Origin: Candidatus Heimdallarchaeota archaeon
Lineage (GTDB): Archaea; Asgardarchaeota; Heimdallarchaeia; Heimdallarchaeales; Heimdallarchaeaceae
NCBI GenBank assembly: GCA_019057815.1
Contig: JAHLWR010000033.1
Span: 1-28,567, forward strand
Direction: 5' to 3'
DNA: 28,567 nucleotides
Shown: positions 1-28,567 of the stretch, piece after piece
Numbering within the stretch: the stretch's first letter is position 1
How the letters are laid out: each line of letters starts with the position of its first letter
Notes under the pieces: generated by a model
Told to the model about the DNA's origin: nothing
Databases searched by the model: none
The model's input: only the letters and a program-made list of their open reading frames with translations
Made by a program: the position numbers and the translations under genes

Positions 1-136
1 GTTTTTCTCCCTTCTCTTGCGTTTTTTTGCACTCTTCTAGTAACCTATTATAGAGTTTTCTACAACTATCCAACTGTTCAACAAGTTTTGCTTGTTGCTG
101 CTTATTAGGGTATAGTTGCACTTTGTAGGTTAGCAT
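1..136 (-). mobile_element. tnpB: TnpB (IS200/IS605/IS1341-family RNA-guided nuclease), N-terminal 45 aa, truncated by the window edge
   Basis: Manual translation from ATG at 136: MLTYKVQLYPNKQQQAKLVEQLDSCRKLYNRLLEECKKTQEKGEK, matching the typical TnpB N-terminus (YKxRLYP...Q...L...CRxLYN). Not in the ORF track. Confidence 0.88.
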
Positions 137-208
137 TAGTTCATTTCCTTACTTCTTTAGCTCTTTTTTTAGTATAAAAAGCTGAGTAATAGACGAAGAG
201 ATAGTCAT

Positions 209-250
209 ATAGCATTCATCCCCCACCTAAAGTTAGGGGATTTCTGCTAT
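209..250. mobile_element. IS200/IS605-type subterminal hairpin (left end of the tnpB element)
   Basis: ATAGCA(209-214)...ATCCCC(218-223)...GGGGAT(236-241)...TGCTAT(245-250) forms an imperfect hairpin about 75 bp upstream of tnpB. No tnpA lies between hairpin and tnpB. Confidence 0.7.
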
Positions 251-298
251 GTTCACCTTAAAATTTTAACAAAAACAGTTTACAAATATGGTTCTTGA

Positions 299-664
299 TC
301 ATGCTAGAGGGTTTATTTCAGCATATATCCTCATGATTTCAAGTTTGTGTTTGATATCAGCTATTTTCTTGTAATAATCCCAAACCGGCATCTCTTTCAA
401 GCCTTTTTCATTTAAAATAGTCATATTGGTTATAGATATTTGATTATCTGAACTAATATTAAGTTTACACTCTTCATCCAACTTCTCAATCATTGACTGA
501 ATCCGTATGTAATGATTCATAAGATGATAACCATGCCAAAGTTCCTTGAAAATGTTAGCAAATGAGATTTCATTTTTTTCTTTAAGAATTTGTTCTATGT
601 GTTCTTCTATTACACTTTTTTCGAGCTCTGAAAGCTCTTTTGTGTCACTCCATATATTTGGCAT
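299..664 (-). CDS. Hypothetical protein, possibly winged-helix-like
   Basis: 121-aa ORF with ATG in otherwise unoccupied space; helical pattern followed by a short beta hairpin. No firm motif. Confidence 0.55.
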   Translation of the reverse strand: MPNIWSDTKELSELEKSVIEEHIEQILKEKNEISFANIFKELWHGYHLMNHYIRIQSMIEKLDEECKLNISSDNQISITNMTILNEKGLKEMPVWDYYKKIADIKHKLEIMRIYAEINPLA

Positions 665-803
665 TGATTTTCATTGAAGTAAGACAAACGAACCTATTTA
701 AGCACCACATTTTTTGCTTCCCACGGGAAATTTTATTAATAACGCATTTGAGTTCTGAATCGAATTGACAAAGACTTTCTTTGGAGAAATGAGGTGAAGG
801 ATT

Positions 804-2006
804 ATTCCTAAAATAACCGATAACAAGCAAATAAGGGACTTACTATCAAGAGAGAAAAATATCAGAAGATTTGGCTTAGTGACTTATATGCTTCCCATCG
901 AAGGTGCAACAGGTAGAACTGTTCAAGTTGAAGGGAAAGAGCTTATCATGCTAGGTTCGTATAGTTACCTGGATCTGATCACGCATCCTGAAATAATAAA
1001 AGTAGCACATGAGACACTTGACAAATATGGGGCAGGAGCCGGTGGTGTAAGATTATTAACTGGAACAACTGATCTCCATAAAGAATTAGAAAGAAAGATT
1101 GCTGATTTTAAAAAAACAGAAGATGCAATTCTCTATAGTAGTGGATATGTCACTAATATGACTCTTATGTCCACATTATTCGGAAAAGATGATTTAATTA
1201 TCATTGATAAATACGACCATCAAAGCATCTATGATGGTTGTATTTTATCTAAAGCAGATTGGAAAAGATTTAATCACAATAATTTAACAGATTTAGAGAG
1301 AATACTTAAAGAGAACAGAGACAAATATAAACGAATTTTAGTTGCTGTAGATGGAGTTTACAGCATGGACGGTGATATTGCACCTATGCCTGAAATTATT
1401 GAAATTGCAAAAAAATATGATGCTTTTACAATGGTGGATGAAGCTCATAGTATTGGAACTATTGGACCAAATGGTAGAGGGATTGACGATTACTATGATC
1501 TTAGTCCAGGAGAAGTTGATATCTACATGGGTACATTAAGTAAAGCGATACCATCGATTGGAGGATATGTTGCTGGAAATAAAGATATGATTACTTTTTT
1601 GAGATACACTTCTAATGCGTTTATCTTTAGTGCAGCGCTTCCTCCGGTTTCTACAGCAGTAGCTATTAAAGCTTTAGATATCATTCTGAACGACAAAGAA
1701 AGGATAAAAGCTTTACAAAAGAATATCCACTTTTTCATTAGTGGTTTAAAAGAACTAGGCTTTAATACCTTATCAAGTAAAGATACACCTATAATTCCGG
1801 TAATAATTGGTAATGATGTTAAGACTTTCAAATTTGCAAAGAAAATGAAGAAAGAGGGAATTATGATACCTCCAATTGTATTTCCAGCTGTACCAAAAGA
1901 TGGAGGAAGACTAAGATGTTGTGTTATGGCCACACATACTGAAGAAGATTTGAAATATATTTTAGATAAGATGAAAAAGATTGGAAAAGACCTAGGTGTG
2001 ATATAG
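804..2006 (+). CDS. PLP-dependent alpha-oxoamine synthase (serine palmitoyltransferase/BioF/Kbl family)
   Basis: Motifs SYSYLDL, GAGGVRLLTG, DHQSIYDG, DGVYSMDGD, DEAHS, GTLSKA (PLP lysine). ORF track starts at GTG 879, but the frame is open to 798 and a GAGGTGA SD (791-797) precedes ATT codons at 801/804. Start is uncertain. Confidence 0.9.
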   Translation: MPKITDNKQIRDLLSREKNIRRFGLVTYMLPIEGATGRTVQVEGKELIMLGSYSYLDLITHPEIIKVAHETLDKYGAGAGGVRLLTGTTDLHKELERKIADFKKTEDAILYSSGYVTNMTLMSTLFGKDDLIIIDKYDHQSIYDGCILSKADWKRFNHNNLTDLERILKENRDKYKRILVAVDGVYSMDGDIAPMPEIIEIAKKYDAFTMVDEAHSIGTIGPNGRGIDDYYDLSPGEVDIYMGTLSKAIPSIGGYVAGNKDMITFLRYTSNAFIFSAALPPVSTAVAIKALDIILNDKERIKALQKNIHFFISGLKELGFNTLSSKDTPIIPVIIGNDVKTFKFAKKMKKEGIMIPPIVFPAVPKDGGRLRCCVMATHTEEDLKYILDKMKKIGKDLGVI

Positions 2007-2091
2007 AGTCATCTATTTTCTTGATTGAACACCATTAAGAGTCAAGTCCCCTATAGTTAGTTTTTTCAATGAATATCAACATATTAAACAT

Positions 2092-2422
2092 GGACGAAGC
2101 GAAAGGGCAACTTCGGTTTAATACTGAGGAACTACCTGACTCCTTTGAATCGATGTGAGTGTAAACTCACCACGTGAGAATGTGGCTCTTGGAACAGAAA
2201 CGACACGGCCTATGTCCGATGACAATGAAGTGATGAAGATAATGGTGACATTATTCGAGATAACTTACTGAGAAGGGTATAGGAAACGTTGAAACGGCCA
2301 ATCATCGATGGGAGCAAGCTTGAATAGGGTTCAACTGAACCGGGTAAAGTGCATAGGTGAATGTTGCCAGGAAGGTCCTTGACGGCTTCCTAACAGAATC
2401 AGGGGTACTCTTCGCATCGTCC
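2092..2422 (+). ncRNA. rnpB: RNase P RNA, archaeal type A
   Basis: P1 GGACGA.GCGAA/TTCGC.TCGTCC; P2 GGCAAC/GTTGCC; CR-I GAGGAA..CCTGA pairing with CR-V ACAGAA-TCAGG; P5 CTCC/GGAG; P7 ATCGATG/CATCGAT; P8 GTGAGT..ACTCAC; CR-II ACAGAAAC; CR-III TGAAAC; P19 AGGAAG/CTTCCT. Confidence 0.93.
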
Positions 2423-2575
2423 TCTATTAAAAAGACGCGTTAAAACCTTTTTACTTTAGTTTACGGAATTATCTGTAAGTACTAGTTAAACTTATTAGGA
2501 AAAACATGTTAGCTACTATGGGTAGTTAAATTATACCAAATATTGACTACTTAGAAAAGAAAAAAGTGCAAAAAT

Positions 2576-4372
2576 ATGCTCAAGTTTCCATTTAATAAAT
2601 GGATATCTTTAGTGGTTATTAGTATAGTTGTTACTATGCTTACAACTGGGAGTCAATTATATATAGCGGCACATCAGAATCCTCAAACATCAGGAAATAC
2701 TCTCTCTTCTACATATGAATTTGCAAATGCAACGTTTACTTTCGAACTTGAGAAACTGAATGTAACCCGAGGAGAAGATGATCTCATTATTACTTTTGGA
2801 TTTAAATTCACAAATGAAACATTAATTCCTGATGCAACAATTGATTATAATATAACAAACCCTTTAGGGGTAATAATCTATCATAAATCTATACTTGTTA
2901 CCACAAATGAAACCTTTAATGAAACTGTTGAGTGGGATACTTTTAATAGTGAACCAGAGGGAGTTTATAACGTCACAGCAGTAGCCAATAGTACTGCTAC
3001 TGGATTCTCTTCTCAAGCATTAGAGGTGTTTAATTTAATTATCCTTCCTGTAGGAAGAATACGAATGAGTTTTCCGAACAATCCATTTTATATTGAGTCT
3101 AATGAATCAACTAATATCCCTTTCACATTAACAAATATTGGAGGAACAAATGTAACAGATATAAATATTAATGGATACAATGTGTTTGAGTCAACAATTG
3201 AGGATTTTGATATATTCACGCCTCTATTTTCCAATTTAACGATAGCAAGTGATGAAGTGTACGAAAATAACATAATTTTTATCGCTGATGGCTATTTGTA
3301 CAAAAGACTAAGTTTGAATCTGCAATATTATACAATAGATGAACCTGAGAAAATAAAATTCACATCCAGCCCTCCTCTTGAAATTATTTACCTACCAGAT
3401 CTTGTTATTCACAATTATCAAATTCCTGAAAATGCTACACTAGGTGAGGAATATCGAATTACATTTAATCTCACAAATGGGGAGGAAGAGGTTTTATATA
3501 TTGATGCATATGCAGAAAGTGAATTAATTGAGTTTGAAGATTATGAAACGATAGGGGCCATACCTGTAAGTAGCGGTTATAACCAATTCTCCATCATTGG
3601 GATACCCCATACAGAGGGAACCGATGCAATATGGTTCTGGATTGAGATTGAATGGAGATACGGGGAAAGCGTAATTCATTCAACTCCGATATTATATACT
3701 GTGATTAGCTTTGTCAATGTTATGAATTTGACAGTAGTAACCACAATTGAAACAACAATAGTAACAACAAATGAAACAATTGGTTTCTTCGACCCAGTTG
3801 TAACTTATGCAACCATCCTTACTTCTCTCTTGCTAGGTATAGGTTACTTTTCTCGAGACGTAATTAGAGGTATCGCAACCAAAACAAAATTCAGAAAGCA
3901 AGAACACTCTTTTGCAGAGATTACTTACCCCTATGATACAGTAATTTTAGATGGTAGCAATATTGCTTGGGAAGAGAAAAACGCAGATAATAAACCTAAA
4001 TTGAACAATATCGAAATTATGATAAATAAATTGAGTAGAGCTAATTTCAAGAAAATTATTACTGTTGCTGATGCAGCACTTAGATATCAGATAGATGATC
4101 AGAAAAAACTTGACAGATTAGTAAAAGAAGGAGCAATCAAAATGCTTCCAGCCCGTGTAGATGGCGACAAATTTATTCTAAGATTAGCAGAAGAAGAAGA
4201 TGGCATGATTATAAGTAATGACATGTTTAAAGAATTCAGAGAGCAAGCTCCATGGATAGATGAGCGAAGAATACCATACACAATATTGACTAGTGAAGTA
4301 TGGTTGCACCCTACAAGTGTTTCACCTACACCAAAGGAAAAAAATGATGAGACATTAGCTTTCGATAGCTAG
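2576..4372 (+). CDS. Single-pass membrane protein: signal/anchor, beta-rich sequon-rich ectodomain, TM helix, cytoplasmic Zc3h12a(Regnase)/NYN-type PIN-like ribonuclease
   Basis: N-terminal hydrophobic helix; 15 N-x-S/T sequons in about 370 aa; Thr-rich stalk; TM PVVTYATILTSLLLGIGYFS followed by basic residues; C-terminal VILDGSNIAW...ADAALRY...DGDKFIL...IISNDMFKE. Confidence 0.85.
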   Translation: MLKFPFNKWISLVVISIVVTMLTTGSQLYIAAHQNPQTSGNTLSSTYEFANATFTFELEKLNVTRGEDDLIITFGFKFTNETLIPDATIDYNITNPLGVIIYHKSILVTTNETFNETVEWDTFNSEPEGVYNVTAVANSTATGFSSQALEVFNLIILPVGRIRMSFPNNPFYIESNESTNIPFTLTNIGGTNVTDININGYNVFESTIEDFDIFTPLFSNLTIASDEVYENNIIFIADGYLYKRLSLNLQYYTIDEPEKIKFTSSPPLEIIYLPDLVIHNYQIPENATLGEEYRITFNLTNGEEEVLYIDAYAESELIEFEDYETIGAIPVSSGYNQFSIIGIPHTEGTDAIWFWIEIEWRYGESVIHSTPILYTVISFVNVMNLTVVTTIETTIVTTNETIGFFDPVVTYATILTSLLLGIGYFSRDVIRGIATKTKFRKQEHSFAEITYPYDTVILDGSNIAWEEKNADNKPKLNNIEIMINKLSRANFKKIITVADAALRYQIDDQKKLDRLVKEGAIKMLPARVDGDKFILRLAEEEDGMIISNDMFKEFREQAPWIDERRIPYTILTSEVWLHPTSVSPTPKEKNDETLAFDS

Positions 4373-4458
4373 CTCTTAGATAATTATACTTCAAAATAGG
4401 AAGAATCTGTCACAACCTAGTCATTATAAAGGTAAAATTCTTATTAGGGTAGACGACA

Positions 4459-5160
4459 ATGAAAAGGGAACAGTGGTACAAAGATTTTCATGTAAATACG
4501 ATACCCCAATTAGAGGATGTTCCAAGAGATTATTTCTATAATCTAGACTATAATTATCTTACTTTGCAAGAAGTACAATTGTTGTTAACCTTAACTGATT
4601 CTCAAACAGCTTATTCTTTCTCAGGATTACGCAAATCCACGTCTCTTCATCAATACCAACTGACAAAAGCGATAAAGAGATTAGTAGATAGAGATCTAGT
4701 AATTAAAAACGAAATAAGAACTTACGAGCTTACGGAAGAAGGAAGTAATTTTACAAGAAAATTATTACAAGATTTACTTCAGAAAAAAGTTATCAATATA
4801 ACTGACATCTATTTCCATTCACAACGCAAAAATTTGAAACTTATACCTTCTTTAGACCAAAATACAATTATTAGCAATTTCGAGAAACGATGGTTTTTAA
4901 AATACAGATTCGTTTATAGAAAAGTGGAAAATTATGATATTGTATTGTGCTGGGAAGATAATGAAAAGAATCAAGTGCATATGTTTGTGGATTCAAAAGG
5001 AAATATAAGTGTGGAATTCAGATCCTTAAAACCAAACAATTCAGAATTAAATATTGTTTTGAGTTGGATAAATAAGGAACTCACTGAACAGTATGGAGTA
5101 AATACGGTAACGAACACAGAGCAAAATAAAGAAGATTATAATAGCGTTTTATATAATTGA
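4459..5160 (+). CDS. MarR-like winged-helix protein with an unknown C-terminal domain and C-terminal LYN (HbYX)
   Basis: LTLQEVQLLLTL...SFSGLRKSTSLHQYQLTKAIKRLVDRDLVIK...YELTEEG is a classic wHTH pattern; the protein ends ...DYNSVLYN. Confidence 0.75.
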   Translation: MKREQWYKDFHVNTIPQLEDVPRDYFYNLDYNYLTLQEVQLLLTLTDSQTAYSFSGLRKSTSLHQYQLTKAIKRLVDRDLVIKNEIRTYELTEEGSNFTRKLLQDLLQKKVINITDIYFHSQRKNLKLIPSLDQNTIISNFEKRWFLKYRFVYRKVENYDIVLCWEDNEKNQVHMFVDSKGNISVEFRSLKPNNSELNIVLSWINKELTEQYGVNTVTNTEQNKEDYNSVLYN

Positions 5161-5220
5161 CGCAGTTATCTAAAACACTGTTAAATCACTAAAACAAAAA
5201 AATAATGAGGAATTTGAAGT

Positions 5221-5883
5221 ATGAATAATATGAATTTAAATAATATGCAAAATGGTCCCGTGATAGAAGCTAAACATGGTACCACAACTGTAGCATTAAG
5301 ATTCAAAGACGGAGTAGTAGTCGCTGCAGATAAAAGAGCTTCAATGGGAACATTTATAGCTTCTAAGAAGACAGAAAAAATTCATGATTTAAACAAGTAC
5401 ACAATCGCAACTATAGCAGGCTTAGTATCCGATGCTCAATACTTGGTAAATCTTACAAAAGCTAATATTAACTTGTACGAACTTGGTAGAGGATATCCAC
5501 CTACAACAAAAATGATAGGAAATCTACTGGCTTCAGTAATGTATGAACAATATCGTGCATATTTCCCATATTATGTATCTATGTTAGCATGTGGCTTAGA
5601 TAAAGAAGGACCACATGTATTTACACTTGATATGGCTGGAGGAATTACTGATGAAGATTTTGCTTCAACAGGATCAGGATCTATGATTGCATACGGTGTT
5701 TTAGACTCTACATGGAAAGAAGATTTGACAAAAGATGCAGCATTAAAAATAGGACTAACCGCATTGAAAACAGCTATAAGTAGAGACACTGCAACTGGTG
5801 ACGGAATGGATGTGGCTGTTGTAGATAAGAAAGGTATAAAAAGACTGACTGCTGAACAAGTGAAAGCAGTTTTGGAGGAATAA
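5221..5883 (+). CDS. psmB: 20S proteasome beta subunit, catalytically intact
   Basis: 20-aa propeptide ending HG|TTTVAL (Thr1), AADKRAS (Asp17), KKTEKI (Lys33), AGLVSD, GSGS, RDTATGDG. Confidence 0.96.
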   Translation: MNNMNLNNMQNGPVIEAKHGTTTVALRFKDGVVVAADKRASMGTFIASKKTEKIHDLNKYTIATIAGLVSDAQYLVNLTKANINLYELGRGYPPTTKMIGNLLASVMYEQYRAYFPYYVSMLACGLDKEGPHVFTLDMAGGITDEDFASTGSGSMIAYGVLDSTWKEDLTKDAALKIGLTALKTAISRDTATGDGMDVAVVDKKGIKRLTAEQVKAVLEE

Positions 5884-5885
5884 AG

Positions 5886-6542
5886 ATGTTAGGACCACAA
5901 TCTATGGGATATGATAGGACATCAATTATGTATTCACCAGAAGGTCGAATAATTCAAACAGAATATGCAAGAGAGTCTGTGCGAAGAGGAAGCATTGCTA
6001 TAGGCATAAAAAGTAAGAAAGGTGTTGTTTTAGCAGGACTTCTCCGTGTAGTTGATTTAAACGAACCTGACAAGAAAATACATAAAATCTCCGAAAACAT
6101 ACACGCAATCTTTGCAGGAGTTGCTGCTGACGGTAGAATTCTAATCAGTCGATCTCGTCTTGAAGCTGAAATATTTCGTCTAACCTATGGTACACAAATT
6201 GATATTGTAGGTTTAGCAATAAAAACAGGTGATTATGTTCAACTCTTTACCCAACAAGGCGGTTTACGACCATTTGGTGTAGGTATTCTCTTTGGAGGAT
6301 TAGATGATACTGGACCTTGTTTGCAATTTGTAGATCCTGGTGGCAGTGTTGCCAGCTGTAAAGCAAAAGCAATGGGTGAAGGTGACTCAGAAGCTATCGC
6401 ATTCTTAAAAGAAAAATACAAAGATGAACTCACAATTGATGAATTGGTTGAGATTGCAAAAGAAGCTATTAGAAAGGCAGCTCGAGATGCTGAAGTAGAC
6501 GAAGCAAATATTGCAATAGAAATTATACCTTACAAAGGATAG
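5886..6542 (+). CDS. psmA: 20S proteasome alpha subunit, short and divergent
   Basis: GYDR...YSPEGRIIQTEYA, GSIAIGIK, KKIHKI, GVAADGRIL, TQQGGLRPFGV, DPGGS. Starts 2 nt after the psmB stop. Confidence 0.94.
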   Translation: MLGPQSMGYDRTSIMYSPEGRIIQTEYARESVRRGSIAIGIKSKKGVVLAGLLRVVDLNEPDKKIHKISENIHAIFAGVAADGRILISRSRLEAEIFRLTYGTQIDIVGLAIKTGDYVQLFTQQGGLRPFGVGILFGGLDDTGPCLQFVDPGGSVASCKAKAMGEGDSEAIAFLKEKYKDELTIDELVEIAKEAIRKAARDAEVDEANIAIEIIPYKG

Positions 6543-6563
6543 ATTTCTCTCCTCTTTTTTTCT
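6543..6563 (+). terminator. Pyrimidine/oligo-T tract after psmA, possible archaeal terminator
   Basis: ATTTCTCTCCTCTTTTTTTCT directly after the TAG stop. Confidence 0.4.
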
Positions 6564-7598
6564 TTGAAGTTTGTGGATGATATGAGGATTTCTTTTTCTA
6601 GAGGAATAAAAATTGCAACTGATAGCTGGAAACTTGGGTGTGACATAACAAACTCTCAATATTTCCCTTTAGTATTCTATAGCCACGCTCATTCAGATCA
6701 TATTCCCCGTAAGATCCCTAAAACTAATATTGTTTGTTCGTCAATTACACGTATATTGGTTGAAAATTTAGTCTCTAACTTTGAAGATGGGAAGTTCCAT
6801 GATTTGTACTCAATAGGAGATACAACATTTTCACAAATACCAAGTGGTCACATAATAGGATCTACAGCATTAATCATAGATTCTCCTGAAAGTAAGGTAA
6901 TATACACAGGAGACGTATCTATAAGAAACAAAGGTTTTATTGAACCGTTCAAACCTGAAAAGTGTGATAAGCTCATTATTGAAAGTACGTTTGGATCTCC
7001 AAAATACATTTTTCCACATTATGATGAAGTAATAAAAGAAACGCAAGAACAGATTCAGAAATATTTAGAAGAAGGAGTTCCTGTAGTTTTAATGGGATAT
7101 GCCCTAGGTAAGTCACAGATGCTATATCACGCTTTTTCGCATCTATCGGATAATATCATTCTCCATGAATCTAATGCAAAAATCAACACTCTTTTAGCTG
7201 AGAAAAAAGTCGATGGAGCGATTGAAGCAACTACATATCAAGATGCAAAAAGTGAAGGCTTACTAGAAAAAACAAACGATTGGATTTTCTTTACACCACT
7301 TCGATCAGGAAGAAATGAGTTTCATTCATCTCTAAAAAATAAGTTTAACACAAAATTATTTGCTTTCAGTGGGTGGGCTATTTCTCCTAACTACAAGTAT
7401 CAAATGGCTGTTGACCACGCTATTCCAATATCAGATCACGCAGATTTCTCTGAGTTAATTGAAATCTGTGAGAAATGTAATCCACGAGAGATTTACACGG
7501 TTTATGGACCAAAAATACAACTAGCTGCTGAATTACGAAAAAGGGGATTCAAAGCAACTCCTTTAAGTAAGCAGACTTTGCTTGAATCATTTTTCTAA
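6564..7598 (+). CDS. Metallo-beta-lactamase/beta-CASP nuclease (SNM1/Apollo-like size) with C-terminal PIP box
   Basis: SHAHSDH, SGHIIGS, YTGD, ESTFG, GKSQ, SDHAD motifs; C-terminus QTLLESFF. True start may be ATG 6582. Confidence 0.88.
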   Translation: MKFVDDMRISFSRGIKIATDSWKLGCDITNSQYFPLVFYSHAHSDHIPRKIPKTNIVCSSITRILVENLVSNFEDGKFHDLYSIGDTTFSQIPSGHIIGSTALIIDSPESKVIYTGDVSIRNKGFIEPFKPEKCDKLIIESTFGSPKYIFPHYDEVIKETQEQIQKYLEEGVPVVLMGYALGKSQMLYHAFSHLSDNIILHESNAKINTLLAEKKVDGAIEATTYQDAKSEGLLEKTNDWIFFTPLRSGRNEFHSSLKNKFNTKLFAFSGWAISPNYKYQMAVDHAIPISDHADFSELIEICEKCNPREIYTVYGPKIQLAAELRKRGFKATPLSKQTLLESFF

Positions 7599-7987
7599 GA
7601 ACAGTAAAGAATAAAATCTTCAACTCTAGACGTTCTACTAATGATATCAGAGAGTTGGACAATTTGAATTGGTATGTCTCTTCGCGATAAGAAATCTTTA
7701 GCGTTACCGCTTATAGAGTTACAGATTAATATAAGTTTTTTTAATTCGAGAGCAACAATCATATCTTCAAGTTGCATTAGCTTGTTTGTTGGAATAGTTC
7801 TCTTCCAATTTATAGTTACAATTCCTAGCTTTTGCTCCTTTAAATAGAAATCTAGAACAAATTTTCTGCGCCCAATTTTAAATGTAGCACCTTCAAGTAC
7901 AGACAGATTTCTTGAAGCTAACCCGTTTCTTAGAATATAACTCAGTACAGAATCTCTTTCATTCATTAAATAAATTTCAGAAAGCAC
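7595..7987 (-). CDS. Small restriction-endonuclease-like (Mrr-type fold) protein, probably non-catalytic
   Basis: Helix-strand layout LDFYL...LGIVTINWK...KKLILICNSISGNAKDF resembles Mrr_cat; the ExK motif is absent. Likely start ATG 7966. Confidence 0.5.
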   Translation of the reverse strand: MLSEIYLMNERDSVLSYILRNGLASRNLSVLEGATFKIGRRKFVLDFYLKEQKLGIVTINWKRTIPTNKLMQLEDMIVALELKKLILICNSISGNAKDFLSRRDIPIQIVQLSDIISRTSRVEDFILYCS

Positions 7988-8099
7988 ATTAAAAACAAGG
8001 GCTATTACCGGTATGTTATTGTGAGAATATCAAAAATACTAAAGTTCTGACAAAAATCACGGGATAAAGAAAAAAGGCATTACATAAAATAACATTTTT

Positions 8100-10532
8100 T
8101 TAAGGGTAAATGTATTTCATATCTTTTCTATTTGACAATCGTATAATGAGTCTGTCTAAGAAGCTTATATGGCTTTTTATCATGAATTTAGGAATATCTG
8201 CAACCACATAAATATAGTCGACTTTCTTCAAGTCAGTAGTCACTTCCTTGTCTCTAACTTGATAACAAATAGTGTCATCAGATATTTTTGTTAAGATACA
8301 AGCTATACCAATTTCAAGTTCTTCCTTTGTGTAAATAATTACAGATTTACCTTCTAAGCTTTCTAACATTGTCCTTTGTACTTCGATTTTTTCTTTAAAC
8401 AGACGCAGCATAATAGCTGGAAGTTCAACAATTAAGTCTTTACCTTTTAATTTCAAAATCTTGGGTTTTTTATCAGTAGATATATCAAATTCAAAGTCGC
8501 TTGATTTTATAGATTGTTTAAAGTCTATTTTTAGCATCTTAGCTAATTTGTCAGCTCCTTCGTTAAAGAAGAAAACATATCCATTTTGTAGGTTTTCTAG
8601 ATAGTCTAAAGATCTTCCTGTGTAAGTTCTTGTGAATGTAGATTTATCCTCGAGGTTTTGGAATGTAAAAATAGGTTTATTGGATTTCGGATGCTTTTCC
8701 CATTTCTGCAATTCTCCAACTTGTCCATTTTTTAGTACATAGATATTGCTTTTTTGTGCATCATGAATATCATAATCAGAAACTAATATTCGATGTTCTT
8801 CTGTTTTTCCTTTTATTTTAAGCAAAAATGGTCTACAAATGGAATCGCTCACATGGATTCCAATTACTTCACCCTCAACAATCTTGTCAAACACGTAATC
8901 GTAAGCTACAATATAACGGTTCATATATCTTTCAATTAGATCTTTTGTCCTTGTTATTTCAAGATAGGAATTAATGCCATCATCACCATAGTAGGAGTTG
9001 AATTTTTCCGTAATTAATTCAGAGAAATCGTCTCTTTTCTTTCTTAGATTATTAACAGCATTCTTCCTTATGAAATTCGGCAAAAGTAGCCAATATGGTA
9101 AAAGAGCTCCTTTAACTGGAGAGAGATTATCATCCACTACAGAAATGATTCTATACGCTGTTCTTGGATGTGACATGAAAATATTTGCAAACATAGACCA
9201 GCGGCTGGGTCGGTAGATATTGCGATATAGACCAATAGCTGCTTCACCAAGGAATCGTTGTGTTTCTTCTTCAGAGAACTCCTTCCCTGTCAAAAGTTGA
9301 ACATTAAGTCCAAAATCACCTGCTACACCTTGATAAAAACCCTCAAGCTTATAGAGAGTTTGAGCAAGTTCTTTTCCATATCCAGCCTTTTTAGTCTGTA
9401 AATCAGCATCTCCTTCCATAATTCTAACGAAGATAAACAAGAAAGCCATTATACCATAATTAATCAGGAAATAAATAACAAAAGGAACTCTCTGCTCGTA
9501 TGCAGCATAATCTAAAGTTGTTGCGGGGAGTAAAAACGCTTTCTTAATAACCATTTCAGCAGAAGCTAAAACCTGTAACCACACAACATGAAAGCGTTTA
9601 TTATGCGAAAGTTCGTGCGCAACTATTCCTCTAACATCATCATCACTAAACTCATTAAGATTCTTACAAACGAAAGCAATGCGTTGATCATAAAATGGTC
9701 CATATGCCATTGCGTTTAGTATGGGAGCTTCAACATAACCAACTTTAATCTTCCATCTGATATTCAAACGAGTTCTTACTTCCTCAACTAGTTTAAGGAT
9801 TCTTTTATCGTCAATTGGTTTGATACCTAACAATTTAGTTAGCATAGGCCCAGAAACGAAATACATCCCAAAAGAAAGAAAAATGATTATCTCATATGGT
9901 GCAATTGAGAGAAATATCACTCTTTCTGCAATATCTTTGCTAATAGGTAAATAAAACCACATCAAATTTTGAGCATCAATAACACCTGTTTTTTCAAGAA
10001 GATTAGTAACAACATAAAGAACAACATAGACGAGAATAAAGAGAACAAGATATAGTATCTGTGGAGACATCATACGACTAACAAGTATGAACTTCTTGCC
10101 AAAGAATACCAGAGCTAGTATAATAAAGACAAAAATCATTATATTATACGCCCATCCTGAATAGATTTTATTGTCAAATACCTTATCTAAAATCGTACCA
10201 ACTAAAAATACAAGATAAGTAACCATTGAAATAATCATTAATTCGCGCCAAACTGGTGATTCCCTCAACTGATATGTTTGGTAAACTGCTAGCACAAACA
10301 AGCTTAAAGCTATTGCCATTAACCAATCGCTCCAGAAAATGAGCACTAGACCGAAAGTTATACCGATTAAAGCCAACATAAGGTTTTCTGATGTAGATCC
10401 ATGTTGTATTTTTGTTTTCAACTCAGTTACAAGGAACAATATACCAACTGAAGCAATGAGAATTCCTATTCCTACATTAGGGTCAGCTTTTATTATATCC
10501 CATAGTTGGTTAATGTAATCTAAAAGGGACAT
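8100..10532 (-). CDS. Large polytopic M48 (HtpX/Ste24-family) zinc metalloprotease
   Basis: NAMAYG, GIVAHELSH (HExxH), EGDAD third ligand, SHPRTAYRI; about 7 extra N-terminal TM helices and a ~270-aa soluble C-terminal extension. Confidence 0.88.
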   Translation of the reverse strand: MSLLDYINQLWDIIKADPNVGIGILIASVGILFLVTELKTKIQHGSTSENLMLALIGITFGLVLIFWSDWLMAIALSLFVLAVYQTYQLRESPVWRELMIISMVTYLVFLVGTILDKVFDNKIYSGWAYNIMIFVFIILALVFFGKKFILVSRMMSPQILYLVLFILVYVVLYVVTNLLEKTGVIDAQNLMWFYLPISKDIAERVIFLSIAPYEIIIFLSFGMYFVSGPMLTKLLGIKPIDDKRILKLVEEVRTRLNIRWKIKVGYVEAPILNAMAYGPFYDQRIAFVCKNLNEFSDDDVRGIVAHELSHNKRFHVVWLQVLASAEMVIKKAFLLPATTLDYAAYEQRVPFVIYFLINYGIMAFLFIFVRIMEGDADLQTKKAGYGKELAQTLYKLEGFYQGVAGDFGLNVQLLTGKEFSEEETQRFLGEAAIGLYRNIYRPSRWSMFANIFMSHPRTAYRIISVVDDNLSPVKGALLPYWLLLPNFIRKNAVNNLRKKRDDFSELITEKFNSYYGDDGINSYLEITRTKDLIERYMNRYIVAYDYVFDKIVEGEVIGIHVSDSICRPFLLKIKGKTEEHRILVSDYDIHDAQKSNIYVLKNGQVGELQKWEKHPKSNKPIFTFQNLEDKSTFTRTYTGRSLDYLENLQNGYVFFFNEGADKLAKMLKIDFKQSIKSSDFEFDISTDKKPKILKLKGKDLIVELPAIMLRLFKEKIEVQRTMLESLEGKSVIIYTKEELEIGIACILTKISDDTICYQVRDKEVTTDLKKVDYIYVVADIPKFMIKSHISFLDRLIIRLSNRKDMKYIYP

Positions 10533-10684
10533 GTTATCACCCGCATGATATATGACATTTTAAAACTTTTGTCTGGACATATTTTTGATGCATAACCTAT
10601 AAAAAAACATTTTACCAACATTCTCTTAGATTGTATTGCCAAAAAAATAATATATATACAGAGATTAGTTAGTTTAGAACTGTA

Positions 10685-11389
10685 ATGTCTGACATTGAAA
10701 TCAAGATGAATGTTCTCATAGAAGAGGGCAATGCAAATTATGATGTAAAACGATTTAAAGACGCAGCTAGAACTTTCGAGCACCTTATATCACTAGCTAT
10801 CAAGAATGATGACCCAGAAGAAGCAATTTATTTCTGTTATAGGGCTGCTGAGTGTTGGAAAAAAGCTAATAATGCATTGAACAGAATCCATATTTTCAAG
10901 GAAACAGGAAAATTGGCTTATACTATCTGTGCAAAAATATCAGAAGAATTCGCTTTAAAAGCTAGTACTGAAGAAGAGAAAGGAAAAGCATTTCTACTTG
11001 CAGGTGAAAGCCTTTTCTTTTTTAATCAAAAGATAGCTAAACAGAAGTTAGATGAAAGTCAGAAGATATTTGAGGGCCTAGTTAACAAAACTAAGAATAA
11101 TGACCAGAAAATAAAGTACTCATTATTGGCATTAGATGCCATTTCCTTATGCGGTACAAAAACAGAAATTAAACAAATGAGAATCAAAATAGCTAATCTA
11201 TATGAAAAAATAGCAACTGTTGAAACAAAGAAGGGATCACCTGAAAATTTACAAAAAGCTCTAAGAACGTACGAAGACGCTTTAGAAATTTACGAAAACA
11301 TAAAATCAAAAGAAAAAATAAAAACAGTTTCTGAAAAAATACAGAAACTTAAGAAAGATGTAGAATCATATGACCCTTTTGCAACATGA
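10685..11389 (+). CDS. TPR/alpha-SNAP-like helical repeat protein
   Basis: GNANY...FKDAARTFE...EEAIYFCYRAAECWKKA, KAFLLAGESL, KALRTYEDALEIY show TPR/SNAP periodicity. Confidence 0.65.
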   Translation: MSDIEIKMNVLIEEGNANYDVKRFKDAARTFEHLISLAIKNDDPEEAIYFCYRAAECWKKANNALNRIHIFKETGKLAYTICAKISEEFALKASTEEEKGKAFLLAGESLFFFNQKIAKQKLDESQKIFEGLVNKTKNNDQKIKYSLLALDAISLCGTKTEIKQMRIKIANLYEKIATVETKKGSPENLQKALRTYEDALEIYENIKSKEKIKTVSEKIQKLKKDVESYDPFAT

Positions 11390-11491
11390 AAAGAATAACT
11401 AAACTTCATTTATTTAGAAAAAAGTAGTCTAGATTAAACAAAAACAATACTGCTAAAAATAAAAAGTGAAGACAAAAATCAAGAAAAAACA

Positions 11492-11568
11492 GGTCCCGTA
11501 GCTCAGTTGGATAGAGCGTTGGCCTCCTAAGCCAATGGTCGCGTGTTCGAATCACGCTGGGACCGCCA
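11492..11568 (+). tRNA. tRNA-Arg(CCT), intronless, CCA encoded
   Basis: Acceptor GGTCCCG/TGGGACC, D arm GCTC/GAGC, anticodon stem TTGGC/GCCAA with loop CTCCTAA, T loop TTCGAAT, 3' GCCA. Confidence 0.96.
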
Positions 11569-11630
11569 ACAAACACACCTTTACAGATAAAATCATTATT
11601 GAAAGGTAAAAAGAGAAAGGAAGGACGAAA

Positions 11631-12164
11631 ATGAATATTGGAAAAATTCCTATGTATATTGTTAATCTACACACTTGCAATCCAAAAGCATGTACTGCGT
11701 CCAAAATTCTTCGATTTAGAAAAGCTAAAGAATTATCCGTCAAACAAATAAAAGCACATAGTATTGTTCTCACTCCTTTTTCAGAAAAAGCACTATCTCC
11801 TACAGACCGTGAATCAGCTTTACAATTTGGGTTGATTGCAATAGATTGCAGTTGGAATAAAATAGAAGAAGGGAAAGAAGCACTTTCACATGGGAATGGT
11901 CGCGCTTTGCCTTTTCTAATAGCAGCAAACACGATAAATTATGGGAAACCGACTAAATTAAGCACAATAGAAGCTTTAGGAGCTGCACTCTACATATTGG
12001 GTGAAAAGGAACAAGCGGTTGATTTACTGTCTCTATTCAATTGGGGAGAAGAGTTTCTAAAAATAAATAATGAATACTTAGAATTTTATAGAACAGCTAC
12101 GGACAGCGAAGATATAATCGTTAAGCAGTCTATTATAATGGATTCACTTTTCACAGAAAAGTAG
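11631..12164 (+). CDS. tsr3: 16S/18S rRNA aminocarboxypropyltransferase Tsr3 (DUF367)
   Basis: CNPKACTASK, LSPTD, IDCSW, RALPFLIAANTINYGKPTKLSTIEA, FNWGEEFLKIN. Confidence 0.94.
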   Translation: MNIGKIPMYIVNLHTCNPKACTASKILRFRKAKELSVKQIKAHSIVLTPFSEKALSPTDRESALQFGLIAIDCSWNKIEEGKEALSHGNGRALPFLIAANTINYGKPTKLSTIEALGAALYILGEKEQAVDLLSLFNWGEEFLKINNEYLEFYRTATDSEDIIVKQSIIMDSLFTEK

Positions 12165-12244
12165 AACTTAGAATTTCACCTTATTTATCAAAAAAAACTT
12201 TTTTTATATGCAACAAATATATTAAGGCTTAACGTTACTTTTTT

Positions 12245-13366
12245 TTGATGAAAATTGGTATTTGTTGTTTTCCAACAGTTGGAGGGTCAGGAATAGCTGC
12301 TACTCAACTTGCAATTGAGCTTGCAAAAAAGGACCACGAAGTCTACTTAATTTCTTATGATACACCTTTCTTGCTCAGAAGTTCACGACATCCAAATATT
12401 ACACTTGAACTTGTTGATATTCTATCTTATCCTCTTTTCAAAGATATTGGAGCTCCTTATACAATTCTAGCAGCGTCAAAACTGGTAGAGTTGGTTACAA
12501 GAGTGAATTTAGACATTTTACACATTCATTATGCTATTCCAACGGGAGTTTCTGCATATCTTACTAAATTAATTACAAATGTTCCTGTCGTAATAACTGC
12601 TCACGGTTCGGACATACACATTCTAGGAGTAGACCCCTCATATAATCCTATTATTTCTCATGTCTTTCAAAATGTGGATGGAATTTCCACAGTGTCCAAT
12701 TTTATGAAAAAGGAAATATATGATAAATTTGCTAAAAACCAGGATGTAGAAGTTATTTATAACCCCATAGATATAGAGAAATATCAAAAAATTGAAACCC
12801 AGATTTGCGATTTTAGACTGCATCATGACACAAATTTCGTCCATGTTTCAAACTTCCGACCTGTTAAAGACACACCATTCATTGTTGAAGCTTTTGCAGA
12901 GGTTCTGAAAGAAAAGCCAGATTTGGGATTAATTCTAGTAGGAGAAGGACCAGAAAGGAAGAAATGTGAAGAACTCGCGTGTAAACTTGGGATTAGAGAT
13001 AATATCATCTTCCAGGGTATTCGATCATATCTCTCTCCCATTTACAACTGCGCTACAGCTTTGCTGTCTGCTAGTAAGAATGAGAGTTTTGGATTAACAC
13101 TTGCTGAAGCAATGGCTTGTGAAACACCCGCGATTGCCCCTCGAGTGGGAGGAGTCCCAGAAGTAATTGATCACGAGGTTAATGGCTATATATACGAGCT
13201 AGGTGATAAAGAAAGCTTAGTAGATTACATGATTATGTTGTTGAATGATGAAAAGTTAAAAGATAGACTTGGTAAAGCAGGAAGAGAGAAAGTTGTAAAC
13301 AACTTCAGTGGAAGCGATATCGCAGAAGAGTACATAAAATGGTACAGAAAAATACTCAAAGATTGA
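12245..13366 (+). CDS. bshA: N-acetyl-alpha-D-glucosaminyl L-malate synthase BshA (GT4)
   Basis: CFPTVGGSGIAATQLA, YPLF, HIHYAIP, HGSD, HVSNFRPVK, ESFGL are BshA signature motifs. Start probably ATG 12248. Confidence 0.9.
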   Translation: MMKIGICCFPTVGGSGIAATQLAIELAKKDHEVYLISYDTPFLLRSSRHPNITLELVDILSYPLFKDIGAPYTILAASKLVELVTRVNLDILHIHYAIPTGVSAYLTKLITNVPVVITAHGSDIHILGVDPSYNPIISHVFQNVDGISTVSNFMKKEIYDKFAKNQDVEVIYNPIDIEKYQKIETQICDFRLHHDTNFVHVSNFRPVKDTPFIVEAFAEVLKEKPDLGLILVGEGPERKKCEELACKLGIRDNIIFQGIRSYLSPIYNCATALLSASKNESFGLTLAEAMACETPAIAPRVGGVPEVIDHEVNGYIYELGDKESLVDYMIMLLNDEKLKDRLGKAGREKVVNNFSGSDIAEEYIKWYRKILKD

Positions 13367-13378
13367 TTTATCTCTTTT

Positions 13379-15004
13379 TCATAGGTTAGAATTAATATAT
13401 CCTATTCCACCCACTTGGGATATTTTGGAGTAGAATCTTCTATAAGAGGCTAAATAATCTTGTAATCCTGTAACACTTGCCATTACAAACCATGGCCAAC
13501 TTACCTCTTGCCATTGATGATTTACATCATACATACCGAATTGCCAAGATTTGTATTTTTCAATTAAGCTGTTTTGAGTAAGATTTATTTTCTTTAGTTC
13601 ATCCATTTTTGCTAAAACATTGCTTGTAATTGATAACCAAGCATCTTTTCCGAGTTCAAAATCGTTTTTTCTACGAGCTTTAGCAACTGCACCTAAGGAT
13701 TTGAAAAAATCACTTTCAAAGAGCGAATATTGAAGTAATTGTGGATCTTTAGTAACTTTTTCAATCCATGGAGTATTATAAAGAACTCTAGTATATTTCA
13801 TGTAGATTGGAAGTTGTATTCCTATTTTTCTTACTGCAGGAATAACTTGAGCATTATAGTTTATTTCTCCTGGTCCTGAAACCCTAATAGTAACTGGTAA
13901 AATAGATTGGAGTTGAGCTTGATTAGTATCAAGACGTGGAGATAGATGCAAAGAAAGAGAAGACAAATCAAGATTGTTTTTATCAACACTGAAATTATAG
14001 TTAGATTTATCTATAGGACATTTTCCTTGAAATTTTAACTCATTATTTTCTTCAACACAACGTAGTTTAACTCTGTAACCATCATTAGGACACTCATAAA
14101 AAAATGGTGAGTAGTTAGAATCTTTTCTAGTTGTTGTTGGATGAAAACCCATTGATTCAATTTTAGTGCTTGCTCTATTGAACTCTTCAATATATTCCTT
14201 TCTCGATTTGAGGAAGGGATAATATCCTTCAATCAATAACTCACGTATCCCAGGATTAGAAGAAGGAAAGAATATTACACCCCAGTCATTCAGGATATTA
14301 GCTTGAACACCCCAAATTAGAGTAACCCACTCACCTAGAGTGAGAGAAGAGCGGTAAGTTTCCCGAATAAACGAGATTATGTGAGATACTCTTTCACTAA
14401 ATAGTTTTTGAATGAATCTATCGCTTATTGAAGATTTGAATTCGTTGAAAATATTTGTTATAACATCTATGCTGTTTTTTAACCATTGGTAATCATCAGA
14501 CTTAATTGTGTGAAGAGCACACCCTTCTATTGAACTATTGTTTATTATTGATTTACTAGCAGAGGTTTGAAAATTAGGTAAGTGTATAGTTGTTATTTCA
14601 GGTTGAACCCCATCATGAGTGTTTACAAGGAACATTGGAACAAGTTGTTTTTCCATCTCTTTGCTTATATCAGAGAGGTTAACAATTGTTGCAATTTTAT
14701 TAGCAATAATACCGACTCCCCCGAAAATAGTTGCTTGTTGTCCAGCTAAAACAATCCCATTCTCCATCTGAGAGATGTTAGACGCAACTTTAGGAGTAAG
14801 TAGTCCTAGTTTTTCATGATATTTAGTAAGAATCTGTTTTAGTTTACTCATCTTGTTTGAATCGAAAGACAATTTTTCTCTTGTTAGAGCTGTTTCCACA
14901 GCATCCAGATGAGTTTTTGGTAGCGAACCATAAAAGTAACTACTATCAAGAAAGTTTTTTTCATCACTCATATAGGCTTCATATGAATCCCCGATGGTTC
15001 TCAT
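13379..15004 (-). CDS. bshC: Bacillithiol cysteine-adding enzyme BshC
   Basis: 541 aa; AGQQ...GG...NK and GPGEINYNAQ motifs; convergent with bshA. Confidence 0.8.
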   Translation of the reverse strand: MRTIGDSYEAYMSDEKNFLDSSYFYGSLPKTHLDAVETALTREKLSFDSNKMSKLKQILTKYHEKLGLLTPKVASNISQMENGIVLAGQQATIFGGVGIIANKIATIVNLSDISKEMEKQLVPMFLVNTHDGVQPEITTIHLPNFQTSASKSIINNSSIEGCALHTIKSDDYQWLKNSIDVITNIFNEFKSSISDRFIQKLFSERVSHIISFIRETYRSSLTLGEWVTLIWGVQANILNDWGVIFFPSSNPGIRELLIEGYYPFLKSRKEYIEEFNRASTKIESMGFHPTTTRKDSNYSPFFYECPNDGYRVKLRCVEENNELKFQGKCPIDKSNYNFSVDKNNLDLSSLSLHLSPRLDTNQAQLQSILPVTIRVSGPGEINYNAQVIPAVRKIGIQLPIYMKYTRVLYNTPWIEKVTKDPQLLQYSLFESDFFKSLGAVAKARRKNDFELGKDAWLSITSNVLAKMDELKKINLTQNSLIEKYKSWQFGMYDVNHQWQEVSWPWFVMASVTGLQDYLASYRRFYSKISQVGGIGYINSNL

Positions 15005-15191
15005 ACAACATCTACTTTGGAAGAACTAAATTATAAATTGATTGATTTAGCAAGAAGATTATTAATTTATTACGTCAATGCTCAAATATGAATTTTTAAA
15101 AGTTTTTCAGACAACTTTGAGAAGCGAACAAAACTCGAAAGAGTTAAAAAGGCAAAAGCTAGCGCTTTTATGTAATTGAGGAGATTAGAAT

Positions 15192-17192
15192 TTGCAGAAC
15201 CAGAGACTGATGAATCTAACAATTTTGTCTATAATTGTTTTTGGACTAGTTCTTAGCAATAGTTTGAGTCTATCAACAAGTCAATTGAATACCGAAACTC
15301 ATTTAGACAATATAATCCAGAATGGTGATATAATCACATTTAATGATACTGTACCTATAATAGACGGTAATTTAGAATCTTATGTTGGAGAATGGAAAAA
15401 TGCTGTAGAATATTCAGCAACCTTTGGAGATAGTAATTCAGTTGCAATTAAAGTCAAAGCTAATTCAACTCATTTATTTATGGTTATAAATTACATATCA
15501 TACACTTATGTAACAGTAAACACAACAATTCCTATTGAAGCAGATTATAATAACCAAACTCATAGCTGGTATGCAATAATTTTTGATAGAAATTTTGATC
15601 ACAAATATGGATCTGAGCTAACTCCTGATGATATAGTTTTAATAAATTATAGAGTTAATGGTTCTCAAGATGCGTTCTTGAATGGTCAAGCAAATGATTC
15701 TCTTGTTATCGACATTAACAATAACGGTTATGAAGACACCTATGCAAATGTAAGTATTGATACAAACATTATAGACGAGCATAATATAACTATTGAATTC
15801 ACTAAAAAACTCGATTCTTTGGACACAAAGGGACATGACATATCATTAAAACAAAGTGACACTCTGCCTTTTGCTCTAATGGTTTTTGAAAATGAAACAG
15901 CATTGTTTAATGAAACAATTATTTATAGTGCTGTAACAGATTGGCAGATTCTTAAATTAGAATCGCTTTATAGTACATTTTCATATATAGAAGACATCGC
16001 AAATTTGAATGTTACTACTTATATATCTGATTCATCCTTTACAGCAGAAGAAAACTTGACCAGCATCCATTACTTGTTAGATACCTTGGGAATAAATTCA
16101 ACGCTTCATAATTCCAACACTCACTATACTATCGCATCTAGTAATCTTGAACATGTTAATTTGTTCATTTTAGTGGGTTCTCAAGTAGATCTTAGTGACG
16201 ATGAAATAGATGCTTTAAGGAGTTTTGTGGCTTCAGGTGGTAATTTATTGGTTCTAGGTGATCAAAGAGAGCGTCAAAGTACAATTAATCTCTTATTAAG
16301 AAACTTTGGTATGGAATTATACAATTACACACTTTTTGATGAAATAACAAATAATTCATCCCTTATTTTAGAAACAGACAATTTTGCAGATGTTCCTTAT
16401 CTCGTACAACCAATGGAATTCACAAATCAAACTATCAACACAATAGATTATTTTGGAACAGCTATTAACTTCACAGATGGTTATGGTGAAAGTATTTACC
16501 AGTTACAAGAAGGTGACCTATATCCAGTGGTTTCATTCTCTGGTGACTACTATATAGATGTTGATGAAAATGGAGAGTTTAATTCAACTTTAGATGTAGT
16601 TCTTAACGAAACAACCGTTGTACAAGCAGCCTTAGAGTTGCAAAGAGGAGGAAAAGTTCTAGCTTTTGCTTCAGCTGATATATTTAATGTAAGTTATATA
16701 GTTAACAAGGATGTTAGAGCCTTACTACTACGTGAAGTATCCTGGATGTTAGATTTTCAATTTCGAATACATTATGATGATTTCAGCATATTAGATATTT
16801 CAGTAGTAAAAAGTGATGAGATAAATGTTAATATATCTGTTTACGGTGATGAAGGAGCTATTTTAAACGATGTTCAAGTTTGGGTGGTAGCAACAGAACT
16901 AAAAATTGATACCGACAAAGGAAATCTTACAGTAATGGACGATGGTATCTCATTTTATGGATCTATTGTTCCTGAAAATGTTAAAGGAGCTTTCACAGAT
17001 ATAACTATCCGAATGCATCAACGTGGATACGGTTACACAGAAACTGAGTTGATTGAAGTCTATATTGACCTTACAGTAGATAGTTCTTTACCTCTTAATG
17101 TATTAACCTTTATAATCTTCTTAATATCTATTGGATTAGCTGTTTTTGGAACAATAATTCTAAGAAAAACAAAAAAACAGGAAAGTAGCTAA
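15192..17192 (+). CDS. Type I membrane glycoprotein with DOMON/CBM9-like N-domain, GIFT (GldG/IFT52/OST48) domain and Ig-like domain; Wbp1/OST48-like
   Basis: Signal peptide; PIIDG...GEW, IEFTKKLDSLD (DOMON-like); EIDALRSFVASGGNLLVLGD...INLLLRNFG...GKVLAFASADIF (GIFT); C-terminal TM followed by RKTKK. Confidence 0.6.
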   Translation: MQNQRLMNLTILSIIVFGLVLSNSLSLSTSQLNTETHLDNIIQNGDIITFNDTVPIIDGNLESYVGEWKNAVEYSATFGDSNSVAIKVKANSTHLFMVINYISYTYVTVNTTIPIEADYNNQTHSWYAIIFDRNFDHKYGSELTPDDIVLINYRVNGSQDAFLNGQANDSLVIDINNNGYEDTYANVSIDTNIIDEHNITIEFTKKLDSLDTKGHDISLKQSDTLPFALMVFENETALFNETIIYSAVTDWQILKLESLYSTFSYIEDIANLNVTTYISDSSFTAEENLTSIHYLLDTLGINSTLHNSNTHYTIASSNLEHVNLFILVGSQVDLSDDEIDALRSFVASGGNLLVLGDQRERQSTINLLLRNFGMELYNYTLFDEITNNSSLILETDNFADVPYLVQPMEFTNQTINTIDYFGTAINFTDGYGESIYQLQEGDLYPVVSFSGDYYIDVDENGEFNSTLDVVLNETTVVQAALELQRGGKVLAFASADIFNVSYIVNKDVRALLLREVSWMLDFQFRIHYDDFSILDISVVKSDEINVNISVYGDEGAILNDVQVWVVATELKIDTDKGNLTVMDDGISFYGSIVPENVKGAFTDITIRMHQRGYGYTETELIEVYIDLTVDSSLPLNVLTFIIFLISIGLAVFGTIILRKTKKQESS

Positions 17193-17219
17193 TCTTTCCA
17201 CTTCCTTTTCCCTTTATTA

Positions 17220-17942
17220 TTAAACCCCTTTTTTCAATCTATTAATCATAAATTTGTGAAATTGAAGATCTTTCATTTTTTTGCATATAGCTTCAATATC
17301 ATAATCTAAACGTATGTGCTCAAAATCAAATTTTTTTACTTTTTCATTGATATTAAAAAGTAAAAATGATGCTCTAGGATCTTTATCCCTAGGTTGTCCA
17401 ACTGATCCTGGGTTGAACAAGTGCTTATCACCACTTACTATATGAAGAGGTTTATGAGTGTGTCCCAGAAAAAGAAAATCTACCTCTGTATATTCATTAG
17501 TTATTTCAAAAAAGGTTGAATAAGTCCACTCTGGAAGATCAGGACTCACATAATCCCTCAATGGTTCTCGTGGTGATCCATGTACAAACATAGCATTTCC
17601 TTCAGATATAAAAAGCGGAAATATAGAGAAAAAGGGATGGGAACCAAGTATTTGAATCTCTCTTTTTGTCAATTGTTCTTTAGTCCAAAGCAGTGATTTT
17701 TTCGGGAGAGGATTAAAATATTGAAAATTATTTGTAGCTAGAGCATAATCATGGTTACCCACTACATGGATGTGAGCAATTTTCTCAATTATGCGAATAC
17801 ATTCTTTAGGATTAGGTCCATATCCAACTGTATCTCCTAAGAAAATGATTATTTCAGGAGACGCATCATTTATGTAATCAACTACAGTTGTCAATGCTTC
17901 TAAATTAGAATGAACATCTGAGAAAACTGCTAAAGTCATCAT
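17220..17942 (-). CDS. Calcineurin-like metallophosphoesterase
   Basis: SDVHSN, GDTVGYGP, GNHD, HGSP, GHTH, NPGSVGQPRD. Confidence 0.93.
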   Translation of the reverse strand: MMTLAVFSDVHSNLEALTTVVDYINDASPEIIIFLGDTVGYGPNPKECIRIIEKIAHIHVVGNHDYALATNNFQYFNPLPKKSLLWTKEQLTKREIQILGSHPFFSIFPLFISEGNAMFVHGSPREPLRDYVSPDLPEWTYSTFFEITNEYTEVDFLFLGHTHKPLHIVSGDKHLFNPGSVGQPRDKDPRASFLLFNINEKVKKFDFEHIRLDYDIEAICKKMKDLQFHKFMINRLKKGV

Positions 17943-18062
17943 TTATTGTTCACGCTCAAATACTTTAGTGATGGATGTTTTTATTGCTTCTAACTTAATA
18001 TACAGATAGATATTATGTCCAATCATGTTTTAAGTTTTGAGAATATTCACGCAATCTTCTTC

Positions 18063-19121
18063 TTACTCGGTACACGTTTCTTCCTCTTCTTCTTTTTTCG
18101 TCTTACCATCTTTCTTGAGAAATATCGAAGATACAGCTGCTACAGAGAGAGTCAACCCTGTTCCGACTACTGTTTGGAATATAATAGATGCCCCCGCAAT
18201 AATTGAAGGTATTGAAAGGCTTTCTAGAAGTACTAGAGTTGTTATTGTACCTGTTCCTATTCCCGCTGGAACCAATGTCAGAATAATAACAAGCATTGTT
18301 ACTGCAGAAATTGCTGCTGCGTCAACAAAGGAAATATCAATACCAAATGCCAAAAGTGTAAGTTTGAATGAATATATTTCCATTGCCCACCGGAATATAG
18401 ATAGAAATAAAACAAGGAACGATAGTTTTTTCTGAATGATAAGATTCTTCAATGAAACGTAATAAGTATCCAAAGAAGGTTTAATTGTGTTGTTTAACCA
18501 ACCAGCTCCTCTTGCTGAGATTTTTCCAGTAAGTTTTTCAAGAGTGCTTAGAGTTTTTTTGCCTACAGCTGGAAAGAATAAGATAAAAGAAAGAACGATT
18601 GTACCAATCAAAGAGATATAAAAAACAATTTGCAAAGGTGTTGTATAACTATCACCCAAGACTTTAGGAAGTGTAACAGCAAAAGCGATAACGAAGAATA
18701 TCAAAACAATGATAAGATCAATTATTCTGAATAAGGCAAGTGCTGCAAGAGAAACTGTTCTAGGAACAGAACGTGTTCTTTTATTTATTTCAATACTTGC
18801 TATTTCTCCTGATTTTAGAGGACCCAACGTACTAAAACCATATCCAACAAAAAAGGGTACAAGAAATTTTTTGAATGTTAAATGTTCACACGAAGGCTTC
18901 AAAAGTATATAAAAACGATAGCCTTTTGCAAACAAGCTTATAACCATTAACACAAATGCAAAAACTAGATAAACAATTCTAGAATCGGTGTAGACACCTA
19001 AAACATCTATGAAATCATTTTCTCTAGTCAAGTGAAAAAAGAACCAAACAAGCGCAACAATTGCTAAAGATATTATAAGAAATCGAAAAATATTTCTTCG
19101 AACAAAAGATAAAAAGTCCAT
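18063..19121 (-). CDS. UPF0104/lysylphosphatidylglycerol synthase TM-domain (flippase-like) membrane protein
   Basis: About 8 TM helices; PLKSGE, RIID, PAGIG motifs. Confidence 0.8.
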   Translation of the reverse strand: MDFLSFVRRNIFRFLIISLAIVALVWFFFHLTRENDFIDVLGVYTDSRIVYLVFAFVLMVISLFAKGYRFYILLKPSCEHLTFKKFLVPFFVGYGFSTLGPLKSGEIASIEINKRTRSVPRTVSLAALALFRIIDLIIVLIFFVIAFAVTLPKVLGDSYTTPLQIVFYISLIGTIVLSFILFFPAVGKKTLSTLEKLTGKISARGAGWLNNTIKPSLDTYYVSLKNLIIQKKLSFLVLFLSIFRWAMEIYSFKLTLLAFGIDISFVDAAAISAVTMLVIILTLVPAGIGTGTITTLVLLESLSIPSIIAGASIIFQTVVGTGLTLSVAAVSSIFLKKDGKTKKEEEEETCTE

Positions 19122-19201
19122 ATTTGCTAACCAACAGCTAATTAAAAATCATTATTTTGTTTTTAATAATGGGGGAAAGAGAAAAGTAGGGCATAGAATC
19201 T

Positions 19202-19363
19202 TTACGACTCTGAGCCACCTTCTAAGTCCCATTCGTATGTACATTCACGACAGACTACCTTTTTTCGATAAACAGGTCTGTGACCGAAATAAGCTATTGC
19301 TTTACTCTTATCCTCTACTTCTTTGAGATTTTTGCTATGACATTTAGGACATTCTTTTGCCAT
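19202..19363 (-). CDS. 53-aa C4 zinc-ribbon protein (below ORF-track cutoff)
   Basis: MAKECPKCHSKNLKEVEDKSKAIAYFGHRPVYRKKVVCRECTYEWDLEGGSES; AGGTGA SD 8 nt upstream of the ATG. Confidence 0.85.
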   Translation of the reverse strand: MAKECPKCHSKNLKEVEDKSKAIAYFGHRPVYRKKVVCRECTYEWDLEGGSES

Positions 19364-19606
19364 TTTTTGTTTCACCTATAGAAATGATTTTTACGGTATC
19401 GTTATAATTTCCTCATTTAAAACTTTTGTGCAAGTGTTAATTTGAAAGTTTCTGCTATTTTCGCTTAAAACATCTAAATTTTGAATATTAATAATCATCA
19501 AATTTTGTCGGAGTTACAAATCAGTTTATTTATTTATTTATTAGAATCACTAACTTACAAGATTTTTCTATTCTTATATGTTCAATAAATCATTCGATAA
19601 CAATAA

Positions 19607-19682
19607 TGGAGCCCCAAAGGGGAATTGAACCCCTGACCTGTTGATTACGAGTCAACCGCTCTTCCATCTGAGCTATTGAGGC
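19607..19682 (-). tRNA. tRNA-Thr(CGT), intronless, CCA encoded
   Basis: Reverse complement GCCTCAA TAGCTCAGATGGAAGAGC G GTTGA CTCGTAA TCAAC AGGTC AGGGG TTCAATT CCCCT TTGGGGC T CCA; U73 discriminator. Confidence 0.96.
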
Positions 19683-19811
19683 ATACTTATACTGAAATCC
19701 AATTTTTTATTCAAAAAGTCTTCGAATAAACGCATTTTGAGAACTCAAACAGATTTGAAAAGTATTTCTCCTTCGGTTAAGATAAAAGAAAGATAGGAAT
19801 AGGTATAATTT

Positions 19812-21041
19812 TCACTTCATGGGGAATTTAGCATAAGATCTGAATTCTATCCAATCATTCAAGTATTCATCGATTACTTCTTCGATAGAATCTTGATCTA
19901 AATTGCGAGCTATTTCCTCATCAGGTGTAAGCATGGCCATAATATAGCGTTCATCTCCAAACTTAACGTCTCTGAGAATAAAATTTTCATTTAGATTCTC
20001 GTCGACTGTATATCTTCGAACTCGTAGGAATGGTTCCCTCATGTTAACTATAGTCTCTATTGCTTCATAATATGCATTGTGAGAGAGCTCTTCCAAATCA
20101 TCTCTCTTTGAATATTGAGCAAAACAGACATTACTTCGAAAATCATATAAGCCAAAGTAATCAGCATTGAGTTTCTCTGCAACTTGTTTAGATGCATCAT
20201 TTATACTGTCTTGAATTAAAACAACGTTTCTGAAAATATGTGAAAAGGCTCCCAAAACAGTTGATCTAAGTTTTACAGTAGTTCTGAAAATATTTCTCGA
20301 TGGTTCGAAAAATTCGATATTTTCGTCAATATAATTAACCATTGAATTAAAGACATCTGCAGCTTTAGCAGTTAATTCAAAATCTGGGTCGGATTTATGG
20401 AAGAATAGCATCCAAGGGATGTTAATTTTGAGAGCTTTAGTAACTTGAACAATTTGCTTCAGATATTCCATGCTTTCTTCATATCTTTCAGCAGCTTGAA
20501 CATCAACGATATAAATCAGGATATCAGTACCAAGGAAATATTGCTCAGGATTCTGAAGGTAATCTTCGCGGTAGATTAGTTGTCCACCCAATTCATTTAA
20601 ATGGATATCCATTCCAAAAACTTCAATTTTGCTCCTTAACAAACCTCTTGTTGGAGTGAGAGCATACAACCTTTGAAATAATAAGGAAAGAGCGCCTCTA
20701 TGTTTTAATGCTATTGATAAACTTGTTTTACCTACATTATCAATACCTGCTAAAATGATTTTAGCCCCTGTTGTAATCCGTTCTTTTTCACTCACAAGAA
20801 GCAATTTGCTTCCAGCAATCCAACCGTTCACACGATCTTTTGGAATTTTTTTAATTAAACTGTTATAAGCTTCTTTCCACTTTGTAACCATATCTTCAAT
20901 AGTTTTTATTCCATTTTCCTTTAAAAATTCAAATTCATCCTTTGATATATCCAGAAGACCAATTACAAGAATAGATTTTATGTCCTCTTGGTCCCTATAA
21001 TCCTCTTTTAGAAGCTTTTCTTTTATATTTAACGCCATCAT
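19812..21041 (-). CDS. Arf/Rag-like small GTPase with N-terminal HhH-like domain and C-terminal roadblock/longin-like domain
   Basis: G1 GIDNVGKT, G2 PTRG, G3 ELGGQ, LIYIVD, G4 HKSD, G5 TTV; N-terminal FLKENGIKTIEDM. Confidence 0.82.
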   Translation of the reverse strand: MMALNIKEKLLKEDYRDQEDIKSILVIGLLDISKDEFEFLKENGIKTIEDMVTKWKEAYNSLIKKIPKDRVNGWIAGSKLLLVSEKERITTGAKIILAGIDNVGKTSLSIALKHRGALSLLFQRLYALTPTRGLLRSKIEVFGMDIHLNELGGQLIYREDYLQNPEQYFLGTDILIYIVDVQAAERYEESMEYLKQIVQVTKALKINIPWMLFFHKSDPDFELTAKAADVFNSMVNYIDENIEFFEPSRNIFRTTVKLRSTVLGAFSHIFRNVVLIQDSINDASKQVAEKLNADYFGLYDFRSNVCFAQYSKRDDLEELSHNAYYEAIETIVNMREPFLRVRRYTVDENLNENFILRDVKFGDERYIMAMLTPDEEIARNLDQDSIEEVIDEYLNDWIEFRSYAKFPMK

Positions 21042-21211
21042 TATTCACCAGATTTGAACAAAGATACCCTACTGATTTCTTGATTACTTTTGTCTCTCTG
21101 TCAAATAAGCTTTTTGCTGTTTAATATCCTTTGTGTTAGTAAAAAAATTGAACAACAAATTCAAACAATAATGGACATATATTTTAATACAACTTATTTA
21201 AAAAATAAAAT

Positions 21212-22156
21212 GTGACATCCTATTTGTTTATTGTAAATCCTCACGCTAGAAATAAAGAAGTGGGGAAAAGATGGAGTAATGTAGAGAAAGAGATCAAAAA
21301 CCGAAAAATGGATTATTCTGTAGAATTTACAACACATCCAAAACATGCAATAGAAATAGCTAAGGATCAAGCAAAAAATTTCAACTGTGTAATTGCAGCA
21401 GGAGGAGATGGAACATCTCATGAAGTTGCTAACGGAATTTATGGAACAGATGTTTCGTTTGGAATATTAGCTTTAGGCAATGGAAACGATTATGCTAATC
21501 TACTGAAATACTCTCACGATTACCAAAAATGCTTAGATATCGTGGAAAAATGTCAGACTGTTGAGTTAAATGTAGGAATAACAAAGGCGGATGTTGAAAG
21601 ATATTTTATTAATATTTCCGAACTAGGTTTTAGCTCTACTATTGCAAAGGCGATTTATGAAGAGGCTAAGTGGTTAAAAGGATGGGCTAAATACTATTAT
21701 GTAGCAATGAAAAAATTAGCTTATTACAAGTTAGTTCCAGCAAAAATACAAGTTGATGACACTATCGAAATCTCAACAAAAATTTTAGCATGTGGAGTGG
21801 GATTAGGTTGTACTTTTGGAGGAGGTTTCAAAGTTCTTCCAGGAAACAAACCCTACTATGATGATTTTGCAGTATGCGTAATTGGAGATATACCAAAACT
21901 GAAGCAATTTGCGATGGTGAATCATGTAAAGCGCGGAACTCACATTGGTAAAAAGGGTGTACATTACCTTCGTGGTAAAAACGTAAAAATTGAGATTGAG
22001 CGTCAATTGCCAGTTGAAGCTGAAGGAGAAGTGTTTTCAGAAAAAGCAATGGAGATTACATTCTCAATGGCTCCTAAAAAGCTGAGAGTTATAGTACCAA
22101 AGGATTTTGTAGCTATGATGGAAAACAAAGAACCCCCTTCAAATAACAAATTCTAG
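21212..22156 (+). CDS. Diacylglycerol/sphingosine kinase-family lipid kinase (YegS/DgkB)
   Basis: FIVNPHA, AAGGDGTSHEVANG, GNGNDYA, FGGG, EGE. Confidence 0.92.
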   Translation: MTSYLFIVNPHARNKEVGKRWSNVEKEIKNRKMDYSVEFTTHPKHAIEIAKDQAKNFNCVIAAGGDGTSHEVANGIYGTDVSFGILALGNGNDYANLLKYSHDYQKCLDIVEKCQTVELNVGITKADVERYFINISELGFSSTIAKAIYEEAKWLKGWAKYYYVAMKKLAYYKLVPAKIQVDDTIEISTKILACGVGLGCTFGGGFKVLPGNKPYYDDFAVCVIGDIPKLKQFAMVNHVKRGTHIGKKGVHYLRGKNVKIEIERQLPVEAEGEVFSEKAMEITFSMAPKKLRVIVPKDFVAMMENKEPPSNNKF

Positions 22157-22250
22157 ATTTTTCGAAGTAAAATTATATTAACTAAGAATCAAAAGGGACA
22201 CTATATATTTGTCGTTAATCATTTCATTCAAATAAAATGGAGAAAAGAAT

Positions 22251-22706
22251 ATGGTTCACGTGGGATTCTTACTAAAAAGGCTTACATCTGGTGAAGTAAA
22301 AACTAAAAGAATTGAAATCCCACAAAATGATAGAGAAATGTTTCCAAATCCTCATGTTTTATTTTTCTTAGAATCTTATGGAGAATATTATGGATCACAC
22401 ATAACAGAAGATGGATGGATAACTGGTTTAGAAGCGTGGTTCGATTCATTACCAATAAAAGTGAAAGATTACGTAATATTATCAAAATACTCAGAAGGAT
22501 ATTTCCTAACATCAACATCAGAAATAGTGAAAAAACAACAAGATTTTGAAAATGAAATGGGTTATATACTGTCATTGGAACCAGAAGATATTTTGTGTCC
22601 AAATTGCAGATATCCTTTGGAACATGCGGGAATAAAGGAAGATAAATATGTAATGAAATGTGCTAAATGTGGTTTTACTCTCGTTAAAATACGTTTTCAG
22701 CAGTAA
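22251..22706 (+). CDS. B3/EcoRII-N-like pseudobarrel protein with C-terminal Zn ribbon
   Basis: KRLTSGEVKTKRIEIP...FP and GLEAWFDSLPIKVKDYVILSK; C-terminal CPNC...CAKCG. Confidence 0.55.
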   Translation: MVHVGFLLKRLTSGEVKTKRIEIPQNDREMFPNPHVLFFLESYGEYYGSHITEDGWITGLEAWFDSLPIKVKDYVILSKYSEGYFLTSTSEIVKKQQDFENEMGYILSLEPEDILCPNCRYPLEHAGIKEDKYVMKCAKCGFTLVKIRFQQ

Positions 22707-22784
22707 TTATGTGAGTGTTTTTCCTATGTGTAACCAAATAATAACACGTAGGTATTATTATGGTTTATTTATTGCAATAGATTT

Positions 22785-23414
22785 GTGTGTTTGACCTCTA
22801 TGCTTCATAATTTATGGATAGCTAAAAATACAGGTGAATGTCTTTTTCATAAGAAATACGGTAGAATGGATCATGACGAGAATCTTATTACGAGTTTTTT
22901 GAGTGCTATCGAAATTTTTGCTCAGAATGTAGACACTGGTTGTGATTTGCTTCAAACCAAGAATTATAAATTTATTTACGTTACAGGTAACAATGTAGTA
23001 ATAGTTGCTTGTGTTGATGCAGATGATAATGATGAATCAGATGTAAGGAACGATCTTATTTCTATTCAGGGAGAATTTCATTCTCGATACGCAAACGAAT
23101 TGATTGATTGGAGGGGTAGGATTGAACATTTCGCATCAATGAGTGATTTTGTTGATGAACATTTAAATAAATATAGTTCTAATTTGAGTAATGTGGGGAA
23201 TAGGCGTTTAGAGCTGGCTCCAATGATTGTTAAAAAACAAATAAAGTTCAAACTTAGTCAACAGCAAGAAAAGGTTATTTCACTCTTAAAATATAAAGGA
23301 ACAGCTACACTTAATGATATTGTGAAACTGATGAAACTGACTGAACCAGATGCCGAGAAGGCAACTAGAACTTTACTTTACCACAATGTCATCCAACAAG
23401 TACCTAGTGCTTGA
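22785..23414 (+). CDS. Longin-domain protein with C-terminal winged helix
   Basis: MLHNLWIAKNTGECLFHKKY...DENLITSFLSAIEIFA (longin pattern); LSQQQEKVISLLKYKGTATLNDIVKLM...EKATRTLLYHNVI (wHTH). Likely start ATG 22800. Confidence 0.72.
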   Translation: MCLTSMLHNLWIAKNTGECLFHKKYGRMDHDENLITSFLSAIEIFAQNVDTGCDLLQTKNYKFIYVTGNNVVIVACVDADDNDESDVRNDLISIQGEFHSRYANELIDWRGRIEHFASMSDFVDEHLNKYSSNLSNVGNRRLELAPMIVKKQIKFKLSQQQEKVISLLKYKGTATLNDIVKLMKLTEPDAEKATRTLLYHNVIQQVPSA

Positions 23415-23488
23415 TTTGAAATCCATTAAGAGTCAAAAATAACCCAATTTTTATTAATATTAGAAGTAATGTTAGTTAGAAAAGCTCG

Positions 23489-23911
23489 GTGGTTATCATG
23501 AAAATTAATACTGATTATTTAACTTTCCAAACAGAAGGTGAAATTGATATAATTGATCTAAAATATATGCTAGAAAATCTAGTAAAAAAATCTGAAGTTA
23601 CTGAGGGTTTGGTTAGCCTTAATGTTATTGGATCTACAGGAGCATTAACCGCAATAGAATATGAATCAGGGGTACTAGATGATTTTCGTAGAATCTTAAA
23701 AGAGCTAGTTCCCAAAGGAGCAAATTACAAGCATGATGTGATTGATTCGAATGCGCATTCTCATTTACGAGCTTCATTAATAGGACCAAGTATATCATTC
23801 ACAATAAAAAACGGTCAACTACAGCTTGGTACATGGCAAAACCCTGTCTTTGTTTGTCTAGACATCAGACCAAGGTCTCGCAAAATTTCAGTTACAATTA
23901 TTGGTAAGTGA
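23489..23911 (+). CDS. yjbQ: YjbQ/UPF0047 family protein
   Basis: GSTGALTAIEYE, YKHD, NAHSHLRASLIG, LQLGTWQ. Confidence 0.93.
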   Translation: MVIMKINTDYLTFQTEGEIDIIDLKYMLENLVKKSEVTEGLVSLNVIGSTGALTAIEYESGVLDDFRRILKELVPKGANYKHDVIDSNAHSHLRASLIGPSISFTIKNGQLQLGTWQNPVFVCLDIRPRSRKISVTIIGK

Positions 23912-24171
23912 TAAATGTGTCAAATTATTGTGTTATACGATGTGATAAATTAACATGTGGTAAATTCTCTTATTGTAAATCTAATCAACAAACAAAAAAA
24001 TGTCCATATTGCGAACGTATAATTAATCTAACAAAAGCGCAAAAGCATCATGTTCAAACGACAAGGGAAGCAAAAAAATTAGTTCAAACTTATAATACAA
24101 GATTGGGAGAAATTACTGAACCTAAATGGTACAAAGAATCAAAAACAAAGATTGATATCACTAAACAATGA
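23908..24171 (+). CDS. DUF1922-like Zn-ribbon protein
   Basis: VIRC...CGKFSY...QQTKKCPYCERIINL; GTGA overlap with the yjbQ stop. Confidence 0.7.
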   Translation: MINVSNYCVIRCDKLTCGKFSYCKSNQQTKKCPYCERIINLTKAQKHHVQTTREAKKLVQTYNTRLGEITEPKWYKESKTKIDITKQ

Positions 24172-24238
24172 TATACTTTACAAAAAAAGTAAACCTTAAT
24201 ACATAATATTTTTGTATGTGACAACGTTTTGACAAATA

Positions 24239-26497
24239 ATGCCTACCCCAACAAGAGCTGAAGATTCGATAGGTGAATCTCCTTTCAAGCAATATGTTCT
24301 TATGGAATTCGAGAGAGCGAGGTTGTATCAAACGTTTGTGCTAATAGACGAGCTACCTGAGATTAGCTCTAGATGGCTTGAATTTTCTAATTTTTGTGCC
24401 CAATCACTAGCAAATGTTTCCTCAATTTCATCTCTCTTGAGTCAGAGATATCTAGATGAATGGACAAGAGATCAGAATCAAATCCAAAAAGATGAACAGA
24501 GAAGGGGTCATCTTACTTCAAGGATACAAAATCTTCAAGAATTTCAAATGGGTTTAGCCATTTTGATGATAATTTATGCAGATATCGTTAATTCAGGTGT
24601 ATTTAATTCAGGACCTTCAAAAGATTACTGTCAATCTTACATTGAGGGTTTCAGAATTTTAGATAGAATATCAGCAACTTATTTTAATTCTAGTCATCCC
24701 AAATCCTCAAACATTGAAGATATAATGTTATCTTTTCTATTGATTAATCAAAAACAGAACATCATCAAGATAATGGAGAACTCTCCACATGACAAAAATG
24801 CACTTCTAAGAGAAAAGGGTGTATATGAATTAACACAAGCTGAGTTTGGAACTGCATTTAATTCAAGATTTTTAAAGAGAGTAGGTGAGGATTGGTGGTG
24901 GAAGGATCCGATCGCATTAAACTTTACATTCGAAAGAAGTTTATCACACTTAAATGAAGCTATATCCCATTATGAAAAAATAGAAGAGGATTTGGATATT
25001 GAAACTAAAGAAATTAAAAAGACACTTATACCGCTTAACCAAGTTTGGAGAAACCACGCTTTAACTGAGCATTACTTTAGATTAAGTATAGAAGCAGCAA
25101 AAAATGATATTTTTATTGCTTCAGTAGAATATTTGAATTTAGTTGTAGGATTAGAAGATGAAGCTTTAGGGTTAATCGATAAAATAGAGATAATTACTCA
25201 GAGGGATCAAGCACTCAAAGAAGAGATAACTCGAGCGAAAAAAATTCATTCTTTTCTACAAGGGATTGCTGGATTAGCTTCTATGACAAACCAGCTTATA
25301 CAACATATTAGGAATGAAGACAAAAAAGAAGCGAACAAAATTATTAAGGAAATGGAAAAGAAAATCAATGAACCACATCTTAATACTAGTGTAAATTACA
25401 TTAGTAGTCTTCCTTTAGTTTACTTAAATTTCATTCAACAAATAAAAATTTCATTCTTACAAAAGTCCTCCCTTTCTAATTCTCTAAAGAAAGCAGAAAC
25501 AGTTTTTGAGAAATTTATTGAGAGAATCATCACTGCGACTATGGATCTATTAGAAGGTTTCATGGTATTAGGAGAAGCCGAGTTAGGTGGAGATGTAGCA
25601 GTTGTAGAGCATTTACTTGAAAACGTTCAAACAATAAGAGTAGCCATCTACTTCTTACCTGCTAGCGAAAGCAAGGTTGACATATTAAAAGAAGTGGAAG
25701 CACTAGACTTTATTGCAAATTCAATACTAATTCAGCAGAAAACAGAAAGTAAAAAATCTAATGAAATTTTGAATCTAATTTATCATGCGAAGGCACACTA
25801 TTTCTCTAGTAAAGCTCTAGAAGTAGCTCAACAAGGGAGAAAACCGATAATTCCTAGAAAATTTCTGGAAAATGTTTATAGTAAAACATTTGTCAAGGGT
25901 TTAGATGTAGAATTGAGATTATTTGAATTGGCTAGACAGTTTCTATTCCTAAATACGGTTTTAGAGAAGTTATCTCAAGGTTATCAAATAGCGAAATCAA
26001 AAGATAAAACAACCAAAGAAGGTTATATTGCATTATTAAATAGGCAGTTCAGCACGTTTCATCTTTTTGAATCAATTAATAAACAGATTGCTGAAGATTG
26101 CAATGAGCTTCTAAACCACAAACAGCTCTTTGGTTCGGCTTCATCAAAAATTAACTGGAAAACAATAGAAGCAAAAAAACACTTTTCGACTGCTTTATCT
26201 CATATACTTGAAGCTGCAAAAAATACAATACTTGGCTATGGAGCAAATACTCAAAAAGACAAGTATAAAGCAATCTCGTTTTTTAGCATAGGTTCTAAAT
26301 TTGCTAACAATGCAAGTGATGCAATTCAACCAATAATACATTATGACAAAACTTTTGCACAACTAGCGAAATCAACTTACGAATATAGTGTCTTATTAAA
26401 AGAACTTGAAAGAAAATCTAGAGAAAATGACAAATTGCAAGAGTTGCCTTTAGAGGAACTACTTGGAGTATTAAAACAATTAGCTTTCCTTTCCTAA
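24239..26497 (+). CDS. Large all-alpha hypothetical protein (solenoid-like)
   Basis: 752-aa ORF, amphipathic helices throughout, no TM or catalytic motif recognised. Confidence 0.75.
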   Translation: MPTPTRAEDSIGESPFKQYVLMEFERARLYQTFVLIDELPEISSRWLEFSNFCAQSLANVSSISSLLSQRYLDEWTRDQNQIQKDEQRRGHLTSRIQNLQEFQMGLAILMIIYADIVNSGVFNSGPSKDYCQSYIEGFRILDRISATYFNSSHPKSSNIEDIMLSFLLINQKQNIIKIMENSPHDKNALLREKGVYELTQAEFGTAFNSRFLKRVGEDWWWKDPIALNFTFERSLSHLNEAISHYEKIEEDLDIETKEIKKTLIPLNQVWRNHALTEHYFRLSIEAAKNDIFIASVEYLNLVVGLEDEALGLIDKIEIITQRDQALKEEITRAKKIHSFLQGIAGLASMTNQLIQHIRNEDKKEANKIIKEMEKKINEPHLNTSVNYISSLPLVYLNFIQQIKISFLQKSSLSNSLKKAETVFEKFIERIITATMDLLEGFMVLGEAELGGDVAVVEHLLENVQTIRVAIYFLPASESKVDILKEVEALDFIANSILIQQKTESKKSNEILNLIYHAKAHYFSSKALEVAQQGRKPIIPRKFLENVYSKTFVKGLDVELRLFELARQFLFLNTVLEKLSQGYQIAKSKDKTTKEGYIALLNRQFSTFHLFESINKQIAEDCNELLNHKQLFGSASSKINWKTIEAKKHFSTALSHILEAAKNTILGYGANTQKDKYKAISFFSIGSKFANNASDAIQPIIHYDKTFAQLAKSTYEYSVLLKELERKSRENDKLQELPLEELLGVLKQLAFLS

Positions 26498-26551
26498 TTT
26501 ATATTTTATTCAGTGGATAAATTTTTTAAATAGCAGATATAGCGAACAGAT

Positions 26552-27406
26552 ATGAGTAAACTTCCCATCGATGACACTCTAGATGAGAGCCTGTCTTCAG
26601 CCTTTAACTCTTGTCTAAATTTACGAGGAGAACCAAATAAGGAGCTTGATCAGTACTTTATTACTAAGGAAACAAGCTTACAGAGAGCTTTATTGTTTAA
26701 CAAAGAAGATTATGAAAAAAAAAGAGTTCTAATGATTGGAGACATGGATTTAACATCAGTATTTATTGGGAAGTTAGCCAATATCAAAGATCTTGCTATT
26801 GTGGATATAGACAAAAGGTTACCAGAAATAGTTTTTAATATGAAATTCAAACAGAAAATCAAAACATCTCGTTTTATTAATCACGACATAAGACTAAGAA
26901 TGCTAGCTATTCTAAAAAATCAGTTTGAATATGTTTTTGTTGAACCTACTATGACAATAGAAGGTATTGAAGTGGGTTTATCAAGAGCTGTGCAAAGCGC
27001 GAGAAAAGATGTTCCAGCCTATATTGTTTTCTCATATGATTTAGGAAAAGATAAAGATAAAGAAATTAATTCTTTAATTACTAAAATGGATCTGGAAATT
27101 TTGGAGGATTTCAAGGATTTTAACAAATATGAAAGTGAAACTCCACTGAAGAAGAAAACGTCGGATTTGCTTATTCTTAAAGTGAAAGAAAATTCGGAAG
27201 AGACCATAGCGCAGCATTATTTAGGCCCATATTATTTCAGAGAAAGTATCTTAAAACCTTCTCCCTATCTATGTAAATGCAGTAAAGTATTAAGTATTGG
27301 AAGTAATGGAGATTATAAATCAATTGCTGAACTAGAAACATTAGGATGTCCAGAATGTGGTTATAAAGAGAAGTTTCTTTATAACTCTAGTATCAAGATT
27401 GAATGA
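26552..27406 (+). CDS. BpsA-like (DUF43) aminopropyltransferase/methyltransferase-fold protein with C-terminal Zn ribbon
   Basis: ELDQYFITKETSLQRA, IGDMDLTS, VDIDKRL, HDIR, FVEP...EG...LSR; C-terminal CKC...GCPECG. Confidence 0.72.
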   Translation: MSKLPIDDTLDESLSSAFNSCLNLRGEPNKELDQYFITKETSLQRALLFNKEDYEKKRVLMIGDMDLTSVFIGKLANIKDLAIVDIDKRLPEIVFNMKFKQKIKTSRFINHDIRLRMLAILKNQFEYVFVEPTMTIEGIEVGLSRAVQSARKDVPAYIVFSYDLGKDKDKEINSLITKMDLEILEDFKDFNKYESETPLKKKTSDLLILKVKENSEETIAQHYLGPYYFRESILKPSPYLCKCSKVLSIGSNGDYKSIAELETLGCPECGYKEKFLYNSSIKIE

Positions 27407-27479
27407 AGTAATTATTCAGAGTGGAAAAAAACTAAAAACTGATAATAGACATTTTTCACATTAAACCAAGACAAAGAAA

Positions 27480-27845
27480 GTGTTCAAAATGTCAGAATCT
27501 TCAAAAAGAAAGACTATGTGCGCGAATTGTGGGAAGGATATTGTCCTTTCAGACCAACTTTTAACTAATGGATGTCCACATTGTGGTTCTTTTAAATTCA
27601 AAACAACTAGAATCTCATCAGATGAAGAAGAAAGGGAACAAGAAGTAGAGTTTTTTATGGAAAGGGATTTAGAAGGTTCTCATATTGAAGAAGGTATAGA
27701 AGCAATACGATTAACGAAGGAGGGAATTTTTGAAATTGATATAGAAAAATTGCTTATTGCACAAACTGAAGAACAACCACTAATACTCCGTAATAAGGAT
27801 GGCTCGTATAGAGTGAAATTTCAAAAAAAGGAATCTAACAAGTGA
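27480..27845 (+). CDS. DUF2072/OapC-like Zn-ribbon protein
   Basis: CANCG...GCPHCGSFKF...IEAIRLTKEGIFEIDIEKLL...DGSYRV. Likely start ATG 27489. Confidence 0.78.
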   Translation: MFKMSESSKRKTMCANCGKDIVLSDQLLTNGCPHCGSFKFKTTRISSDEEEREQEVEFFMERDLEGSHIEEGIEAIRLTKEGIFEIDIEKLLIAQTEEQPLILRNKDGSYRVKFQKKESNK

Positions 27846-27914
27846 CCTTTCGTTTTTAACTTACAACAAAAGATTTTAAATCTAAACTAACACACCGAGA
27901 ACTGAGGTTTTAGC

Positions 27915-28567
27915 TTGGTATCACAAGAGACGATTGCCAAACAAAAAAGAGTTAAATCGGGGATAGAAGATATTCTCAAATTTAGAGGGTTTGTTATTAA
28001 AAAAATAGATGAGGATGATGATAACATTGATATCTACGCAGAAAAGAAATCTGATGGTAGCATTATCAAAGCTATGGCACGTTATCCAAAGAATTCACAA
28101 ATTGGAGTAAAAACTATTCGTACTCTTGGAAAACATCAACAAGAAAAAAAGATAGGTGAATCTCTTTTAATTGCAGAAGCTCCCTTAACACATTATGCAA
28201 AGAAAGAGTCATTAAAACTTGGGATAGAAATAATCAGTAGTGCTAATCCATTATTTAATATTTTTGATCATGAAATTGTCCCTCAACATATTAAATTGAA
28301 AATCAAAGAAACCAATAAAATATTGGATAGATATCAAATAAAAAAGCACCAGTTCCCAAAAATTCTTGAAACAGATCCTGCAGTAAAAGCAGTACAAGCT
28401 GCTCCTGGTGATGTAATTCAGATTATAAGAAACCCTTCCATGGGTGATGCTGGAATATATTATCGATTTGTAATAAAATCAGTATCACGTTTGAGTTTAA
28501 CTGATAGTATATCAGCAACTAAAGCGAAACCTAAAACAACAGCAACTAAAGCGAAACCTAAAACAAC
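27915..28567 (+). CDS. rpoH: RNA polymerase subunit Rpo5/RPB5 with N-terminal jaw domain and C-terminal repeat tail (3' truncated)
   Basis: TTG start after GAGGT SD. Manual translation MVSQETIAK...LKFRGF...IGVKTIR...PLTHYAK...FNIFDHEIVPQH...QFPKILETDPAVK...PGDVIQIIR...YYRFVI...ATKAKPKTTATKAKPKT; no stop in the window. Confidence 0.92.
   Translation, partial: MVSQETIAKQKRVKSGIEDILKFRGFVIKKIDEDDDNIDIYAEKKSDGSIIKAMARYPKNSQIGVKTIRTLGKHQQEKKIGESLLIAEAPLTHYAKKESLKLGIEIISSANPLFNIFDHEIVPQHIKLKIKETNKILDRYQIKKHQFPKILETDPAVKAVQAAPGDVIQIIRNPSMGDAGIYYRFVIKSVSRLSLTDSISATKAKPKTTATKAKPKT
28513..28567 (+). repeat. 27-bp perfect tandem repeat (at least 2 copies) encoding ATKAKPKTT
   Basis: CAGCAACTAAAGCGAAACCTAAAACAA at 28513-28539 and 28540-28566; 28567 matches the first base of a third unit. 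Confidence 0.92.

Follow-up and report, generated by a model that had tools for sequence, protein, structure and literature searches.

A housekeeping 20S proteasome operon with a putative winged-helix regulator in Heimdallarchaeaceae: reassessment of a four-gene row

A row of four co-oriented genes in a Candidatus Heimdallarchaeota archaeon raises the question of whether a membrane RNase, a winged helix-turn-helix (wHTH) protein and a 20S proteasome form one functional module. The first-pass annotation had proposed that an envelope or extracellular signal switches on RNA cleavage together with a dedicated 20S paralogue, or that the row is an abortive-defence circuit. We analysed the window (the whole stretch of 28,567 nucleotides of contig JAHLWR010000033.1) and the corresponding loci of related genomes. 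An ORF check returned the same four genes, all on the + strand and separated, in order, by 86, 60 and 2 bp, and the oligo-T tract after psmA was found again. The features of the locus are as follows.

2095-2419, + strand: RNase P RNA gene, archaeal type (Rfam RF00373)
2576-4372, + strand: membrane protein with a cytoplasmic NYN domain, P0001 (PF11977, AF2 topology)
4419-4431, + strand: rare promoter element AGTCATTATAAAG, AGTCATT core abutting a TATA box
4459-5160, + strand: two-domain MarR-like wHTH protein, P0002 (AF2 model, VIA fold match)
5176-5213, + strand: internal promoter-like element cactgTTAAATcac and GAGG Shine-Dalgarno (motif conservation in Heimdallarchaeaceae)
5221-5883, + strand: psmB, 20S beta subunit, P0003 (PF00227, Thr1/Asp17/Lys33)
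5886-6542, + strand: psmA, 20S alpha subunit, P0004 (PF00227 and PF10584)
6554-6560, + strand: oligo-T (T7) transcription termination signal (sequence, 3' of psmA)

The psmB product matched PF00227 (E 6e-55, Pfam search) and reads ...KHG, then after the cut TTTVALRFKDGVVVAAD(17)K...EK(33)I, so that the Gly-Thr propeptide cut, Thr1, Asp17 and Lys33 are all present, in agreement with the earlier description of an active beta subunit. It scored 203.9 bits against the NCBIfam equivalog TIGR03634, under the cut-off of 224; the low score is best read as lineage divergence, because the genome has no other beta subunit. The psmA product matched PF00227 (E 2e-44) and the alpha N-terminal signature PF10584 (E 2e-7), and it carries the YDR gate and the pocket Lys (Lys66 equivalent), with G8, Y9, D10, R11 and K64 invariant in 15 orthologues. 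It is short (218 aa, about 20-30 C-terminal residues missing), its NCBIfam match stops at model position 210 of 230, and it reached neither TIGR03633 (194.5, cut-off 287.35) nor NF003075 (209.6, cut-off 219).

These were the two PF00227 matches in the whole 95.4%-complete genome (3.7 Mb), and tblastn of the genome gave no further proteasome-family gene below E = 2. The paralogue count that the first-pass annotation had set beforehand as a test of its own proposal thus gave one psmA and one psmB, and the proposal does not pass it. Exactly one alpha and one beta gene were present in 37 of 41 genomes of the order (Heimdallarchaeales), and the two were adjacent in 36 of these 37; the exception, G038, has them on different contigs of a fragmented, 63%-complete assembly. 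No searched genome of the order in which both subunits occur departs from one of each. Because the pair is the only one in the genome and one of each is the rule order-wide, psmB-psmA is taken to be the housekeeping 20S and not a dedicated paralogue, and is predicted to form the cell's only core particle. The beta-then-alpha gene order is conserved across the whole order, with a gap of 0-4 bp in Heimdallarchaeaceae and 6-38 bp in the other families f2-f4. The oligo-T run after psmA measured T5-T9 in 22 of 23 Heimdallarchaeaceae loci and T4 in L043.

In most archaea, psmA is grouped with genes for the exosome and for RNase P proteins, and psmB is found elsewhere (PMC4919917), which agrees with the earlier statement that the two usually lie apart; here they are joined in one operon across an entire Asgard order. 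Compared with Asgard lineages outside the order, which have 3-6 proteasome subunit genes, the Heimdallarchaeales set is minimal. The arrangement resembles actinobacterial prcB-prcA, likewise a beta gene followed by an alpha gene in one operon and encoding a 20S core of homo-heptameric rings. The Thr1-type beta and the alpha with YDR gate and pocket Lys are shared with both prcB-prcA and archaeal psmA and psmB, from which the present subunits differ in falling under the NCBIfam equivalog cut-offs and in the C-terminally short alpha.

At least 12 genes are colinear across Heimdallarchaeaceae, and in most members the four genes run in one direction at short distances. The NYN homologues of f3 and f4 share no neighbour with this locus. 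There, both the NYN and the wHTH homologues are unlinked from psmBA. Within the family, the NYN linkage is no better kept than that of at least 8 unrelated flanking genes. In g2, psmBA is on another contig than the RNase P RNA, NYN and wHTH genes, and the 2 kb before psmBA hold other ORFs and a tRNA; in Ca. H. aukensis, the wHTH gene is inverted. In one sister-family genome (L074, f2), NYN, psmBA and a wHTH homologue are again neighbours in another order and orientation, with NYN divergent from psmBA; this renewed proximity hints that more than inertia may be involved.

The NYN domain of P0001 (residues 454-574) is of the Zc3h12a type (PF11977, E 6e-19, 68.7 bits against a gathering threshold of 23) and is predicted to be an endoribonuclease of the Zc3h12a/PRORP group. 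In the AF2 model, an N-terminal helix, three beta-sandwich domains and a Thr-rich stalk precede a TM helix (407-437) and the cytoplasmic NYN domain. All 15 N-x-S/T sequons lie in the ectodomain. PDB matches were ZC3H12C, B and A (E 6e-7 to 1e-4). D459, N462, D531, S547, N548 and D549 were invariant in 21 sequences, and column identity was 87% in the NYN domain versus 53% in the ectodomain; the domain is single-copy in Heimdallarchaeaceae. We found no zinc-finger family by Pfam and no Cys in P0001, and its assignment as a Regnase/MCPIP protein proper was rejected since no CCCH zinc finger follows the NYN domain. P0001 shares PF11977 and the conserved Asp, Asn, Asp and Ser-Asn-Asp residues with Regnase-1/ZC3H12 and KHNYN but, unlike them, lacks both a CCCH zinc finger and a KH domain; its NYN domain is the cytoplasmic part of a glycosylation-rich membrane protein with one TM pass. 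Its likeness to IRE1 and RNase L is one of architecture only, as there is no kinase or KEN domain.

All transcription units were deduced from sequence motifs. The wHTH start codon is preceded, at a distance of 40 nt, by the element AGTCATTATAAAG. In the 3.7 Mb of the genome there are two copies of GTCATTATAWAG and 22 of AGTCATTWWWWA, against about 59 expected for the latter, of which about 10 copies are intergenic. The AGTCATT+TATA element is kept upstream of the wHTH gene in g1 and g3 (in g2, locus L080 carries the variant GTTATTATAAAG) and directly upstream of psmB in g2, g4, g5 and f2-f4; in most Heimdallarchaeaceae, the wHTH gene is placed between the element and psmB. The element also stands upstream of PAC2_a orthologues, which encode a PAC2-type proteasome chaperone, and it was found ahead of two transcription units only. 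Since it was absent upstream of PAC2_a in g2, g4, g5 and two f3 genomes, and upstream of PAN, Cdc48 and the unlinked wHTH homologues, the putative regulon would be small and patchy.

Upstream of psmB itself, the internal promoter-like element reads cactgTTAAATcac in the window and cactAAATATTTAAAc in relatives, followed by the GAGG Shine-Dalgarno. Across the Heimdallarchaeaceae loci, the wHTH-psmB spacer keeps a length of about 52-65 bp, and the promoter-like motif is conserved; in the window, the spacer contains no T-run longer than 4. A common transcription-unit architecture of the wHTH gene and psmBA is supported by these motifs. Because T-runs in the NYN-wHTH spacer of the window do not exceed 2, transcription may also read through from the NYN gene into the wHTH gene.

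In the wHTH protein, a wHTH domain (about residues 19-111) is followed by a putative dimerisation domain of alpha/beta type (118-221) and by a tail that is disordered and acidic; the two-domain architecture is common to many archaeal MarR-type regulators. Its AF2 model (pLDDT 84.6) matched MarR proteins in VIA (Z 10-11.6, rmsd 1.5-2.4 over 81-89 residues) and also the spermine synthase N-domain (Z 10.6). Its ESM Atlas neighbours carry PF01047, and the protein itself scored under the Pfam gathering thresholds of MarR_2 (19.3 vs 27) and HTH_45 (19.7 vs 25.5).

The C-terminus was confirmed as L-Y-N, which fits the published HbYX pattern [LVIMGAPFYW][FY]x (PMC3493965). Among 25 Heimdallarchaeaceae orthologues, Tyr stands at -2 in all and Asn at -1 in 24, and positions -3 to -12 are variable; 12 fit the pattern strictly, and the other 13 have Thr or Ser at -3. 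Both TAT/TAC and AAT/AAC codons occur, and these synonymous changes show that the tail is selected at the protein level. The x-Tyr-x tail persists in orthologues whose gene is inverted, far from psmBA or unlinked. The homologues in f2-f4 end hydrophobic-Ala-small, and in the wider family the penultimate residue is Ala in 39, Asn in 22 and Tyr in 18 of 149. A complex was then predicted from three copies of the alpha subunit and residues 118-233 of the wHTH protein, with our own alignments. The score was 0.44, against 0.03 for the best of 3 controls, with no interface reported; at least 56% of contacts recurred between runs, and the pLDDT of the partner did not fall below 71. Of 80 solved complexes, 58 pass the mark for this prediction, as do 2 of 110 mismatched pairs, and passes at 0.60 or below, where 0.44 falls, comprise 7 of the 80 solved complexes and both mismatches.

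The best explanation, with a probability of roughly 0.7, is a housekeeping 20S operon with a wHTH regulator tied to proteasome expression, next to which the NYN gene and the RNase P RNA gene are syntenic neighbours without forming a module. Transcription would start at the AGTCATT+TATA element, run through the wHTH gene, psmB and psmA, and end at the T7 tract, and an internal promoter in the 60-bp spacer would reinforce psmBA transcription. The wHTH protein would act as the regulator, and its x-Tyr-Asn tail could be a docking or degradation signal. The membrane NYN RNase and the RNase P RNA would be linked by family-level synteny, outside any signalling or defence module with the proteasome. 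The alternative, in which the membrane NYN RNase responds to a signal from the envelope or the cell exterior and forms a stress or abortive-defence circuit with the wHTH protein and the proteasome, is very improbable. Its receptor-like architecture and intact catalytic site are real, the co-oriented, closely spaced genes recur in most of the family, NYN and psmBA adjoin again in L074, and no oligo-T separates NYN from the wHTH gene in the window. However, the cell has no other proteasome, the NYN linkage resembles that of unrelated flanking genes and is lost in f3 and f4, and a separate conserved promoter element lies between the NYN and wHTH genes. A single-copy domain with 87% column identity is also unlike typical defence effectors. 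PADLOC models gave no match for P0001, P0003, P0004 or P0005 and matched P0002 only by the generic winged-helix model WH_III-A (E 3e-6), and the region showed no mobile-element or compositional signal. The abortive-defence proposal thus found no backing; an RNase coupled to the 20S is likewise disfavoured, as the NYN link is family-level synteny only and psmB has its own promoter-like element. The reading of an envelope RNase with a dedicated 20S was mostly not supported, and the four-gene observation itself stands. The NYN membrane RNase is probably a syntenic neighbour and no established partner of the proteasome; what survives of the proposed module is the link of the wHTH protein to psmBA.

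How far this link extends is a second question. In an Rpn4-like feedback, the wHTH protein would bind its own AGTCATT promoter and that of PAC2, and its tail would enter the alpha-ring pockets, so that it is sequestered or degraded when 20S is in excess; we consider this unlikely. The invariant penultimate Tyr, selected at the protein level, and the retained pocket Lys and YDR gate of the alpha subunit are consistent with it. The known proteasome partners PAN (GFI), Cdc48 (GFV, GFT) and PAC2 proteins (MFV, GYT, KYK) of this genome also end in x-aromatic-x, the tail changes from hydrophobic-Ala-small, as in f2-f4, to x-Tyr-Asn in the same family where the wHTH gene sits behind the proteasome element, and the complex prediction, though weak, exceeds its controls. 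Yet by the HbYX rule the tail may end in any residue, whereas Asn is nearly fixed here; a Thr or Ser at -3 does not fit the published pattern, and that pattern occurs in 4.1% of long ORFs of this genome. Because the wider family keeps other endings, a shared C-terminal reader is suggested, not necessarily the proteasome. Unlinked wHTH homologues stand without the promoter element, and the AGTCATT core is not palindromic, unlike usual MarR operators, and sits at the BRE position, where a TFB variant could read it instead. A homeostatic loop over the Heimdallarchaeaceae proteasome, with an operon-encoded MarR-like regulator, a PACE-like element at the 20S and PAC2 genes and a level read by the 20S through the tail, is offered as a doubtful proposal.

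Rpn4/PACE in yeast, Nrf1/ARE in animals and NAC53/78/PRCE in plants likewise use a short cis-element common to subunit and assembly-chaperone promoters, and here too the putative DNA-binding protein, encoded with the proteasome genes, may be read by the proteasome. There is no homology: the eukaryotic factors are C2H2, bZIP or NAC proteins, whereas the present one is of MarR-like wHTH type, and the element precedes two transcription units only. In eukaryotic proteasome feedback, the loop logic is conserved and the components are not (bioRxiv 10.64898/2026.09.09.750301). Since Rpn4, Nrf1 and NAC53/78 share logic and not parts, an archaeal case, if true, would make the origin of this logic testable. 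We searched the literature and found no archaeal proteasome-specific cis-element or feedback regulator described.

The wHTH protein can be compared with the HbYX partners PAN, Cdc48, AMA, PbaB/PAC2 and Blm10/PA200 in its flexible C-terminal tail, its invariant penultimate Tyr and its encoding next to the 20S genes. It differs from them in being neither an ATPase nor of PAC2 fold, in the frequent Thr/Ser at -3 and the fixed terminal Asn, and in the hydrophobic-Ala-small ends of its homologues in other families. In mycobacteria, the wHTH-WYL regulators PafBC are likewise encoded beside proteasome genes, in the Pup-proteasome gene cluster; they control DNA-damage genes and are not known to dock on the 20S. 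The present protein lacks the WYL domain that forms their second domain.

The locus thus appears to be an ordinary essential proteasome operon with a syntenic neighbour and not a new signalling or defence circuit. Heimdallarchaeaceae are among the closest archaeal relatives of eukaryotes, and the one-alpha, one-beta operon of Heimdallarchaeales bears on the origin of eukaryotic subunit diversity. Its further interest lies in a rare element that stands before both the 20S operon and the gene of a PAC2 chaperone, with a putative regulator bearing a selected Tyr-Asn tail encoded between element and psmB.

The RNase P RNA gene directly upstream of NYN, absent from the first-pass annotation, scored 149.5 bits against a gathering score of 84 and is outside the proteasome unit. 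It does not lie beside the NYN homologues of f3 and f4, and it was found upstream of NYN in all Heimdallarchaeaceae loci tested (L036, L037, L047, L058, L059 and L080).

The window carries four co-oriented open reading frames on the + strand, separated by gaps of 86, 60 and 2 bp, and a T7 tract follows psmA, in agreement with the first-pass annotation. The locus and its flanks comprise the following features:

2095-2419, +, archaeal RNase P RNA gene (RF00373, 149.5 bits)
2576-4372, +, gene for the NYN membrane protein P0001
4459-5160, +, gene for the winged helix-turn-helix (wHTH) protein P0002
5221-5883, +, psmB, proteasome beta subunit P0003
5886-6542, +, psmA, proteasome alpha subunit P0004
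6564-7598, +, small beta-CASP/MBL nuclease gene, 344 aa, best score TIGR04122

The nearest named relatives of the genome are "Candidatus Heimdallarchaeota archaeon 8H_bin2", AB_125 and Ca. Heimdallarchaeum aukensis, and the alpha subunit shares 95% identity with that of 8H_bin2.

P0003 is an active-type beta subunit, and P0004 is a short alpha subunit (218 aa) with the YDR gate and pocket Lys; both score below the NCBIfam equivalog cut-offs. The pair had been proposed to form a dedicated 20S paralogue. We found that the genome, which is 95.4% complete, contains only two PF00227 genes, and tblastn with both proteins as queries detected no further proteasome gene below E = 2, so the pair is its only psmA and psmB and the proposed paralogue falls away. 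We then surveyed 41 Heimdallarchaeales genomes from four families and 13 genera: exactly one alpha and one beta gene were present in 37 of them, and beta was directly followed by alpha in 36 of these 37. The remaining genome (G038) has the two genes on separate contigs of a fragmented, 63% complete assembly. Across 121 sampled genomes of the phylum, Heimdallarchaeales have two proteasome-family genes versus three to six in most other Asgard lineages; a sister family within the same class has three. These results indicate that the psmB-psmA pair encodes the housekeeping core particle and is the sole 20S operon. Its arrangement resembles the actinobacterial prcBA operon. As the first-pass annotation held, psmA and psmB usually occupy separate loci in archaea (PMC4919917), which makes their union a trait of the Heimdallarchaeales lineage. 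In the part of PMC4919917 that draws on Koonin 2001 and Gil 2007, archaeal psmA is described as adjoining exosome and RNase P protein genes. Our literature searches found no publication on Heimdall proteasome gene order.

We next considered whether the four genes form a conserved module. The order NYN-wHTH-psmB-psmA is kept within Heimdallarchaeaceae, but it is broken in genus g2, where the RNase P RNA, NYN and wHTH genes share one contig and psmB-psmA lies on another, preceded over 2 kb by other ORFs and a tRNA. Ca. H. aukensis has the wHTH gene in the opposite orientation. Two other families (f3, f4) keep their NYN homologues, of which a genome often has several, and their wHTH homologues on contigs apart from psmB-psmA, with none of the neighbours of the locus. 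Since at least 12 genes are colinear in Heimdallarchaeaceae, from an upstream aminotransferase gene to genes 8 kb downstream, the four-gene linkage is no more than general synteny. With this and a sole 20S, the module as first proposed is not supported; linkage of the NYN gene is family-limited synteny, and we read the locus as a proteasome operon with an attached regulator. Outside Heimdallarchaeaceae, linkage was seen only once, in the single f2 genome (locus L074, G025:C183): there psmB and the NYN gene are divergently oriented, and psmA is immediately followed by a wHTH homologue with the ending IAA.

The spacer between the wHTH gene and psmB is kept at about 52-65 bp and contains a second conserved TATA-like motif and a GAGG Shine-Dalgarno sequence, with no T-run longer than four. 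A run of T5-T9 was present 3' of psmA in 22 of 23 loci. From these signals we infer a single wHTH-psmB-psmA transcription unit that also has an internal promoter. The wHTH protein probably regulates, or is co-regulated with, the proteasome. A scan for sigma-70 promoters and intrinsic terminators, uninformative for an archaeon, gave 26 sites (26.6 expected) and no terminators.

In genera g1 and g3 the wHTH start is preceded at 30-40 nt by the element (A)GTCATTATAWAG, of which the g2 locus L080 carries the variant GTTATTATAAAG. Where psmB is not immediately preceded by the wHTH gene (genera g2, g4 and g5; families f2, f3 and f4), this same AGTCATT+TATA element precedes psmB itself. Only two copies of GTCATTATAWAG occur in the 3.7 Mb genome. 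A generic promoter consensus of the lineage was rejected because AGTCATTWWWWA occurs 22 times versus about 59 expected, with about 10 copies intergenic and more than half within genes. The element is also found at C12:96101-96112 (-), 48 nt 5' of the following gene in the same genome:

C12:95324-96064 (= L087:1441-2181), -, PAC2-family (PbaA/B-like) proteasome chaperone gene, product ending in GMFV

The copy before this PAC2 gene is conserved in g1, g3 and four f3 genomes, and not in g2, g4, g5 and two other f3 genomes. These comparisons show that the 20S unit and a PAC2 gene have a rare putative promoter element in common. The element was absent 5' of PAN, both Cdc48 genes and the unlinked wHTH homologues of f3 and f4, so that an order-wide, autoregulated wHTH regulon marked by it is not supported.

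The model of P0002 is confident (pLDDT 84.6, pTM 0.80) and has two domains followed by a disordered tail ending in L-Y-N. The wHTH domain is MarR-like (Z 10-11.6), and the best PDB match of the alpha/beta domain is the N-terminal dimerisation domain of spermine synthase (Z 10.6). For the C-terminal domain, no PAC/Pba-type fold was among the PDB matches listed, and the ESM Atlas gave no usable feature match from which to name a relative. This two-domain architecture is common in uncharacterised archaeal MarR-like regulators.

In the window and related loci, 24 wHTH tails end in x-Tyr-Asn (LYN 2, TYN 10, SYN 3, PYN 7, VYN 2), and the g2 orthologue has MYI instead; at positions -3 to -12 the sequence varies freely. 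The last codons, TTA TAT AAT, form a TATA-like string about 65 bp 5' of psmB. A constraint on the DNA was rejected, because orthologues use both TAT/TAC and AAT/AAC and the motif is kept in the inverted locus L059, the 243-bp-distant L058 and the unlinked L080. The tail is thus under protein-level selection.

The first-pass annotation had read the tail as an HbYX motif, which docks into alpha rings. In the genome background the published HbYX pattern is found at 4.1% (published background about 4%; PMC3493965) and a YN ending at 0.12%. Known proteasome partners in this genome end in x-aromatic-x: PAN in GFI, the Cdc48 proteins in GFV and GFT, and PAC2 proteins in MFV, GYT and KYK. The Gly-Phe-x end of PAN and both Cdc48 proteins (C12:22349-23428, C38:274637-276205, C43:160868-162439) carries Phe where the canonical penultimate residue is Tyr. 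We also predicted the complex of three alpha subunits with wHTH residues 118-233, which scored 0.44, compared with 0.03 for the best of three controls; runs agreed on 56% or more of contacts, the partner pLDDT was 71 or higher, and no interface was reported. Of 80 solved complexes, 58 reached the mark of this method, as did 2 of 110 mismatched pairs, and passes at or below 0.60 comprised 7 of the 80 solved complexes and both mismatched pairs, a calibration that holds only roughly with our own alignments. The prediction gives weak support to a possible docking of the tail on the alpha ring. Against a simple HbYX reading, the last-position Asn is fixed in orthologues although the HbYX rule leaves it free, Thr or Ser occupies -3 in half of them, and f2-f4 homologues end in hydrophobic-Ala-small (FAA, FAG, YAG, LAS, IAA).

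The wider family bears on who reads the tail. Among 149 of the best 150 representatives of 307 profile-search matches, the penultimate residue was Ala in 39, Asn in 22 and Tyr in 18, and the last residue was mostly N, S, A or G. This recurrence implies that the C-terminus is important across the family, and the proteasome is not necessarily what reads it. Recurrent ends in the archaeal two-domain wHTH family (L061-L074, P0028-P0176) are hydrophobic-Ala-[Ala/Gly/Ser], x-Asn-Asn and x-Tyr-x, the first resembling the LAA terminus of bacterial ssrA, a degron that PAN is known to recognise on model substrates. The wHTH endings could serve the whole family as a C-terminal signal for degradation or docking. 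An Rpn4-like loop, with the alpha ring as reader of the wHTH tail, is speculative and rather unlikely. The promoter element may also have another reader: its AGTCATT core sits at the BRE position and is not palindromic, which makes a TFB variant a fair alternative. According to a 2026 preprint, eukaryotic proteasome feedback loops share their logic and not their components (bioRxiv 10.64898/2026.09.09.750301). Our literature searches found no description of an archaeal proteasome cis-element or feedback regulator, or of a wHTH protein with an HbYX-like tail.

The NYN domain of P0001 is of the Zc3h12a type (residues 454-574; PF11977, E 6e-19) and matches ZC3H12C/B/A and KHNYN in the PDB. The AF2 model (pLDDT 76) begins with a helix, followed by three domains of beta-sandwich fold at 52-155, 162-272 and 276-383, a Thr-rich stalk that is disordered, a TM helix (407-437) and the cytoplasmic NYN domain. 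The ectodomain is similar to generic Ig-like arrays and contains all 15 N-x-S/T sequons; Cys is absent from the protein. An abortive-defence circuit had been suggested as an alternative role and drew no backing from PADLOC, whose match was to a generic winged helix only. The NYN domain is single-copy in Heimdallarchaeaceae, its column identity is 87% versus 53% for the ectodomain, and its catalytic residues are all invariant. This pattern of conservation suits a cellular role under constraint more than it suits a defence effector. No publication on a membrane-anchored archaeal NYN RNase was found in our literature searches. The P0001-type NYN domain and proteinaceous RNase P (PRORP) belong to the same PIN-like group (PRORP/Zc3h12a), whose archaeal members have no known function (PMC5499597).

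The RNase P RNA gene lies 157 bp 5' of the NYN gene. A pairing outside Heimdallarchaeaceae was rejected, as none was found beside eight NYN homologues in f3 and f4; within the family the adjacency was kept in all six loci tested, including the g2 contig without psmB-psmA. On the other flank, the beta-CASP/MBL nuclease gene comes after the psmA terminator; its match to the ligase-associated DNA-damage-response exonuclease TIGR04122 (141.9 bits) is below the cut-off of 325. This gene is syntenic in Heimdallarchaeaceae, and is inverted and displaced in four loci (L042, L048, L050 and L052).

Follow-up and report, generated by a model that had tools for sequence, protein, structure and literature searches.

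In eukaryotes, nucleases with a Regnase-type NYN domain are known as soluble proteins that regulate mRNA decay and antiviral defence. Ire1 joins an ER-lumenal sensor, through a transmembrane (TM) segment, to a cytosolic kinase and KEN RNase, and its RNase is activated by oligomerisation. Among bacterial enzymes, the decay RNase Y has an N-terminal TM helix and RNase E has an amphipathic membrane-targeting helix. Membrane targeting of RNase E is among the subjects of a published study (PMC13657362). The active site of Regnase-1 contains five acids, D141, D225, D226, D244, and D248, and prokaryotic members of the Regnase-type NYN nucleases have no assigned function (PMC5499597). The Regnase-1 PIN domain requires concentration-dependent head-to-tail oligomerisation, and mutating its P212 or R214 to alanine yields a monomeric protein that has lost activity (PMC4772114).

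Here, we describe a protein of Candidatus Heimdallarchaeota in which, with high confidence, an exported and putatively glycosylated ectodomain is joined by a single TM helix to a cytoplasmic NYN domain. Its gene lies in a window of 28,567 nucleotides, the whole stretch of DNA analysed, as an ORF at 2576-4372 (+) that encodes 598 aa plus stop, with exactly the coordinates of the original prediction. The whole protein contains no cysteine. The features are as follows.

2576..4372, + strand: whole ORF, ectodomain-TM-NYN protein (ORF call; 61 full-length homologues)
2576..2674, + strand: signal-peptide-like N-terminus, aa 1-33 (hydropathy peak 1.85 at aa 10-28; family pattern; AF2 helix 7-23)
2708..3046, + strand: ectodomain D1, aa 45-157, Ig-like beta sandwich (AF2 pLDDT 85-91; 2p9r Z 11.5)
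3053..3394, + strand: ectodomain D2, aa 160-273, Ig-like sandwich (6fvi Z 10.2; invariant N187, G189)
3398..3727, + strand: ectodomain D3, aa 275-384, CARDB-like Ig sandwich (sub-threshold CARDB; Ig-like Z 9-10)
3728..3790, + strand: Thr-rich disordered stalk, aa 385-405, with two sequons (pLDDT <50 at 386-403; alignment gap)
3791..3859, + strand: TM helix, aa 406-428 (hydropathy; AF2 helix 407-437; K+R asymmetry)
3860..3931, + strand: basic juxtamembrane linker, aa 429-452 (KTKFRK...), partly disordered (pLDDT <50 at 433-448)
3932..4315, + strand: Zc3h12a/Regnase-type NYN (PIN-like) nuclease domain, aa 453-580 (PF11977; Foldseek; VIA Z 16.6)
4316..4372, + strand: variable acidic tail, aa 581-598 plus stop, disordered (pLDDT <50; column identity 0.39)
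2095..2419, + strand: archaeal RNase P RNA gene, context outside the ORF (Rfam RF00373, 149.5 bits)

The original prediction had described this anatomy (a beta-rich ectodomain, a Thr-rich stalk, one TM helix, and a Regnase-type NYN domain with catalytic acids), and sequence, alignment, and AF2 model all bear it out. No match to the protein was present in NCBIfam. In the mostly open-access literature searched for NYN, Zc3h12a, or Regnase proteins from archaea, including Asgard lineages, or in transmembrane or membrane-anchored form, we did not find the architecture described.

The placement of the two halves of the protein on opposite sides of the membrane follows from several features. A basic n-region (K3, K8) precedes the hydrophobic stretch ISLVVISIVVTML, and at least one K or R is found in the n-region of 51 of 55 family members. 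Small-x-small candidate cleavage sites lie after the hydrophobic core across the family, with a candidate between IAA and H in the query protein. We predict that the N-terminus is a signal peptide, although it could be an uncleaved anchor. The TM helix (approximately aa 406-428) has no K or R in the 15 residues before it and six in the 15 residues after it, and the family means are 0.2 K+R outside versus 4.5 inside (55 sequences). It ends in an invariant Y-F-S-R-D interface motif, of which Y424, S426, and R427 are present in 55/55 sequences. The protein carries exactly 15 N-x-S/T sequons, the number originally counted; all lie at aa 51-399, on the ectodomain side, and none lies beyond aa 427. 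Composition-preserving shuffles of the ectodomain gave an expectation of 6.0 +/- 2.2 sequons, and at least 15 were reached in 1 of 5000, while the sequons at N80, N92, and N138 are retained in 55/55 homologues. A predicted export signal, one TM helix, a positive-inside flank, and sequons confined to the exported side together describe a type I (or N-anchored) single-pass membrane protein that is predicted to be glycosylated. Because of the positive-inside bias and the confinement of sequons to the opposite side, we place the NYN domain inside the cell, which agrees with the topology first proposed, a basic inside flank and a cytoplasmic nuclease, and excludes an NYN domain on the outside.

The gene behaves as a single-copy core gene of Heimdallarchaeales. 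Of 46 other genomes in the order, 39 carry full-length orthologues, single-contig genomes among them, and the same architecture was present in 26/30, 1/1, 2/3, and 10/12 genomes of its four families, with six sister-family loci checked in detail. More than 60 independent full-length homologues and two single-contig genomes rule out a chimeric misassembly, one of the outcomes that would have undone the original prediction. One strong PF11977 match was found in a 95%-complete genome. In the four Heimdallarchaeaceae genomes without a match to the gene, the adjacent RNase P RNA was also unmatched, which points to assembly gaps. Conservation is uneven along the protein: column identity is 0.895 in the NYN domain versus 0.53-0.66 in the ectodomain, and dN/dS is 0.05 versus 0.36.

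In the AF2 model, the ectodomain (approximately aa 35-405) consists of beta structure throughout and folds into three sandwiches (45-157, 160-273, and 275-384; pLDDT approximately 85-92), so that the roughly 370-aa beta-rich exterior read from the sequence is resolved into three Ig-like domains. D1 is closest to macroglobulin MG domains (2p9r, Z 11.5, rmsd 2.2 over 96 aa) and carries the three invariant sequons and a conserved TRGEDDL motif. D2 is ASH/PapD-like or CARDB-like (6fvi, Z 10.2, rmsd 3.2 over 115 aa) and has an N-x-G-G-T motif at N187-G190, in which N187 and G189 are invariant. D3 has a sub-threshold Pfam CARDB match at 274-301 (E 0.008) and generic Ig-like structure matches (Z 9-10). 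The Thr-rich stalk at 385-403 is largely an insertion of 13-17 aa confined to the genus-level clade of this archaeon, with a gap in all other genera. A structure search of the ectodomain with Foldseek and VIA, which the original prediction had proposed, recovered the Ig-like fold but no recognisable ligand-binding fold; the matches were only generic (integrin, macroglobulin, PapD/ASH, and S-layer SbsB/SlaA), and no ligand-binding family could be named. In a phmmer search of 1.84 billion representatives, the ectodomain matched only its own family, so no shared sensor module was found. This argues against signalling, since the modules of typical receptors are promiscuous.

One interpretation of these findings is that the protein is a constitutive membrane-tethered housekeeping RNase, placing an RNA-decay or RNA-processing nuclease at the cytoplasmic membrane like RNase Y or RNase E in bacteria, in which the ectodomain serves as an anchor, a surface-layer contact, or a positioning device rather than as a sensor. 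This reading, which we regard as a plausible minority possibility, is favoured by the single gene copy, by presence in nearly all genomes of the order once the four apparent assembly gaps are considered, by the extreme conservation of the NYN domain, by the housekeeping neighbourhood, and by an ectodomain that is family-specific and generically Ig-like. Set against it, a putatively glycosylated ectodomain of 370 aa and three domains that has conserved motifs and is under purifying selection (dN/dS 0.36) would be a great deal for a mere anchor. Single-copy, near-universal occurrence beside the RNase P RNA, proteasome, and other housekeeping genes is as compatible with a constitutive role as with signalling.

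A second ectodomain type also bears on this interpretation. A protein from a Promethearchaeota metagenome-assembled genome (P0079/P0085), annotated as 'PQQ-binding-like beta-propeller repeat protein', consists of a signal peptide, a PQQ-like beta-propeller, a sequon-bearing segment, a TM helix, a KKK flank, and an NYN domain. It shares with the Heimdall protein the signal peptide, the sequon-bearing exterior, the single TM helix with its basic flank, and the PF11977 NYN domain, but it has a PQQ/BamB-like propeller in place of the three Ig-like domains, its NYN domain is only 24% identical over the aligned TM-NYN segment, and the ADA aspartate is missing. This is a rare design, for which four related sequences were recovered. 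The independent fusion of NYN to a different ectodomain suggests that the exterior part matters, contrary to what is expected of a housekeeping RNase with a passive anchor.

The nuclease domain itself matches the Zc3h12a-type family in both sequence and fold. PF11977 covers aa 454-574 at 68.7 bits (cut-off 23, E=6e-19), the alignment spanning positions 3-137 of a profile of 154, and VIA aligned the domain to ZC3H12C (7ndj) with Z 16.6 and rmsd 2.9 over 135 aa at 27% identity, and to PRORP1 with Z 12.8. Phmmer and hmmsearch against the PDB matched ZC3H12C/B/A and KHNYN. The Foldseek comparison with Regnase-1 and PRORP that had been proposed placed ZC3H12C, ZC3H12B, Regnase-1, and KHNYN at the top (target TM-scores 0.60-0.72) and PRORP second. 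The protein does not resemble a protein-only RNase P (PRORP/HARP): PF16953 scored 15 bits where the cut-off is 39.1, the sequence lacks a PPR domain, and an RNA-based RNase P gene adjoins the ORF. The acidic motifs noted originally, DGSN (D459, N462), ADA (D499), DGD (D529, D531), and SND (D549), are all present and invariant in the family. Beyond the family their retention is partial: across the order, D459, D531, and D549 never vary and the E553 position is mostly E/D, whereas D529, two residues upstream of D531, is conserved within the family only and D499 is absent from the beta-propeller form. D459, D531, D549, and E553 align with D141, D226, D244, and D248 of Regnase-1, so that four of the five catalytic positions are acidic and conserved; the D225 position is G530 in this protein and is taken by Gly or Ala.

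The NYN domain is probably an active RNase. Alternatively, it could be an RNA- or protein-binding pseudo-nuclease, or a DNA-directed nuclease, on a structural or adhesive surface protein, as might be suggested by the non-acidic D225 position, by the DNA flap nucleases among PIN-like folds (at lower Foldseek ranks), and by the lack of an RNA-binding accessory domain. We consider this highly improbable, given that the four catalytic acids and the asparagine of DGSN vary little or not at all across the order and that RNA endonucleases are by far the closest structures. P525 and R527, invariant in the family, align with the Regnase-1 interface residues P212 and R214 by way of the ZC3H12C alignment, the local sequence of Regnase-1 presumably being the same as that of this paralogue. 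A homodimer prediction with two copies of the TM+NYN segment scored 0.00 and gave no evidence either way.

The Heimdall protein belongs with Regnase-1/MCPIP1 (ZC3H12A), ZC3H12B-D, KHNYN, and N4BP1 in Pfam PF11977 (PRORP group of PIN-like nucleases), with a common fold, 24-28% identity, and the same catalytic motifs, DGSN, D-x-F-I, and SND-x-x-x-[ED]. It differs from these eukaryotic proteins in having no CCCH zinc finger, KH, ubiquitin-binding, or N-terminal regulatory domain, and in that a TM helix tethers its nuclease beneath a putatively glycosylated ectodomain, an arrangement we did not find described in the literature searched. No zinc finger follows the NYN domain by cysteine content or Pfam zinc-finger search, and a Pfam search of the cytoplasmic part returned PF11977 alone, with no KH, kinase, or KEN domain. 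ER signal-peptide quality control (RAPP) involving KHNYN and N4BP1 was considered as a parallel and dropped, as both are reported to be dispensable (PMC13084044). Small soluble and multidomain PF11977 proteins are widespread in the Asgard phylum, where the query found matches in 184 of 400 genomes, most of them confined to the NYN region. These PF11977 proteins share the NYN domain at 30-40% identity but are without the ectodomain-TM module. The original prediction had held that archaeal Zc3h12a-like domains are usually small and soluble; many Asgard frames are indeed 140-200 aa, but TPR-, STAND/AAA-, and HHH-NYN fusions also exist. The likeness to Ire1 is one of logic only, a far-side sensor, one TM helix, and a cytoplasmic RNase; there is no homology, kinase and KEN domains were not detected, and the Heimdall nuclease has a PIN-like fold and a presumably metal-dependent chemistry, both unlike those of Ire1. 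In RNase Y and RNase E, too, an endoribonuclease is held against the inner side of the cell membrane, but these enzymes are of unrelated fold and lack a large domain outside the cell.

The genomic neighbourhood could point to a function shared with adjacent genes. The RNase P RNA gene lies 157 nt upstream of the ORF on the same strand, and this arrangement recurs in 25 Heimdallarchaeaceae genomes from five genera. Downstream, a wHTH gene and the proteasome beta/alpha pair (wHTH-psmB-psmA) follow in four of four Heimdallarchaeaceae loci examined; the same genes lie divergently beside the gene in one sister-family locus (L013), and another (L009) has a PAC2-family (proteasome assembly chaperone-like) gene directly upstream. 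Such neighbours might mean that the nuclease acts in maturation or turnover of the RNase P RNA encoded 80-250 nt upstream, or that it forms a module for RNA decay and proteolysis under envelope stress with the wHTH and proteasome proteins. However, the RNase P RNA adjacency was found in none of the sister-family genomes that keep the protein (three families), so we rejected this RNA as a general functional partner, and the link is probably synteny alone. Adjacency within Heimdallarchaeaceae is not specific, because the whole eight-gene block around the gene is syntenic there. In three of four loci, oligo-T runs read from the sequence follow the RNase P RNA and suggest separate transcripts, and no proteasome subunit genes are nearby in five of six sister-family loci. 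Sister-family neighbours include alkaline phosphatase, an ABC transporter, a Ras-like GTPase, gyrase B, an AlaX-like protein, and PAC2, with no neighbour conserved across these loci beyond pairs. Coupling to the neighbouring genes is very improbable.

A role in defence, with the protein sensing virus or foreign-cell contact at the surface and triggering RNA degradation as protection or abortive infection, seems very unlikely to us. TM-linked nucleases do occur in defence systems, eukaryotic NYN proteins such as the Regnases, KHNYN, and N4BP1 are reported to restrict viruses, and the ectodomain evolves approximately seven times faster than the nuclease. Yet neither this protein (P0001) nor P0079 had a match in PADLOC-DB 2.0 at E <= 0.01, and the gene lies outside any variable island, as a single copy in a syntenic position beside housekeeping genes and nearly universal in the order. 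An ectodomain dN/dS of 0.36 gives no sign of diversifying selection.

Our best overall explanation, which we hold at somewhat less than even confidence, is a surface glycoprotein with a cytoplasmic Regnase-type NYN endonuclease whose activity depends on self-association or clustering. Sec export would put the three Ig-like domains and the short stalk outside the cell, and one TM helix would cross the membrane, so that a metal-dependent, catalytically competent NYN domain would sit approximately 25 residues below the inner face. The protein lacks a zinc finger, a KH domain, and any further RNA-binding module, and it contains no cysteine; location, with RNAs at the membrane as substrates, and partner proteins would therefore most likely determine what it cuts. 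The mechanism we favour is that cleavage needs NYN-NYN self-association, as in Regnase-1, so that activity would depend on lateral density or clustering in the membrane, and the ectodomain could set this clustering via a ligand, the surface layer, or another cell. We infer RNase activity, its substrate, its dependence on oligomerisation, and its control by the ectodomain from the comparisons above, and clustering- or ectodomain-controlled activity as such is a doubtful proposition. Two indirect hints may favour ectodomain-linked signalling, namely the second ectodomain type that is TM-fused to the same NYN domain and the alignment of P525 and R527. The term receptor-like membrane RNase is supported as a description of anatomy; ligand-induced activation, as first proposed, is conjectural, its support being the need of Regnase-1 for PIN oligomerisation and the alignment of two of its interface residues with P525 and R527. 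In its fullest form, the protein would be a surface-to-RNA signalling device with Ire1-like logic, in which contact of the Ig-like ectodomain with a ligand, the surface layer, or another cell clusters the protein and so assembles NYN oligomers able to cleave RNAs close to the membrane; we think this rather unlikely. The beta-propeller-TM-NYN protein would then count as a second receptor of this class.

In this lineage, a Regnase-type NYN domain is part of a strongly conserved Heimdallarchaeales core gene in which one TM helix joins it to a putatively glycosylated ectodomain. If its activity is constitutive, the protein would be, to our knowledge, the first candidate membrane-localised RNA-decay nuclease in archaea. 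If activity is instead controlled from outside, it would represent a receptor class whose direct output is RNA cleavage, and would show how membrane-associated RNA decay might be organised in relatives of the eukaryotic ancestor. A surface-to-RNA device, if true, would place in the archaeal lineage nearest eukaryotes a use of the nuclease family that eukaryotes later employed for regulated mRNA decay.

The TM-NYN protein (P0001) is very probably composed of an exported, Ig-like ectodomain that is predicted to be glycosylated, a single TM helix, and, in the cytoplasm, a Regnase-type nuclease. It is encoded by a single open frame of 598 codons and a stop (window:2576-4372, +) in AT-rich DNA (window GC of about 33%). 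Named homologues mark the window as chromosomal DNA of a Candidatus Heimdallarchaeaceae (Asgard) genome, whose assembly amounts to 3.74 Mb at 95% completeness. All of the elements listed in the original prediction, which was made from the sequence alone, were found from the N-terminus through the NYN domain:

N-terminus: basic, then hydrophobic
Ectodomain: about 370 residues, three predicted beta sandwiches (AF2 with 55 aligned sequences; sandwich pLDDT about 85-92)
Stalk: Thr-rich, disordered
TM helix: one, hydrophobic, residues about 406-428, then a basic flank
NYN domain: PF11977, 68.7 bits compared to a cut-off of 23

The count of 15 N-x-S/T sequons was exact, with all of them within residues 51-399 and none after the TM helix. 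By shuffling, 6.0 +/- 2.2 ectodomain sequons are expected, and 15 were attained in one of 5000 shuffles. Across 55 homologous sequences, the 15 residues preceding the TM helix contain a mean of 0.2 K+R and the 15 residues following it a mean of 4.5 (minimum 3), and homologues average 11.7 sequons in the ectodomain compared to 0.5 in the cytoplasmic part. Sequons start at N80, N92, and N138 in 55 of the 55 homologues and at N115, N195, N286, and N51 in 46-51 of them. The n-region is basic in 51 of 55, and is accompanied by a hydrophobic core of at least 12 residues and small-x-small candidate cleavage sites. The K+R flanks and the sequon distribution point to a cytoplasmic NYN domain, as had been proposed, whether the N-terminus is cleaved or uncleaved.

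A word-indexed search returned 61 homologues of P0001 that are 40-93% identical, most of them full length (about 555-650 aa) and a few partial; those with names are all from MAGs of Heimdallarchaeota or Heimdallarchaeaceae, Candidatus Heimdallarchaeum aukensis among them. When 400 genomes of the phylum were searched in six frames, full-length matches were present in 26 of the 30 other Heimdallarchaeaceae genomes, two of them single-contig, and, at 28-33% identity, in the three sister families of the Heimdallarchaeales (1/1, 2/3, and 10/12 genomes). All six sister-family loci that were extracted have this layout, from a hydrophobic N-terminal segment through about 350 residues bearing 10-15 sequons and a single TM helix to an NYN domain. 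OLS19687.1, from the LC_2 Heimdallarchaeote, also belongs to the TM-NYN family. The four Heimdallarchaeaceae genomes without a TM-NYN match (G016, G026, G030, and G031) are exactly those without an RNase P RNA match, so the absence looks like an assembly gap, and this locus seems to be repeatedly missed by MAG assemblies. TM-NYN is a single-copy core gene. Chimeric misassembly of P0001 is ruled out by the full-length homologues across the order, single-contig genomes included. A second, weak PF11977 match in the source genome (23.4 bits; L007, G000:C33:57857-57994, -) lies in a 177-aa frame, which probably encodes a small, soluble paralogue with an NYN domain.

The closest solved relatives of the NYN domain by sequence are ZC3H12C, ZC3H12B, Regnase-1, and KHNYN (E-value of 5e-6 with phmmer and of 1e-6 with the family profile). 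Residues 405-598 were also modelled separately (NYN-domain pLDDT about 90), and Foldseek matched this model to the same four proteins, with target TM-scores of 0.60-0.72 and rmsd of 2.3-3.8 Å, and PRORP came second. In an independent search with VIA, ZC3H12C came out at Z 16.6 (27% identity, rmsd 2.9 over 135 aa) and PRORP1 at Z 12.8. The active site of Regnase-1 consists of D141, D225, D226, D244, and D248 (PMC5499597). By the ZC3H12C alignment, D459, N462, D531, D549, and E553 of P0001 correspond to Regnase-1 D141, N144, D226, D244, and D248, and the D225 position is G530. Across the order, in an alignment that also takes in a beta-propeller form from another lineage, D459, G, S, N462, D531, N548, and D549 do not vary, and E553 is E or D in all but one sequence. 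D529 is conserved in the family only, and D499, of the "ADA" motif, is retained through the order and absent from the propeller protein. We consider it likely that the domain is an active RNase. No cysteine occurs anywhere in P0001, so the CCCH finger found in Regnases is absent; P0001 therefore belongs to Pfam PF11977 yet is no Regnase orthologue. The function of bacterial PF11977 members was given as unknown in a 2017 catalogue of the PIN superfamily, which included 23 archaeal PF11977 sequences (PMC5499597).

Foldseek and VIA matches to the ectodomain are confined to tandem Ig-like arrays. Module D1 most resembles macroglobulin MG domains (2p9r, Z 11.5, with an rmsd of 2.2 across 96 aa), D2 most resembles ASH/PapD-like domains (Z 10.2), and D3 matches generic Ig-like domains. 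An N-x-G motif typical of CARDB-like domains is present in D2 and D3, and a CARDB match was below threshold. A phmmer search of residues 40-400 against 1.84 billion representatives gave eight matches with E of at most 0.001; all six with E below 1e-10 are TM-NYN family members or their fragments. The ectodomain is thus no sensor module shared with other families, and the matches point to no particular ligand. Columns of the NYN domain have a mean identity of 0.895, compared to 0.53-0.66 across the three ectodomain modules. Based on one pair with small counts, P0001 and a 93%-identical orthologue from a congeneric genome, dN/dS is 0.05 for the linker and NYN domain and 0.36 for the ectodomain, which on this single pair evolves about 7-fold faster. 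Both parts are under constraint, and neither gave a sign of diversifying selection by dN/dS of this pair.

The following genes neighbor TM-NYN in the window or, for the last, in sister-family locus L009:

2095-2419 (+): archaeal RNase P RNA gene (RF00373, 149.5 bits), 157 nt upstream of P0001
4459-6542 (+): wHTH protein (about 235 aa), proteasome beta, and proteasome alpha, downstream of the NYN gene
8100-10532 (-): M48 (M56-like) membrane metallopeptidase (810 aa), a few genes past the proteasome pair
L009:2025-2912 (+): PAC2-family gene (proteasome assembly chaperone-like), directly upstream of the TM-NYN orthologue

Comparison of all 47 genomes of the order showed that the RNase P RNA and NYN genes lie side by side in the same orientation in 25 genomes of Heimdallarchaeaceae, which represent five genera, are split across contigs in one more, and are adjacent in none from the three sister families. 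In three of four loci, the RNase P RNA is followed by oligo-T runs; apart from these, the spacer is not conserved. Downstream, wHTH-psmB-psmA is present in all four family loci examined (L001, L003, and L004 among them), as is the metallopeptidase (about 805 aa) in the syntenic block. The proteasome genes are 2 nt apart, and the winged-helix protein has weak HTH_45/MarR matches and a PADLOC WH_III-A match (E 3e-6); P0001 itself had no PADLOC match. In sister-family locus L013, psmB-psmA-wHTH adjoin the NYN gene divergently. The PAC2 gene, from a different sister family than L013, is a second, independent proteasome-related neighbor, which may be chance, and neighbors in the remaining four sister-family loci are unrelated. 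We read the neighborhood as family-level synteny, with a proteasome association that is weak at most, and not as an operon-type functional link. The remaining window genes are core-type. A 409-aa GTPase-like protein (19812-21041, -) has Gtr1/RagA and Arf-family matches, indicating a eukaryote-type small GTPase, and a Ras/Roc-like GTPase gene adjoins the TM-NYN orthologue in L009. Convergent GT4 glycosyltransferase and BshC-like genes (12245-15004) are bacillithiol-type by Pfam matches alone.

Outside the Heimdallarchaeales, P0001 matched through its NYN part only in the 400-genome search. Asgard NYN frames beyond the order are mostly soluble and 140-200 aa long, and the larger ones include:

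L015:63-2735 (+), L016:1206-4001 (-), L018:2906-4417 (+), and L024:2535-4880 (-): other NYN fusions
L019:3659-5716 (-): propeller-type NYN protein P0079/P0085, from a Promethearchaeota-annotated MAG

The fusions comprise STAND/AAA-like NTPase-NYN (about 890-930 aa), TPR-NYN (504 aa), and HHH-NYN with C-terminal hydrophobic segments (782 aa). In P0079/P0085, another NYN design with the shape of a receptor, a signal peptide precedes a PQQ/BamB-like beta-propeller and a segment with sequons, followed by a single TM helix, a KKK flank, and an NYN domain; three close relatives come from other assemblies. Proteins of the two designs are deposited only as "hypothetical protein", "NYN domain-containing protein", or "PQQ-binding-like beta-propeller repeat protein", and no description of the ectodomain-TM-NYN architecture was found in the literature searched, the coverage of which was incomplete.

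Given an NYN domain without an RNA-binding accessory module, substrates are probably set by membrane proximity, and RNAs near the membrane would be the probable targets. The main rival to regulation from outside the cell is a constitutive membrane-tethered decay nuclease, which we hold to be equally tentative. P525 and R527 of P0001 align, by way of ZC3H12C, with Regnase-1 P212 and R214; neither residue varies within the family, and most of the order has P-A-[RK] here. The PIN domain of Regnase-1 assembles head-to-tail into oligomers only when its concentration is high, and its mutants P212A, R214A, and D278R, which are monomeric, lack activity in vitro (PMC4772114). A nuclease that depends on self-association would be sensitive to clustering when confined to two dimensions, and the ectodomain could control this clustering. 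Activation of the nuclease under ectodomain control is, in our judgment, a tentative proposal. The existence of the propeller protein indicates that the ectodomain-TM-NYN design arose at least two times with unrelated ectodomains, and among the comparative evidence it gives the strongest hint of an ectodomain role beyond anchoring.
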